Shown here one piece after another: positions 1-64,000 of a DNA stretch of 64,000 bases. The notes under the pieces are model-generated. The model saw only the letters and a list, made by a program, of their open reading frames with translations. It ran no database searches and had not been told where the DNA came from. The first letter of the stretch is position 1, and each line of letters opens with the position of its first letter. The position numbers were made by a program, and so were the translations under genes. This stretch comes from an uncultured Methanosarcinales archaeon (GTDB lineage Archaea; Nanobdellota; Nanobdellia; Woesearchaeales; UBA11576): the NCBI GenBank assembly GCA_964406185.1, contig CAYOQS010000003.1:48249-112248 (forward strand). Direction: 5' to 3'.

Positions 1-212
1 GGCCTGTTCAGCGCGCGAGCCGAAACCCGGCAAATCACAGGCCTGCTGGGGAAAAAGAGGTGATAATTATCGGTCCGGAGCATGAAAGTCTCCAAACCAC
101 CCCCACAGATTACAAGTAAGGAGAGTAGCTACTACTATATAAAACTTTCGTTTATTGAGCATTCTCGAGTAGTAACAAATCTTATAAATAGGAAATAGAG
201 AGCCCAAATTAC

Positions 213-734
213 ATGAAAAACAAGCCCTCACGCTGCCACAAATGCATAAGAAAAGCAGCCCACAAGCTCATCGACAAATGGTACTGCAAGAGATGCTTCT
301 GCGGCCTTGTAGAGCAGAAGATAAGGCAGAACCTCAGAAATTACAAGATCAAGAGAGACAGCAAGCTGCTCGTGAACGATGCGGCAAGCGAATACGTGGT
401 CGGCAGGGTCGTGAAAATACCTGTCCAGACAGTACACGGCAGGAAGAAAGCAGACTACCTCGTGCTGCCCTGGACACTCGATGATGAGAACGAAGAGTTC
501 CTCAACACATTCTTCAAGAACAAGAAGATCGTCACGAAAGAGAACAGGAAAGTCATAAAGCTCTTCGCGCCGGTGTCAAAGAAAGACATGAAGACATACT
601 TCGACTCCAAAAAGATAAAGTACAGACCTGAAAAGACAGAGATCAACGCGATCATGGACAAGCTCGAAGCCAAACACCCCGGCACAAAGACATCATTGAG
701 AAAAAGCGAAGAAAGACTGAAAAAGATACTATGA
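213..734 (+). CDS. hypothetical Lys-rich protein with N-terminal C4 zinc-ribbon
   Basis: 173-aa ORF with CHKC-x17-CKRC near the N-terminus. TATA-like tatataaaa lies ~60 nt upstream. Its last 4 nt (ATGA) overlap the start of the downstream PLD gene. Confidence 0.5.
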   Translation: MKNKPSRCHKCIRKAAHKLIDKWYCKRCFCGLVEQKIRQNLRNYKIKRDSKLLVNDAASEYVVGRVVKIPVQTVHGRKKADYLVLPWTLDDENEEFLNTFFKNKKIVTKENRKVIKLFAPVSKKDMKTYFDSKKIKYRPEKTEINAIMDKLEAKHPGTKTSLRKSEERLKKIL

Positions 735-1768
735 AAGCAAAAAGCAAATGGAAGATAGTCGGAGCGGTGCTTTTCGTCATAATAGTCCTCAACTGGGCCA
801 CGTTCTCAGACCTCTGGAAGAACAACAAGGAAAAACTGACAGAAGATGTTGAAGAGCAGCAGATGGAAGAGAACACCGTTCCGCCAGAAGTCTACTTCTG
901 CCCGCAGGACGACTGCATGACAGAACTGCTGCTGTGGATGGACGCAGCAGAAGAATACATACACTGCGCCTTCTTCGAGGTCGGGCTTGAAGAGGTAAGG
1001 GAGAAGCTTGTCTCAAGAAGCCAGGAGATAGAGGTCGCGCTGATCGTCGATGACAGGTACTACGACGATGTCTCTGACCTGGATTTTGCGCGGCACGACA
1101 ACCGCTCAGGGCTCATGCACAACAAGTTCTGCGTGCTCGATGGAAAAGCAGTGTGGACAGGAAGCTTCAACCCAACACAGCGAGGGAACTTCCACAACAA
1201 TAACAACGTGGTATTCTACCAGTCATCGCTGCTAGCAGACAATTACGAAACAGAATTCCAGGAGATGTGGAACGGAGAGTCCGGAAAAGGCCAACGGAAT
1301 GATGTCACGTCTTTCCAGATCAACAACAAGACAGTCGAACAGTACTTCTGCCCGGAAGACTGGTGCGCCAACAAGGTGATATACGCACTGCAGGACGCTT
1401 CGTCATCAATATACTTCATGACCTTCTCATTCACGCATGACGAGGTGGGAAAGCAAGTACTTTTGAGCGCTGCTGACGGGGTGGAGGTGCGCGGAGTGTT
1501 CGAAAAGTCACAGAACAACCAATATAATGAGTTTGAAAAGCTAGCGCAAGCCGGACTAAACGTCAGATGGGATGGCAACAAGGCGAACATGCACCACAAA
1601 GTGTTCATCATCGACAATAAGACAGTCGTGACGGGCAGCTTCAACCCTTCACGCAACGGCGACGAGAGAAACGACGAGAACCTGATCATAATACACGATG
1701 AAGAAGTCGCTGCACGATACCTTGAAGAGTGGGAGAAGGTCTGGGGAGAGGCAGGCAGCAGGGAATAA
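731..1768 (+). CDS. phospholipase D / nuclease superfamily protein (two HKD motifs) with N-terminal TM anchor
   Basis: HNKFCVLDGKAVWTGSFNPT and HHKVFIIDNKTVVTGSFNPS are a duplicated HxK(x4)D...GSxN signature. Hydrophobic segment WKIVGAVLFVIIVLNWATF at residues 7-25. Confidence 0.8.
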   Translation: MKAKSKWKIVGAVLFVIIVLNWATFSDLWKNNKEKLTEDVEEQQMEENTVPPEVYFCPQDDCMTELLLWMDAAEEYIHCAFFEVGLEEVREKLVSRSQEIEVALIVDDRYYDDVSDLDFARHDNRSGLMHNKFCVLDGKAVWTGSFNPTQRGNFHNNNNVVFYQSSLLADNYETEFQEMWNGESGKGQRNDVTSFQINNKTVEQYFCPEDWCANKVIYALQDASSSIYFMTFSFTHDEVGKQVLLSAADGVEVRGVFEKSQNNQYNEFEKLAQAGLNVRWDGNKANMHHKVFIIDNKTVVTGSFNPSRNGDERNDENLIIIHDEEVAARYLEEWEKVWGEAGSRE

Positions 1769-1824
1769 TCCCAAAACACTTAAATAAACAGGAGAGCATG
1801 CTTGTTCTCAAGAGGTGATATCAT

Positions 1825-2238
1825 ATGGCAGCACTGTTCGGAAAGAAGAAATGGAAAAAGCCTTCTGCAGGGACGACCAAGAGACCACCCATAGTCCCTA
1901 AAGCTACAAAGCCCAAAGCAAGAGGCACGCTAAAACCAAGAGCCACGACCAGGCCAGCAACAAAAGCAAGAACCGCGGCGCCAAAGACAGGTACGAGAAA
2001 AGTCCCCGTGATACCGAAGACAAGAGCGACAAGGACACCAGTAAGAAAAACCTCAGCAGGCACAAGAGCCACGGCAGCGCCAAGAAAGACCGCAGCGACA
2101 AGCACTGCAGGACAGCAGAACGGGCTTTTCGTATCAGCAGACGGAAGGGTGTACCTGTACCACAAGACCATGGGCTGGAAGCTCATGACAAAAAAATCCA
2201 TGGACGCAGCAGTGAAAGCCCTGTTCGGAAGCAGATAA
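1825..2238 (+). CDS. very basic low-complexity K/R/T/P/A-rich protein with ~40-aa C-terminal globular tail; possible nucleic-acid binding
   Basis: SD GAGGTGAT is 6 nt before the ATG, and a T9 tract follows the stop. Composition resembles histone H1/Hc1-like tails. An antisense hydrophobic ORF 1821-2201 is judged a mirror artefact. Confidence 0.5.
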   Translation: MAALFGKKKWKKPSAGTTKRPPIVPKATKPKARGTLKPRATTRPATKARTAAPKTGTRKVPVIPKTRATRTPVRKTSAGTRATAAPRKTAATSTAGQQNGLFVSADGRVYLYHKTMGWKLMTKKSMDAAVKALFGSR

Positions 2239-2241
2239 ATC

Positions 2242-2250
2242 TTTTTTTTT
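2242..2250 (+). terminator. oligo-T (T9) archaeal-type terminator after basic-protein gene
   Basis: cttttttttt directly after the TAA stop at 2236-2238. Confidence 0.4.
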
Positions 2251-2276
2251 CAAACACCCCACAAACAAAACAACAA

Positions 2277-2996
2277 TCACTCCCCTCCGAGATACAATCT
2301 TGAGACACGCTTGTCCTTCAAAAGGTCCTTCCCCCTGCCTGTCAGCTTGTTGCGGCCGGACTCCAGGACATATGCACGGTCAGCTATCTTCAAGGCAGCC
2401 TTAGCGTTCTGCTCCACAAGGATTATGGTGGTGCCCGACCTCTTGATATCAATTATCTTCCTGAAAACATCCTTCATGGCATTAGGAGAAAGCCCGAGCG
2501 AGGGCTCATCAAGCAGCAGGATCCGCGGCTTGAGCATAAGCGCCCTGCCTATGGACAAAAGCTGCTGCTGGCCCCCGCTCAAAAACGTGGCTTTCTTATT
2601 GCGCCACCTCCTGAGTTCCGGGAGGAATGTGTATACTGACCCCTGCCTCTTCTTCATGGTCTTGCTGTCAAGTATGAAACCGCCCATCTCAAGATTCTCC
2701 TCGACAGTCATTGTAGGGAAGACCTGTCTGCCTTGCGGGACGAAGCTGATGCCGAGCCTTGTAATGTCGTGAGGCTGCTTCCGTGAGATGAGCTTCCTGT
2801 CAACACCTATCCTGCCGCGCTTCTCCTGAATGACACCGGCAATGCTCTTCAATGTGGTGGACTTGCCGCAGCCGTTCGGGCCTATTATCGCGACGAGCTC
2901 GCCTTCATAGACATCCATATCAATGCCGAACAGAACCTGGAGGGGACCGTACCAAGCCTCAAGATCCTTGACTTTAAGTATATGCCCCAGGTTCAT
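2277..2996 (-). CDS. livF: branched-chain amino acid ABC transporter ATP-binding protein (LivF-type)
   Basis: Walker A GPNGCGKST, signature LSGGQQQLLSIGRAL, Walker B LLLDEPSLGL. It is the last gene of the operon. Confidence 0.9.
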   Translation of the reverse strand: MNLGHILKVKDLEAWYGPLQVLFGIDMDVYEGELVAIIGPNGCGKSTTLKSIAGVIQEKRGRIGVDRKLISRKQPHDITRLGISFVPQGRQVFPTMTVEENLEMGGFILDSKTMKKRQGSVYTFLPELRRWRNKKATFLSGGQQQLLSIGRALMLKPRILLLDEPSLGLSPNAMKDVFRKIIDIKRSGTTIILVEQNAKAALKIADRAYVLESGRNKLTGRGKDLLKDKRVSRLYLGGE

Positions 2997-3766
2997 GCCA
3001 ACACCCCCTCACCGTTACCGAGATAAGCCTCTAGGACCTTCTTGTTGCGCATGACCTCTTTAGGAGTTCCTACAGCAATCTCCTTACAGTGGTCAAGCAC
3101 GATGACTTTCTCGCAGACATCCATGACAAAAGGCATGTCATGCTCTATGAGCAGTATCGTCTTGCCCTCTTTCTTCAGCCTCCTCAGCACCTCCTTGATA
3201 TGCTTCCTCATGGTCGGGTTCACACCAGCGACGGGCTCGTCAAGAAGAATTATGTCCGCGCCTGTCGCGAGAACCCTTGCTATCTCTACCAGCTTCTGCT
3301 GGCCGTACGAAAGGTTCTCTGCAAGAGCTTGCTCTTTCTTCTCTAATCCCACAAGCTTCAGGTACTTCACGCAACGCCTCTGCTTCTTCCGCTCCTCCCT
3401 CTTCACCATATGCGGCCTCAGGAAGATATTAAGGAGGCTCTCGCCAGAATGCCTCTCAGCGAGGAGAAGATTCTCCATCACGGTCAGCTTAGGGAAAAGC
3501 CTGATGAGCTGGAACGTCCTTGTCATGCCCAAGTTCGACACCTGGAAAGGCCTCATCCCGACAAGAGAGCGGTTCCTGTACCTGATCGTGCCGTTGTCCG
3601 GCCTGATGAAACCCGTGATGAGGTTGAAGACAGTTGTCTTGCCCGCACCATTAGGGCCTATCAATGCAGTGATGCTGTTCTTATCCACCGTGAAAGAACA
3701 GTCCTGGACTGCCTTGATGCCGCCGAAGCTCCGGGATAGGTTACACACCTTAAGCACCGCCATCAC
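2993..3766 (-). CDS. livG: branched-chain amino acid ABC transporter ATP-binding protein (LivG-type)
   Basis: GPNGAGKTT, LSYGQQKLVEIARVL, ILLDEP. 4-nt overlap with livF. Confidence 0.9.
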   Translation of the reverse strand: MMAVLKVCNLSRSFGGIKAVQDCSFTVDKNSITALIGPNGAGKTTVFNLITGFIRPDNGTIRYRNRSLVGMRPFQVSNLGMTRTFQLIRLFPKLTVMENLLLAERHSGESLLNIFLRPHMVKREERKKQRRCVKYLKLVGLEKKEQALAENLSYGQQKLVEIARVLATGADIILLDEPVAGVNPTMRKHIKEVLRRLKKEGKTILLIEHDMPFVMDVCEKVIVLDHCKEIAVGTPKEVMRNKKVLEAYLGNGEGVLA

Positions 3767-4643
3767 CCCTCCTGAACCTGTACCTCCCGAGCAGACCGTT
3801 CGGACGCACCATGAGTATCATCACGAGCAGAAACGCGAAAATGAACTGGCGCAGAGCACCCACAGCATAACTCGGAAGGGGAAGGAACCTTAACGGCTCG
3901 GGCAGGAGCAGGATGATGATAACACCCACAACCGAACCCCCCACACTGCCAAGCCCACCGACAATCACCATAGAGACTATCATTATGGACTCCAGCACAA
4001 CAAAAGAGGAAGGGTCGATGAACGTTATGTAATGCGCGTAAAGACTCCCCGCAATTCCTGCAAAGAAGGCAGATATAGCCAAGGCTATCGTCTTGTATCT
4101 TGTAGTGTCCTTGCCCAATGATTTCGCCACCAGCTCATCCTCCCGTATCGCCTGAAGGACACGGCCGAAAGGCGTGCCTGTGACATACCTTATGAAAAGA
4201 TATGTCAGTATCGCGAACAAGAACACCAACAGCATGTAAGAGAATGTTGAGCTGAACGAAAAACCGAACAGGACAGGCTTGGGTATGCCCGGAATGCCAA
4301 GCGGGCCGTTCGTCAAGGATATCCAGTTCCTCATCACTGCCTCTGCGATTATCGCAAAGCCCAGAGTGGCCAATGCCAAATAATCCCCTTTGAGTTTTAT
4401 CGTCGGTATCGCCAGCAGTACGCCGAACACTGCGGCCACAACACCCCCTATGAGCATCGCAGGCCAGAAAGACAATCCTATCTTGACCGCCAAGAGAGCT
4501 GAGGTGTAAGCGCCGATACCATAGAACGCAATATGACCTATGTTCAACAGTCCGGTAAAACCCAACGCAAGGTTCAAGCTAATCGCGAGTATGGCGTAGA
4601 TACCGATCAGCACAAGCAGATGCATCAAATAAGCCTCGATCAT
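3750..4643 (-). CDS. livM: branched-chain amino acid ABC transporter permease (LivM-type)
   Basis: 297-aa polytopic protein with 8-10 hydrophobic helices, positioned between the ATPase and LivH genes. Confidence 0.85.
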   Translation of the reverse strand: MIEAYLMHLLVLIGIYAILAISLNLALGFTGLLNIGHIAFYGIGAYTSALLAVKIGLSFWPAMLIGGVVAAVFGVLLAIPTIKLKGDYLALATLGFAIIAEAVMRNWISLTNGPLGIPGIPKPVLFGFSFSSTFSYMLLVFLFAILTYLFIRYVTGTPFGRVLQAIREDELVAKSLGKDTTRYKTIALAISAFFAGIAGSLYAHYITFIDPSSFVVLESIMIVSMVIVGGLGSVGGSVVGVIIILLLPEPLRFLPLPSYAVGALRQFIFAFLLVMILMVRPNGLLGRYRFRRGDGGA

Positions 4644-5527
4644 CCAGACACCTCCTCACGAGTCTTAGTGCCGAAGATGCCCTGCGGACGGAATAGCAGG
4701 AACAAGATAAGGAGGACAAAAGCGATAGCGTCTTTATAGCCTGAAGGCAGGAACCATATGCCTAAGTTCTCCACGATACCTATAAGGAACCCGCCAAGCA
4801 GAGCAGCAGGCACGTTGCCGATACCGCCGACAATGCTCGCAGTGATGCCCTTAAGTACTGCTCCGAAACCCATGTTATGGTCAAGGTTCTGCTCGAAAGC
4901 GACAAGGATGCCGCTCAGGCCAGCGATTACGCTGCTGAAAATGAATGTCAATCCTATCGTTCTCTCGACATCTATACCCAAAGTAGAAGCGACGCTCCTG
5001 TCGTCGGACACGGCGCGCATCGCCTTGCCCAGACGCACATACCTCATGATGACAAGCAGTATCACGAACATGACTGCAGAGCAGGCAACCAAAATCAGCT
5101 GCGTAGGAGTAATAAGCAACCCGAAAACCCCCCAGCCTTTAGCTATCGGCAGGCCGAACGTCTTGATGTCAGCACCAAAGAACAACAGCACAAGAGCAGT
5201 TATCGCAAGGAAGACGCCGAACGAAGCCAGCAGAAGAGTGAAATTGTCCGCTCCCCTGTCACGCAAAGGCCTGAATACAGCCATGTTTATAGCAAGACCC
5301 ATGATCCCCGAGACAACCAAAGCGAAAAGGATGGACAGCACCAAAGGAAGGCCAAGAACGTTATTGAAAGCATAAGCAACGAAAGCCCCGACTACAAAGA
5401 CAGCCCCAGGACTAAGGTCAAGGAACTTCACAATATTGAATATAAGCGAGAAGCTGGACGCCATAAGGGCGTAGATCGCTCCCGCGATGATTCCGTTCGT
5501 GAGTAGTTGGGGGAGTATCATCGTCAT
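4640..5527 (-). CDS. livH: branched-chain amino acid ABC transporter permease (LivH-type)
   Basis: Polytopic membrane protein. ATGA overlap with livM. The ATG at 5527 follows a GTG at 5530. Confidence 0.85.
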   Translation of the reverse strand: MTMILPQLLTNGIIAGAIYALMASSFSLIFNIVKFLDLSPGAVFVVGAFVAYAFNNVLGLPLVLSILFALVVSGIMGLAINMAVFRPLRDRGADNFTLLLASFGVFLAITALVLLFFGADIKTFGLPIAKGWGVFGLLITPTQLILVACSAVMFVILLVIMRYVRLGKAMRAVSDDRSVASTLGIDVERTIGLTFIFSSVIAGLSGILVAFEQNLDHNMGFGAVLKGITASIVGGIGNVPAALLGGFLIGIVENLGIWFLPSGYKDAIAFVLLILFLLFRPQGIFGTKTREEVSG

Positions 5528-5570
5528 CACTGTGGTGGCGCATAATCAAAAAAGAAAAAAAGAAAAAAAA

Positions 5571-6689
5571 TCAGCCTATTGTCACAGGCCTCCCGTCCTC
5601 AATCATGCGGACGACCGCTTCAGAATGGACAATACCCTTACTGTCTACCTCAAGCTCGCCAAGAGCGCCGTCGAACATATCAATCTTCTTGAGCTCTGCT
5701 ATTACATCATCTGTATCAGGCACTGACTTGCCGTCACCGGCCTTTTCGTATGCAGTGACCAGCAGGTTGAACACATCATAGGCGTTCGGAGAACCTATAG
5801 AGTATGCCTCACCAAACCTCTGCTCAAACGCTCTGCTGAATTCATCTGTAGGGTCAGCTGCCTGGACATACCACTGTCCTTCGAAAAGGCCCATCTGCTC
5901 TGTATACTCGAAGCATTCAATGCCCGAAAGGGGGGTATCAATTCCCAACTCCCTTGTCTGCTTGGTAAGGATCTCAAGCTCGGGTGATAAAGTCTGCATG
6001 AGGTAAACGTCAGGATCATGCTGGCGGAGCTTCATGATTATTGTCTTAAAATCCCTGGTGCCCAGGCCGAAAACCTCCTCATACACCTCAATGCCACGCA
6101 TCTCTAACTCCTCTTTCATCTTGTCATTTATAGCGATGGCTCCCTGCTGGTTCATCAGAAAAACACCGACCTTCTTTATGCCACGCCTCTCTGCCTCTTC
6201 AGCCCATTTTCTGGCCTCTTCATCGGGGGTTGTCCAATGTATGAAGTTATACTTCCCCTTGGCGATATTCTCATCTGAAGCAATACCGAAATGTATCACA
6301 TCATGCTGCGTAGCCAGGGGAGTGACGACATTGCCTGTGCCTGAAGTTATAGACATGATGGCATCCACGCCATCAACACTGATCAGCTTATTCGCAGCAG
6401 TAGATGTGACTTTCGGGTTAAGCTGGTCGTCCTCCAATAATATCCTATAATTATACTTTGTCTCACCCAACATCTCCTTCGCAAGAACAAGAGCATCGCT
6501 AGCCCCTTCGCCAATAAACGCACTCGAACCGCTAAGAGGCAATACCGCACCTATATTCACGACGGGCTTCTGCTTCTCAACAGCGACTGCCTTGCCTGTT
6601 ATGGTCTTCGCATCTGTGCCGCATCCTGAGATGAGCAGCAAAAGCACAAACAGCGATGCCGAAATGATCAAAACAATCCTGTTATCCAT
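5571..6689 (-). CDS. livK: ABC transporter substrate-binding lipoprotein (LivK/type-I periplasmic-binding fold)
   Basis: N-terminal signal with lipobox LISGC. Body is typical of Leu/Ile/Val-binding protein family SBPs. Confidence 0.85.
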   Translation of the reverse strand: MDNRIVLIISASLFVLLLLISGCGTDAKTITGKAVAVEKQKPVVNIGAVLPLSGSSAFIGEGASDALVLAKEMLGETKYNYRILLEDDQLNPKVTSTAANKLISVDGVDAIMSITSGTGNVVTPLATQHDVIHFGIASDENIAKGKYNFIHWTTPDEEARKWAEEAERRGIKKVGVFLMNQQGAIAINDKMKEELEMRGIEVYEEVFGLGTRDFKTIIMKLRQHDPDVYLMQTLSPELEILTKQTRELGIDTPLSGIECFEYTEQMGLFEGQWYVQAADPTDEFSRAFEQRFGEAYSIGSPNAYDVFNLLVTAYEKAGDGKSVPDTDDVIAELKKIDMFDGALGELEVDSKGIVHSEAVVRMIEDGRPVTIG

Positions 6690-6724
6690 TTTCCATACCT
6701 CACATAATCATATCTCAACAAAAA

Positions 6725-7882
6725 TCAGCCGTCCAACGGGACAGACTCTGAATCTTCGACAACCATCACGCTGAACTCTGCGGTGGCGAGGTCGCCCCTG
6801 CTGTCAAACTCCACGAGCGGAAGCGCGACAGCTTCTGTATAGTGCAGATCCTGAAGAGCGTCCCTTATCGCCTCCTTGTCAGTCCCGACCTCCTCTATGA
6901 CTGAAGCGAAAATATGCACCGAGTCATATCCCGTCGAAGTGAATGCGTTGGTGCTCTTTCCCGTAACCTGCGTGACCCTCTCCTTGAAATCATCAGGATT
7001 GCTTATCTCTGCGATGGTGAACATAACACCCTCAGCAACACCTGACTTGAAGAACTCATCAGACTCGAAAGCATCGCCGCCGATCATAAGGACATCCAGA
7101 CCTGACTCCTTGACCTGCCTCACAGCGTTTATCCCCGTAGCAGGATACAGAGGCACGTAGATCATATCAGGGTCCGCAGCCTTGAGCTTCGCTATGACGC
7201 TCCTGAAATCCTTAGCATCCTGGGCCACACCCTCGTCGAAGACAACCTCACCACCAAGTTCCTCGAACCGCTGGACAAACACCTCTTCAAGGCCCTGCCC
7301 CCAGTCATTCTGGACATACAGGACAGCAGCCTTCCGCTTGCCGAGCTCATCAAAAACGAATTCCGCAGCAAAACTTCCCTGGAAAGAATCAGAAGGATAA
7401 GTTCTGAAAACATAATCTCCGATGCCAGTCAGTCGCGGAGCAGAACCCCAGAATATGACCGGCGTGCCGCTCTGTTGGGCAACAGGAAGCGAAGCGCTGC
7501 ACACACCTGAACAGATAGAGCCGACAACAACATCAACACCGTCAACATTCACCAGCTTGTTCATCGCAGTCACGCCTTCCTTGGCAGTGCACTTGTCATC
7601 CTCAACAAAAAGGACAAGCTCCCTTCCGTCTACGCCGCCAGCGTCATTGATCTCCTTCACAGCAAGCTCAATGCCCGCAGTTATGCTCTCACCATAACTC
7701 GCACCCTCACCTGTCAGCGGCAAGGATACACCTATCTTTATAGGACCTTTCTCCTGAACCTTTACTGCGTGACCTGTGACTTTCTTCACAGTCTGATCAT
7801 CTGGCATGAATACCAGAACCGCGCCAACGATGACTATCAGCACCACGATAACGCCCAATAGTATCTGAACTGCTTTCTCCAT
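6725..7882 (-). CDS. second ABC transporter substrate-binding protein (LivK family), N-terminal TM anchor
   Basis: Signal-anchor VQILLGVIVVLIVIVGAVLVF, then a type-I PBP fold similar to the neighbouring SBP. First gene of the operon. Confidence 0.85.
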   Translation of the reverse strand: MEKAVQILLGVIVVLIVIVGAVLVFMPDDQTVKKVTGHAVKVQEKGPIKIGVSLPLTGEGASYGESITAGIELAVKEINDAGGVDGRELVLFVEDDKCTAKEGVTAMNKLVNVDGVDVVVGSICSGVCSASLPVAQQSGTPVIFWGSAPRLTGIGDYVFRTYPSDSFQGSFAAEFVFDELGKRKAAVLYVQNDWGQGLEEVFVQRFEELGGEVVFDEGVAQDAKDFRSVIAKLKAADPDMIYVPLYPATGINAVRQVKESGLDVLMIGGDAFESDEFFKSGVAEGVMFTIAEISNPDDFKERVTQVTGKSTNAFTSTGYDSVHIFASVIEEVGTDKEAIRDALQDLHYTEAVALPLVEFDSRGDLATAEFSVMVVEDSESVPLDG

Positions 7883-7920
7883 GTTTTCACCACCCTCCTC
7901 GGATGAATTCTTTACGAATT

Positions 7921-8035
7921 TAATTACTGATTAGTTACGAAAGAGGCGGGCGGGAATATATATAAATTTTTATTATAATTTATAAATATATTAGATATTT
8001 CGAAAAATTTAAATAAAAGGTTGTATTAGTGCTAA
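7921..8035. promoter_or_regulatory. AT-rich divergent promoter region with several TATA-like boxes
   Basis: atatatataaatttttattataatttataaatatattagatatttcg lies between the SBP gene start (7882, -) and the AbrB-PhoU gene (+). Confidence 0.45.
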
Positions 8036-8039
8036 ATAA

Positions 8040-8180
8040 AGAGCAGAAGCCGCGCAGCCAAGCCCTACTCCGCTTTACTGCGTAAAGCTCCGCCTGGCCC
8101 CGCCTGCTCCGAGAGCACTTCGCGTGTGCAAAAGCAGGCAATGCAGGCGCAGACGGTCTTGGCTGCGCTCGGAGAGCAAC
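8040..8180 (+). other. GC-rich, highly self-complementary 5' leader / candidate structured RNA upstream of AbrB-PhoU gene
   Basis: An abrupt GC island follows the AT-rich promoter. gcgcagccaagcc (8052-8064) pairs with ggcttggctgcgc (~8157-8169). Hairpin gctttac-tgc-gtaaagc at 8072-8088. Repeated ctccg(a/g)gagc. ORFs in this region are R/S/P/A-rich artefacts. Confidence 0.3.
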
Positions 8181-8183
8181 AAT

Positions 8184-9068
8184 ATGAAAAGACGCGTCGT
8201 AGAGCAGGGTGGGCTGACCCTGATGATAAGCCTGCCAAGGAAATGGGCAAAAAAGCACGGCCTGTCCAAAGGGGACGAGCTGGAGCTCACAGAGAGAGGG
8301 AAAGAGCTAGTGCTGGCCACCTCAAAAGGGCTTGAAGAAGAGTCCAGGACAACCGTAGAGATAGACCCTGCGAAGTTCATGGGCAGGCTGATACACGCAC
8401 CATACAGGTTCGGATACAAAGAGCTCGAGATAAAATACCCAGACCCATCTGTCGTGCCAGAGATAGAACATTACCTGGACCAGACACTAGGATACGAGAT
8501 AGTCGAGCAAGGCACAAACCACATGAAAATAGAGATGGTCGCGAGCGAAGCAGAAGGGGACTTCGACAAGATGCTCCGCAGGATAATGCTGCTGGCACTT
8601 GACATGGTAAAGGACCTGACTACTGCAGCAGAAGAAGGCGACACTGAAAAGCTCAAAGAGATCGCAGGGCGGGAGAAAACAAGCAACAAGCTCACCAACT
8701 ACTGCGAAAGGATACTCAACAAGCACGGATACACAGACATCAAGAAGACAAGCTTCATGTACTGCACAGTCTGGGCCATGGAGCAGGTGGTGGACGATAT
8801 AAGCGACATGTGCGAGATACTGGCAGGATGCGGAAAAAAAGAAATGATGTGCGATATCCTCAACGCGTTCTCAGGATACATCCGCAAGTTCAACAGCGTA
8901 TTCTACAAGCACCCATACGAAGAACTCTGGAAATTCCGCAGCGAATACGACAAGTTCATGAAGAATATAGAAAAGACGAAAGCGAAAACACCTGAAGAAT
9001 ACAAGGTACTCGCGCTCATGACGAGCGCAACAGAAAAGATGAGGCATGTGACGATATCACTGCTATGA
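8184..9068 (+). CDS. AbrB/SpoVT-type swapped-hairpin DNA-binding domain fused to PhoU-like helical domain (archaeal 'phosphate uptake regulator'-type)
   Basis: ATG at 8184 preceded by GGAGAG. N-terminal LTLMISLPRKWAKKHGLSKGDELEL matches the AbrB-N fold. Confidence 0.75.
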   Translation: MKRRVVEQGGLTLMISLPRKWAKKHGLSKGDELELTERGKELVLATSKGLEEESRTTVEIDPAKFMGRLIHAPYRFGYKELEIKYPDPSVVPEIEHYLDQTLGYEIVEQGTNHMKIEMVASEAEGDFDKMLRRIMLLALDMVKDLTTAAEEGDTEKLKEIAGREKTSNKLTNYCERILNKHGYTDIKKTSFMYCTVWAMEQVVDDISDMCEILAGCGKKEMMCDILNAFSGYIRKFNSVFYKHPYEELWKFRSEYDKFMKNIEKTKAKTPEEYKVLALMTSATEKMRHVTISLL

Positions 9069-9069
9069 A

Positions 9070-11400
9070 TCAAGGCCAATGAAGCTCATTCTCGCCCATG
9101 ATGGCCGAATAACTATTCGGATTATCCTGCTGGCAGTACTCTGTAATATCTCTCAATCCTGAACTTAGCCTGGAACACCTCTCACGCATACGCTCTTCAG
9201 GAGTGCTGGAAATATAATCATCCAATTCTTCCTCAACAGCATCATCCGCCCTGTCAAGCCCGTCGATACGCATCCAGTTATCAGTCAGACCTCTCGCTTC
9301 GTTCACCGCAGACCAAGTGTGCAAATCAATATCATACAACGCCTGGGATATCCGGGCATACGGAACAGGAGGGTGATCCATGTGCGATGCTCTCGGGTGA
9401 TCAGCGGCAGATCCTCTCAAAAGATCCATATCTATATCAACACCAGACTCCCTTGCCGCGTCTATCACAGAACCAAGGTTAAGGCATGCAGCAGCAGCAG
9501 TCTCAGGATCGTGGAAAGTCTGGTAATACCTGCTGTAGATGAAAGTCATGTTGGTCCGCTCAAGACCTCCGCGAGTGCCTCCCAGCTCTGCGGTAAGTAC
9601 AGGCATCCACCGTTCGACCTCTGACTGCGCCTCAAGTTCATTGACCTTGTCATTAAGGTGCGAGAAACCATAAGCAGCAATACCTGACCCTATCGCGACC
9701 GCAAATGCCGCGGCAGGAATCCCATAACGCAACAAGCGTCTCTTGATCTTCTCTTTCTTCTGCACCTCATCGTGTCTTCCTATCAGCTCATCGTTCTTTC
9801 TGCGCATGTTGATGACATCATAAGGGCTGACCTCCTCATTGGTCTCAAAAGAAGGGTTGAAGCGCTCAGCGATTTCAGCCATATCACCCTCTTCGAGAGG
9901 AGTGTCGAAAAGGCTGTTCAGGTAATCCAGCTTCGGGTCTTCAAGACCCTCTATCTTACCATCCTTGACGAGCTCCTGGGCGAACAAGGTGTAGAAGTAA
10001 CGCCTGGATGACTCCATACGGTCAGCATCATGCCCTCTCTTCTTCTCAAGAGAGAGATACCTGCGGGCTATCCGCAGAAGCTGCTTCCTCTTGTTCATCC
10101 TGAAAGATGAGTCAAACTCCTCACGTGAAGGCGTATCTTTACCATCCTGCGTGAAAAGCTCTGTCACAGTATGATACGCATCATCCAGCAGAGCCTGCTC
10201 TGCAGGCGTGCCGTCCTCAAGCACGTGCGAGCCGCCCCTGTGATCATAGATACCGGACTGCGCCCAGCGCTTGAAAAGCAATGACTCAAGAGTCTCAAGC
10301 CGGGAACGCTCAAAATCGATATGGGTATACCTCCTGTCATCACCCTCACCAGTGACCATCACATTCCCAAGGTTCAGGTCCCAAGGGGTGAAGTACACCT
10401 GCTCAGGCGTCGAGTCGCCGTCAATGCCTATAAGATCAAGCACTGCAGACCTCTCATCACCCGCGTCATAGAACACTGCGAAAGCCTTCTCGTCGTGCAG
10501 AACACCCGAGGTCGTGATGACGCCCTTGTCTATAAGATGCTGCCTGAACTCAGGATCGCACTTTAAAAGGATATCCTCGAACACCTCACGCCTGTAATCC
10601 TTTGCCATGAAGACAGGCTTCCTGAAAACCCTGCCTTTGTTAGACAGGCGCCTGCCCTGCCTTGTCCTCATGAAATCCCTCGAACGGTAGCTCGTGACAA
10701 GGTCTATGCCCGTCACTTCAGAGAGGACCTGTACCCTGTCGTCTATAGTGATGGAGTCATCAGAGAATGCCTCCTGCAGGTCCTTCCCGTTCACGAACAC
10801 GTTATGCAGGACGTTGTTCCCGCTATGAAGCGGCCGGATAGGAGCAGCACGGCGCAACTTAGCGGCGATACCAGAAGACATTTCCACCTGCCCATCCCTG
10901 ATGAAATCAACAAGGGAACGGTAGAACTGCTGACCGCGAGTCGCGAGCTCCCAATCTTCAGCATCATCAAATACGCTGTGGAAAGTCCTCACCACAGTGC
11001 CGCCAGGGTAGAACCTCGCTGCCTCGATCAGCATGCCGTCATCATTATAGTTCTTGGCAGTGCTCTTATCGGTCTTTATCCTTGAGAAGCGGGGAGCCCC
11101 GCCGTTGAGTTCCTGTATCTCATTCACGACAACAGGATCAAGACCTTCATCAATCATCTGGTCCAGATACTTCAATATGTTCAGCCTGTCGTCCTCGCCC
11201 ACCACCTCGTTCAAAACGTCAAGCACAAGGTGCTGTGAGTGAGCCCTCTTCCCATCAGGAGTCTTTGAGCCGGTGTAGGCGTCCAGCTCTTCCTTGTGAA
11301 GCGTCTTGATATCATCGAAAGGCAGCTCGAAGATCTCATTCCAGCTGTAGTTCCCGGTACAGATATTTTCCAGATTCCCTGCGGCATCGTCAGAACTCAT
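9070..11400 (-). CDS. single-pass membrane protein with cytoplasmic atypical protein-kinase-like (APH/ELK-type) domain and ~200-aa extracytoplasmic C-terminal domain
   Basis: Brenner-type catalytic motif PWDLNLGN followed by IDFE, with an upstream VFMAK lysine strand. One TM helix GIPAAAFAVAIGSGIAAYGF. The start codon overlaps the stop of the upstream RHH ORF (ATGA). Confidence 0.6.
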   Translation of the reverse strand: MSSDDAAGNLENICTGNYSWNEIFELPFDDIKTLHKEELDAYTGSKTPDGKRAHSQHLVLDVLNEVVGEDDRLNILKYLDQMIDEGLDPVVVNEIQELNGGAPRFSRIKTDKSTAKNYNDDGMLIEAARFYPGGTVVRTFHSVFDDAEDWELATRGQQFYRSLVDFIRDGQVEMSSGIAAKLRRAAPIRPLHSGNNVLHNVFVNGKDLQEAFSDDSITIDDRVQVLSEVTGIDLVTSYRSRDFMRTRQGRRLSNKGRVFRKPVFMAKDYRREVFEDILLKCDPEFRQHLIDKGVITTSGVLHDEKAFAVFYDAGDERSAVLDLIGIDGDSTPEQVYFTPWDLNLGNVMVTGEGDDRRYTHIDFERSRLETLESLLFKRWAQSGIYDHRGGSHVLEDGTPAEQALLDDAYHTVTELFTQDGKDTPSREEFDSSFRMNKRKQLLRIARRYLSLEKKRGHDADRMESSRRYFYTLFAQELVKDGKIEGLEDPKLDYLNSLFDTPLEEGDMAEIAERFNPSFETNEEVSPYDVINMRRKNDELIGRHDEVQKKEKIKRRLLRYGIPAAAFAVAIGSGIAAYGFSHLNDKVNELEAQSEVERWMPVLTAELGGTRGGLERTNMTFIYSRYYQTFHDPETAAAACLNLGSVIDAARESGVDIDMDLLRGSAADHPRASHMDHPPVPYARISQALYDIDLHTWSAVNEARGLTDNWMRIDGLDRADDAVEEELDDYISSTPEERMRERCSRLSSGLRDITEYCQQDNPNSYSAIMGENELHWP

Positions 11401-11531
11401 CTTTCCCCAAGCACCTCCTTTACCGCGTACTCAAAGGCGTGGGACTTGTTGCGGAAACGGCCTTCTCGCATGGCTTCGCGTATCATCAGGATAGTGTCCT
11501 CGTCCACAGAAATACTTACCTTATGCTTCAT
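11397..11531 (-). CDS. small ribbon-helix-helix (CopG/Arc/MetJ-like) DNA-binding protein, unlisted in ORF track
   Basis: 44 aa, MKHKVSISVDEDTILMIREAMREGRFRNKSHAFEYAVKEVLGER, with a beta-strand then two helices as in RHH. Its TGA overlaps the ATG of the 776-aa kinase-like gene. Confidence 0.55.
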   Translation of the reverse strand: MKHKVSISVDEDTILMIREAMREGRFRNKSHAFEYAVKEVLGER

Positions 11532-11688
11532 CCTGAGTGGGAAGGAATACCACTCATATATAAAGGTTTCGTTTTGTTGTCTCTGTTAAGTGGTTACAGA
11601 TAGGAAGTTTTAAATACAGGTCCCTGATTTATGTATAAAAGCTACATAACATATGGTGTTTAGGCTGCTAATGTGTTGAGGGAACCAG
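11532..11688. promoter_or_regulatory. divergent promoter region between RHH-kinase and AbrB-kinase operons
   Basis: Contains catatataaagg, ttttaaat and tttatgtataaaagc TATA-like boxes. GAGGGAA SD precedes the ATG at 11689. Confidence 0.45.
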
Positions 11689-11838
11689 ATGCAGCAATTC
11701 GTGATAACAAAGAAAGTGGCAAAGCACGGCAGCCAGGCCATCATAGTAGTACCCCGAGTTCTGGAGAAACATCTCAAGCCAAAGACAGTAGTGAAACTGA
11801 CGATCGATGTCATAGAGCAGCCGGAGGGTGATGAGTGA
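11689..11838 (+). CDS. small AbrB/MazE-like swapped-hairpin DNA-binding protein, unlisted in ORF track
   Basis: 49 aa, MQQFVITKKVAKHGSQAIIVVPRVLEKHLKPKTVVKLTIDVIEQPEGDE. It resembles the N-termini of the two flanking AbrB-PhoU proteins. Its TGA overlaps the kinase ATG (gTGATGg). Confidence 0.55.
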   Translation: MQQFVITKKVAKHGSQAIIVVPRVLEKHLKPKTVVKLTIDVIEQPEGDE

Positions 11839-13604
11839 TGGGAGCCGCAGAAGACCTCGCACCAGAGAACCAAATTGACGAGATCGAACATATCGACAGG
11901 CAGCTCGGAGAAGGCAAGTACAAGAACATAAGGAAGTTCACAGAAGGGGGTACGCGAACACTATACAAAGCAGAATGGGGCCCTGCAGAAGAGACAGTCA
12001 TAATCAAGGCAGACAAAGACGATACGCAACTCACGTCGCCACGCGCGCAGAGACATGCAGAGAGAGGGTATATAACCAGCAACGAGATAAGCGTTCTCGC
12101 GCTCATCCGCAAGCTGGAGGGACCTGAAAGGTACCACATCCAGCGGATATACGACTTCAACGCAGACTGCACCATATCAGTCGAGCCAGAGTTCGAATCA
12201 CAGACACTCGAGGAGATGGTCGACAATGAAGGTCCACTGACATCCGGGGATTTCAGAACAGCATTCACACAACTCATGGAATTCAGCCAGTATCTGATCA
12301 ACGAGGCAGGATTGTTCCACAGGGACCTGAAACCCTCAAACATCCTCGTCGGAAAAGACAAGCAAGAAGAACTGGAGATAAGAGTGGTGGATTTCGCGAA
12401 CGGATGCAGGAAAGACAAGACAGAAGCAAAGATGATGCCTACCGCAGGAGGACATCTGGTCATGGATCCCCTTATAATCGGAAAGTTCAATGCTGCAGCG
12501 GAAGGAAAGTACGACGAGAAAAGCGAGATATACGCCATAGGCACAGACATGGCATTCGCACTGACAGGAGAATACCCTGTAGAGTACGAAGCAGACAAGG
12601 GATTCGGGATATGCAAATTCACAGGAGAGTCACTTCTCGATGAAGAAGGGAATCTCGACCCTGCCGCGCACGACAGAGCTATAGACGCATTCCTCGCAAA
12701 GGAACTTCCGAGACACGCTCGCAGATACAGGAAAATAATCAAGAACTGCCTCACGCTTGACGAGAAAAAAAGATACAAGTCGATAGACAAACTGGCAAGA
12801 GAGTTCGATAGAGCAAACACATCAAAAAAGCCATTCATCATGAGCATCGCGACAGGCCTCCTGATAGGCGCGGCAGCCGTGGGAGGTTTCGGACTTGCAT
12901 ACCACCAGAACATACAGGCTGATGAACACGCGCAGGAACTCAGACAGTTCACAAGAGATGAAGAGACACGGAGAAAATATGAGGACATGTTCAAATCAGC
13001 GTATTCATTCGTCGAACAGAGCATAATAGACGGCAAAGTAAAGAACGATCTCGTGTTTGAACACCCTTACTTCATGCTGTACGAACAAGAAGAGATAGTC
13101 GGTATCGCAAAAAGACACGACCTTGAACCAGGACTCATCGCACGAATCCTGCTGGTAAACAAGCTATACTCAAGAAGGTCAGGATCAGACCTGGGGCAGT
13201 CACCAGTATACCTATTCGATCCCATAGAGACAAGAAAAAACATGTATCGCGTAGAATCAATCTCCAGATGGGACTCAAGCAAAAGAGAACCTTCAAACAG
13301 CCCTGCAAAGATACTGGACGAAGGAGCCGAAAGGCTAGCAGGACTTATACGCGAGAATGACGGCGACATCGAGAAAGCACTGACCGGGTTCTACAGTCCG
13401 GTATACCCTCAAAAGGAGGGCGCCCACAGCAGATGGTGGCTACATGGGACATACACCGACGACATAGCCGAAGTTATAGACCAGGAGATAGAGATTATAG
13501 TCCATAATGTCATCAACGGACCGGGTGCAGGAATGGGCGGATACCACATAAATACGCTGGTAGGAGATTATATACAGAAAAGATATGCGCCGCTACAAAG
13601 ATGA
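11838..13604 (+). CDS. eukaryotic-like Ser/Thr protein kinase, single TM, ~240-aa extracytoplasmic C-terminal domain
   Basis: VIIKAD (beta3 Lys), HRDLKPSNILV catalytic loop, DFANG (DFG-like). TM helix PFIMSIATGLLIGAAAVGGFGLAY. Confidence 0.85.
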   Translation: MGAAEDLAPENQIDEIEHIDRQLGEGKYKNIRKFTEGGTRTLYKAEWGPAEETVIIKADKDDTQLTSPRAQRHAERGYITSNEISVLALIRKLEGPERYHIQRIYDFNADCTISVEPEFESQTLEEMVDNEGPLTSGDFRTAFTQLMEFSQYLINEAGLFHRDLKPSNILVGKDKQEELEIRVVDFANGCRKDKTEAKMMPTAGGHLVMDPLIIGKFNAAAEGKYDEKSEIYAIGTDMAFALTGEYPVEYEADKGFGICKFTGESLLDEEGNLDPAAHDRAIDAFLAKELPRHARRYRKIIKNCLTLDEKKRYKSIDKLAREFDRANTSKKPFIMSIATGLLIGAAAVGGFGLAYHQNIQADEHAQELRQFTRDEETRRKYEDMFKSAYSFVEQSIIDGKVKNDLVFEHPYFMLYEQEEIVGIAKRHDLEPGLIARILLVNKLYSRRSGSDLGQSPVYLFDPIETRKNMYRVESISRWDSSKREPSNSPAKILDEGAERLAGLIRENDGDIEKALTGFYSPVYPQKEGAHSRWWLHGTYTDDIAEVIDQEIEIIVHNVINGPGAGMGGYHINTLVGDYIQKRYAPLQR

Positions 13605-14489
13605 GCCCATCAACGGGCTTGTAGCGAGATAGAAATTCCTTACGGCAGACATCAGGTGGTATACGATCACCCTGTCGCTGCTCTTCTGGAGAAGCGCGTA
13701 ACCTTTCTCATGGATAATTTTCTTCTCTGCATCGTGGACTTGCTCCATGATGACAATATCCTTCTTCATATATGCCCGCTTGAGGTTCTCGAAGAGAGCC
13801 GCGCAATCCTTTGCAAAAGACTTCAGCGACCTGTCTATCCTAACACTGCCAGACCTGAAGCGCAGGAGGATGAAGTATATTTCGCGCTGAGCGTGGATCA
13901 CATGTGTCTGGTATGCCCAGAAAAGCTGCGGATTCTTAATGTCAACAAGCCGCTTCGAGACGATACGGAAGCAGAAATTATTGTACTGCTGGATCTTCGC
14001 TTCCACCTCCTCGATGTCTATCAATGGTTTCTTCTTATCAAAAATTTCCAGGAGAGCCTCAAAAAGCTCGGATATGTTGTAGAGCATCTTCTTGCTCAAT
14101 ACCTCGAACTGCTCAGGGGAAGGCTCTGTTATGCTCTCTACCACACAGGACCTCTTCGACCGCTTTATCACCTCAAAACCCAGAAGTCTTGTCTTTACCA
14201 CTTTGTTGAGTATACTGAACTGCTTCTCGGAATGGAACGAGACATCAATAGAATCATACCCTATCCTGTAAGCGTTCGTTATCATCGTACGGACAGCAGA
14301 CTCTGTAAGACTTGTTATATTAAGCGATGTTGCCCTCTTCTTTACCTTTGTCTCAGCAGATACCAGAAGACCTTCAGGAAGCTCACGCACATCCACCTCA
14401 TCGCCTGCATCGAGATTCTTCTCTGAAGCCCACTTCTTAGGCAATGTGATGGTGACAGAGTCCTTCTGCCCTATTATCTTACGTCTCAT
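13593..14489 (-). CDS. second AbrB-domain + PhoU-like regulator (paralog of 8184-9068)
   Basis: Likely start MRRKIIGQKDSVTITLPKKWASEKNLDAGDEVDV (ATG 14489), a parallel AbrB N-domain. The 3' end overlaps the kinase gene by 12 nt. Confidence 0.7.
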   Translation of the reverse strand: MRRKIIGQKDSVTITLPKKWASEKNLDAGDEVDVRELPEGLLVSAETKVKKRATSLNITSLTESAVRTMITNAYRIGYDSIDVSFHSEKQFSILNKVVKTRLLGFEVIKRSKRSCVVESITEPSPEQFEVLSKKMLYNISELFEALLEIFDKKKPLIDIEEVEAKIQQYNNFCFRIVSKRLVDIKNPQLFWAYQTHVIHAQREIYFILLRFRSGSVRIDRSLKSFAKDCAALFENLKRAYMKKDIVIMEQVHDAEKKIIHEKGYALLQKSSDRVIVYHLMSAVRNFYLATSPLMGSSL

Positions 14490-14676
14490 AAAGGCTATTA
14501 AAAGCCCCACATATTTAAGATTTTCTAAAAATATACGAAACCTACGAATTATATGGAAAACATATATATTTGGACATTTGTTGTCATGTGATGGTGTAAG
14601 GCGGCTTCTGAAAAAAGAGCGTGTGATACTGAACAGGCATATTGCGCCACAATAGCCTAAACAAAGGTGTCGGGAG

Positions 14677-15756
14677 ATGAACATACTGAACAGGATAAAG
14701 AACTACGCAGCAGCAGGGCTCGCGGCTGCGACAATAGCATTGAGTCCAGGTGTGAAGGCAGAAGAGGCAACACCAAGCACGATCAGCGCAGAGGAATTCG
14801 TCACATCAGACTTCAGCACAGACACGAGGATTGAACTGGAGCATTCAGGACTGGAAGCGGCAGTGGAGCACTTCACAGGCCCTGACTTCGACGACCACTC
14901 AACAGCGATAGGCGTCAGGACACCGGAACTACACGGATTCCAGCTCAGGCAGACAGGCATAATGTCATACGGAGCAGATACAGAAGAGAACGGAGGGTTC
15001 GCAAGTAACCTTGTATATGCAATACCCGGAACAGACCTGCGGATAGGAGCAGGAGGAGGAGCGCACTTCCCAGATCAGGACTGGCTCGCGCACGGGACAT
15101 TCGGGTACTTCGGTGACGTGCTGCACACCAACCTGGGCGTGTTCCATCATGAAGGCGGAGAATGGCCTGTAGACGGCCGCGGGTACGCATCGATACTCGT
15201 GCCTGGCGGTTTCTACATGAGTGCGGGAAAGTGCGAAGGGCCAAACCTGTTCGCGATGCTCGGATACATAGAAGGAGAAGGCGGGTTCAACGTCAGGAAC
15301 AGGAACTGGCTAGACCTTGAATCGCTGGGAAGCAGGCATGACGTGATGCTGACATGGAACAGCTCAAGAGACAGACGAAGTTATGAGTTCCAGAACCGGT
15401 TCTGGACGAACGTAGAAGGAGAATGGGACATGCTCGACGGGCACTACGACCCAACCATAGGATTCGCGCCACTGCTGGGCATGTACGGAGAGTATGATGT
15501 CGAACTGAGATTCAACCAAGACCAGTCAGGCATGGGAGGTGGAGCGTCATTCGCATACAACCCGGGCAACAGGAACAGCATGGTACAGTTTGGGATAGAC
15601 TACAGGCACAACTTCCATGATGAAGACTGCCTTACCATGGATCTTATCGCAGGAGTAAACCTCGACGGATGGCTGGTCTTCGCAGGCGCGACAGCAGACA
15701 TCCTCAACCAGGACATAGCAGGACTGGTATATGTCGGGAAGTGGTTCGACCTGTGA
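14677..15756 (+). CDS. secreted hypothetical protein (signal peptide), Gly/aromatic-rich, possible beta-rich fold
   Basis: MNILNRIKNYAAAGLAAATIALSPGVKA signal. SD GGGAG. Ends ...VGKWFDL. Confidence 0.65.
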   Translation: MNILNRIKNYAAAGLAAATIALSPGVKAEEATPSTISAEEFVTSDFSTDTRIELEHSGLEAAVEHFTGPDFDDHSTAIGVRTPELHGFQLRQTGIMSYGADTEENGGFASNLVYAIPGTDLRIGAGGGAHFPDQDWLAHGTFGYFGDVLHTNLGVFHHEGGEWPVDGRGYASILVPGGFYMSAGKCEGPNLFAMLGYIEGEGGFNVRNRNWLDLESLGSRHDVMLTWNSSRDRRSYEFQNRFWTNVEGEWDMLDGHYDPTIGFAPLLGMYGEYDVELRFNQDQSGMGGGASFAYNPGNRNSMVQFGIDYRHNFHDEDCLTMDLIAGVNLDGWLVFAGATADILNQDIAGLVYVGKWFDL

Positions 15757-15799
15757 ATAACCCATAATTTTTTATACCCTTTTTCTTTTGATCGTTTTT

Positions 15800-16654
15800 A
15801 TGGTGCGGAGTCCTATCGTCGCGGGACAGTTCTACCCTGCAGGGAAAGAAGAGCTTGAAGAAGAGATAAGGAAGAGCTTCAATCACAAGTTCGGGCCCGG
15901 CTCGCTGCCCGGGAAGCGGCAGAGCGACAAGAAAGTGTATGGGGTGATAGCGCCGCACGCAGGATACGCATTCTCAGGAGCGGGCGCTGCGTGGTGCTAC
16001 AAGGAAATAGGAGAGGCAAAGTTTCCTGATACTTACGTAATTCTGGGCGTCAACCATCCAGGGACGTCCACGTGCGCAAGCGACGAGGACTGGGAAACCC
16101 CACTAGGCACGGTAAAGTGCGACAACGAGCTCGTCAGCGCGATGGAAAAGAAAGGCCTGCCCGTGGATAACGGCCAGCACAGCCAAGAGCACAGCATCGA
16201 GGCGCAACTGCCCTTCCTGCAGTTCGTGAGCGGAAACAAGAAAGATGATCTTCAGATAGCCTGCATAATGATCGCTGATGATGCGCATGAAAAATGGGCA
16301 GACATCATATCATCTGCTGTTGAAGCGCTCGGCAGGAATGTAGTGTACATCTGCTCATCTGACTTCACGCACTACGGATACAGCTACGGCTACGTTCCAT
16401 TCGAGGACAATGTCAAAGAGAACATGGAAAAGCTCGACAGAGAAGCCATAAAGCTGATAGAAAAAAGCGATGCAGAAGGATTCCTCCAACACTGCAGCAA
16501 GACAGGAGCGACGATCTGCGGAAAGCACAGCATAGCCGCACTCATACAGCTCATGGAAGGAAAGAAAGCAGAACTTCTGAAGTATTACACATCCGGAGAC
16601 GTGCTGGGAGACTACGGCAACGCAGTAGGGTACGCGTCCATAGTGTTCAGGTAA
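15800..16654 (+). CDS. MEMO1-family protein (AmmeMemoRadiSam system protein B-like)
   Basis: VAGQFYP...APHAGYAFSG signature. ATG at 15800; the ORF track started at an upstream TTG. Confidence 0.8.
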   Translation: MVRSPIVAGQFYPAGKEELEEEIRKSFNHKFGPGSLPGKRQSDKKVYGVIAPHAGYAFSGAGAAWCYKEIGEAKFPDTYVILGVNHPGTSTCASDEDWETPLGTVKCDNELVSAMEKKGLPVDNGQHSQEHSIEAQLPFLQFVSGNKKDDLQIACIMIADDAHEKWADIISSAVEALGRNVVYICSSDFTHYGYSYGYVPFEDNVKENMEKLDREAIKLIEKSDAEGFLQHCSKTGATICGKHSIAALIQLMEGKKAELLKYYTSGDVLGDYGNAVGYASIVFR

Positions 16655-16773
16655 AGTTGAATTCGGAAAATCCTGTCAATCACAACATCAATAAAACATC
16701 CAGGCTTCGCCCAAAAAAAACACGAGAATCCCCGCGGCCTGAAAGAGAGAAACAGCAATGCAAGTGAGGCAGA

Positions 16774-19700
16774 TCAATCTTTTTCTGCACCTTTTTCCTG
16801 AGATCCAGCAGACTTGCCTTTCCTGCCCGTGAATACCTGCATCACAAGGAACACCACAACGATAAGTCCGACAACAGCACCAAGATACATGAGAAGCCTC
16901 TTGTTCTTCGCAAAGAAAGAAGTCTCAGGAGCCGGCTCAGGCTCCACTTCCTGCACAACAGCAAGCTCAGGAGGAGCGGCCTGCCCGACAGGCTCCTCCA
17001 CTTCAGCTACAGGCTCAAGCTCCTCACGAGGCTCGGGCTTCGCAGGAGGAAGAAGAGGAATCGGCTCAGGCTTCTGGACAAGATAGAAGACAAGCAGAGC
17101 CTGGTTGTCATAACTGCCTGAATACACGATCTGGATATCATCCCTGCCGTCACTGTCAAGATCAAAGTTCTTGGTAAGGCCGTTCGCAAGAGTGTGTGAC
17201 TGGACCCCATCATACAGGGAGTCAAGCTCCAGGACTGAGCCTGTGAAAGAGTCCACCTTGAAAAGATAAGAAGCGCCATCATAAGACACGCTGATCTCCT
17301 GGCTCTTAGGAGCCTCCACGATCGTGGACGTATAAGTCGGGACAACACCAATAGGCTCGCTGGACGCGGAAGCTCCACCGCCACCTCCTCCTCCACCACC
17401 GCCAGAACCGCCGCTCTCCTGAGAGCCGCCGGCAGAGAAGACAGAGAAATGGGAGACGTTGGCCCAAACGCGATTGGCATCAGTATCGACCCCAGAATCC
17501 GGCTCCTGCTCCCACTCACCTGAAGATGTGTTAAAGTAATAGATCCGCAGCGAGGATTCAACGATGTTTGAAGGAAGAGAAGCATCAGAATAGTAGATGC
17601 TCAAGATATACCAAGAAAGGTTTCCCTCCACCTCTGCAGAGGCGTTGACAGCGACAAAAGTGCCGAGCCCAAGCGCAGCGAAGCCGTTTGCGGAAGAGGC
17701 CTCGACATTCTCAGGATTGGTATTGTACTGCGCGACAGCGACAGAACCAGTGGTGTTCTGCACTGTAGACAGGTTTATGTCAACACCAGCCGTCGCGTTG
17801 ATATTGAAAGTCGCGTTCGCCGTGGTGTTAACGCCTGTCGTGGCGTTCTGCTGAGGCACGATGATCGTCCTCGACAAGGAAAGCCCGCTGTTAGAAGCGG
17901 GATCCGTGCAGTTGACATACCATGACAAAGAGCCTGCAGCCAGCTGAACAGAGCTGAACGTCGTGACTGTGGAGTCGGCCACAGACGAATTCGACGCAGA
18001 TGCTGAACCGCCAGCGTACAAAGTGCAGGCCAATGTCGAAAATAGGTTATCCGAAGCGTTGAAGACAAAATCAGAAGAGTTGGTCATCAGAGCAGTCCTG
18101 TTGGAAGGAGAAGACAGACAGACAGAAGGAGCTGCGGAGTCGTAAGTCATGATCATCACAGCAGACACGTTCGTGTTCTGGCCGTCAGAACATGATATGT
18201 TCCAAAGATAAGTACCCTGCGAAGGGATTGAGTAGCTAAGGTTATTCTCTCCGAAATTGCTGAACACACTATAGTTCACCATAGAACCATCGAAGATGAG
18301 CGAGCAGTTGACTGTCGTCGCTGATTCATCACTGACATTGAACACGAACACCTGCAGGGAAGAGGAGACATTGGCGTTGTCAGCAGGGCCGGAAAGGTTC
18401 AGGGAAGGAGCCAGGTTATCAGACACGTTAGGCGCGTAGACTAATGACGTCGAAGTCATATTGAACGGGTCGCTAGCATTGAAATAATAAGTATAATTGC
18501 CCTCGACAAGAGTTGTCTGGTAATAATAGACCTTGCCATCCACAACATCTGTGTCCCCTGCGTCAGCAGGGAGCATGGAATAGTTCGAGCTGTTTATCAC
18601 GACATACATGAACTCTGCAGTGTGGTTGTCAGCATCAGAATAATTCACAGTATAATTGAACATCGTCGTCGTATTGCCATCAACAGGACTCAAAGAGGCT
18701 GATGAAAGTACAGGCACATCGTTCATTATCGTGATGTTCAGCTTATCAGTGATGTTGCTCATGTAATCCGTCTCGAAAATCGTGAAGAACGTGTAGTTCC
18801 CGAAATCACCAGTCGCATTAACCATCCAGCTAACATTGCAGGAAGAGCCGTCCTGCATCACGTCAAGACATGAAGAGTCATGAGGGTTCGCAGTGGTGGT
18901 ATAGAAAGGAGTCGCCCCCACGGTCGTGGATACCGCGCCTTTGGAAGTGACAGCGGAATAGACATCGATGCGAGGATATGTGTAATCCGTCGTCGCATCA
19001 TAAAGATCGACACCATTGAACCCAAGAAGCCACTCCACCTGCTGCGGAGTAAGAGTGCGGCCGTGCTTCAACCTAAAGTACTGCTGTATGATGGCCGCGG
19101 CGCCCGCCACATGAGGAGTGGACATGGAAGTGCCTGACTTGGTCATGTGAGTACCATCATAATCAGTCGCCAAAATGCTGTTTCCAGGAGCCATAAGGTC
19201 CAGGGTGAAGCCGCGCTGACCCCAAGACACAATACCATCACCGTCATCTGTGATGCCTACAGATGTCGCGTTCCTTATACAGCCCGGAGAAGCTATACCC
19301 TTGTCACCGCTAGTCCACCTGTTGCCTGCCGCGATCGCGACGAAGATGTCATCAGCGACAGCATTGTTGACAGCCTCAGTCATGACCGGGTCGAAATCCT
19401 CACACCCAAAACCATTATTGTCATACACATACCACGTGCCTATGCTCATGCTGATCACAGATATGTTATAAGCCGCCGCGTTGCTCACGCACCAGTCAAC
19501 ACCCGCAGCTACATCAGACATCCAGCCAGAACCAGTCGAATCCAAAGCCTTGACCGCAACAAGACTGGCGCCAGGAGCCACACCAGTATAGGTCGAATCC
19601 TCAGAAGCAGCTATGCCTGCACAATGAGAACCGTGAGAGTGATCATCAAGAAAACCTGAAGAGCTCTCCTCATCACCGTCAGTGCAGCATCCCGTACTGT

Positions 19701-20796
19701 CATCAGGTACATAATCATCACAATAGCAATAACCATCCAAAACCTTCGCATTAGGGAAAGACGCGTAGCCGCCAAAGTCAGGATGTGAATAATTGATGCC
19801 CGTGTCGATCACGCAGATCGTCTGATCAGTGCCTGTGATGTTCTCACCACCAACCTGAATGTTCCAAGTGTCATACTTAGCATCGATAAGAGGGACAGAA
19901 ACATCCAGAGCAGCCTCCACACGCCTGTCAGGGTAGACGTAATCCACATCAGGGTCAGCAGCCAGCCTCTCCAAGCCCTTCGCAGTAACCGTGCCTGCGA
20001 AAGCGTTCATGTTCCTGAACCTATGGCGAAGCCTGAAATCCTCCCCCGAAGATGCACCTACCCTCACCCCCTGAGCCATCCTGACATTTCCCAAAACACG
20101 ATCCTGCTTCCTCTCAAACCCCTTGCCTGTCAGGGTCGACGAATCATCCTTCAGCTTCACCATCACCCTCGCAACACCATCATTCCCTATCTGAGCAACC
20201 ACATCACCATGAGCTTTCGCCAACTTCTGAGGCTCGGGATCGAGTATCGCCTGGACGTTGCGGCAGGGGCCTTCACCCACGCACGTGACGCCGGCAGTGA
20301 AGTTGAAAGTGCTGTGCTTCGTGGCGTTCATCCAGGAAGAAGGAGAGACAAGATAAGGCACGAGCTTGCCCTGCTGCTCGACAGAGATGTTGTAAGAGCC
20401 GCCCACATCATTGCCTGACTCGTTCAGCAGTAAATAATATGTCCCTGAACCGATAGCGCGCCAGACTATACGAGCAGAATGATAACCATCAACAGTCCCA
20501 GCCTCATCCGCAGAAAGCTTAGTCGAGCCATCAGTATCGTAAAGGAAAAGCCTGATATCTGTCAAGCCAGGAGCAGACAGGTTACGGGTCTGTATCAGAT
20601 AATACTCGCCAGCAGACGCGTTGAAGTTAAGCCAGTCGTCATCATCGCTACTTGAGAAGTTATGCGTCTGCCAGGTGCCGTTGACAGGGATATTAGTAGA
20701 GTTCAGATAGCTATCGTCAGGCTCGTACACATCATCAGCTGCAAATGCCACAGGCAGAAGCGAGAATAGGACAATCAGTATGACAATCTGTCTCAT
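16774..20796 (-). CDS. cell-surface subtilisin-like serine protease (peptidase S8), ~1340 aa, C-terminal TM anchor
   Basis: Signal MRQIVILIVLFSLLPVAFA. Triad motifs VIDTGI (D), HGSHCAG (H), GTSMSTPHVAG (S). Gly13 linker, Pro/Glu-rich stalk, C-terminal LLMYLGAVVGLIVVVFLVMQVF plus basic tail. SD AAGAGGT. Confidence 0.85.
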   Translation of the reverse strand: MRQIVILIVLFSLLPVAFAADDVYEPDDSYLNSTNIPVNGTWQTHNFSSSDDDDWLNFNASAGEYYLIQTRNLSAPGLTDIRLFLYDTDGSTKLSADEAGTVDGYHSARIVWRAIGSGTYYLLLNESGNDVGGSYNISVEQQGKLVPYLVSPSSWMNATKHSTFNFTAGVTCVGEGPCRNVQAILDPEPQKLAKAHGDVVAQIGNDGVARVMVKLKDDSSTLTGKGFERKQDRVLGNVRMAQGVRVGASSGEDFRLRHRFRNMNAFAGTVTAKGLERLAADPDVDYVYPDRRVEAALDVSVPLIDAKYDTWNIQVGGENITGTDQTICVIDTGINYSHPDFGGYASFPNAKVLDGYCYCDDYVPDDSTGCCTDGDEESSSGFLDDHSHGSHCAGIAASEDSTYTGVAPGASLVAVKALDSTGSGWMSDVAAGVDWCVSNAAAYNISVISMSIGTWYVYDNNGFGCEDFDPVMTEAVNNAVADDIFVAIAAGNRWTSGDKGIASPGCIRNATSVGITDDGDGIVSWGQRGFTLDLMAPGNSILATDYDGTHMTKSGTSMSTPHVAGAAAIIQQYFRLKHGRTLTPQQVEWLLGFNGVDLYDATTDYTYPRIDVYSAVTSKGAVSTTVGATPFYTTTANPHDSSCLDVMQDGSSCNVSWMVNATGDFGNYTFFTIFETDYMSNITDKLNITIMNDVPVLSSASLSPVDGNTTTMFNYTVNYSDADNHTAEFMYVVINSSNYSMLPADAGDTDVVDGKVYYYQTTLVEGNYTYYFNASDPFNMTSTSLVYAPNVSDNLAPSLNLSGPADNANVSSSLQVFVFNVSDESATTVNCSLIFDGSMVNYSVFSNFGENNLSYSIPSQGTYLWNISCSDGQNTNVSAVMIMTYDSAAPSVCLSSPSNRTALMTNSSDFVFNASDNLFSTLACTLYAGGSASASNSSVADSTVTTFSSVQLAAGSLSWYVNCTDPASNSGLSLSRTIIVPQQNATTGVNTTANATFNINATAGVDINLSTVQNTTGSVAVAQYNTNPENVEASSANGFAALGLGTFVAVNASAEVEGNLSWYILSIYYSDASLPSNIVESSLRIYYFNTSSGEWEQEPDSGVDTDANRVWANVSHFSVFSAGGSQESGGSGGGGGGGGGGASASSEPIGVVPTYTSTIVEAPKSQEISVSYDGASYLFKVDSFTGSVLELDSLYDGVQSHTLANGLTKNFDLDSDGRDDIQIVYSGSYDNQALLVFYLVQKPEPIPLLPPAKPEPREELEPVAEVEEPVGQAAPPELAVVQEVEPEPAPETSFFAKNKRLLMYLGAVVGLIVVVFLVMQVFTGRKGKSAGSQEKGAEKD

Positions 20797-20844
20797 GCAA
20801 TAACCTCTTTTCAAAAGAGAATATAAGAGAATGATATAAAAAGA

Positions 20845-22026
20845 TTACTTCTTCTTGGACTTAGAAGACTTCTTCCCGGCCTTCCCCTTATTCTTTTTCG
20901 AGACCTCTTTCTTCTGCTTCTCAGCCAAAGCCTTGGCCTCAGCCAACGACATGCTCTTACCAGAATCAAGCCCGGAAGACTTCTCAGGAGATTTAGCTGA
21001 AGGTTCCGCAGAAGTTTTAGAATGCCTTTTGTACTTCGCAAGCACCCTCTCGATACGGCCATGATGCCAGCCAACCTCAAGAAGACGCTCCTTGATCTCA
21101 TCCACAGACTTGCCGCGCTTGATACTCTCCCTGATGTAGCTGTCCAGCTCCTTATCCACACTGTAGCCGAGCCGCTTCCTGCCGAAAACCAGGTAAAGCA
21201 CGACGGCAATCACCACCAAGGCCAACAGTATCAATATGCCCAAAAGCCGGGACTCCTCATCAGGCTCCACACCAGTCACGTCAGGGCCAGTAGTGGCAGG
21301 GACTGTTGAAGGAACCTGCTCAGGTCCTGGCTGCTGCTTCTCAAGCTGAACAGGAGTCACACCAGTCTCAAGAGCCACGTCAGAAGGCTCCTCATCAATC
21401 TCTTCCTCAGGCACATCTTCCTCAAGAGGAGCTTCCTCGCTGACCTCTTCCACCTCCTCTGCAACCTCAGCATAAGCATCATAACCCTGCATCTTACCTA
21501 TGAACAGATGATGCACGCCACCGTCATCAGCAGCAGTGAAATACACAAAATCCTCATCATCACTCACCACATCAGTCGGAAGCGCCTCCCACTCCTCAAG
21601 AACACGGTCATAAGCATGGAGTGCCACAGCATTGCGGGGCACGCCCTTATCCTCAAGCCAGGACTTCTCAACCCTGAAATCATAAAGGAACTTCTTGGTA
21701 TCATGAGGCACAAAACCCGAATACTTGATCTCATTGAACTCATAAGAATCATTCTCAGGCACATCAGGAAGGAAATCAGGAATGCTCCTCAGATTATACA
21801 CGGTAAGGCCTGCATTCTTCGCATCACGCTCGATAGTGAAAGTGATCCTGGTCAAGGCGATCTCTTCATTATCTATCTCAAATACATAAGGAGTGTCAGC
21901 CAGGACCTTCTCAAAGATAAGACCGTCCTGCGGATTCCACGCAGGATTATAGAAAGTAACACCGTAAGCAGCCGCCAACGGCAGCAGGAACAGTAATGCA
22001 CACAAAAATGCCAGGATACGTCTCAT
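20845..22026 (-). CDS. type-I membrane protein: signal peptide, ~190-aa extracellular domain, acidic linker, TM, Lys-rich cytoplasmic tail
   Basis: MRRILAFLCALLFLLPLAAAYG signal. TM LLGILILLALVVIAVVLYLVF. Tail rich in K. Confidence 0.6.
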   Translation of the reverse strand: MRRILAFLCALLFLLPLAAAYGVTFYNPAWNPQDGLIFEKVLADTPYVFEIDNEEIALTRITFTIERDAKNAGLTVYNLRSIPDFLPDVPENDSYEFNEIKYSGFVPHDTKKFLYDFRVEKSWLEDKGVPRNAVALHAYDRVLEEWEALPTDVVSDDEDFVYFTAADDGGVHHLFIGKMQGYDAYAEVAEEVEEVSEEAPLEEDVPEEEIDEEPSDVALETGVTPVQLEKQQPGPEQVPSTVPATTGPDVTGVEPDEESRLLGILILLALVVIAVVLYLVFGRKRLGYSVDKELDSYIRESIKRGKSVDEIKERLLEVGWHHGRIERVLAKYKRHSKTSAEPSAKSPEKSSGLDSGKSMSLAEAKALAEKQKKEVSKKNKGKAGKKSSKSKKK

Positions 22027-22169
22027 CAACCTCACACCCCCTTTATTATAAGCTGAGGAAGGGTGTCGTATTTAAATGTTTTTTGGAAAAACAACAGAAC
22101 AGAGCACAAGCTGAAAGGTGAAAAGAATAAAGAAATGAGGAGGATGAAAAGAAAAAAATTTATCAGACC

Positions 22170-23516
22170 TTAATAGTAGGTCTGTCCGCTGATCTCGTCC
22201 TCAGCTTCCTCTTCCTCGTCGTCCTTCTTCCTCGTGAAGACCACGATAAGAGCGACAACGATAAGGATGACGACAAGCACTATCAGGCCGATCTCCAAAG
22301 CCTTCTTCAGGCCGGAACCGGACTCATCAGCACCATCGCCCTCGACAACGTTCGCAGACATAGGAATCTGCTTTACGACATTGCCGGAAGCGTCCTTGAC
22401 ATCAACGGTGAACATATGCTCAGCAGCCTCAGCAGTCTCCTTAGCTGAAACATAGACATACACTGACTTGGACTCACCACCACCGACAGTCACTGTCTGG
22501 AGAGGTGATATCTTGACAGTCGCCCAGTCATCAGCACCTGTGACCGCAACCACATAAGTCTTGGACTCTGCGCCGGAGTTCGTGAAAGTCACCGGATAGA
22601 TGGCTCCACCCTCACCCCTCACGAGGTCCTGGCTCTGAGCACCGACTGTTATGACAGTCTTCTGAGCAGGAGTCTGCTCCTCAGGCTCTTCAGTCTGCCC
22701 CTGTTCGTCTTCCTCAGGCTCTTCGGGAAGCTCAGGCTCACACACAGGGGAGTCGACAACATCAACATAGACGTTCTGTGTAGCGACCTCGTCGCCCTCG
22801 TCATAAGTGACCTTGACCTGTCCCGTATACTGGCCTGCATCTGTGCAGACAGGAATCCTGAGATAAAGCTCTTCACTTACCCTGGACTCACCAGCCTCTA
22901 TATCCATATAATCCGGAAGGGCCTTGAGACCAAGCTCTGGAATCGCGAACTCGACCTTAACATCATCCTCGTCCATCTGGCCGTAGTTCTTCAGGTCTAC
23001 AAGGACCCTCATGGACCTGCCAGCCTCGACCTCCAAAGCAGGATCAACATCAACATCCTTGATCTTGACGCTGTGCCTTGTCGTGTCGACGAAGATATAA
23101 TAGTCTGCCTGGAGTTCATCGCCAGCCCTGTCTCGGACATACACCCTCAACCTGTACTGGTCGACATCAATCCTTGACGGCAGAGTAAGCTCAATCTCTT
23201 TGGTGTAAGAAACATTAGCTCTCATGTCAAAGACGTCTGTGACGTCTGAAACCCTATCATCATGGTCATAACCGGACATCATGGCCTCGATCTCAACATC
23301 CTCAAGATCCTCAAAAGCCGTGACCCTGACCTTAACCTCGAAAGACTGATCCCTTTCAAGGCTCTGGACTTCATTCAGTCCCGGTGCCATCTCATCCCCA
23401 TCGACCTTGACCCAGTCAATGTCAGCATTAAGAGCGCTGACAACGCCGGAAAGGGCGAAAAGGCTTATCAAAAGCACCAAAAACCCTGTAATATGCTTCA
23501 TTTTGCCTCTATTCAT
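22170..23516 (-). CDS. cell-surface protein, signal peptide and C-terminal TM anchor + acidic tail
   Basis: Start MNRGKMKHITGFLVLLISLFALSGVVSA with GGAGGAT SD. C-terminal LIVLVVILIVVALIVVF, then KKDDEEEEAEDE. Confidence 0.6.
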   Translation of the reverse strand: MNRGKMKHITGFLVLLISLFALSGVVSALNADIDWVKVDGDEMAPGLNEVQSLERDQSFEVKVRVTAFEDLEDVEIEAMMSGYDHDDRVSDVTDVFDMRANVSYTKEIELTLPSRIDVDQYRLRVYVRDRAGDELQADYYIFVDTTRHSVKIKDVDVDPALEVEAGRSMRVLVDLKNYGQMDEDDVKVEFAIPELGLKALPDYMDIEAGESRVSEELYLRIPVCTDAGQYTGQVKVTYDEGDEVATQNVYVDVVDSPVCEPELPEEPEEDEQGQTEEPEEQTPAQKTVITVGAQSQDLVRGEGGAIYPVTFTNSGAESKTYVVAVTGADDWATVKISPLQTVTVGGGESKSVYVYVSAKETAEAAEHMFTVDVKDASGNVVKQIPMSANVVEGDGADESGSGLKKALEIGLIVLVVILIVVALIVVFTRKKDDEEEEAEDEISGQTYY

Positions 23517-23721
23517 CTTTCCATCCTCCAAATCAACTGATTTGAACATAAAAGAGTATAAAAACCCCCAACCGTAAAACGGCAATATACCCTCTGTATA
23601 ACAACCCCTCTTATATAAATGTTTCGCTTATTTTGTTATTTTATAGTGGTTAAAATGATTAACCTTTTTTGAGTGGTATGAGGCCTTGAAAGGCCGAAAT
23701 AAAAAAAAATTATGCAAAGCA

Positions 23722-26700
23722 TCAGGCCACTGTCACTACCCTGTACTTAACCCTGCGAACATCATCATTGCTGACAACAACCCTCAGGTCATACAGGCCG
23801 GGCTCCGCCCACTCCGGCACCCCGAGATTCAGCACCACAGTAGATGTCTCACCAGGCTCGAGCTCGCGGAGAAGGTCCATATTCCTTATGCCCAACTCCT
23901 GTATAGACATATCAACCCTGATATCCTCAAGAGAGTAGTCAAGATTGTTCTGCAGAGCCACACTCAACCTGTAATAGTTGCCAGGCTCTACAACCGCGGC
24001 CTCAACATCATGACCATTGATGTCAACCCTGTTGATGAGCAGCTCATCCTCATCCCTGAACGGCATGTCATCAGTAGAGACGTCAATCTCACCTTCAAGA
24101 TCATCATACGCATCAGCGCAGTGAGGATCCTCCTGCCAATCGACAAGACCATCACCATCATCATCCAGACCATTGTCGCACTGGGCAAGACCTGAAGAGA
24201 TGGTCACAGCGACAACCTCTGTGTCACCTGCACCCTCGCCATCCACGACAGTCAGCCTGAACTCATACAAGCCCTCCTCGAAAAACTGCACAGCAAAACC
24301 GCCCGGAAGACCAGGCACGTGCAGATCAGAGTAGGTATAATTACCAGGACCTGTTATGACCCAGGAATGCTCAGCGACAACACCATCAGGATCATAGCTT
24401 CCGGAACCATCAACATCTATGATCACACCCGGAGCACCATAAGCCCTTGACAGATCAATGACGGCGACAGGCGGCTGGTTGCCTGCAAAATCTGTCTCAT
24501 CGTCATCTGAAGCGTCAGTGCAGCCAGGATCAGCCAAGTCAACCAGGCCATCACCATCATTGTCCACACCATCCGCGCACTGAGGAACATGGGCCTCATT
24601 GTCATCTTCAGCAGACAGGCAGTCAGGATCCTCCATGTCTATGAGGCCATCACCATCATTATCGATACCGTCACTGCACTGAGGCAGTACCGGGTCGGTC
24701 TCATCATCATCAGCAGGATTGTCACAGCCAGGATCAGCCATGTCTATGAGTCCGTCACCATCATTATCGATACCGTCAGAGCACTGAGGCAGCACTACCG
24801 GATCGGTCTCATCATCATCACCAGGACCCTCACAGCCAGGATCAGCCATGTCTATGAGTCCGTCACCATCATTATCGACGCCGTCAGAGCACTGAGGCGG
24901 CGTGACCGGATCGGTCTCATCATCATCCTCAGGACTCTCGCAACCCGGATCAGCCATGTCAATCAACCCATCACCATCATTATCAATCCCATCAGAACAC
25001 TGTGGAAGAGATGAAGGATCATCAGACTCATCGTCGTCCATCGCGTCGCTGCAGCCCGGATCGGCAAGGTCAATCAACCCATCACCATCATTATCAATGC
25101 CGTCACTGCACTGAGGCAGGACAGGATCATCAGACTCATCATCATCCTCAGGACTCTCGCAACCCGGATCAGCCATGTCAATCAACCCATCACCATCATT
25201 ATCAATGCCATCCTCACACTGCGCAAGGGATGAACCGCCAGTGTTTACAGGAACATCTATAGTGTCGACGTCGCCGTCAAGATCGCTAAGCACAAGGGTT
25301 ATGATATCATAACCAGGCGCGAGCGGAGTCACTGTCAGGAAATCATCCATGTCAACAGAGACCTCAGCTACAGCATGGTCCACGCCGAGCACACTCCACT
25401 GAAGACCCCTACCTGAATCCTCGACATCAGACTCGTAAGGCGACAAACCTATGATCGTCGTATCGTCAAAAGTCCTGTCGAACTCATCCACAACAGCAGG
25501 GTCGATCACAGGAGGATTGTTCCTGATCACCACCTCAACCACCATCTGGGAGCCGCTACCATCACTGAAGTTGAAAGCGAAAGTAAACACCTGAGAGTCA
25601 CCCAGGAAGTCATGCGTCACAGGTATCCTCAGATCATACCAGTAATTGCCGTCGGTGTTAGGCGCGAACTCATCAAACCAGGCAACACCGCCAGGCGGGC
25701 TTACAAGAGCCACGCTCGTCACCAGGTCATCAGCAGGAGCGCCGGACTCGTCAAGCACCATGAAGTGCACGAACATATCCTCACCACGGAAGAAATCATA
25801 ATCCTCCTGGGTGAAGCCGGAATCATTGTACACAGCAAGATTGGAGATCACATACCTCCTGGCAAGGACCTGGAAAGAAGCTGTAGGATCAGCGTCAAGG
25901 TCCGGAGACCAGCCAGGCTTCTCAGCAGTAGCGTAGACAGTATAATTGCCAACAACATCAGTAGGGAAAGTGATCACACAGCTGCCCGTAAGAGAGTCTG
26001 TGATGCAGTTAGTTATCTCTGAACCGCCATCATAGAACAGAACAGCATTCGCTCCGCCCACAGAAGCGCCGTGAGACGACTCGACACGCACAGAACATGA
26101 CTGAAGACTGTCCTCGACAACAGGATCGAAGCAATCTATGCTGGTCACGTTGAGCTGGCCAAGGACATTCACGGTATGCGTGACAGAGTCAGAAAACTCA
26201 CCATCACTGACAGTCAAAGTGACCGGGTAGTCACCAGGCGCCTCGAAAGTCCAGACAGCAAAGCAGTCATCAGAGTCAGACCATCCGTCATCATCGAAAT
26301 CCCACCCGCATGTCAGAGAGTCACCGTCAGGATCGGTCGAAGTGGAGTTGAACATCACCTCTTCGCCGGCCTGAGGCGTCTCAGGAGACCATGTGAAGTT
26401 AGCCTCCGGAGCATGGTTGTCAGGCAGAGCAGGAAGCACCTCTATATTGATAGTTGTAGAATCTTCACAAACCCCATCAGTCACCCTGAACGTAGCAGAG
26501 TGATCGCCTATCTGGAGCTCGACAGGAGTCCAGCTGAAATGACCGTCTGCGGTCAGGAATGGTGTGAATGGCATGTCAGCCCAGAATGTAAGATCATCAC
26601 CATCAGCGTCGAGAGCTTCAAGGTCAAACTCAAGAGTCTCACCGACCCGGACAGTCATGTCATCATACCAACCAAGACTTGGACAGCGGTTCTCTGAGAC

Positions 26701-28146
26701 ATCGATACCGACAGTATCAGAACCGAGGTCGCCGTCTGTGTCCATGACAGTGCATGTAGCTACAAAGACACCCTCAGAAGTGTAAGTATGCGAAGCAGTA
26801 TCATCAGCCCCGCCAGGGCTTCCGTCGCCGAACTCTATCAGGTAAGCGAAAGGAGCGTTGCCACCGGCAACATCACAGGTAAAGTCTACTGCAAGAGGAG
26901 CCTCGCCGGACATCGGACTCGCGATGAGCTCCACGACAGGAGCGTTGTCATCGATAGTTATCTCTTCTGAATCAGAGCCGACATCACCGTCAGCGTCAGT
27001 CACTGTACAGGTAGCGTTGTAGATGCCTTCTGTGCTGTACGTGTGGTCTGCTACATCAGAAGCGACCGAACCTTCATCGCCAAAATCTATCACGTAAGAG
27101 AGCGGCTCGTCACCACCTGAAGCAGAACAGACGAAATGCACGGTCGTGCCCTCAGGACCTCCTGAAGGTAAAGCCACAAGATCCACAGAAGGTGCGCTGT
27201 CATCAGTGACAGTTATCCTTACAGTATCAGAATCCCAGCACTCCCCATCCTCGACATGGAACGTGACATCATAAACGCCCGCCTGGTCATAACCAGGAGT
27301 CCAGGAGAAAATCCTTGAAACAGTATCGAAACCAGCGCCAGCAGGAAGGTCTGAAGCAGAGAAGAAAAGCTCCTCCCCATCAGGATCTGAAGCGCCCACT
27401 GAAAAAGAAAGGGCCCGACCCTCCCTAACTTCCTGATCAGGAACGTCATCCATCACAGGACACCTGTTAGTATCACGCACATGGATGGTCATGGTCTGCG
27501 AATCAGTATCGCCATGCTCGTCAGTCACGATGAAAGTCACAGAGTAGTCACCAGCCTGGTCGAAATCAGGAGTCCAGCTGAACCTTCTTGAAGCAGGGCT
27601 GAAAGAAGCGCCTGAAGGAAGTCCCGCCGCTGAGAAAGTGATATCATCACCGTCAGGATCCGAACCAGACACATAGAACTGGAGCAAGTGGTCCTCATAG
27701 ACAGTCTTGTCAGCTATATGGTTAAGGACAGGTGGATTGTTAGCCGCTTCGGGCCCTACAACAAGACGCAACTGCTCACTTCTCGTGACCACAGAATCTG
27801 AAACTGTGAATCGCACCCAGTACTCGCCAGCTTCCACATAATCAGACTCTTCGATCTCAACAATATCCCAGCCGGTGAAGACAGATATATCTATATCGCG
27901 CTCCTCAAGGACTGTGACAAGAGAGCCATCTGCCCTTCTCAATTCCGCGCGATAATGCACTGTAGTGTCAAGCGAAGTGAAATCGCCTGAATGTGCTGTA
28001 GCTGTACTGCCGAAGCCTATGCTGTGCGGGTCAGAAGTGCCGATCGGAAGCCAGTAAGGCCCTGACCATGCCAGACCGAAAACAGCGGGGCTCAACAGCA
28101 AGAGCAGCAACGTAAAAATGACCGCTTTCATATTCTTCATTTTCAT
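23722..28146 (-). CDS. giant (1474-aa) secreted PKD-domain protein with 8 Cys-flanked DNDGDG (TSP3/dockerin-like Ca-binding) repeats and CARDB-like C-terminal domain
   Basis: Signal MKMKNMKAVIFTLLLLLLSPAVFG. Multiple Ig-like PKD-type segments. QCSDGIDNDGDGLIDMADPGCE repeated. No TM. Confidence 0.8.
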   Translation of the reverse strand: MKMKNMKAVIFTLLLLLLSPAVFGLAWSGPYWLPIGTSDPHSIGFGSTATAHSGDFTSLDTTVHYRAELRRADGSLVTVLEERDIDISVFTGWDIVEIEESDYVEAGEYWVRFTVSDSVVTRSEQLRLVVGPEAANNPPVLNHIADKTVYEDHLLQFYVSGSDPDGDDITFSAAGLPSGASFSPASRRFSWTPDFDQAGDYSVTFIVTDEHGDTDSQTMTIHVRDTNRCPVMDDVPDQEVREGRALSFSVGASDPDGEELFFSASDLPAGAGFDTVSRIFSWTPGYDQAGVYDVTFHVEDGECWDSDTVRITVTDDSAPSVDLVALPSGGPEGTTVHFVCSASGGDEPLSYVIDFGDEGSVASDVADHTYSTEGIYNATCTVTDADGDVGSDSEEITIDDNAPVVELIASPMSGEAPLAVDFTCDVAGGNAPFAYLIEFGDGSPGGADDTASHTYTSEGVFVATCTVMDTDGDLGSDTVGIDVSENRCPSLGWYDDMTVRVGETLEFDLEALDADGDDLTFWADMPFTPFLTADGHFSWTPVELQIGDHSATFRVTDGVCEDSTTINIEVLPALPDNHAPEANFTWSPETPQAGEEVMFNSTSTDPDGDSLTCGWDFDDDGWSDSDDCFAVWTFEAPGDYPVTLTVSDGEFSDSVTHTVNVLGQLNVTSIDCFDPVVEDSLQSCSVRVESSHGASVGGANAVLFYDGGSEITNCITDSLTGSCVITFPTDVVGNYTVYATAEKPGWSPDLDADPTASFQVLARRYVISNLAVYNDSGFTQEDYDFFRGEDMFVHFMVLDESGAPADDLVTSVALVSPPGGVAWFDEFAPNTDGNYWYDLRIPVTHDFLGDSQVFTFAFNFSDGSGSQMVVEVVIRNNPPVIDPAVVDEFDRTFDDTTIIGLSPYESDVEDSGRGLQWSVLGVDHAVAEVSVDMDDFLTVTPLAPGYDIITLVLSDLDGDVDTIDVPVNTGGSSLAQCEDGIDNDGDGLIDMADPGCESPEDDDESDDPVLPQCSDGIDNDGDGLIDLADPGCSDAMDDDESDDPSSLPQCSDGIDNDGDGLIDMADPGCESPEDDDETDPVTPPQCSDGVDNDGDGLIDMADPGCEGPGDDDETDPVVLPQCSDGIDNDGDGLIDMADPGCDNPADDDETDPVLPQCSDGIDNDGDGLIDMEDPDCLSAEDDNEAHVPQCADGVDNDGDGLVDLADPGCTDASDDDETDFAGNQPPVAVIDLSRAYGAPGVIIDVDGSGSYDPDGVVAEHSWVITGPGNYTYSDLHVPGLPGGFAVQFFEEGLYEFRLTVVDGEGAGDTEVVAVTISSGLAQCDNGLDDDGDGLVDWQEDPHCADAYDDLEGEIDVSTDDMPFRDEDELLINRVDINGHDVEAAVVEPGNYYRLSVALQNNLDYSLEDIRVDMSIQELGIRNMDLLRELEPGETSTVVLNLGVPEWAEPGLYDLRVVVSNDDVRRVKYRVVTVA
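24500..25235 (-). repeat. seven tandem ~105-nt in-frame coding repeats (Cys-x-DGxDNDGDGLxDxxDPxC + acidic linker); eighth diverged copy at ~24100-24190
   Basis: The periodicity shows in the protein, and antisense ORFs 24589-25262 repeat IIIDTV.. motifs. Confidence 0.75.
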
Positions 28147-28189
28147 TCCACCTGTCTCAAATTATGATCATAAAAAACAAAAGATTTGC

Positions 28190-30265
28190 TCACTCCTCAG
28201 GCTCGTCAGAAGAGTTGCCCCCTCCGAAGTAACCCTCAAGGCTGATACCAGCACCCCATTCCTGGAGACCGTCACCGTCAAAGCCGAAAAGGCCCCTCAA
28301 GCCGATGCCAAAGTTAGGATGCGGCCTGAACGTTACGCCCGGAGCTATAACACCAAGAACGTGCGTATCAAGATCTGAGGAGCTTTCGTGATACTCATCA
28401 GCAAGCTCGCCGTTCTGGTAGAACACCTGATCCAGCCTTTCGCTGTCCTGATCATTGAACACGACATTAACCCCGCCGGCAACAGCTACCTGCAGCCAGT
28501 CAAGCGGAGCATACCTCAACTCAAGCTCTGCGTCAAGCACATGTGTAGATGTATAGACACTTCCTTCTACAACTCCAGTAAGTCCGAAAGGATTATCAGG
28601 GTCAGGCAATGTAGTCCTGGAATCAGGATGTCTCACGCTCGAAGAGCCGCCATATCCATAGCCGACCAGGCCCACAAGATAGACCGGAGAGTCACCCAGC
28701 TGACCGCCAAGATAGAGCGAAGCGAGCGGGCCCGGATGCTGCAACGCAGCACCATCAACATAAAGCAGCCTGACACCCGCAAGCAGATTCGGCAAAGAAT
28801 CTTCCTGTCCTGAAACTTCTGGAGCCGGTGCGGGCTCTTCCTGTCCTGCAGTGCCTGACTCATCATCGTCAGACGCGTCAGCGCAGTCAGGATCAGCAAG
28901 GTCGATCAGACCATCACCATCATTGTCAATGCAGTCATTGCACTCTGTCGGAGGAACAATCTCCGGAACAGTCTCCGGAACTGTATCCTGTCCATCATCA
29001 GGAGCTGGTGTTGAAGGTGTGTAATCCCCTGAAGCATCAGTCGGGTCCGGCCCACCATGGTCAGGAGCAGGAGGTGTGGGCGGTGTAGGAGGAGTATCAT
29101 CCTGCTGGATTATAACATCAACACCTGTGTCTTCATCATCAGCTATCGGAGGAGCTGTATAGACCGGCGCCGAAACAGGCTCTCCATGCAGAGACCTTCT
29201 CACCCAAATGCCTCCAGCAACACCGCCAGGGCCATAGCTGCCGCAAGGCTCGATCTTCGCGTGAACGATCATATAAGGACCAGGCAGGTCGACGAACATG
29301 CTGTTCCTTGTGATATGCCTTATAGGAAGGCCATTAGTTCCCACGCAGGCATCAGGATCCGTCCGCACAGCATCAGGGCAGATATAGCCAACATCACCGA
29401 TCCTGTCACCACCATTAGGCGCGCTGGACAGGACAGGAGCAGTAGCGATCTGCTCATAATCACCTGAAAAATACCTCAGGACAACTATAAGGTTTGGATC
29501 AAGCGTGCCCTCACCCTCATGCCTGAAATTGTCCATAGCGAAAAGACGGACCTCATCATTGTTGAAAGGCTCTCCGCGCGCATCACCTATCTCGTTGATC
29601 ATACCTGCAAGATCTATGCTCATGTAAGCGTCAGCTCTCTGGTGGTCCAAAACCCACTCAAATGTAGCTCCATCTGCAACACCGGGAACACCGTGAAGTT
29701 CTGCAGTCACCTCCCTGGTGTCAGGACTGCCGCCGAAACTTGCGCCATTGAAAAGATATACATCGAATGACCTGTCAGCACGGTACTGGCCGTCAGTCAC
29801 GTTGATGAGGCTGCCACCAAGGTAAACCAATCCGGTAGGAGAATCACCGATACCTGAAAGCTGCCTCCGTATGTTCATGTCATGAAGAAGCTGTGCCTGC
29901 GGAACGACCTGCGCTTCAGGCACGTCACCGACCCAGCCTGCAGCCATTATATGCTCAGGAAGCAGGAACTGGTTCTCACCCTCCACAGAGACTGCAGGAT
30001 TATAATGCTGAATAAGAGATGCCAGGTCCTCTGCTGAAAAAGAAGGTGCGGCAGATGATGCTGCTGCAGAACCTGCAGGCACTGCGTCAGCAGAACCTGT
30101 GCCTGATACCGCGCCCTGCTGTAGTATAGCATCTGCGGATCCTGGTGAAAGAGTGACAGGCTCTGGTCCGGCCTGCTGTGCTTGAGCATCATCATCAGCC
30201 AGTGCAACCGTGCCTGCGGCCGCTACGGGCAGTAAAAATTTAATAACGCTGTTTGAAAGCTTCAT
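28190..30265 (-). CDS. secreted ~690-aa protein with one Cys-flanked DNDGDG motif and Pro/Thr-rich linker
   Basis: ATG 30265 with GGAGGT SD. Signal MKLSNSVIKFLLPVAAAGTVALA. Carries ECNDCIDNDGDGLIDLADPDC. Confidence 0.7.
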   Translation of the reverse strand: MKLSNSVIKFLLPVAAAGTVALADDDAQAQQAGPEPVTLSPGSADAILQQGAVSGTGSADAVPAGSAAASSAAPSFSAEDLASLIQHYNPAVSVEGENQFLLPEHIMAAGWVGDVPEAQVVPQAQLLHDMNIRRQLSGIGDSPTGLVYLGGSLINVTDGQYRADRSFDVYLFNGASFGGSPDTREVTAELHGVPGVADGATFEWVLDHQRADAYMSIDLAGMINEIGDARGEPFNNDEVRLFAMDNFRHEGEGTLDPNLIVVLRYFSGDYEQIATAPVLSSAPNGGDRIGDVGYICPDAVRTDPDACVGTNGLPIRHITRNSMFVDLPGPYMIVHAKIEPCGSYGPGGVAGGIWVRRSLHGEPVSAPVYTAPPIADDEDTGVDVIIQQDDTPPTPPTPPAPDHGGPDPTDASGDYTPSTPAPDDGQDTVPETVPEIVPPTECNDCIDNDGDGLIDLADPDCADASDDDESGTAGQEEPAPAPEVSGQEDSLPNLLAGVRLLYVDGAALQHPGPLASLYLGGQLGDSPVYLVGLVGYGYGGSSSVRHPDSRTTLPDPDNPFGLTGVVEGSVYTSTHVLDAELELRYAPLDWLQVAVAGGVNVVFNDQDSERLDQVFYQNGELADEYHESSSDLDTHVLGVIAPGVTFRPHPNFGIGLRGLFGFDGDGLQEWGAGISLEGYFGGGNSSDEPEE

Positions 30266-30550
30266 TTTGGGTATACCTCCGAAATACACGTGTAACTATG
30301 ATTTGCAAACTGGTCACCCTTTTTACCCCCTTTACAATACGAAAAATAGCCCGAAAAGACTTATTTAACACTCAAATATCATCAAATATTGGTTTAAGCA
30401 TTCCCTACTGATATGTAACAGTGCTCCGTATAGTAACACGCCATATTTAAATGTTTCTGTTTTGTTGTTATTCATCAGTCCTAACAACTTCGAAACATCG
30501 AATATAAAGAAAAAAAGACTTATAAAGGCTTCTGCAAGCGATTTTACAAA

Positions 30551-31651
30551 ATGATAAGCATAATCGGCGCAGGCCCTGCAGGAAGCCAAGCAGCAAAGCA
30601 CCTCGCAGAGAAAGGCGAGCAAGTAAAGGTCATCGAAGAGCACAGCAGCATAGGCAGACCAGTGCAATGCACAGGCATAGTAACTCAAAGCATAAAAGAA
30701 GAGGTCGGGCTGCGCAACAGCCTTGTCATCAACAAGCTCAGGAAAGTCCGGCTCCACGCACCAGACAGAAGCACAGCAGAAATCAAATTATCAGACATAG
30801 TCATAGACCGGACAAAATTCGACCAACACTTAGCAGAAGAAGCAAGGAAAAAAGGGGTGCGGATCCTGCTCAACAACAGAGTCACAGGAATAAAAAAAAG
30901 CAGGCTGAAGATAAAGAACACAAAGACAAAAAGAACAAGGACCGTCACAACAGACACCATCATCGGCGCTGACGGGCCAAACTCACTCGTGTCAAGATAT
31001 ATCGGAAACCAAACGCCAGCATACTGGACAGGAGTTCAGGCAGTCGCACAGATGCGCGTCGACAAGACTGCATACGACGTGTATTTCGGAAAAGAATTCC
31101 CAGGATTCTTCGGATGGGTCGTGCCTGAGAATGAGGGCAGAGCAAGGATAGGAACAGCAGTGCCAGCAGGGCACAACCCAAGAAAGACGTTCGACAGGTT
31201 CATCAAAAGATTTGAGAAATATAGGGTATTGGAGATGCAGGGCGGACTGATACCAAGATACGACCCAAAAATCAGAGTCAGCTCTGAAGGTGTTTATATC
31301 ATCGGGGACGCGGCAACACAGGTCAAAGCCACGACCGGCGGAGGACTCGTGCCAGGACTGAAAGCAGCAAGATGCCTCGCCAACGCGATAAGCAACAACA
31401 CAAGCTACCCTAAAGAGCTTCGCAAAGTCAACAAGGAACTAAGGACCAGCCTCATGCTCAGGAACGTGCTGGACAGGTTCACAGATGAAGACCACAACAG
31501 GCTCATAGAACTCGTCAACAACGAGAATATCAAGAGATTGCTCGACAAGGAAGACAGGGACAGGCCAACAAAGATAGTATTTAAATCAGTCATGAAAGAG
31601 CCAAGACTGCTTCTCTTCGCCAAGACTTTATTCAGAGCAAAATGTTTATAA
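30551..31651 (+). CDS. geranylgeranyl reductase family FAD-dependent oxidoreductase (archaeal lipid saturation-type)
   Basis: N-terminal IIGAGPAGSQAAKHLAEKGEQVKVIEE Rossmann motif. Overall length and pattern match the GGR family. Confidence 0.8.
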   Translation: MISIIGAGPAGSQAAKHLAEKGEQVKVIEEHSSIGRPVQCTGIVTQSIKEEVGLRNSLVINKLRKVRLHAPDRSTAEIKLSDIVIDRTKFDQHLAEEARKKGVRILLNNRVTGIKKSRLKIKNTKTKRTRTVTTDTIIGADGPNSLVSRYIGNQTPAYWTGVQAVAQMRVDKTAYDVYFGKEFPGFFGWVVPENEGRARIGTAVPAGHNPRKTFDRFIKRFEKYRVLEMQGGLIPRYDPKIRVSSEGVYIIGDAATQVKATTGGGLVPGLKAARCLANAISNNTSYPKELRKVNKELRTSLMLRNVLDRFTDEDHNRLIELVNNENIKRLLDKEDRDRPTKIVFKSVMKEPRLLLFAKTLFRAKCL

Positions 31652-31669
31652 ACAGAAGAAAATCCGCAG

Positions 31670-34600
31670 ATGCGGGGGCGTAAAATGGCAGACAAAGACA
31701 AACACAACGAAGATGAAGAAGCAATAATCGACTTCTCAAAGATAAAGGAATGGTTCAGGAAAGAGCCTGAAAAGAAGAAGCACAAAAGCAAGGAAGAGCA
31801 CAAGCATCAAGAACATGAAGTACACACCCCGCACGAACACAAACACGATACAGAACATAAGACAGAGCATGAAAAACACACGCACCATAAGAACAAAGAA
31901 GAAAAAGATGAATTCAAGCTCGACTACAAGGAGACGATCAATTTCTTCAAGAAGTACGGCACATACTTCCTCATACTCATACCCATAATACTCACGATAT
32001 ACCTAAGGCTGCAGCCGGCAGCCCTGCCCATGACAGACGACTGGGCGCAGAATACAGTCTATAATTTCTATAAAGGACAGGTGGCAGACCAGGTAAATGC
32101 CCAATACCCCAACCTGCCGGCAGCGAACAAACAGAAACTAATAGAAACAGAGTTCAACAGGTTCCTGCAGGAGAACCAACAGCTCGTACAACAACAGGTG
32201 GAAGGCACATCACAGCAGTTCAAAGAAAGGTTGATGTACGAATCAGGAGACAGCAAATACGTATATCTGGGGGATATCGACTCATACTACTGGCTCAGGG
32301 ACGCAAGGAAATACCTTGAGAAAGGCCACGTCTGCGACGAGATAGACCATGAAGAAGGGGTATGCTATAAGGATACGTACACAAGGGCACCTCTCAAGAG
32401 TCCCGGTCCTTTGGATAACGGAAAACCCACCCCTTACGTCTATGCAATCTCATACACCTACAAATTCCTCAAGATATTCAATGATGATATCACGATAATG
32501 CAGGCGTCATTCTACGTGCCGCTCATCTTCGGAGTGCTTTCCGCGATACTCGCTTTCCTGATCGGCAGACTGATAGCAGGAAACCTGGCCGGGCTTGTGG
32601 CTTCCATAGTGATTTCGGTAAATCCAATACACCTTTCAAGGACATTGGGTTCTGACAATGACCCGCAGAACATATTCTTCCCGCTCCTGATAGTCCTGTT
32701 CTTCCTATACACCTTCCAAGCAAGGGATATGAAGAAAAGACTCATATTCGGAGCATTGACAGGACTCGCGATAAGCTTCTTCGCCATGGCATGGCAGGGA
32801 TGGTGGTTCATGTTCAACGCAATACTCGCCACACTGATAATATACTTCGCATTCTACCTTGTGAGGCAGGCGATACACCACAAGAAGATAAGCACCGCCC
32901 TCAAGGCAAAAGAGACAAAGAACATCCTGGGAGTTATCGGGACGATAGTCCTTTCGTCCGCATTCTTCGTGACGATACTTTCAGGATTCAGCAACTTCAT
33001 GAAATTCATAACAGGACCGCTATGGTTCACGAAAACAAAAGAAGCAGCACTGGCAACTTTCTGGCCTAACGTCCTGGTAACCGTGGCTGAGTTCAACCCC
33101 GGCTCGATAGGCACGATAATATCACAGATGGGAGGAAAGCTGCTGTTCTTCCTAGGACTGATGGGCATACTCTTCGTCATGGTAAGCAAAGACAAGATCA
33201 GCAGAGAACAGAAATACCTGCTCGCATTCGGAGCCATAATATACCTGTTCCTATCCTCGACATATGGAAAAACACTGGGGCCCATAACATACATGTTCAT
33301 GGTGGCATTGCCTGTCATCGTCGGCATGATCCTCCTGCTGAAATCAAAAGAGGAAGTCGACGTAAAACTCGCGATACTACTCGTGATATGGTTCGTGGGA
33401 ACCACTTTCGCAGCACTGAAAGGAGTTCGTTTCACCCTGCTCATGGTATCAGCATTCGGAGTCGCGCTCGGAATAACGATATCCTCGCTCTACAGGATAG
33501 CATCAAAATGGATAAGCAAAGAGCTCAAGATAAACGAGCTGATGACAAAGACCGTCGTAGCGATCCTGCTATTGCTGGTGCTCATCGCACCCATAAAGAC
33601 AGGCTACGCGACAGCGACAAACTTCATGCCGTCAGTCAATGACGCCTGGTACAGCTCACTTACAAAGATAAGGGACAACTCGGAACCTGACGCGATAATA
33701 AACTCCTGGTGGGACTTCGGACACTGGTTCAAATACCTCGCAGACAGGAGAGTAACACTTGACGGTTCAAGTCAGGCAGGACCGCCGCTGCACTGGCTGG
33801 GCAAGCTCATGGTCACAGACGATGAAAAGCACTCAGTCGGCATACTGCGGATGCTGGACTGCGGAAGCAACAACGCATTCGACGAGCTGAATGGCGTGCT
33901 TAATGATACACCAAGGTCGATAGACATCCTCGACGAATTGGTCACTCTTGAAAAAGCTGAAGCAGGAAACCTGCTGGTGGATGAAGGGCTTACAAGAGAA
34001 GAAGCAGGAGACGTTCTCAAGTACACACACTGCGATCCGCCAGAAAACTTCTTTATCACAAGCGAAGACATGGTCGGCAAGGCAGGAGTCTGGGGACACT
34101 TCGGAAGCTGGGATTTCAGCAGGGCAGAGATGTACACCAAAGTGAAAGGCAAAAGCATCGAAGAAGGCAAAGAGATACTATCAGACCCGAAATACAACCT
34201 CAGCCCGGAACAGATAGACACATACTATTACGACATACAGACACAGGACGACAACACATGGATAACACCCTGGCCAGGATACCTATCAAGCGTGCAGCAG
34301 TGCGAGATGCCGAATGATGCAGGGATGATGCTCTGCAACCAAAGGATATCCAACGGTCAGCAGATACCGTTCGCGGTCAACCTCACGAATATGGATGTGA
34401 TCATAGCAGCGCAGGGCAACCCAAAACCGGACTCTATAGTATACGTCACAGAGAACGGGACAGAAGAGAATAAATTCAGCGGCAACACATTAGGATTCTC
34501 AGTAGTCCTCATACCGAAAGGAGAGCGGGGATATGCAGCACTGGCGACACACCCCTACCTCGCAAACAGCATGTTCACCAGGCTATTCTACCTGCAGGGA

Positions 34601-34906
34601 CACGGCCTCAAGTACTTCGACGAATTCGACGACCAGCACGGAGTCACAGGAGGAAGGATACTCGTATGGAAAGTAGACTGGGAAGGGACAGACATGAACA
34701 AAGTATACGGAGCTGTCGAACCAGGCGATGAAACATCAGAAGAAGAAATTGAAGCGGAAGATACTGCTGCAGAAGAAGAGCAGACAGAAGACAAAAATAC
34801 CGAGCCTGAAAGAGAAAGTATCGAAGAAGAGCAGGAAGAAACAGCGCCAGAAAGCAGCACAGCACTTGATGAAGATGATGTAGAAGTCGAATTCTCGATA
34901 GAATAG
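31670..34906 (+). CDS. aglB: oligosaccharyltransferase AglB (STT3 family), long form with His-rich N-terminal tail and acidic C-terminal tail
   Basis: WWDFGHW (WWDxG) motif. 13 or more TM helices followed by a large soluble domain. N-terminal HKHQEHEVHTPHEHKHDTEHKTEHEKHTHH. Confidence 0.9.
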   Translation: MRGRKMADKDKHNEDEEAIIDFSKIKEWFRKEPEKKKHKSKEEHKHQEHEVHTPHEHKHDTEHKTEHEKHTHHKNKEEKDEFKLDYKETINFFKKYGTYFLILIPIILTIYLRLQPAALPMTDDWAQNTVYNFYKGQVADQVNAQYPNLPAANKQKLIETEFNRFLQENQQLVQQQVEGTSQQFKERLMYESGDSKYVYLGDIDSYYWLRDARKYLEKGHVCDEIDHEEGVCYKDTYTRAPLKSPGPLDNGKPTPYVYAISYTYKFLKIFNDDITIMQASFYVPLIFGVLSAILAFLIGRLIAGNLAGLVASIVISVNPIHLSRTLGSDNDPQNIFFPLLIVLFFLYTFQARDMKKRLIFGALTGLAISFFAMAWQGWWFMFNAILATLIIYFAFYLVRQAIHHKKISTALKAKETKNILGVIGTIVLSSAFFVTILSGFSNFMKFITGPLWFTKTKEAALATFWPNVLVTVAEFNPGSIGTIISQMGGKLLFFLGLMGILFVMVSKDKISREQKYLLAFGAIIYLFLSSTYGKTLGPITYMFMVALPVIVGMILLLKSKEEVDVKLAILLVIWFVGTTFAALKGVRFTLLMVSAFGVALGITISSLYRIASKWISKELKINELMTKTVVAILLLLVLIAPIKTGYATATNFMPSVNDAWYSSLTKIRDNSEPDAIINSWWDFGHWFKYLADRRVTLDGSSQAGPPLHWLGKLMVTDDEKHSVGILRMLDCGSNNAFDELNGVLNDTPRSIDILDELVTLEKAEAGNLLVDEGLTREEAGDVLKYTHCDPPENFFITSEDMVGKAGVWGHFGSWDFSRAEMYTKVKGKSIEEGKEILSDPKYNLSPEQIDTYYYDIQTQDDNTWITPWPGYLSSVQQCEMPNDAGMMLCNQRISNGQQIPFAVNLTNMDVIIAAQGNPKPDSIVYVTENGTEENKFSGNTLGFSVVLIPKGERGYAALATHPYLANSMFTRLFYLQGHGLKYFDEFDDQHGVTGGRILVWKVDWEGTDMNKVYGAVEPGDETSEEEIEAEDTAAEEEQTEDKNTEPERESIEEEQEETAPESSTALDEDDVEVEFSIE

Positions 34907-34910
34907 GCCC

Positions 34911-35585
34911 ATGAAAACAGCAAAAAATGCATCCATAATAATACCCGCGCACAACGAGCAGATACACATAACTAAAGTCCTGAAAAAGACAAAGAAGTAC
35001 GCAAAAGCCAGCAACATCATAGTCGTCGATGACGGGTCAAAGGACAAGACCTATGATTTCGCGCTCCAGGAAGGCGTGACAGTCTTGAGGCACGTGATAA
35101 ACCTGGGAAAAGGAGCTGCACTGAAGACAGGAAGCGAATACGCGATCAGGCAGGGCGCGAAGATCCTTGTCTTCATGGACTCTGACGGGCAGCACAGGCC
35201 GGAAGACATACCCAAATTCCTCAAGGCACTCCAAGGCGCAAGCATCGTCTTCGGATCGAGAGTGCCCAGCAAAAAGATGCCCGCAATACTCAAGTTCGGA
35301 AACTGGTCCATAAACATGATCAACAGCCTGCTATTCGGGATAAAGTTAAGGGACACACAGTCAGGATACAGGGCGATGACAGCAAAAGCCTACAGGAAGA
35401 TAAGGTGGAAATCCACCAGCTACAGCGTCGAATCAGAGATGGTAGCCCTTGCGGGAAAGAAAAACTTAAAATACAAGGAAATACCGATCAAGACAATATA
35501 CTCAGACAAGTACAAAGGCACCACAGTCATAGACGGCATACGAATCGTGCTCAACATGATATGGTGGAAGCTCACAAGGTGGTAA
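34911..35585 (+). CDS. GT2 glycosyltransferase (dolichyl-phosphate sugar synthase-like)
   Basis: IIIPAHNE...VVDDGSKDKT with DxD-type motifs. Confidence 0.85.
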   Translation: MKTAKNASIIIPAHNEQIHITKVLKKTKKYAKASNIIVVDDGSKDKTYDFALQEGVTVLRHVINLGKGAALKTGSEYAIRQGAKILVFMDSDGQHRPEDIPKFLKALQGASIVFGSRVPSKKMPAILKFGNWSINMINSLLFGIKLRDTQSGYRAMTAKAYRKIRWKSTSYSVESEMVALAGKKNLKYKEIPIKTIYSDKYKGTTVIDGIRIVLNMIWWKLTRW

Positions 35586-35586
35586 G

Positions 35587-35943
35587 ATGATAGTCGGCGT
35601 GCAGATACTCATATTGCTTTTCGGTCTGGTCATGATATACTTCACATTCCTATACTACAAAAGAGCAAACTACGACAAGGTAGGCCTGGTATTCTGGCTG
35701 CTCGTCTGGCTCGGATTCATGTTCCTAGGGGTCTTCCCCCAGACCGTATACGGCATCATGGAAGCACTAGCCATAGAAAGGACAGCAGACTTCTTCTACG
35801 CAGGAGGGATGGTATTTTTCGCTGTGCTCCTGTTCTACATGTACAACATCACAAAGAAGAACCAGAAACAGGTCGAAGTGCTTGTGAGAAAACTCGCGTT
35901 CAAAAACGCCAAAAAAGGCGTAACAGAAAAGAAGAAAAAATGA
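35587..35943 (+). CDS. small 4-TM membrane protein (DUF2304-like GT2 partner)
   Basis: 118 aa immediately after the GT2 gene. Hydrophobic with a Lys-rich C-terminus. Confidence 0.5.
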   Translation: MIVGVQILILLFGLVMIYFTFLYYKRANYDKVGLVFWLLVWLGFMFLGVFPQTVYGIMEALAIERTADFFYAGGMVFFAVLLFYMYNITKKNQKQVEVLVRKLAFKNAKKGVTEKKKK

Positions 35944-36284
35944 AGGAAAAAGCCCTCCAGAGATTCTTCAGCTTCAGAAGGTTCATGATCTACAGCAAGG
36001 TCTGGGCGCAGAGGACCATGTCATGGATATCAGTAGCCAACTCAGGCATGATACTGTTCCTCGTCCTGGCCAGACTCCAGGAGTACGGCATAAACATCTC
36101 TGTCACCCACTGGTTCGTCCCGCTTTTTCTGGTTATGCTGTTAATGCTCATCCTCCTCGGCTACATAGAAGACAAAGCAGGATTCCACAGGGAAGAGCTA
36201 CACGAAGTCGCGAAGAAAAACCCCCTGCTGAACGACATAATCAAGAGACTCGACAGGATAGAGAAAAAGATGGACAGGAAATAG
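35940..36284 (+). CDS. small membrane protein, hypothetical
   Basis: ATGA overlap with the previous gene. Two TM helices. Confidence 0.45.
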   Translation: MKEKALQRFFSFRRFMIYSKVWAQRTMSWISVANSGMILFLVLARLQEYGINISVTHWFVPLFLVMLLMLILLGYIEDKAGFHREELHEVAKKNPLLNDIIKRLDRIEKKMDRK

Positions 36285-36303
36285 AAATACAAAACAAGAG
36301 TTC

Positions 36304-38172
36304 TTATGATCGCTTTAACAAGAAGAAACCCTTGTTAGAATTTGCGAGATAAAATTCATCCGAGTTTCCTATCTTAAATAAAAATTCATCTGTGGCATTG
36401 ATGCTGTGCTCCTTCAAGCAGTAAGTGTCCAAAGTCAGATATTCATATCCTCTAGACCTCATCCAGCTGCTTATCTCCTGGGGAGACTTCTCGAAAATAT
36501 CCTCCTTAAATTCCATATATGAAGGGTCCCAAGGTTCTGCCAGCTTATCAAAAGCAAGCACCTTGAACTCATCAGAGCAGACAGGAAAAACTTTTGTATT
36601 ATATGGCAAAGAGTCTACATAATCCATATAACCTCTTAATTCATCCATAGAACCCCAATTAACACCCGGAGGCCAAAAAGATGTCTCAACGATGTATTTC
36701 GGATAGCCTGAAGTAGCAAGAATGCCCAATATCATGACAGCATAAACTACAAACCTGTTTACGCGGATCCGTCTGAAAAACGAACCAAGAGCAAAAAAAC
36801 CCTCTACAGATAGAATGCAGACAGGAATCGCGAATATAGCCCACCACCTATGAGGCATCAACATAGGGAAGGGCAATCTGTTGCCGTGTATACCCATGAA
36901 AGCGATTAATAGCCATATAAATGATATGAGTTTCCAATCATCTGAAATCTCCAATATATTCCTGGGCCGCTTTATCCAACCGTAAATGATGATGAGCAAA
37001 GAGAATACCAGGAGGAAAAAAAGGAAAACACCCACACCTATAGGATTATCCATCTTGCTTGTCTTCTTTGCTATAATGAAATCATCCCAGGAGTATACCA
37101 GACCACCTCCTGAAGATTTGGTAGTGATGCTTCCTAAGTCATTAAGGTTTATCGAATTTTTAGAAGCAGTCCCGTCAAGCCCGAATTCGACTACTGCTGG
37201 TATCCAGAACAAGGAAAATGCAAAAATTGCAGCAACAAGGCCTGAAAGAAAAACCTCCCAGATGAACCGCCTTTTTGACAATGATCTGACAATCAGGTAC
37301 GCAACAAGCATAATACCAAAAATGAACGGGTTTGACATCTGCGTCATGATCATGCCCGCCATCACAACCACAGCAGGAACCATCCAGCGCCTGTCCCTTT
37401 GTATCCGCTCTACCGCATAAAGAGAAGGGAAGAAAAGCATAACCGCCAGGGATGAAGCCCATATGAAATGGCTCATGAAACAAGGAATCAGGAGAAGGAA
37501 AAAAGCGGCTGCAACTGCCTTCTTCCTGCTTCCAAGAAAAGTCACTCCAAAAAAATAAAAGAATATCCCTATCAAAGAGAGAATAACCACATTAAAGAAC
37601 TTAAGATTCCAAATGACGTCCTCATTGGTCTGGTGCAATACACCCATCAATATGTCATAACCAGGAGGATAAGGTTCTAAATACCTACCAAAATCTTTTG
37701 AAACTGTATTAACCTCAATAGTCTTCATCTCTTTTATGTACCTGACGCCCTCAGCATGAAGCCAAGGATCATCATCCTCTAGATAAGGATAAACGAAAGC
37801 ACCATGGTGATACACACCGAAGAAGACAGCAGACATCATAAGAACAATAATAAAATAAAGAGAAGATTTTTTCATCTTCATGGAAAACCTGTATTTCGCG
37901 ATCCTTTTTAGCGATTCGGTGAATCTGCCCCTGTAAAGAGCGTATGAAGGGACCAAAACGCTCAATACAACAAAAACAGGCCAATAAATCTGTACGTGCA
38001 GAAGGTTCAGCAAGACCCCAATAACAGGTATCACTCCCAAACCAAAACCTATTATCAAGAAAAACTTCTCATACCACTGAGAGTCCCATCTTATGAAGAA
38101 AGTCACTGAATAGCCAAAACCAAGAGTCAGAACCAAAAAAATGACAATAGTTAAAATCTCCATGCGCAACAC
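36304..38172 (-). CDS. large polytopic membrane protein, probable GT-C-type glycosyltransferase
   Basis: 622 aa with more than 12 TM helices. It directly abuts the upstream GT2 gene (stop at 38173, start at 38172). Confidence 0.55.
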   Translation of the reverse strand: MLRMEILTIVIFLVLTLGFGYSVTFFIRWDSQWYEKFFLIIGFGLGVIPVIGVLLNLLHVQIYWPVFVVLSVLVPSYALYRGRFTESLKRIAKYRFSMKMKKSSLYFIIVLMMSAVFFGVYHHGAFVYPYLEDDDPWLHAEGVRYIKEMKTIEVNTVSKDFGRYLEPYPPGYDILMGVLHQTNEDVIWNLKFFNVVILSLIGIFFYFFGVTFLGSRKKAVAAAFFLLLIPCFMSHFIWASSLAVMLFFPSLYAVERIQRDRRWMVPAVVVMAGMIMTQMSNPFIFGIMLVAYLIVRSLSKRRFIWEVFLSGLVAAIFAFSLFWIPAVVEFGLDGTASKNSINLNDLGSITTKSSGGGLVYSWDDFIIAKKTSKMDNPIGVGVFLFFLLVFSLLIIIYGWIKRPRNILEISDDWKLISFIWLLIAFMGIHGNRLPFPMLMPHRWWAIFAIPVCILSVEGFFALGSFFRRIRVNRFVVYAVMILGILATSGYPKYIVETSFWPPGVNWGSMDELRGYMDYVDSLPYNTKVFPVCSDEFKVLAFDKLAEPWDPSYMEFKEDIFEKSPQEISSWMRSRGYEYLTLDTYCLKEHSINATDEFLFKIGNSDEFYLANSNKGFFLLKRS

Positions 38173-38919
38173 CTAATCCACAAACCGATACTTGATCATA
38201 GTGATCAAAGCATCCACGCCATCCTTCCACCTTATCTTCTTGCCTTCCTCAGACGAGCGAGGATAATAGCGTATAGGGACTTCGTGTATCTTTATCCCCC
38301 TTTTCACGATCTTAGCAGTGACCTCTGGCTCCCAGTCAAACTTATCACCCTTGATATCTATGCTCTTAATCACATCAGAGCGGAAAGTCTTATAACATGT
38401 CGGCTCATCAGTCAGACGCGTCCAGAACAAAATATTGAATATCCATGTTATACCCATACCGCCGATGTAGAATGAAAGACCTGAATATTTCTTATTCTTC
38501 TTCTCGAGACGCCTGGAGCCGTACACAACCTTGGCTTTCCCCTTGATGATTGGCAGCACACACTTAAAATAATCCCCCGGGTCGTACTCCAAATCAGCGT
38601 CCTGCACTATCAAGACATGACCAGTTGCGTGCCTGATCGCTGTCTTGATCGCAGCACCCTTGCCCCTATTCCTCTTGTGACGTATAAACCTTATGTAACT
38701 GTATTTATCCATAAGCTTCTTGACAATCTCCACTGTCCTGTCCTTGGAACCGTCATCAACGATTATAAGCTCTCTTGAGATGCCTTTCTTCTCAAGAGGG
38801 ACATTGTGGATCTTCTTCACTATCTTCTCTATCGAATCCTCCTCATTGTAAGCAGGCATGAGGATGCTGAGCTTGGGATCCTTTATTTTATAATCAGTAC
38901 AATATTTTGATTTCAACAT
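38173..38919 (-). CDS. GT2 glycosyltransferase (Dpm1-like polyprenyl-phosphate sugar synthase)
   Basis: LSILMPAYNEEDSIEKIV...LIIVDDGSKDRT. Confidence 0.85.
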   Translation of the reverse strand: MLKSKYCTDYKIKDPKLSILMPAYNEEDSIEKIVKKIHNVPLEKKGISRELIIVDDGSKDRTVEIVKKLMDKYSYIRFIRHKRNRGKGAAIKTAIRHATGHVLIVQDADLEYDPGDYFKCVLPIIKGKAKVVYGSRRLEKKNKKYSGLSFYIGGMGITWIFNILFWTRLTDEPTCYKTFRSDVIKSIDIKGDKFDWEPEVTAKIVKRGIKIHEVPIRYYPRSSEEGKKIRWKDGVDALITMIKYRFVD

Positions 38920-39026
38920 CTAAATACCTCTAGAGAGCGTCAACTACGAGAAGCCAGCCATTTAAATAAGTTTCTTCACATTTAAAAACAAAAACTTTTT
39001 AACCCAGCAGATATGGTCTTGAGAAC

Positions 39027-40499
39027 ATGAAAATATGCCTTTTGATACCGCCGGCTCCAGGAGGCTTCAAGGTCCCTGAGAGGATATACGGCTGCAGCTA
39101 CAACATCTACCCGCAGCCAGACCTGCCATTGCTCTACACAGCAGCAGCGCTGGAAGAAAAAGGGCATGAAGTGGTGTACAAGGACTTTGTATCAGAAGAG
39201 AACGAATGGGAAGAGATGGAAGACTTTTTGAAGAAAGAGAAATTCGACGCGTTCGTCTTCCACACAGTGCTACTGTCACAGAAAGTAGACCTGAAGACAG
39301 CGCAGGTGATAAGAGAGAATCACAAGAAATCCCCCATCGTGTTCTTCGGACCGCAGCCGACATACGTGCAGAAGCCATTCATGCTGGACGAAAACACATA
39401 CGTGATAAGAGGGGAAGCGGAAGAGAGCATACAGGACCTGTTCGAAGAAATCCAGCACGAAAAGCCACAGCTGGAGAGGGTTAAGGGCCTCAGCTACAAG
39501 AGAGGCTACAAGACGATAAAGAACGAGAGCTTTGGGATCATAACAGACATCAACAAGATACCATACCCTGCAAGGCACCTCATAGACCACATAAAGCACA
39601 AGTTCTACAACCCAAAACTGGGAAAACGGCCCATGACAGTGATGCTCACGTCACGAGGATGTCCATACCGATGCTATTTCTGCGTCCCAAACTCCCTCAG
39701 CTGGGCAAGGGAGCTGGACTGGAAAGAAGGGCACGACGGAAAAAAACCACCCATAGGCATAAGGAGCGCGGAAAATATCATCGGCGAGTTCAAGCAGATA
39801 AAAGAGCTCGGATACAGGTCCGTGTCCATCATAGATGACATGTTCCTCGTAGGAGGAAAGCAGAGGATACTGGACATATGCAAAGGCATCGAGCCATTAG
39901 GAATAGAGTTCGGCGTGCTCGCTCGTGCTGACCATGCATATGACCTGGAGATGCTCAAGGCGCTGAAGAAAGCAGGATGCCAATACATCGACCTTGGCGT
40001 CGAGTCCTTCAACGAGAAGATACTCAAGTACATACGCAAAGACCTAGACCCGAAGATAATCAAGAAAAGCATAATCAACATAAGAAAAGCAGGCATGGAG
40101 CCCAAGATAAACATAATGTTCGGAACCTGCCCGCTAGACACGAAAGAAGAGATAAAGAAGACGATAAAGAAAGCATGCGAACTGCCGGTAGACTACTGCA
40201 TGTTCTCCATAACGACACCATTCCCAGGCACAGAATTCGAGAAAGTGGCGCTGGAGAAAGGATGGGTGCTCAAAGACAAGTACAGAAGGATGTTGCGGGA
40301 ACTCGACCCGTCAAAGAGCGCTTTGATCTCCTATCCCCATCTCACGAACAAGGACCTTGAAAGGCTCACAAAGATGGCAAACAGAAGATTCTACCTCAGA
40401 CCGAAAAGGGTTCTGAAGCAGCTCAAACGAATAAAATCCTTCAAAGACCTCCTCGACACCATAAAAGGAGGATACCAGCTCGTCAAAGGAAAGAACTGA
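39027..40499 (+). CDS. B12-binding-domain radical SAM protein
   Basis: N-terminal Rossmann-like B12-binding region. TSRGCPYRCYFC is the CxxxCxxC motif. 490 aa. Confidence 0.85.
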   Translation: MKICLLIPPAPGGFKVPERIYGCSYNIYPQPDLPLLYTAAALEEKGHEVVYKDFVSEENEWEEMEDFLKKEKFDAFVFHTVLLSQKVDLKTAQVIRENHKKSPIVFFGPQPTYVQKPFMLDENTYVIRGEAEESIQDLFEEIQHEKPQLERVKGLSYKRGYKTIKNESFGIITDINKIPYPARHLIDHIKHKFYNPKLGKRPMTVMLTSRGCPYRCYFCVPNSLSWARELDWKEGHDGKKPPIGIRSAENIIGEFKQIKELGYRSVSIIDDMFLVGGKQRILDICKGIEPLGIEFGVLARADHAYDLEMLKALKKAGCQYIDLGVESFNEKILKYIRKDLDPKIIKKSIINIRKAGMEPKINIMFGTCPLDTKEEIKKTIKKACELPVDYCMFSITTPFPGTEFEKVALEKGWVLKDKYRRMLRELDPSKSALISYPHLTNKDLERLTKMANRRFYLRPKRVLKQLKRIKSFKDLLDTIKGGYQLVKGKN

Positions 40500-40512
40500 T
40501 TTTCACAGGAAA

Positions 40513-41535
40513 ATGATCAGCGTCGTAATAGCGGCATACAACGCCGCAGAATATATCGAAGAAGTGCTGGATTCAGTGCTCAACCAGACACTGCTGCCGG
40601 ACGAGATAATAATAGTGGACGACGGAAGCAAAGACAAGACGCTTACCGTGATCAAGGAGTATCCAAAGAAGCTCAAGCCAGGCCTGAAGAAGAGATTCAA
40701 GAAAGTCAAGAGATACAAGATACTCAGCCAGAAGAACAAAGGTCCTGCAGGCGCGTCCAACACAGCGATAAAGGCTGCTCGGGGGGATGTGATATTATCT
40801 GTCGATTCCGACGCAGTGCTGGACAGGAAATTCATACGATCAGCAGTCAAAGAGCTCAAGAAAGACAAGAAACTCGGAGTGGTCGGAGGGTACATAAGGA
40901 CAGCAAACCCGGACAAGTTCTGGGCGCGCATGATGGGATACGACCTCGAGTACAGGTATGACCATATAGGATGGGTAGATGCTGACAGGGCCTATGTAGA
41001 GCACGTGAGCCCGAACAACACAGCATACAAATCAGAAGTGTTCAGGAAAGCAGGATACTTCGACCCAAAATACCACTACTGCCAGGACGTCGACCACAGC
41101 TACCGGGTCGTCGATGCGGGGTACAGGATAATGCTGCTGAAGAAAGTGGGCAGCAGGCATTACTGGAGAGAGACATTCCCCGGGTACACAAAGCAGCAGT
41201 TCAACGTATCATACTGGCGCATGAAACTTGTCCACAAGAAGCCAGGCAAGATAAGGGGAGACAAAGTGGCTGGGGCCCGTATGTTCATGCAGGTTCCTCT
41301 TACAGGCATCATAGGCCTGCTTTACATCACGACCATATTTCATACACCTATCTGGTGGGTGCCGACCATACTGCTCGGCCTGCTCCTGATCGAGAGATAT
41401 GAAGAGGCGTTGTATATCATGTGGAAGAAAAAGAGCGTGAGTGCATTGCTGATGCCGTTCGTGCACATATGGCGAAACATCGTGTGGGGCATAGCAGGCG
41501 TAAGCTACCTCGTAGGGAAGGCATTCGGAAGATGA
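40513..41535 (+). CDS. GT2 glycosyltransferase with C-terminal TM helices
   Basis: VVIAAYNAAEYIEEVLDSVLNQT...IIIVDDGSKDKT. Hydrophobic C-terminus. Confidence 0.85.
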   Translation: MISVVIAAYNAAEYIEEVLDSVLNQTLLPDEIIIVDDGSKDKTLTVIKEYPKKLKPGLKKRFKKVKRYKILSQKNKGPAGASNTAIKAARGDVILSVDSDAVLDRKFIRSAVKELKKDKKLGVVGGYIRTANPDKFWARMMGYDLEYRYDHIGWVDADRAYVEHVSPNNTAYKSEVFRKAGYFDPKYHYCQDVDHSYRVVDAGYRIMLLKKVGSRHYWRETFPGYTKQQFNVSYWRMKLVHKKPGKIRGDKVAGARMFMQVPLTGIIGLLYITTIFHTPIWWVPTILLGLLLIERYEEALYIMWKKKSVSALLMPFVHIWRNIVWGIAGVSYLVGKAFGR

Positions 41536-42551
41536 GCTACACAACAACAGGACTGGAAAAAAGAAAAAAGCAGAACATCGTACTGGAATTCCTGGGGAGG
41601 GTGTTCTTCATAGTGCCACGCATGCCGAAGTTCGCCCAGATAGAGATAACCAACTCCTGCAACCTCAACTGCAAGATGTGCCCGCGCGCCTTCCTGAAAG
41701 TGCCTTACAAGCACATGGACATGAAAGTATACAAGAAAGTGGTGGACAAGCTCGAAGGCATAAACACATTGACACTGACAGGATGGGGAGAGCCATTCTA
41801 CTACGAAAAGATATTCGACTGCATCAGGTACGCGAAGAAGAAAGGCATCAAGGTAAAGCTGACCACCAACGGCGTGCTGCTTAACGATGAGAAGATAAAG
41901 AAGATATTCTCATCAGGACTCGATGAGATAACATTCTCGCTGGACAACGTGAAAGGGGATCCTGACTTCGGGCATCCGAACAAAGCCGCTTTGAGAAACA
42001 TACAGAAGATAATCGAGATACGGGACGGGCAAGACCTTGAAAGGCCAAAAGTCGTGCTGCAATGCACGATGCACGCCCGGAAAGCGAAGAACGTGTTCGA
42101 CGTGATAAAATGGGGCGCTGACGTGGGCGCGGACAGGGTGAACATCGCCCGCCTGGACCTGCGGTTCGACCCCAACCTCAAAAGGGCGTCAGAGAAAGAA
42201 GAACAGAAGATATACAAGAAAGCAGACAGGCTCAGCAAAGAGAAAGGGATAAGAGTCGACATGGTGCAGTACGCCGTCTTCGACGGGTTCGCAAGATCCA
42301 TGTACAAGCTCCTGAGGAAGGTGCTCCACAGGTTCGACAAGAAATGCTCAAAAGGATACAACTACGTGTATGTGAATGTCGACGGGTTCGTCACACCATG
42401 CTGCTTCTACCCCCTCATGAAGATGGGAGACCTCAAGAAGCAAAGCCTGCGAAAGATATGGAAAGGCCCGCGGTACACAAAGTTCCGGCAGTTCAAGGTC
42501 AAAGGATGCATCAAATGCGATGTGATGAGGGTGAGGTATATAGGGAAATGA
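41532..42551 (+). CDS. radical SAM protein with SPASM-like C-terminal Cys cluster
   Basis: TNSCNLNCKMCPR is the CxxxCxxC motif. C-terminal CCFYP...GCIKCD. ATGA overlap at both ends. Confidence 0.8.
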   Translation: MSYTTTGLEKRKKQNIVLEFLGRVFFIVPRMPKFAQIEITNSCNLNCKMCPRAFLKVPYKHMDMKVYKKVVDKLEGINTLTLTGWGEPFYYEKIFDCIRYAKKKGIKVKLTTNGVLLNDEKIKKIFSSGLDEITFSLDNVKGDPDFGHPNKAALRNIQKIIEIRDGQDLERPKVVLQCTMHARKAKNVFDVIKWGADVGADRVNIARLDLRFDPNLKRASEKEEQKIYKKADRLSKEKGIRVDMVQYAVFDGFARSMYKLLRKVLHRFDKKCSKGYNYVYVNVDGFVTPCCFYPLMKMGDLKKQSLRKIWKGPRYTKFRQFKVKGCIKCDVMRVRYIGK

Positions 42552-43819
42552 AAAATAAAAAGAAAAACCTCATAATCCTGGGAGGTGGCCTTTCAGGCCT
42601 GGCCGCCGCAGACATTCTCTCAAATCACTTCAATGTCAATTTGATCGAAAAGCAAGACCATCTAGGCGGACTTGCTTCCAGTTTTGAACAGGACGGCGAG
42701 ATGATACCAAAATACTACCACCACGTCATACGACACAACAGCACCACACAGAAATACCTCCGCAGATTTGGCCTTATGGAAGGCAGCAGATGGAAAAAGA
42801 TAAACGTCGCTATCGGGGTGAAAGGCAAGCTCACAGACATAACAAAACCCCTGCAACTAATCCGTTTCGGATATCTTAGCCTGTGGGGAAGATTACGTTT
42901 CGGCATTTTCGGCCTGCACACCATATTTTTCATGAATCCTGAAAAAATACGGGAGGATGCCGACGCGCAGACCTGGCTCGAAAAAAAAGCAGGGAAAGAA
43001 GTTACAAAAAAAATATTCTACAACCTTTACGGAAGGAACAAGTTCAACATAAGCCTCGAGAGAATCTCGGCGAAACAGTTCGCATACCGGCTTAAAGAAA
43101 GGGAAGTCTATGATAAGTTCACATATCCGCCTGCAGGCCTCCATAAGCTCATAGACGGACTTGAAAAAAGCATAAAAAAGAAAAGAGGAAATATCATCAA
43201 ATCAGCAAAACTTGAAAAAGTAGATCTGAAAAAGAAAAAAGTATATGTAGACGGCAAAGTTCTCGATGCTGATGTAATCATAAGTTCAATACCTATACCA
43301 ACATTCCTGAAGATAAGTGAAGGCGTCCCTAAAAAATACAGAAAAAAACTGGCTAACATAAAATGGTGCCCCTGTGTAAATGTCACGTTCGGAACCGAAA
43401 CATTTCTGGACAAGAGGTATTACTGGACAAACCTTTTTGAGGAAAGGGCGCACGTCCTGATGCAGCATTCCATACTCGTAGACAAATACAGCTCAAAAAT
43501 AAACTGGATATTAAGATACGGCGGATCCGAGCAAGACATCGGACTTGATGACAAAAAGATCGCAGAAGAATACCTCAGAGTAGTTTCAAGATATTTCCCA
43601 AATATCAAAGTAAAGTGGGCCAAAGTCTTCAAAGAACGATATGCTGAGCCAGTATATGATAAAGACTACTCAAAGCACAAACCAGACTACACAACACCCA
43701 TAGATGGCTTATACATGACGGGCATCCAAGTCACCCATCCCAAGATAAGGAACATGAACACTGCGCTGGAAGCCGGAAGAAAAGTCGCGAAAATCATCTT
43801 AAAAAGGGATGCTGAATAG
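42548..43819 (+). CDS. FAD/NAD(P)-binding Rossmann oxidoreductase (amine-oxidase / UDP-galactopyranose-mutase-like)
   Basis: NLIILGGGLSGLAAADIL...IEKQDHLGGLASSF dinucleotide-binding motif. Confidence 0.7.
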   Translation: MKNKKKNLIILGGGLSGLAAADILSNHFNVNLIEKQDHLGGLASSFEQDGEMIPKYYHHVIRHNSTTQKYLRRFGLMEGSRWKKINVAIGVKGKLTDITKPLQLIRFGYLSLWGRLRFGIFGLHTIFFMNPEKIREDADAQTWLEKKAGKEVTKKIFYNLYGRNKFNISLERISAKQFAYRLKEREVYDKFTYPPAGLHKLIDGLEKSIKKKRGNIIKSAKLEKVDLKKKKVYVDGKVLDADVIISSIPIPTFLKISEGVPKKYRKKLANIKWCPCVNVTFGTETFLDKRYYWTNLFEERAHVLMQHSILVDKYSSKINWILRYGGSEQDIGLDDKKIAEEYLRVVSRYFPNIKVKWAKVFKERYAEPVYDKDYSKHKPDYTTPIDGLYMTGIQVTHPKIRNMNTALEAGRKVAKIILKRDAE

Positions 43820-43873
43820 TGGCAGCATAAGCTAAAACAATATAAATGACTCCTGTACCCTAAACTGCACAAA

Positions 43874-44944
43874 ATGACAAAACCAAAAATAGCTGTACTA
43901 AAGACGACACCCGACACAGTAGTGCCTGACTATTCAAAGCTTATGCACCTTGCTGAGTACGAGAAAGAGATAAAGAAAAGCCATGAGACTCTCCTGAAGA
44001 TAAACCTCTCATGGTCGATGTATTATCCTGCATGCTCTACAGAACCCTGGCAGCTTGAAGGTGTGCTAAGGACCCTGATAGAGGACGGCCACAAAAAAAT
44101 ACATCCTGTAGAGAACAAGACTGTGGTCACAGATCCCTGGAAAGGGGCAAAAGGAAACAAGTGGCTCCCAGTCCTAAAGAAGTATGGTCAGACCTATAAA
44201 CCCCTAACAGAAGTGAAATGGGTCAAATACCGGCCAAAACATGAGCTTATCGCTCTTGACAGCATATTCCCAAAAGGCCATAAGATACCAAAGATGTTCT
44301 ACGGGAAGAACGTTATACACCTACCTACAATAAAAACCCACGGACACACAGTCATGACGGGAACCATGAAAAATGCATTCGGCGGCCTGATTACCGAAAG
44401 AAGACATCACTGCCACAAGAAAATACACGAAGTGCTTGTAGACCTATTGACGATACAAAAAGAAATCCATCCCGGTATTTTCGCGGTCATGGACGGCACT
44501 GTCTGCGGAGATGGTGCGGGTCCCAGGACCATGTTCCCAAAAGTAAAAGACTATATCCTTGCAGGAGCTGACCAGGTCGCTATCGATGCGATAAGCGCGA
44601 AGATGATGGGCTATGACCCTATGAAAATCAAGTTCATCAAGCTTGCGCATGACAAAGGTCTGGGATGCGGAGATCCTGACCAGATAGATATCATCGGGGA
44701 AGACATTTCACGTGTCAATTTCAGGTTTCGGACAGCCAAATCACCGGTAATATTCTGGGACCAGATGTTCAGGAAAGGAGCATTGAGCTTTGTCGAACCT
44801 CTCCTGTTCCACACAGGTCTTTTCAATATGTGCATATTCGCGTCAGCATTCTACCACGACTACCTATGGTACAATACGGTCGGCAAGAGAAGGATCAACA
44901 GGTTCAACAGGACCAAGTGGGGAAAGCTCTTCAAGAACTACTAA
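43874..44944 (+). CDS. DUF362-family protein
   Basis: LPTIKTHGHTVMTGTMKNAFGG and MDGTVCGDGAGP...ADQVAIDAISAKMMGYDP resemble the conserved DUF362 core. Family recalled from memory. Confidence 0.55.
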   Translation: MTKPKIAVLKTTPDTVVPDYSKLMHLAEYEKEIKKSHETLLKINLSWSMYYPACSTEPWQLEGVLRTLIEDGHKKIHPVENKTVVTDPWKGAKGNKWLPVLKKYGQTYKPLTEVKWVKYRPKHELIALDSIFPKGHKIPKMFYGKNVIHLPTIKTHGHTVMTGTMKNAFGGLITERRHHCHKKIHEVLVDLLTIQKEIHPGIFAVMDGTVCGDGAGPRTMFPKVKDYILAGADQVAIDAISAKMMGYDPMKIKFIKLAHDKGLGCGDPDQIDIIGEDISRVNFRFRTAKSPVIFWDQMFRKGALSFVEPLLFHTGLFNMCIFASAFYHDYLWYNTVGKRRINRFNRTKWGKLFKNY

Positions 44945-44993
44945 ACATATGATACGTCATCATAACTGACAGGCATACATCTAAGGTGCGCAC

Positions 44994-45635
44994 ATGAAAA
45001 TAGACCTTCACGTACACACAAACTTATCCCGCTGCGGAACCACATCAATCGGCAGACTGAAGTCCGAATGCGACAAGAGAGGGATAATACCTGCCATAAC
45101 TGACCATAACACAATAAAAGGTGCCCTTGAGTACAGGAAAGAATGTGGAAAATGCATCATCGGCGAAGAGATACTCACGCGCGAAGGTGAGATAATAGGG
45201 CTATTTCTAAAGAAGGAGATACCCGCCAAGCTCAGCCTCGACAAGACAATAAGTCTCATAAGAAAACAGGGAGGACTGGTAATGCTCCCACATCCTTTCG
45301 ACAGAATGAGAACGTCAAGGCTTGACGATGAGAGCATCGAAAGAGTCAAGGACATGATAGATATCGTAGAAGTGTACAACTCAAGGACAATATTCCCTTC
45401 TGATAACAAGAAAGCGCAAAGATTCGCCAGAAAGAACGGAAAAGCCGCCTCCGCAGGAAGCGACAGCCATTTCTGGTTCACACCCGGAAAGAGCCATGTC
45501 GAAATTAAGCCGTTCACGAAGAATACATTCCTGAAAGAACTCGAAAAAGGCAGTCTGGTAATGAGAAGAAGCCCTCTGCTCGTTCACGCAATATCTAAAA
45601 TTTTAAAAACATACCGGAATTACGTGAAGAGATGA
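44994..45635 (+). CDS. PHP-domain metal-dependent phosphoesterase
   Basis: MKIDLHVHT...AITDHN His motifs typical of the PHP family. Confidence 0.8.
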   Translation: MKIDLHVHTNLSRCGTTSIGRLKSECDKRGIIPAITDHNTIKGALEYRKECGKCIIGEEILTREGEIIGLFLKKEIPAKLSLDKTISLIRKQGGLVMLPHPFDRMRTSRLDDESIERVKDMIDIVEVYNSRTIFPSDNKKAQRFARKNGKAASAGSDSHFWFTPGKSHVEIKPFTKNTFLKELEKGSLVMRRSPLLVHAISKILKTYRNYVKR

Positions 45636-46501
45636 ACATGATAAAAAAGATAATAGAAATCATCAGACTCATCAGGCCAGTACAATGGTACAAGAACCTT
45701 CTAATATTCTTACCCATATTCTTCATGGAACAGATACTCAGTCCAGAAAGCCTGCTGGTCACATTTTTAGGTTTCGCAGCATTATGCCTGATATCATCAG
45801 CGAACTACATCATAAATGATATCGTCGACCACAAGAAAGACCGGCTGCATCCCGAAAAGAAAGGGCGGCCAATCGCTTCAGGAAAGATCAAACCATATGA
45901 AGGAGCTATACTTACGGCATCGCTGATAGCAGCATCGGTGGCCATATCCTTGACATTGAACGCGCAGTTCCTCCTGATAGTCGCAACATTGTTCGTACTC
46001 ACACAGGCATACTCATTCTTCCTGAAGAAGATAGTCATAGCAGACATAATGATGATAAGCCTGAACTTCGTGATAAGAGCCGTCGCAGGCACAGTCATAC
46101 TGCAGGTAGAGACCACGCCCTGGCTCCTGATATGTCCTTTCTTCTTCGCAATGTTCCTAGCAACAGGAAAAAGGTACAGCGACCTGATACTATTAGGCAA
46201 GAAAGCCAAACGACACCGCAAAGCACTCGCACATTATTCTCCGGCAATTCTCCAGATGCTGATAATATCAAACACGACGCTCCTCCTGATATCATACGCA
46301 TTATTCTCATTCCAGAGGGAGCGGCAATCGCTCGTCCTCACACTTCCTTTTGTCATATACGCAACATATGAGTATGCCCGGCTCATATACTCCGGCTCGG
46401 ATATATCCCGTCAGCCGCACAAAGCTATCAAGAGCAGACGCCTGGTCATCACGGCTGCCGCCTGGCTGATAGTGACAACATCGCTAATCTACCTTACCTG
46501 A
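45632..46501 (+). CDS. UbiA-family prenyl-phosphate transferase, decaprenyl-phosphate phosphoribosyltransferase (DPPR synthase)-like
   Basis: NYIINDIVDHKKDRLHPEKKGRPIASG is an NDxxDxxxD motif close to the Rv3806c-type consensus. 8-9 TM helices. ATGA overlap with the PHP gene. Confidence 0.75.
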   Translation: MNMIKKIIEIIRLIRPVQWYKNLLIFLPIFFMEQILSPESLLVTFLGFAALCLISSANYIINDIVDHKKDRLHPEKKGRPIASGKIKPYEGAILTASLIAASVAISLTLNAQFLLIVATLFVLTQAYSFFLKKIVIADIMMISLNFVIRAVAGTVILQVETTPWLLICPFFFAMFLATGKRYSDLILLGKKAKRHRKALAHYSPAILQMLIISNTTLLLISYALFSFQRERQSLVLTLPFVIYATYEYARLIYSGSDISRQPHKAIKSRRLVITAAAWLIVTTSLIYLT

Positions 46502-46506
46502 AAAAA

Positions 46507-47157
46507 ATGGCATCAAAAAACGTCAAGAAGCATTATGAGAACATCTCTGACGACTACTATTCAAAAAGTAACAAGTACTGCGAAAGGAGATACGAAGAGA
46601 TAGTTAGGAAAGCCTCAAAAGGCAAGAAGGCTGTACTCGAGATAGGATGTGGAAACGCCGCCATGGCAGCACAGATGAAAGCACGCTACGTAGGTGTCGA
46701 CCTTTCTGAGGGGATGCTAAAGAACAACAAAAACCTCAAGAAAGGGGATCAGCTACTCTGTGCAGACGCTTCAGACCTCCCGTTCGAAGAAGGCATGTTC
46801 GACCTCATATACTCGATCAACCTGCTTGAACACGTAAAAAAACCAGACAAAGTGATAAAAGAAGCCACCAGAGTACTCAAACCAAACGGAACACTACTAA
46901 TGATAACACCGAACGGAAATCTGGGCTGGATACTCGAGATTGCAGAGATACTCAAGCTTAAACTCCCGGAAGGACCGCACAGGTTCCTGAAACGGGACGA
47001 GCTCAAGAGAACAATAAGGAAAAACGGTCTCAAGATAAAGAAATTCAAGGAATTCGTAACATTACCATTCGGACCTTACAGAATCGCGAAGAAACTCGAG
47101 TTCATGAGCTCATTCAATTTAGGGCTTTTTCATCTAGTGATAGCTAAAAAAAAATAA
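46507..47157 (+). CDS. class I SAM-dependent methyltransferase (type 11)
   Basis: VLEIGCGNAAMAAQ motif I. DLPFEEGMFDLIYS post-I/II. Confidence 0.85.
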   Translation: MASKNVKKHYENISDDYYSKSNKYCERRYEEIVRKASKGKKAVLEIGCGNAAMAAQMKARYVGVDLSEGMLKNNKNLKKGDQLLCADASDLPFEEGMFDLIYSINLLEHVKKPDKVIKEATRVLKPNGTLLMITPNGNLGWILEIAEILKLKLPEGPHRFLKRDELKRTIRKNGLKIKKFKEFVTLPFGPYRIAKKLEFMSSFNLGLFHLVIAKKK

Positions 47158-47188
47158 ACAAACCATCCCTAACCAAAATATTTATAAT

Positions 47189-48391
47189 ATGGATAAAATA
47201 TGTTCTGATGCTATGAAACATATAATCTCAAAAATAAAAAAAAGCCTCAAGAAAGCTTCTAAAGACGAATTATTAACTCCGCGCAATCTAATAATACTTC
47301 TATTGATAACGCTGCTCAATTCTTTTATGATACATCTTTATCTCAATCCTCTTTTTGTCATATTATTCCTGTTTGGAATTGTTTTTCTTACAGGATTGTA
47401 TTTATTCATCAAAATACCTGATAAGCATAAGAAAACCATATTTATCTCTTTGACAATCTCATTTTTAGCATATTATCTCATCATCATGACAGTATTCGCT
47501 CCTGCATTCACAGAACGCATGGATAGGGATGAACTGCTAACAGCCACTTCAACCATGATTCTTTCTGGAAAGTCACCATATGAAGCTCGCTGGGTTGTTG
47601 GCGAATATGTTGCGATAAACCGCGTCAATGTCCTTCCTTTCTCATTGATTTATTCCATACCATTCTATCTTTTTGGAAATGTCGCTTTTCAGGATTTAAT
47701 AGCCTATCTATTTATTGTGTATATCATATACATCAGATATACAGGGAAAACAATTTTTAGGAATAGCTTTTCGTTATACCTTCTCGTACTTTTTTCAGTC
47801 TCCCCCATTACCTGCTTTGAATTCATGGGACTCAGCGATCTCCTTACAGGTATCGCCTTATTCCTTGGGGCAGTACATTTTGCGACAAAAAAGAAGATAA
47901 TCCCTAGCACCATCTTTCTTTCATTATCTATGCTCACAAGATTGGTTCTATGGCCCCCTGCAGGACTGTTAGCGGGTTACTATTACAGAAGAGTAAGGAC
48001 AAAAAAATTTTTGACGATAGGCATTACAATTACAATAATAATAACTGCATTTATGATACCATTCTACTTATGGGATGGTGAAGGCTTCCTAAACAACACC
48101 CTAGGATCCAACCAAGGCAAATTAAACATAGAAGGTTCACAACTATTCAGATTAATACCTATAAAAGATATAAGCTTAATTTTTCCAGGAATATTGCTTC
48201 TTTATTCAATTATTGCGGGTTATTTTTCAAGGAACTTTCATGATCTCTCTCTTCATTTCGGAATTTTGATGATAATCTTATTTTCAACAATGCTGATGAT
48301 TGCGTTAGATTATTCACATCTCACATGGATGGCAGTACCTCTTTATTTTTCATTCAAAAGCAGAAAAATAAAAAATAATAAAATAAAATGA
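47189..48391 (+). CDS. polytopic membrane protein (Wzy-like polymerase / GT-C candidate), low-GC gene
   Basis: 400 aa, 10 or more TM helices, markedly AT-rich relative to its neighbours. Confidence 0.55.
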   Translation: MDKICSDAMKHIISKIKKSLKKASKDELLTPRNLIILLLITLLNSFMIHLYLNPLFVILFLFGIVFLTGLYLFIKIPDKHKKTIFISLTISFLAYYLIIMTVFAPAFTERMDRDELLTATSTMILSGKSPYEARWVVGEYVAINRVNVLPFSLIYSIPFYLFGNVAFQDLIAYLFIVYIIYIRYTGKTIFRNSFSLYLLVLFSVSPITCFEFMGLSDLLTGIALFLGAVHFATKKKIIPSTIFLSLSMLTRLVLWPPAGLLAGYYYRRVRTKKFLTIGITITIIITAFMIPFYLWDGEGFLNNTLGSNQGKLNIEGSQLFRLIPIKDISLIFPGILLLYSIIAGYFSRNFHDLSLHFGILMIILFSTMLMIALDYSHLTWMAVPLYFSFKSRKIKNNKIK

Positions 48392-49530
48392 AAAAAATAA
48401 ATATATTCAGAACCATAGAATCTTTCTACCCGTACATGAGCGGGCCGGCGAACCAGGCATTCAGGATAAGCAAAGAGCTGGAGAAGAGAGGGATAAGATC
48501 GCCCATATTCACTTCTGATTACAAGGCTGGCGGAAGGCCCAAGCATGAGAAGATGAAAGGGGTCGAGGTGTTCAGGTTCCCGATCAGATGCAATTTCATG
48601 AAGTATTTCTACACGCCAAGCATGAAGGAGAAGTTGAAGGGGTTTGATGTTTATGCTTCTCACAGTTACAGAAGCTACCAGACAGAACTCGCGTACAAGA
48701 TAGCCAGGAAGAAAGGCAAGCCTTTTGTCCTGCACAACCATGGCTCACTGATAGGATACAAGTCATTCGTCAAAGGATGGAAAAGGATTCCCTATATGGT
48801 GTATGACCTGTTCCACAAGGACGTGGCGCTGAAAGCGGACGCAGTCATAGTCAACACAAAACAAGAATACGGCGAGGTCGTCAGATTCGGCGTGGACAGG
48901 AAAAAGATACACATAATACCCTTCGGCATCGATGTTGAAAAGTACAAACCGCTGAAAAAAGAGAAAGAGGTGCTGAACCTGCTGTGGGTAGGGAGAGTCA
49001 CAAAGGACAGAAACATAGAGGTAATACTCAAAGCGGTGAAGCTGCTATCTGACAAGAAGGTCAAGCTCAGGATAGTCGGAAACGAGTACAAGAGAACATC
49101 AGGCGACAAGGAATCAGAACTGAAAAGGCTCAAAGTAATAGCAAGGAAACTGGGAATTGCGGACAAGGTTGATTTCATCCCCTGGACAGAAAAGAGAGCG
49201 AACAAGGAATTCCGCAAAGCAGACATATTCATCTACACATCACTATGGGAGAACCTCGGGCAGACAATACTCGAAGCAGCGGCTGCAGGGCTGCCGTTGA
49301 TATGTACAAGGGTCGGTGTAGCTCTTGACCTTGTCGAGAAGGAAAAGACCGGCGCGATTGTAGGCTTCAACAACCCATCAGGAATCGCTAACGCGGTCAG
49401 GCAGTTCTCCAGCGGCAAAAAGAGAAAAAAGGCTGCTGGGCTGTTGAGAAACAAAGTCATGAAAGAATACAGCTGGAAAGAAATTATTGAAAAGCATATA
49501 AGACTATGCAAGTCATTATCAAATATTTGA
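48388..49530 (+). CDS. GT4 (group 1) glycosyltransferase
   Basis: EAAAAGLPLICTRVGVALDLVEKEKTGAIV is an EX7E-type motif. GT-B architecture. Confidence 0.85.
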   Translation: MKKINIFRTIESFYPYMSGPANQAFRISKELEKRGIRSPIFTSDYKAGGRPKHEKMKGVEVFRFPIRCNFMKYFYTPSMKEKLKGFDVYASHSYRSYQTELAYKIARKKGKPFVLHNHGSLIGYKSFVKGWKRIPYMVYDLFHKDVALKADAVIVNTKQEYGEVVRFGVDRKKIHIIPFGIDVEKYKPLKKEKEVLNLLWVGRVTKDRNIEVILKAVKLLSDKKVKLRIVGNEYKRTSGDKESELKRLKVIARKLGIADKVDFIPWTEKRANKEFRKADIFIYTSLWENLGQTILEAAAAGLPLICTRVGVALDLVEKEKTGAIVGFNNPSGIANAVRQFSSGKKRKKAAGLLRNKVMKEYSWKEIIEKHIRLCKSLSNI

Positions 49531-49636
49531 TAAAAATTACATAAACTCAACAGAGAACAAGGGTCGATGAAGTAAATTAAGATCAGATATAATTCTTATA
49601 CAGAGGTAATAAGAGCTTCAACATATAATGAAAGCC

Positions 49637-51526
49637 TCACTTCGCAACATTCTTGATAAGATTATCCAAGACATTTAAATCAACACCAGAATAATACTTT
49701 TTATGATACTTCTTGCCAAGAGATTGCTTTGAGGCCTTCGACCCCTTATCTGCCAGCAGTCTATGTATCAACTTCTTATCAAACGCATCATAAGAATCCA
49801 GCCGCACAAAAAGGTCCATCTTCTCATCAAAAGGTATCTTACAGACGGAGTCCTCATTCAGCCTGTCAGGAGGATCCCATATTATGAGAGGGACACCGAA
49901 TATTATAGAATCAAGAGCTGTCCTGCAGGTGCTGTGGGATATCACAAGATCCGCCGCGCGCAGAAGCTTATAGAAAGGTATATCCCTTATAAAAATGATG
50001 CTCTTAGAAGAGAACCTTGACCGGAGATTATCCAGGCTGATGCTAACATCAGAAGGGTGGAGCTTTATTATGACCGTTATATCCTTCTCTTCCCTAAAAA
50101 GCTCATCAAGCCGGTTTATCTTAGGAAAATCCTTCTCGACAGGCACCTTGCAAGGGAACAGCACAATTCTCTTCTTCGAGGAGATTCCCAGCGATCTCAA
50201 AACATCTTCCCTCTTTATGCTGCCGAATCTTGAGAGTAGCCTGTTATAGGAGTCTGTCCCGAATATCTTTAACTTTTCAGGTCTGACACCAGAATCTATC
50301 TTCCTCTGCCTCTCAAGCTCACTGTAGACGAGCATGTAATCTGAATTTATCTGCGATGCTCCATAAATATCCGCAAGAGGACCATGTGCAAGCGTTATCG
50401 AGAGTATTCCCTTTTTCTTAAGGGCGTAAGCAGCAGTGAAGCCCCAAAATATCATATCATTCGTCATCAGCCCTGCTGAAGGCTTTAGCACACTGACCAG
50501 CCGTTCCATCGCGAACACAAGTCTTAAGTCGGTATAGAGCTCCTTGATGAACGCCATCTCCAGAGCAGGCAATATTGTATCCAGAAGATCATATCCTCTG
50601 AACATAAACTTATTATTGCAACTTTTGTTGAAAAGAGTATTCCATCTCTTCCTATATACCTGAGCAAGCCTGTTCGCATCAGAAGATATCTTACGGGTGA
50701 GGAAATTTTCTGAATATGCATATTCCATACCTTCTTTCGACACGTGCTCAAGCACTTTGTTCCTGCGGGGCCCATCACCGCATATATAGATTGGATGGTA
50801 TCCTTCCTCCTTCATCGACATGAAAGGCTTATCTGAAACCGCCATGTTCGAAACACCATAAGTGAAGAAAAGAATATTTTTTCTGTCTTGGTTCTCCACA
50901 CCATAATCAGATTCCTTGTCGAAATCTGAGAAGCGCCTCCTCTGCTCCTGACGGAAAATAGTGACCCAATAGATCATCCAAAGCAGGAAATTCTGAACAG
51001 ACTTCCTGATAACACCGGAAACACCTCTCTTGACTGTAAGCCGGATATTCCTCTTTCTACATATCTCCTCTAGAAGACCTGTAGAGAAATCAATGTCCTT
51101 CTCTACATAATACATATCCGCCGGATCGTAGAAGAAAACCTCATCAGGATTCTCCTCAGCAAGAATCTCATCGAATATTATAAGCTGCTTGACCACCTTG
51201 ATTAGCATTATGTACAATTTGAATCTGTTCGCTTCCCAAAAAGGAAATCCTTTGATTGTAAAATGCTCACTAACAGATCTTCCTTTAACCTTCTGGCAGC
51301 CCCAGGAATCAATCAGCTCCCAAGCATACTTACGGACAAGGCTAATGTCTATTCCATCGTAGTCCTCGATACGCCTGAAAGATATGCCTTTCGACTCAAG
51401 CATAGAATCAATAGCTGCTGAAAGCGATACATATATGCACTCGCCAGCCCTTTCTGTATCTATATCCAACTGCCTGTCCAGCTTCTCCTTAGATGACAAA
51501 AAGAACAGCGTCTTCATCATGACCAC
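49637..51526 (-). CDS. TagF/KpsC-like GT-B polyol-phosphate/Kdo transferase-like protein, hypothetical
   Basis: C-terminal KLHP...LLRAADLVISHSTCRTALDSIIFGVPLII parallels the CDP-glycerol glycerophosphotransferase KMHP...ITDYSS block. Own TATA (atttaaat 51553-51560) ~30 nt upstream. Confidence 0.5.
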   Translation of the reverse strand: MVMMKTLFFLSSKEKLDRQLDIDTERAGECIYVSLSAAIDSMLESKGISFRRIEDYDGIDISLVRKYAWELIDSWGCQKVKGRSVSEHFTIKGFPFWEANRFKLYIMLIKVVKQLIIFDEILAEENPDEVFFYDPADMYYVEKDIDFSTGLLEEICRKRNIRLTVKRGVSGVIRKSVQNFLLWMIYWVTIFRQEQRRRFSDFDKESDYGVENQDRKNILFFTYGVSNMAVSDKPFMSMKEEGYHPIYICGDGPRRNKVLEHVSKEGMEYAYSENFLTRKISSDANRLAQVYRKRWNTLFNKSCNNKFMFRGYDLLDTILPALEMAFIKELYTDLRLVFAMERLVSVLKPSAGLMTNDMIFWGFTAAYALKKKGILSITLAHGPLADIYGASQINSDYMLVYSELERQRKIDSGVRPEKLKIFGTDSYNRLLSRFGSIKREDVLRSLGISSKKRIVLFPCKVPVEKDFPKINRLDELFREEKDITVIIKLHPSDVSISLDNLRSRFSSKSIIFIRDIPFYKLLRAADLVISHSTCRTALDSIIFGVPLIIWDPPDRLNEDSVCKIPFDEKMDLFVRLDSYDAFDKKLIHRLLADKGSKASKQSLGKKYHKKYYSGVDLNVLDNLIKNVAK

Positions 51527-51607
51527 CCGACAGCACTTATCAGTTAATCATATTTAAATATAGCGGAACGGGAAGAAAACCATGGTTATTCCAATAAAAA
51601 CAGAATA

Positions 51608-52129
51608 TCAGCTCAGACAAAAATCATCATCAAAATCTTTGTCTAAAAGAGAAGACCTTATCTTAATTACTGCTTTTTTTATATCTGATCCCTGAGCGCC
51701 TGCCCCTCCGTCTACTAGGTGCAGACCAGGACGGTGCATGTCGGATGTCAAGAAAACTGCAAACATACCTTCCTTGAAAGGTACAAAAATCTCATCATTT
51801 ACGTGAGAGTAAAGCGCCCTATCTTTTTCAGCCACGTAATCATCTAGAACCACGTTACTGTCGTTCTTAGAGCCTAATCCTACAATCTCCTCACCAGATA
51901 TCATGAACTGAAGATCAACATAAGTCTTATGCACCTCTGCGGGCTTCTCGTTGATGCTCTTTGTCCTGTACTCGCTGATCATGAGGAAGATGTCTTCGCC
52001 AGATATATCGTACCGACCTGCAGCCATGGAAGAGAAATCTGTCCTAAAGATGAAAATAAAAGCTTTCTTCAGCACCGCAGGAAGAATATCAAACTCCTGC
52101 CCCTTCGTCTTCAGAAAACCGTATATCAT
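51608..52129 (-). CDS. YhcH/YjgK/YiaL (DUF386, EbgC-like) family protein
   Basis: Start MIYGF... (ATG 52129), compared with family N-terminus MIxG. HKTYVDLQFMISGEE resembles the family's conserved core. Confidence 0.6.
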   Translation of the reverse strand: MIYGFLKTKGQEFDILPAVLKKAFIFIFRTDFSSMAAGRYDISGEDIFLMISEYRTKSINEKPAEVHKTYVDLQFMISGEEIVGLGSKNDSNVVLDDYVAEKDRALYSHVNDEIFVPFKEGMFAVFLTSDMHRPGLHLVDGGAGAQGSDIKKAVIKIRSSLLDKDFDDDFCLS

Positions 52130-52157
52130 CTCATACCTCAAATACCTGTCAAGATAA

Positions 52158-52724
52158 TCATGGGAAAGGATGTACACCTTTAGCATACATTATAAGTTCG
52201 CACACTTCCCTGACAGCACCTGAACCGCCGGGTCTCCCCGTGATGTAATCAGCCGCTGCTGAAACCTGTTGGTATGCATCAGCAACAGCTATGCCAAGAC
52301 CTGCCATTTTGATGCAGCCAATATCATTCAAGTCGTTTCCCACGAAACACACCTGATCCTCTGATACTACCTTATCCTCAAGAAGCATCCTGAATTCGCT
52401 CTCCTTGTCATCCGCATCCTGCCTACACTCTATACCGAGCTTCTTAGCCCTTGCTGAAGTCACAGGATTCGTCTCTTTCGAAAGTATGAAAACACCTACA
52501 TCAGAATGCTTCCTCAAATACTCCAGACCCAGACCATCTCCCCTATCAGCCATAACGGTCTCTTTCCCTGACTGGTCCACATAAACCTTGTTGTCTGTCA
52601 GAGTGCCATCAAAGTCCAATACAAGAAACCTGATTCTCGCGAACTTTTCTTTCAGCCCATTAGAGAGACTATCATAAACATCTTTCATATTATCACCCAA
52701 AAATGAATGTAAAATCAAATCCAT
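52158..52724 (-). CDS. kdsC: KdsC-type HAD-IIIA phosphatase (Kdo-8-P / nonulosonate-9-P phosphatase)
   Basis: FLVLDFDGTLTD...GKETVMADRGDGLG matches the YrbI family. Confidence 0.8.
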   Translation of the reverse strand: MDLILHSFLGDNMKDVYDSLSNGLKEKFARIRFLVLDFDGTLTDNKVYVDQSGKETVMADRGDGLGLEYLRKHSDVGVFILSKETNPVTSARAKKLGIECRQDADDKESEFRMLLEDKVVSEDQVCFVGNDLNDIGCIKMAGLGIAVADAYQQVSAAADYITGRPGGSGAVREVCELIMYAKGVHPFP

Positions 52725-52750
52725 CTCAAATCAAAAGAATAAAAAAAAAA

Positions 52751-53584
52751 TCAAGCACTCACAGTCAGTTCTGGCGCTATCTTATCCCTGGCTGAAGTCT
52801 TTCCAGTCGCTGACAGGACTGCTGCCAGCTCATCGTGAAGCCGTAAGATGTTCTCGATCGCATCCATCCGTATCATACACATACCATCAGATACAGCATC
52901 TTCAGGCTTAGGATGTACTTCGGCAAAAACCCCTGTATAACCGAATACTGAAGAAGCTAGCAGATAACGTCCAGCCAGCTCCCTATTGCCTTTTGTAAAC
53001 CCTTCCTTGTTTATGTACTGGGTAGAGTGCGTACAGTCAAGAATCACCCTGTCGAAATGCTTCTTAAAAAGGTCTACCGAGCTGAAATCAACGATGAACC
53101 TATCGTAACCGAATGCTGTACCTCTCTCAGTAAGCCATACCTCAGCATCAGGGTTCTGACTCTTCACCTTGCTTATCGAATGCACTATGTTGTCAGGGCT
53201 CATCCACTGGCCTTTCTTTATGTTAATCTTGTCGAAATACTTCCCGCACTCGACAAGAAGATCGGTCTGCCTGCAGAGGAACGCCGGAATCTGGATACAA
53301 TCTACAAGTCCTGCCAGTTTCTTCACCTGATAGACCTCGTGCACATCAGTAATCAACCTTATGCCCGGAATCTCTTTCTTTACCCTGGCGAACATCTTCA
53401 GTGCCTTGTCCAGACCAGGACCCCTCTTGCCGTTCACAGAGCTCCTGTTCGCCTTGTCGAAAGAACCCTTGTAATACCAGTCTTTACCTTCCATTATCTT
53501 GCTAAGCCTCTTGGCAGTCTCGACATAGAATTCCTCCTCTTCCATAGAGCAAGGACCCACTAACCATATTTTTCCATCACTCAT
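52751..53584 (-). CDS. kdsA: 3-deoxy-8-phosphooctulonate synthase (KdsA) / DAHP-synthase-I family
   Basis: GPCSME...KGSFDKANRSS...VDCIQIPAFLCRQTDLL. Confidence 0.85.
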   Translation of the reverse strand: MSDGKIWLVGPCSMEEEEFYVETAKRLSKIMEGKDWYYKGSFDKANRSSVNGKRGPGLDKALKMFARVKKEIPGIRLITDVHEVYQVKKLAGLVDCIQIPAFLCRQTDLLVECGKYFDKINIKKGQWMSPDNIVHSISKVKSQNPDAEVWLTERGTAFGYDRFIVDFSSVDLFKKHFDRVILDCTHSTQYINKEGFTKGNRELAGRYLLASSVFGYTGVFAEVHPKPEDAVSDGMCMIRMDAIENILRLHDELAAVLSATGKTSARDKIAPELTVSA

Positions 53585-53596
53585 TTCAATAACCTC

Positions 53597-54553
53597 CTAT
53601 TTGGACAGTCCGATATTTGACAATACATCCCTTAGCTGGACCCGCTGGGTATCATCTGCCGGCCTTAAAGGCGCCCTTTCATCAGCACTCATCAGACCGA
53701 GCAAATCCATAGCCCCTTTCATCGCGATATGCCAGCCAATCGGCAGGGCCACATCAAAAAACGGCTCCTCATACACCTTCACTATCTTGAGGGAATTCCT
53801 GTAATCTCCCTCTGCAAAATACCTGTAAAAATCTTCTTCAATCTTAGGAGCGAAGCTTCCAACACCCACCAGATATGCCTGTACACCAAAACCTGCACAG
53901 GTCAAGAATTTCCACATTGAACCTCCCGCTACAACAAAAGTCATCCTGTCGGAAAGATTCGCTGCAAGCTTGTATCTCAGACCCTCATCTCCAAGTTCCT
54001 CCTTCATTCCAACAATGTTCTTAATCCCTGCGAGCCTCGTGCACAGATCAATAGAATATTTCTTTGTCGCTGAGCCTATTTTTGCATTCCTCAAGGGCAC
54101 AGCATGTATCATCACACCTATATCTACACTTTCCGCGACATTCTTAAAATACTCAAATATTGCGTCATCAGAATAGTATCTTTCAGGATAGTATAGCAGG
54201 ATACAGTCAGCACCAATCTCCTGGGCATGCTTCGCGAAATCTATCGCCCTGTCTGTAGAGCCGACAGGGGGGTTCGCAGCTATCACCAACGGACGGGATT
54301 CTCCTGAATCTGCAGCTTGGACAACAGTCCTATTCAGTTCCTTGACCTCCTCATCTGTCAGAAGATTGAAACGGCTAGTCCCTGCAGTGACCATCACCGT
54401 CCGGACTTTATAGCCTGTAAGGAATTTTACATAATCCCTGACCGCGTCAAAATCTATGGAACCATCTTTCCTAAAAGCAGGCGGTATAGGATAAACCGGT
54501 CCTACCATCCTCTTTCTCAAAACATCAAGCCTCTCAACAGCACTCGCTTTCAT
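53597..54553 (-). CDS. DapA/NanA-family class I aldolase (N-acetylneuraminate lyase-like)
   Basis: MVTAGTSRFNLLTDEE and the overall DHDPS/NAL TIM-barrel pattern. Confidence 0.7.
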   Translation of the reverse strand: MKASAVERLDVLRKRMVGPVYPIPPAFRKDGSIDFDAVRDYVKFLTGYKVRTVMVTAGTSRFNLLTDEEVKELNRTVVQAADSGESRPLVIAANPPVGSTDRAIDFAKHAQEIGADCILLYYPERYYSDDAIFEYFKNVAESVDIGVMIHAVPLRNAKIGSATKKYSIDLCTRLAGIKNIVGMKEELGDEGLRYKLAANLSDRMTFVVAGGSMWKFLTCAGFGVQAYLVGVGSFAPKIEEDFYRYFAEGDYRNSLKIVKVYEEPFFDVALPIGWHIAMKGAMDLLGLMSADERAPLRPADDTQRVQLRDVLSNIGLSK

Positions 54554-54563
54554 GATATTCTCC

Positions 54564-55295
54564 TCAATCTGTCTTAATCACACCTTCATCTATCAGGAAC
54601 TGAGCATATTTTAGATCAACCTTTTCGTCGATATCCACATACCGGGGCATGTGATATCCCTTCACCTTGCCCTTGAAGTAGTTCCTGTTCTTCACAAATG
54701 AATTCCACCAAGACATGTAAAAACCACCATTAGGTCTGTAAATGGGCTCTTGGTCTTGGGAACGCGTATCTCCTGTTATAAGCGGACAAGGATCAAAAAC
54801 CCCTTTCAAGAGGCCTGTCTCCTTGTCCTCCTTTATGCTCAACTGCGGCGGGAACTCAAAATCCATTATGCTTACTACAGAATCCACATCCTCTGTCAGA
54901 AGTTTGAATCCTTCTTTTATGTCTGAGGCATTCCTGAACGGACATGTGGGAAGTAGTAATGTAACAGTATCAAACTTATCTGGACCAATATCATCCACCA
55001 TATGGCATACCAAATCAAGCGCCTTTGCAGTATCTGCTGCAAATTTCGGATCCCTCCTTACCGCATCAATGCCATCGTACTTCTTTGCCAGATCCAGTAT
55101 TTCATCATCATCAGAAGAAAGGATTATCCTACTGAAACAACCGCTTTTTAGTGCTGCATCCATTGTCCAGCAAACTAAAGGCTTTCCTGCTAACCCTAAC
55201 ACATTCTTACGCGGCAATCGCTTTGACCCTCCGCGGGCAGGGATTATTGCCAGAGACTTTATCTTTATTTCGTCCATAAAACACCTTAAAAACAA
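54564..55295 (-). CDS. CMP-Kdo / CMP-N-acylneuraminate cytidylyltransferase (KdsB/NeuA family)
   Basis: LAIIPARGGSKRLPRKNVLGLAGKPLV. Confidence 0.85.
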   Translation of the reverse strand: MFLRCFMDEIKIKSLAIIPARGGSKRLPRKNVLGLAGKPLVCWTMDAALKSGCFSRIILSSDDDEILDLAKKYDGIDAVRRDPKFAADTAKALDLVCHMVDDIGPDKFDTVTLLLPTCPFRNASDIKEGFKLLTEDVDSVVSIMDFEFPPQLSIKEDKETGLLKGVFDPCPLITGDTRSQDQEPIYRPNGGFYMSWWNSFVKNRNYFKGKVKGYHMPRYVDIDEKVDLKYAQFLIDEGVIKTD

Positions 55296-55363
55296 TAATT
55301 TCTTAAGAAAACGAACCCAAAATATTTAAATCTTTCTAATTTTAAGGTAAAACAACAAAAACT

Positions 55364-55376
55364 CTTAAATTTTAAG
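55364..55376. promoter_or_regulatory. AT-rich near-palindromic 13-mer cttaaattttaag ~69 nt upstream of Kdo-operon start; candidate Lrp site
   Basis: It is the reverse complement of the 13-mer at 56486-56498. A palindromic TATA atttaaat lies at 55324-55331, ~30 nt from the start codon. Confidence 0.35.
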
Positions 55377-55474
55377 TTTTTTATTCGTATTTATCTTATT
55401 TATTTACGTATTTATTTGTCCTGATTCCTTAGCTATTTCAAAGACCCTAAAGAACGGCTTAATCAGGCCCACAA

Positions 55475-55919
55475 TCACTTCTTAGAACTGCTGATAACTC
55501 TTGCAGGATTTCCTGCGATTGTCACACCAGAAGGAAAAGATTTAGTGACCACCGATCCCGCACCTACAACAACATTGTCGCCAAGCTCAACACCAGGCAA
55601 AATAACTGCATTCATACCTATCCACACATTGTTGCCAATCTTGATGGGTCTCACCTTAATATGTTTCCGAAAATCTTTCTTATCATGATTGCTGCTGATA
55701 ATACCCACATTGCAAGCCCAGATAACATTCTTACCAAAATGAATACCATTCCTCCCCTGAATGAAACAACCAGGAGTCGTCAAGAAACATTTCGGTATCC
55801 CCCCCCCCGAACTTAATGTTCTCCGAAAAGGTGACCAAACTATTATGGTGTACCGGCCAAGGCACTTTCTTGTTGTGGCTCAGAAATCTTTGGTGTAATC
55901 TCTGAATGATCGATATAAT
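55475..55919 (-). pseudogene. hexapeptide-repeat sugar O-acetyltransferase (Mac/NeuD-like) interrupted by +1 frameshift at G10 homopolymer
   Basis: Hexapeptide body IKIGNNVWIGMNAVILPGVELGDNVVVGAGSVVTK in one frame. The N-terminal ~40 codons are in another frame (..SENIKFGGG). The two frames join if the G-run is 9 rather than 10. Confidence 0.6.
55799..55808. repeat. C10 homopolymer (G10 on coding strand) inside acetyltransferase gene
   Basis: tatcc-cccccccccc-gaac. Confidence 0.9.
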
Positions 55920-56423
55920 TCACACCCCCTTATAGTCGTTTGAATCAGACATCGCTATCAGCTTAACAACATCGTACGTCTCGAACTTATATACCCTAGA
56001 GGTCACTGTTTCTGACCAATCCTTTATAATCTCCCTGTATTTACCCCTGATTTCATTACCGATCCGAAGCATGTGCTTTGCGTTCTTCGAGACTATGACT
56101 ATTGACAAATCCCATTCGCCTGAAACTGAAAAGATCTCTGAAACAAAAGGATTTTCCTTCAGGAAATTGATAAAACCATCAAGATCCGAAGCAGAATAAT
56201 TGTGGAGTTTTATCTTCACTTCGACAATGTTATCAAATCCCATGTGCCTGAGCCTCAACTGTATCCGCGGGTAAAAAATCTTATTTCTAAGCATCTTCGA
56301 AATTCGCTTTTTAGTAGAATCAACAGAAAGTCCAACTTCAGCAGCAATGTTTGTAAGAGACATCCTGCAATCCTGCTGCAGCAGGTTCAAGATTATGCAA
56401 TCTTTCTTATCCATCCCAACCAT
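55920..56423 (-). CDS. Lrp/AsnC-family transcriptional regulator
   Basis: HTH DKKDCIILNLLQQDCRMSLTNIAAEVGLS plus a C-terminal RAM-like domain. Confidence 0.85.
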   Translation of the reverse strand: MVGMDKKDCIILNLLQQDCRMSLTNIAAEVGLSVDSTKKRISKMLRNKIFYPRIQLRLRHMGFDNIVEVKIKLHNYSASDLDGFINFLKENPFVSEIFSVSGEWDLSIVIVSKNAKHMLRIGNEIRGKYREIIKDWSETVTSRVYKFETYDVVKLIAMSDSNDYKGV

Positions 56424-56485
56424 TCTAGATATAACGTGAAAAGACTATTTAAATCTTTGTTTTTAGACATAATGGCCCGGAAAAT

Positions 56486-56498
56486 CTTAAAATTTAAG
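56486..56498. promoter_or_regulatory. 13-mer cttaaaatttaag ~63 nt upstream of the lrp start; candidate autoregulatory site
   Basis: Reverse complement of the 55364-55376 site. TATA atttaaat at 56448-56455 is ~28 nt upstream of the lrp ATG, giving a leaderless-type spacing. Confidence 0.35.
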
Positions 56499-56660
56499 TT
56501 TAAAAAATAAAGAGTGTCTTTGGATCTTCTTTGATTTGGGGGCGACACTATACTGCGATGGTTTTTTAAATGCAGTAGACAAACAACAAACATCCGTCAA
56601 TACATCATCAAACACAATATCAACAAATGTCAAATACATCCGAAGAAAAGAGCTGTGTAA

Positions 56661-58181
56661 ATGGACTACAAAAAACTCGCGAAGGATTCTGCATGGGTCT
56701 TCGCGATATCCTTCGCAATCATACCTCTCAACCTTCTCATACGTATGCTGTACGCGAGAAACCTGACTATCGAGGATTACGGAATATTCTACGGTCTCAT
56801 TGCGTTCTTTGGACTTTTCACATTCCTGAGTGATTTTGGGGTGAGGAGCGCCACACCATACATAGTGTCAAAATACGATGTAAAGAAGAATCACGGGAAG
56901 ATAAAAGCAATATATTTCGGTGGGCAAATATTCCAGCTTACAGCCTCATTGATCGTAGTTACGCTTATGATCATATTCAGAAGCGACATAATAACACAAG
57001 TCTTTAACAACTCCCAAAACGCCCCAATAATGCTCAACTTCTTCCTCCTATTCTGGATAATAAACACGATATTCAGAGCAAACCTGTCCTTCTTCATCGG
57101 CTATGCTGAGACAAGGACGTCCAAAATATTCGAGTTTGTGAATCTTCTGGCAGTATTGATAATATCATATGTACTGTTCTTCTTCTTCGAATCATACAAA
57201 GTACCTGTCATCGCTTATCTTCTCGCAATAATAATCTGCGCGCTCCTCACAACAGTGCTATTCTGGTACAGACACTATAATGTGTTCAACGCAAAGATGT
57301 CATATAACAGGACACTCTTCAAAGAAATCAAGAAATATTCGCTCGCAGTTGTACTCGCCTCTGCTTCACAACTCATAATGCCACAGATCGACACAGTAAT
57401 ACTCCAGACAATATCTGGTGCGGAAAGTGTTGCATACTACACAACAGGCGTATCTGCCGCATCACTTATTCTTGTTTTAGCAGCATCTGTACGAATAGTT
57501 CTCCTCCCCGCGTTTTCAAGACTTTGGCACAAGAAGGAAAAAGCCAGGTTATCAAAGCTGATAGAAGTAATAATGCACAACCTCATCATTATCGCATTGC
57601 CTATAAGCATGCTTTTCTCACTTTTCTCGCTACACATCATAATCTTGCTCTTCGGAGAAGGGCTTGCCCCCTCACAGATAGTCTTGCAGTTTTTCGCATT
57701 CGTCTTCATCATAAAGCTATACAACGAATTCCTATTTATGTGTCTCAAGTCCACAGGAAAACCCGGGAAGTTCAGCAAAGCAATGATTATCGGTCTCGTG
57801 ATAAACGTAGTCCTAGACCTGATACTAATACCACAGATCGGAATAAAGGGAGCTATAATAGCGACATCTGCAACATACCTGTTCATATTCATATATGCAA
57901 TAAACTACATCAAAAAGACGGTGAAAATAAGAATCCATAAGATGAAGCTGCTGAAGATAGGTGCGGCATCAGCAGGATTTGTCTTGACATCCCTCATTCT
58001 CTACACCCAATACGCTCCGATAACCATGTATAGCACAATGATAAACAGCATCGCAAACCACAGCATCGCATTCCTCGCCGGCCTAGCAGCTTACTCAATC
58101 CTGCTGATAGTGCTAAAGGCGATTGACATAACAACAATTCTATGGATGAAACAGCTCGTGATGACAAGGGAGAAAAAATAA
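56661..58181 (+). CDS. Wzx-type polysaccharide/oligosaccharide flippase (MOP superfamily)
   Basis: 506 aa with 12-14 TM helices. N-terminus typical of polysaccharide biosynthesis protein. Low GC. Confidence 0.8.
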   Translation: MDYKKLAKDSAWVFAISFAIIPLNLLIRMLYARNLTIEDYGIFYGLIAFFGLFTFLSDFGVRSATPYIVSKYDVKKNHGKIKAIYFGGQIFQLTASLIVVTLMIIFRSDIITQVFNNSQNAPIMLNFFLLFWIINTIFRANLSFFIGYAETRTSKIFEFVNLLAVLIISYVLFFFFESYKVPVIAYLLAIIICALLTTVLFWYRHYNVFNAKMSYNRTLFKEIKKYSLAVVLASASQLIMPQIDTVILQTISGAESVAYYTTGVSAASLILVLAASVRIVLLPAFSRLWHKKEKARLSKLIEVIMHNLIIIALPISMLFSLFSLHIIILLFGEGLAPSQIVLQFFAFVFIIKLYNEFLFMCLKSTGKPGKFSKAMIIGLVINVVLDLILIPQIGIKGAIIATSATYLFIFIYAINYIKKTVKIRIHKMKLLKIGAASAGFVLTSLILYTQYAPITMYSTMINSIANHSIAFLAGLAAYSILLIVLKAIDITTILWMKQLVMTREKK

Positions 58182-58282
58182 AAAGAAGAAAACAAGAAAA
58201 GAAAGGAAGAGTTACAACAGGAGTAAAAAAACAGGTGATCTTTATGATAGAATACTTATCATTATTGTGTCTGATAAAATAA

Positions 58283-58374
58283 CAAAACTTTTGACCATAA
58301 TATATACGCAAGGGCTATCCCCGACCTAAAGGTCGGGGTATTACGCCCTTGCAAATTGATAGTCAAAAGTTTTG
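58283..58374. other. 92-nt triple-nested perfect inverted-repeat hairpin element
   Basis: Outer caaaacttttgac/gtcaaaagttttg (13 bp). Middle gcaagggc/gcccttgc (8 bp). Inner ccccgacc-taaa-ggtcgggg (8 bp, tetraloop). Lies between convergent gene ends. Confidence 0.6.
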
Positions 58375-58377
58375 GGA

Positions 58378-58426
58378 TTAACGCTGACGGGCTAAAGCCA
58401 GGGGCATTAAACCCCGTCTGCGTTAA
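58378..58426. other. second nested inverted-repeat hairpin element
   Basis: ttaacgc/gcgttaa outer stem. gacggg/cccgtc inner stem. Small ggc-taaa-gcc hairpin inside. Confidence 0.55.
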
Positions 58427-58436
58427 TAAGCAAGCA

Positions 58437-60124
58437 CTAAAAATTCCTGTACACAAGTACTTTCTGTTCTATTTTCTTAGTCAGAAACATCCTATCAACC
58501 ATATCGATAAAACCATCCAGAATGTCTGAATCCATAACAGAATCAATCTTCATGATTGCAGATAACTCCGCCAAAGGTATGTGCCACACCCTTATCGTGA
58601 AATCAAAACTCTTAACAGGCTCCCCGTCTCTGTAAATACTCCAAACACAAGAATCCGTATCATAAGCTGAGAGTTTCCAAGTATCTATAACGATAAAATC
58701 ATGCCCCTCAGATCTCAAATCAGCCAAATCGTCGCAGGAATCAGGTAGGCCAGTTGATGGAGACTTTGTATAGAAACTCATTAAACTACCTACTGTAGAG
58801 ACTGTACCTGTCGATCCTTGCTCCCGGATATACTCCCCTGTTTCCCTAAATGCAAGATTGCTATAAGAGACTACTTCCGCTGACCAAATAGTGCTCCCTA
58901 ATACTGAAAAAAAGACCAATAAAATAAAACCAACCGACGCAACCTTTCTGCTCACACGTTTCCAACAAGATAACCTTAAACGTATAGAATCCATACCAAA
59001 GCCACCTATCAAAGCGATAATAAAGGGAAAGAACATCAAGGTCCTGGGTCGCCCATAAGCTATCTTCATGACAAAAAGAGCCAGAAGCACAAAAGTGCCT
59101 GCAAAAAGGATATCCTGGCGCTTCCTGCGCCTTAGCATGGCTATCAATCCCACGACAAGAAAGATGAATGTCGTGATAAAAAAGTACTTATACATGAAGA
59201 ATACATAAGCCAGGTTCTCTGAGAGGAAATTCCCTCCAGCTAACCAATCGTGATCCAGCCGAGGGATGCTGTCAAGAAAAGGTATCGCAGCCACTATACG
59301 GTGCCCTATGTCTATCTGATCCACCCTATGCATGAAATAGAACAGATAGCTCTCGTCAGCAAGGTAATAGAAGAACCATGTAGCGAAAAAAACCAATAAA
59401 AATCCTGCGGACATAACCATGCAATGCAGCACACCAGACTTTATCTCTGCCTTCCAAGCCTCCCTGCGTCTTGCCGATGCCAGCCAGCCTGTAAGCTCGA
59501 ACAGGCATAGTATGATCAGAAGCACAACCCCGAGAAACTTTGAGTCGTATGAAAGCCCTATGGATATACCTGCCAGAGCCAGAAACAGCCATTTGTAAGG
59601 CCTTTCGTGCTTTCGATGACTGTACTTATTATGGTTGTATCTTTTAGACAAAAGGTAGAAGAGAAAAGCGAGGCTGAAAAAAAACAGCATTGTCGACTCT
59701 GCATACGCGTTCCTGCTGAACTCTATGTGCAGCTTATTGAAAGTGATTATTATCGCGGCGAAAAGCCCGGCATAGTAATTGTAAGCCAAGCAACCAATAA
59801 AAAAAACAACAAGAACTGTCAGACTCCCGAAAAGAGCAGAAACCATAATGCCTGCATAGTCATGATGCCCGAAAAACCTGAGGGATAAAGAAATCAGATA
59901 GGAAAAAAGAGGTTTTGATGAAATGAGGGGGTATCTGAGATCTGCGTAATCATCCCCATTCATCCATGCTCCTTCATTCATATAAGTGGCTTCATCAACC
60001 TGGCTTATGCCTATTCCAGTAATACCATAGAACCTGATGAAAAAAGCAAATATCATAAGGACCGCCACTATTATAGGCTTATAGTTCCTATTAGCCCACC
60101 TGAAAAAGCCCTTCAACATACCCA
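58437..60124 (-). CDS. GT-C membrane glycosyltransferase (PMT/ArnT-like, GT39/GT83-type)
   Basis: Start MGMLKGFF (ATG 60124) avoids overlap with asnB. Polytopic N-terminal half, then a soluble C-terminal domain. Confidence 0.65.
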
Positions 60125-60206
60125 TAAATCCAGCACAAGGATATATAAAATTAACTATCCTTGTAAGTAATAAAGAATATAAACCAGGCAGGAATTTAAA
60201 AGCAAA

Positions 60207-62153
60207 ATGTGCGGAATATGCGGCGTATACGGCTTTGATGACCCGAAGCTGGTCAAGGAGATGACAAAGATACTCGAACATAGAGGACCGGATGATTATG
60301 GTCATCTGTTCGATGACAAAGTAGGTCTAGGCCACCGGCGCCTATCAATAATAGACCTCTCCACAGGAAGGCAGCCAATCTACAATGAAGATAAATCGAT
60401 AGGCATCGTATTCAACGGAGAGATATACAACTTCAAGGACCTGCGTGAAGGCCTGGAGAGAAAAGGACACAGGTTCAGCACCGAAACGGACACGGAGACC
60501 ATACTGCATCTTTATGAAGAGAAAGGCGTCCGATGCCTTGATGACCTCAACGGATTCTTCGCCTTTGCAATATGGGATTCTGAGAAAAAAAAACTGTTCA
60601 TAGCAAGAGACCGTGCTGGTATAAAGCAACTTTACTATACTCTCGTCGATGGCAAACTCCTTTTCGCGTCAGAGATCAAAGCACTTCTGCTGCATGAAAG
60701 CGTGAAGCGTGAGGTCAATATATCCTCGCTTGACAGCTACATAACATACAGATACATTCCCGGAAAAGGTACGCTTTTCGAGGGAATATACAAGCTAAGA
60801 CCTGGCGAGGCAATACTTGCTGATGGCCAAGGGATAAAGATAAAACGATACTGGCGTTTCCGCATAGATGAAGACATCTCGGTTACCCATGCAGCATATG
60901 CAAAACAGCTCCGGAAGCTGCTCAAAGACTCTGTCCAGAAACGGATGATAAGCGACGTCCCTGTCGGCGCATACCTTTCGGGCGGGCTAGACTCAAGCGC
61001 CATCGTCAACTACATGGTCCAGAACACTGACGAACAGGTCAAGACCTTTGCACTTGGATTTGAAGGAGGCAAGGATGTTGATGAGACAAAGAATGCGAGG
61101 CAGGTGGCTGAACACCTAGGAACTGACCACCATGAGATCAGCGTCCCAAAAGGCGCCGCCAAACTGCTGCCAAAAATAATATGGCATCTCGACGACCCCC
61201 TCGGGGACACAGCCATAGTTGCCAACTACCTGCTCGCGGAGCGCGCCAGGAAAGACGTAACTGTCGTGCTAAGTGGAGAGGGTGCTGACGAGCTGTTCGG
61301 TGGTTACATGCAGCACAAATACATGCTCCTGGCAGGTAAGATCAAGAAGCTGATGCCACGTTTCGCAGCAAGGACTATCACACCTGCCATCCTCAAGACA
61401 CTTCCTCCCAATGTGATCGACAAGTTTGTCCACTATCCCGCAAACATCGGAAAAAAAGGCAAGAAACGGTCCATAGAGCTCGTAAGATCAGTACATGATG
61501 ATCCAAAAACATACACCCAACTCATATCCTTCTTCACGGAGAGCGACAAGACGAAAGCTTACTCAGACAATCTTAAATCCAAAGTCAGCATCGGGCACGT
61601 ACGCAACGATATCAGGACAAGCTTCAGGGATTCCCACCAGCGAAACATACTCAACCAGGTGCTCCATCATGAATTCAACACCTGGCTCCCAGACGACATC
61701 CTGTTCAAGCTCGACAAGATATCGATGGCAAATTCCCTTGAAGGAAGAGTGCCGTTCCTCGACCACAGGATCATCAAGCTCTCAGCCAAGATGCCCGCCA
61801 GCATCAAGATAAAAGGGATGCAGGAGAAATACATACTCAGAAAAGCGATGATAAAAGACCTTCCCAAACAAGTATACCAGAGGAAGAAACACGCATTCTA
61901 CATGCCCGTGACTAATTGGTTCGACAAGGAGATATTAGATATATCTGAGGACCTGCTTGACCCGAAACAGATCAGGAAGAGGGGATATTTCAATAATTCT
62001 TATGTGAAGAAGATTGTGTCAGGCTACAACAAGGAATTCCTCTACGAGAAACAGCTGATATCACTCATCGTGCTGGAGATGTGGCACAGGATATTTATAG
62101 ATGGGAGTATTGAAAAAATAAGAAAATCACCAAAATACGCAGATATATTTTAA
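60207..62153 (+). CDS. asnB: asparagine synthase (glutamine-hydrolysing), AsnB family amidotransferase
   Basis: N-terminal MCGICG (Cys2 nucleophile). PP-loop SGGLDSS. Confidence 0.9.
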   Translation: MCGICGVYGFDDPKLVKEMTKILEHRGPDDYGHLFDDKVGLGHRRLSIIDLSTGRQPIYNEDKSIGIVFNGEIYNFKDLREGLERKGHRFSTETDTETILHLYEEKGVRCLDDLNGFFAFAIWDSEKKKLFIARDRAGIKQLYYTLVDGKLLFASEIKALLLHESVKREVNISSLDSYITYRYIPGKGTLFEGIYKLRPGEAILADGQGIKIKRYWRFRIDEDISVTHAAYAKQLRKLLKDSVQKRMISDVPVGAYLSGGLDSSAIVNYMVQNTDEQVKTFALGFEGGKDVDETKNARQVAEHLGTDHHEISVPKGAAKLLPKIIWHLDDPLGDTAIVANYLLAERARKDVTVVLSGEGADELFGGYMQHKYMLLAGKIKKLMPRFAARTITPAILKTLPPNVIDKFVHYPANIGKKGKKRSIELVRSVHDDPKTYTQLISFFTESDKTKAYSDNLKSKVSIGHVRNDIRTSFRDSHQRNILNQVLHHEFNTWLPDDILFKLDKISMANSLEGRVPFLDHRIIKLSAKMPASIKIKGMQEKYILRKAMIKDLPKQVYQRKKHAFYMPVTNWFDKEILDISEDLLDPKQIRKRGYFNNSYVKKIVSGYNKEFLYEKQLISLIVLEMWHRIFIDGSIEKIRKSPKYADIF

Positions 62154-62198
62154 CCCAAAAAAAACATGTTCTTTAAAGTGCAGATATCTTAGCCCGAT

Positions 62199-63149
62199 TC
62201 ATCTACTAATCTCTTTATTGTACTCCATATCAAACAACATTCCGAAAAACAGGAACTGAAAACCCATTATCAGCAGGAATACGCAGAGAACCACCGCGTT
62301 TATCGATAACAACTGGTAAACCAGCCGCGCATATAAAAGATATATCCCGTAAACCAGACCAAAAGGCACCAGAATAATACCAAAAATGTAAAAAAGCGCC
62401 AACGGATGAAAATCCCTCAACAGATACTTCTCCTTCAAACGCCAGAAAAAACGTTTTAAAAGAAGGAAAGAAACCTTCGGGATGTACTTATGAAGACGAA
62501 TACCTGAAACTTCATCCTTGTAAACAGGATTTATAATCACGTCCTTCACCCTGAAATTGTATACGTTGAGAATCGCAAGGATGTCATTAGGCACGCCGTA
62601 CCAAGGATATATATCATCCAGAGGTATAGTCTCCAAAACACTTCTTTTAATGACAGTATAGCCGCATTGCGGATCCATGATCTTCCAATATCCTGTCGAA
62701 ATCTTGTTCAGGACTGTCAGAAGGGAATTGCCAAAATACCTGAGTTGCGGCATATTCTTCTTCACGTCCCTGTGAAAAAGGCGGTTACCCTTTGAATAAT
62801 CAGCGCCTCCATCAATAACTTCGTCCATCAGAGCAGGAAGGTCTGCTGGATCCATCTGGGCATCACCAGCCATCACAGCGATAAGGTCCATCTTGAGCTT
62901 AACAGCAGCCTTGTAACCTGAAACTATGGCTCCCCCAACGCCCCTATTCTTTCTGTGGCGGATAACAATAAGACGCTTCTTTAGTTTTGGCTTGAATCGT
63001 TTGACTGCCTTCAAAGTGGAATCTGTGCTACAGTCGTCAACAACTATTATCTTATCCACGTATTTTGGCATCGTATTCAGAACTTTCCCTATCTGTTTTG
63101 CCTCATTATGCGCGGGAACTACAACCCCCATTCTTGCCTTTCCATACAT
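62199..63149 (-). CDS. GT2 glycosyltransferase with C-terminal TM helices
   Basis: VVVPAHNEAKQIGKVL...IIVVDDCSTDST. Confidence 0.85.
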   Translation of the reverse strand: MYGKARMGVVVPAHNEAKQIGKVLNTMPKYVDKIIVVDDCSTDSTLKAVKRFKPKLKKRLIVIRHRKNRGVGGAIVSGYKAAVKLKMDLIAVMAGDAQMDPADLPALMDEVIDGGADYSKGNRLFHRDVKKNMPQLRYFGNSLLTVLNKISTGYWKIMDPQCGYTVIKRSVLETIPLDDIYPWYGVPNDILAILNVYNFRVKDVIINPVYKDEVSGIRLHKYIPKVSFLLLKRFFWRLKEKYLLRDFHPLALFYIFGIILVPFGLVYGIYLLYARLVYQLLSINAVVLCVFLLIMGFQFLFFGMLFDMEYNKEISR

Positions 63150-63160
63150 AATACTAACCT

Positions 63161-64000
63161 TTATCTCTTTCCTGTAAAAAAGACAAAACCAAAACCTGCC
63201 TTTACATACCTGAAAAACTCACTGAATGACGATATAGAACATAATTTCCTAAACAAAAATTTTGGCCTGAAATAGAACTTCTTATGCGTCGAATAATAAA
63301 AATCTTCCAGGTATTCCGGAGATAAATCGCAAAAATTATGAGTCATTCCTGCTTTCACAAAACCTTTTTCAATATCAAAATCCGACATCTTACTTCCCGT
63401 CAGCTTCTGCTTAAACATATCAAACAATTCAGTTCCCGGATAAGGCATAGCAATATTCAAAGACATATAATCAGGATCAATTTCGAATATTAGATTTTTG
63501 GTTTCTCTCAGAGTTTCTTCATTCTCACCCGGCAGACCTATGATGAAATGTGCCACAGTACCAATCTTATATTTTTTAATAATTTTAAATGTCTTCTTTA
63601 TCTGATCAACTTTTATACCTTTCTTCATCACCTTAAGCATCTTATCTGAACCGGATTCGACACCAATCTTCAACAAATGACAACCTGCCTTCGCCATCAG
63701 TTCAAGCGTTTTATCATCAAGAGAATCAATCCGCGCATTACATATCCAGCCTATATTTATATTTCTCTCAAGCAAAATATTACATATATCCTCAACTCTC
63801 CTCTTGTCGATGGTAAATTCTTCATCCCTGAAAAAAACTTCTTTGATTCCGTACTTCTCCACACACATCTGGATTTCATCAACGACATTTTTTGCTGTCC
63901 GGGCCCGATACCTTTTCCCATAAGTCATCCCTGCTGCACAGTAGATGCATGGGAATGGGCAGCCCCTGCTGGTGTTCATAGTCGTGTAGGGTAACTTCTT
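63161..64000 (-). CDS. B12-binding radical SAM protein, C-terminal part (N-terminus beyond window end)
   Basis: The reading frame stays open to 64000 (..KKLPYTTMNTSRGCPFPCIYCAAG is the CxxxCxxC motif). Paralogous to 39027-40499. Confidence 0.75.
   Translation of the reverse strand, partial: KKLPYTTMNTSRGCPFPCIYCAAGMTYGKRYRARTAKNVVDEIQMCVEKYGIKEVFFRDEEFTIDKRRVEDICNILLERNINIGWICNARIDSLDDKTLELMAKAGCHLLKIGVESGSDKMLKVMKKGIKVDQIKKTFKIIKKYKIGTVAHFIIGLPGENEETLRETKNLIFEIDPDYMSLNIAMPYPGTELFDMFKQKLTGSKMSDFDIEKGFVKAGMTHNFCDLSPEYLEDFYYSTHKKFYFRPKFLFRKLCSISSFSEFFRYVKAGFGFVFFTGKR

Follow-up and report, generated by a model that had tools for sequence, protein, structure and literature searches.

The window, i.e. 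the whole 64-kb stretch of DNA analysed here, carries on its minus strand a gene for a hexapeptide-repeat sugar O-acetyltransferase, which directly follows an Lrp/AsnC-family regulator gene (lrp) ending in a TGA stop at 55922-55920 (Table 1). The acetyltransferase frame is broken at a homopolymer, read as C10 on the plus strand and G10 on the coding strand, and in this G10 allele the upstream frame terminates after about 63 codons at a TAA (55733-55731), so that, compared with its intact homologues, the gene is disrupted by a +1 shift and a premature stop. Removal of one G yields an uninterrupted 147-codon frame, and a G12 tract restores it likewise. The C-terminal body beyond the tract carries the catalytic-type His of an SSNHD motif and the coils of a left-handed beta-helix. 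The frames on either side bear out the preliminary description of the locus, which had placed the frameshift exactly at this run and had counted about 40 N-terminal codons in frame after the lrp stop, the number being 37 (55919-55809). Its further statement that nine Gs would give an intact ORF holds for the frame and fails for the start, no canonical start codon being present before the GTG at codon 19.

Table 1. Positions of the features at and around the acetyltransferase locus
Feature	Position	Strand	Remarks
Disrupted hexapeptide-repeat (LacA/Maa-like) sugar O-acetyltransferase gene, whole	55475..55919	-	Continuous 147-codon frame only at G9 or G12
N-terminal 37 codons, IISIIQRLHQRFLSHNKKVPWPVHHNSLVTFSENIKF	55809..55919	-	In the lrp frame; begin right after the lrp stop and enter the G tract
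G10 homopolymer, +1 frameshift site	55799..55808	-	Encodes Gly-Gly-Gly plus one extra base
C-terminal body, IPKCFLTTPGCFIQG...SSSKK	55475..55798	-	Frame shifted by one base; closes with TGA at 55477-55475
First canonical start, GTG (codon 19)	55863..55865	-	A start here would drop the conserved N-terminal helix
Shine-Dalgarno-like GGGGGTG in the lrp 3′ end	55923..55929	-	ATT (55919-55917) follows after 3 nt, ATA (55916-55914) after 6 nt
Lrp/AsnC-family regulator gene (lrp)	55920..56423	-	Pfam HTH_AsnC-type and AsnC_trans_reg; aligns with P. furiosus LrpA (PDB 1i1g)
BRE/TATA-like promoter motif AAAGATTTAAATA upstream of lrp	56446..56458	-	Exact copy
BRE/TATA-like motif AAAGATTTAAATA upstream of the cytidylyltransferase operon	55323..55335	-	Identical to the lrp copy
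One-mismatch copy of AAAGATTTAAATA	8003-8015	+	Upstream of another ORF
One-mismatch copy of AAAGATTTAAATA	22069-22081	-	Upstream of another ORF
One-mismatch copy of AAAGATTTAAATA	30444-30456	-	Upstream of another ORF
Kdo-type ulosonic-acid pathway	51608-55295	-	About 20 kb downstream of an STT3/AglB-like gene

The lrp transcription unit in a glycan island

A BRE/TATA-like 13-mer, AAAGATTTAAATA, was found in two exact copies and three one-mismatch copies, each upstream of an ORF, while 0.09 copies are expected by chance. The exact copies precede lrp and the cytidylyltransferase operon, and no BRE/TATA-like motif lies between lrp and the acetyltransferase; thus the acetyltransferase is the second cistron of the lrp unit, and the downstream Kdo-type genes, having a motif of their own, are independent of the frameshifted gene. 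The lrp copy lies about 20 nt from the ATG. The sequence suggests that the lrp mRNA may be leaderless or have a very short leader, and the identical promoters hint that lrp and the cytidylyltransferase operon could be co-regulated, possibly by the Lrp protein itself.

The downstream operon encodes an acylneuraminate/PseF-like cytidylyltransferase, a DHDPS-family (DHDPS/NanA-like) protein, KdsA (264 bits versus an equivalog cutoff of 242), a KdsC-like phosphatase and a NanQ-like DUF386 protein. The cytidylyltransferase shares about 60% identity with its best relatives, of which those with names are bacterial, and this suggests that the Kdo-type pathway may have been acquired horizontally. The island also holds STT3/AglB-like, AglJ-like, glycosyltransferase and flippase-like genes, a location by which the disrupted gene, like those of phase-variable loci, bears on a surface structure. 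The GC content is 39-48% from about 36 to 64 kb, versus 49-53% in the first 30 kb. At the two closest homologue loci that were examined, a Wzx-like flippase gene stands immediately before the acetyltransferase gene in the same orientation, whereas the flippase-like gene of the window (56661-58181) is divergently oriented and separated from the acetyltransferase gene by lrp, indicating that the 5′ context has been rearranged. An Rfam scan over the whole window returned no RNA family.

The archaeal setting assumed from the outset is supported by the BRE/TATA-type motifs, by genes for a PGF-pre-PGF protein, an STT3/AglB-like protein and an AglJ-like transferase, and by the relatives of a geranylgeranyl-reductase-family protein, of which the best are unnamed (up to 64% identity) and the named ones (44-57%) all belong to Candidatus Woesearchaeota or Nanoarchaeota. 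The archaeon is probably DPANN-like, a provisional label that rests on this one protein. Three of the named reductase relatives have the gene order around the reductase in common with the window, namely an S8 peptidase, a He_PIG/PKD giant protein and then the reductase (L166, L167 and L168); their contigs end less than about 6 kb past the reductase, where the glycan genes begin, with an STT3 gene being reached in L168 only. The pattern suggests a strain-variable island that assembles poorly.

Two further features of the window were observed. On the plus strand the AT skew is positive in 31 of 32 2-kb bins, rising to +0.34 with a lowest value of -0.013, and A runs of at least 6 nt number 72 versus 12 T runs, despite genes lying on both strands. 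Also on the plus strand, a GT2 ORF (40513-41535), a radical SAM/SPASM ORF (41421-42551) and an amine oxidase-like ORF (42344-43819) overlap successively by about 115 and 208 nt, and the listed starts of the ORFs in this stretch are probably too far upstream.

The G tract and the protein restored across it

No G/C homopolymer of the window other than these ten Gs exceeds 6 nt, A/T runs being common by comparison, and 42 kb of sequence from three syntenic relatives likewise held no G/C run of at least 7 nt, i.e. the set of several tracts that defines a phasome was not found in these sequences. As 5 of 100 dinucleotide-preserving shuffles attain the observed G9 match count, the tract by itself is only modestly unusual, and the meaning of G10 comes from its position. 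It constitutes a repeat of hypermutable length inside an ORF, as phase-variable loci have, and begins after the first 37 codons of the frame. Of the Gly codons in the window GGG is used least (16-18%), the homologues in an 18-sequence alignment carry G-x-x where the window has GGG-GGG-GGG, and with G9 the loop has the same length as in the closest homologues. About 1 Mb of loci around distant homologues contained just eight tracts of at least 8 nt, none of them at the homologous site. Among the runs seen elsewhere, a C8 lies inside a distant, 33% identical acetyltransferase homologue of a Chthoniobacter sp. MAG (L070, 8306-8313), and a G10 lies about 2.7 kb downstream of another acetyltransferase homologue (L020, 11042-11051).

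The protein read from the G9-restored frame has the repeats above threshold, the left-handed beta-helix fold and the catalytic-type His of the hexapeptide-repeat superfamily. It matched the Pfam models Hexapep (PF00132, 50.4 bits) and Hexapep_2 (PF14602, 46.7 bits; cutoff 27). Its best NCBIfam matches were Maa, LacA, WbbJ and WcaF, whose models have equivalog or subfamily cutoffs of 192-347 bits, and every one of these scores fell under its cutoff (77.6 versus 314, 73.8 versus 347, 71.2 versus 243 and 65.8 versus 192 bits, respectively), so far under that superfamily membership alone is supported. Thousands of intact proteins of 160-215 aa aligned with the 147-codon frame across the tract, covering 93-99% of that frame; the best of them are unnamed and 58-60% identical in a search of 5.8 billion proteins, which returned no homologue above 60%. 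All 23 invariant columns of the 18-sequence alignment are kept by the restored frame, and H78 of the SSNHD motif, invariant in that alignment, aligns with the His of the maltose O-acetyltransferase 3srt.

An AlphaFold2 model of the G9-restored protein had a mean pLDDT of 91.5 and showed an N-terminal helix (residues 2-13) followed by beta-helix coils, with Gly-Gly-Gly 38-40 standing just before the sole internal stretch of lower confidence. When this predicted structure was used as the query, the top Foldseek matches were Maa and LacA (probability 1.00, TM 0.69-0.76). The Maa/LacA family thus supplies the best matches in both sequence and fold (3srt, 3hjj, 1ocx and 1kqa; E 3e-19) and its catalytic-type His aligns, although its N-terminal region is about 40 residues longer than that of the window protein. 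The polysialic acid O-acetyltransferases NeuO of E. coli K1 and OatWY of meningococci, which act by O-acetylating an ulosonic-acid surface glycan, belong to the same left-handed beta-helix hexapeptide superfamily (E 9e-10 against PDB 3jqy and 3e-9 against 2wlc), but their similarity to the window protein is confined to the C-terminal coils, Maa and LacA being closer. Pfam, alignment and predicted fold agree with the identity first proposed for the gene, a hexapeptide-repeat sugar O-acetyltransferase.

The missing start codon

From the lrp TGA to codon 19 the N-terminal frame contains no ATG, GTG or TTG, the codons after the lrp stop being ATT ATA TCG ATC ATT CAG AGA TTA CAC CAA AGA TTT CTG AGC CAC AAC AAG AAA GTG. 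The first ATT and the ATA stand where a start codon would be expected from the Shine-Dalgarno-like GGGGGTG, a heptamer that also precedes the ATG of gene 2277-2996 by 5 nt and recurs where gene 20845-22035 starts, and GGAGGTG-type sites lie in front of many other genes of the window. Family homology begins within a few codons of the lrp stop (HQRFLSHN versus FQRIFRIN, with the Asn invariant), and the N-terminal segment aligns with the homologue consensus Q-[KR]-I-x-R-I-N..VPWPVH. Among the 120 homologues listed, the W-x-V-H motif could be located in 112, and in 111 of these it is preceded by at least 15 residues. The lone exception, P0076, is called from MPWPVH, and this gene call has been shortened by an in-frame TAG. 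The N-terminus is thus near-constant among the listed homologues, and a start at the GTG of codon 19 would remove a constant part of the family; with the sole MPWPVH-called homologue being a TAG-shortened call, this GTG was rejected as the likely native start. At the P0076 locus (1462-1464 in L165, a Logan contig from SRR30574052) the TAG splits the N-terminal region into MKLSLRTFVRRLLRVPELVDTRSYLQ and LAFKYLLRINTDVPWPVH, and the full N-terminus is readable upstream; the gene call starts internally, and P0076 is itself a broken gene, the second in this accessory acetyltransferase family.

Recoding or readthrough at the lrp UGA is excluded, since TGA serves as a stop more often than any other triplet in the window, closing 27 of its 46 ORFs. 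A 'SNDY' match to P0017 seemed to carry the homology past the TGA into the Lrp tail, but 286 of 300 shuffled tails scored as high or higher, so the match is not significant. Relative to P. furiosus LrpA the Lrp ORF has about 22 extra residues, which are uninformative as a sign of fusion because lengths vary in the family.

The absence of a canonical start for the conserved N-terminal helix is probably a second lesion. Its most likely cause is either the mutation of an ancestral ATG into ATA or ATT, with the Shine-Dalgarno site in front still recognisable, or a small indel just after the GTG that overlaps the lrp stop (GTGA), each of which would be a second lesion; weak near-cognate initiation at the ATA or ATT behind the good Shine-Dalgarno site could also account for it and would not be one. 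The preliminary description had overlooked the missing start, and this apparent second lesion shifts the weight of evidence towards a young pseudogene.

Inactivation, switching, recoding or error

The tract, the frame break, the homology on both sides of it, the G10 in two run-level assemblies and the missing start are directly observed at the locus, and four explanations for them were weighed. One, raised already in the preliminary description, is an error of sequencing or assembly, with the true tract being G9 and the frame intact. Several platforms are prone to errors in long G/C homopolymers, and outside the tract the ORF is flawless. However, two Logan contigs (L001 and L002), assembled separately per SRA run, match the window at 100% with the G10 included, over 12.5 kb for the 29-kb contig from SRR15425351 and over 2.1 kb for the 2.1-kb contig from SRR15425350, the two runs possibly sharing study and platform so that a systematic bias is conceivable. 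In addition, eight A/T runs of 8-9 nt leave the intact long ORFs around them unbroken, in a window that is 93% coding and in which no other split gene was noticed, so homopolymer miscalls are not general in the assembly. With the same G10 in two run-level assemblies and the other homopolymers neutral to their ORFs, we regard an error as unlikely.

A second explanation, put forward in the preliminary description, is that of a maintained contingency locus, in which slippage would toggle surface-glycan O-acetylation between ON (G9 or G12) and OFF (G10 or G11), for example for escape from viruses or modulated host contact, and the sample would have caught the OFF state. In its favour is the anatomy of the tract in a glycan gene. 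The G10 lies in the 5′ third of an otherwise intact glycan-modifying ORF, it is built of the rarest Gly codon at a site where the homologues are not Gly-Gly-Gly, its G9 form gives the loop length of the closest homologues, a Shine-Dalgarno-like site precedes the ORF, and it is the sole long G/C run of the window, with a likelihood of about one in twenty by composition. The CMP-sugar operon downstream has its own promoter, so switching would touch the decoration step only, and the physical hypermutability of a G9-G10 tract would in principle allow reversion. Bacterial precedents are OafA (PMC11868660) and the poly-G tract of PglI (PMC10425976), the latter being compared below.

On the other side, no tract-length variant was found, the window and both run-level assemblies, consensus sequences in which minority lengths are invisible, all having G10, and the exact products of the G9, G12 and G6 alleles from GTG or TTG starts were absent from a collection of 15 billion proteins; the called product of the locus is a 77-aa fragment only, called by Logan only. 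Close relatives in which an ON allele might be seen did not emerge either, since a scan of one genome per GTDB species, a set from which the window's own genome is absent, gave bacterial or MAG homologues only, at no more than 53% identity, and a JGI metagenome scan gave none above 52%. All window proteins that were looked up form singletons at 90% identity, with Lrp occurring on contigs of two SRA runs only and the other proteins looked up only on the NCBI 247-kb contig and in Logan. Moreover, phase-variable organisms usually carry several tracts, yet no second candidate is present in the window or in its syntenic relatives, the 5′ context is rearranged and the conserved N-terminus has no canonical start, a second lesion there being probable. 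Under switching, translation would begin at the near-cognate ATA or ATT behind the Shine-Dalgarno site, or by coupling to lrp. A maintained switch is thus possible but doubtful, and the specific form in which a poly-G switch would control O-acetylation of a Kdo-type surface or N-linked glycan in a DPANN-like archaeon, from an lrp-coupled near-cognate ATA/ATT start, is proposed with slightly more reserve still.

Recoding would make G10 the working allele, part of the product becoming full-length either by RNA polymerase slippage on the C10, giving G9 transcripts, or by a ribosomal +1 shift on GGG-GGG-GGG-G. Homopolymers of nine or more are known sites of RNA polymerase slippage, the ORF is intact on both sides of the tract, and, to judge from the codons, tRNA-Gly would re-pair perfectly after a +1 slip within the run. 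On the other hand, the codon after the run is GAT and not a stop, no stimulatory element was noticed, none of the homologues in the 18-sequence alignment has a conserved frameshift at the tract site, and the start-codon problem persists, all of which makes recoding very unlikely.

The explanation that we favour, at about even confidence, is a young pseudogene inactivated by slippage in the variable glycan island of a DPANN-like archaeon. A slipped-strand gain of one G would have turned a coding G9 (Gly-Gly-Gly) into G10 and inactivated the acetyltransferase, with translation ending about 63 codons in, at the premature TAA. The OFF allele is the consensus in the sampled population; the start codon of the conserved N-terminal helix would also have been lost, and a dispensable decoration step would have been dropped from a variable glycan cluster, no switch being maintained. 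It is the combination of an OFF allele as consensus with the lack of a canonical start that leads us to read the locus as a young pseudogene, and the missing ON-allele product in the 15-billion-protein collection, the rearranged 5′ context and the lack of a second G/C tract point the same way. We infer that the extra G arose by slippage, that a start codon was lost, that these events are recent and that the substrate would be a sugar of the Kdo-containing glycan. Against a pseudogene speak the 147 codons that, bar one G, have neither a stop nor a second frameshift, keep 23 of 23 invariant columns and fold in the model at a pLDDT of 91.5, so that any decay can only be very recent. The tract itself also speaks against it, with three of the rarest Gly codons standing in place of non-Gly residues of the homologues, in the 5′ third of a gene modifying a surface glycan; this placement and codon make-up of the G10 form the classic anatomy of a contingency locus.

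In mechanism the locus follows the familiar pattern of a glycan-modifying gene frameshifted at a homopolymer. Phase variation of NeuO depends on a repeat in the 5′ part of its coding region, a heptanucleotide and not a homopolymer. PglI of Neisseria is a membrane acyltransferase-3 type enzyme, not a soluble hexapeptide-repeat one. This protein-glycan O-acetyltransferase has a poly-G tract in its coding region whose length sets ON or OFF by frameshift (PMC10425976). Switching of PglI has been shown across isolates, whereas the window locus has G10 in all assemblies, an archaeal host and no canonical start. As for inactivation, coding homopolymers are hotspots of inactivating frameshifts, as exemplified by inlA of L. 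monocytogenes, and a survey by Orsi et al. (2010) that included 18 archaeal genomes reported poly(A) and poly(T) tracts, unlike poly(G) and poly(C), to be enriched and skewed towards the 5′ end, the signal being weaker in archaea (PMC2831843). Such surveys of coding homopolymers including archaea agree in a signal that is mainly poly(A)/poly(T) and weaker in archaea (PMC2831843, PMC3315296). The window locus resembles these homopolymer pseudogenes in its coding-tract frameshift and differs from them in that its tract is poly(G).

In the literature searched we found no documented phase variation of an archaeal cellular gene mediated by simple sequence repeats (SSRs), the sole archaeal 'phase variation' being the invertase system of the virus phiCh1, and a 2025 review of phase variation names archaeal distributions as future work only (PMC11868660). 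At present the locus stands as one frameshifted accessory gene in MAG-type sequence, and its use is that of an annotation note, i.e. a pseudogene with a hypermutable tract. If the tract truly switches, phase variation of surface glycans by strand slippage would reach beyond host-associated bacteria into an uncultured archaeal lineage, and, as a maintained switch, it could be the first SSR-mediated phase variation of an archaeal cellular gene.
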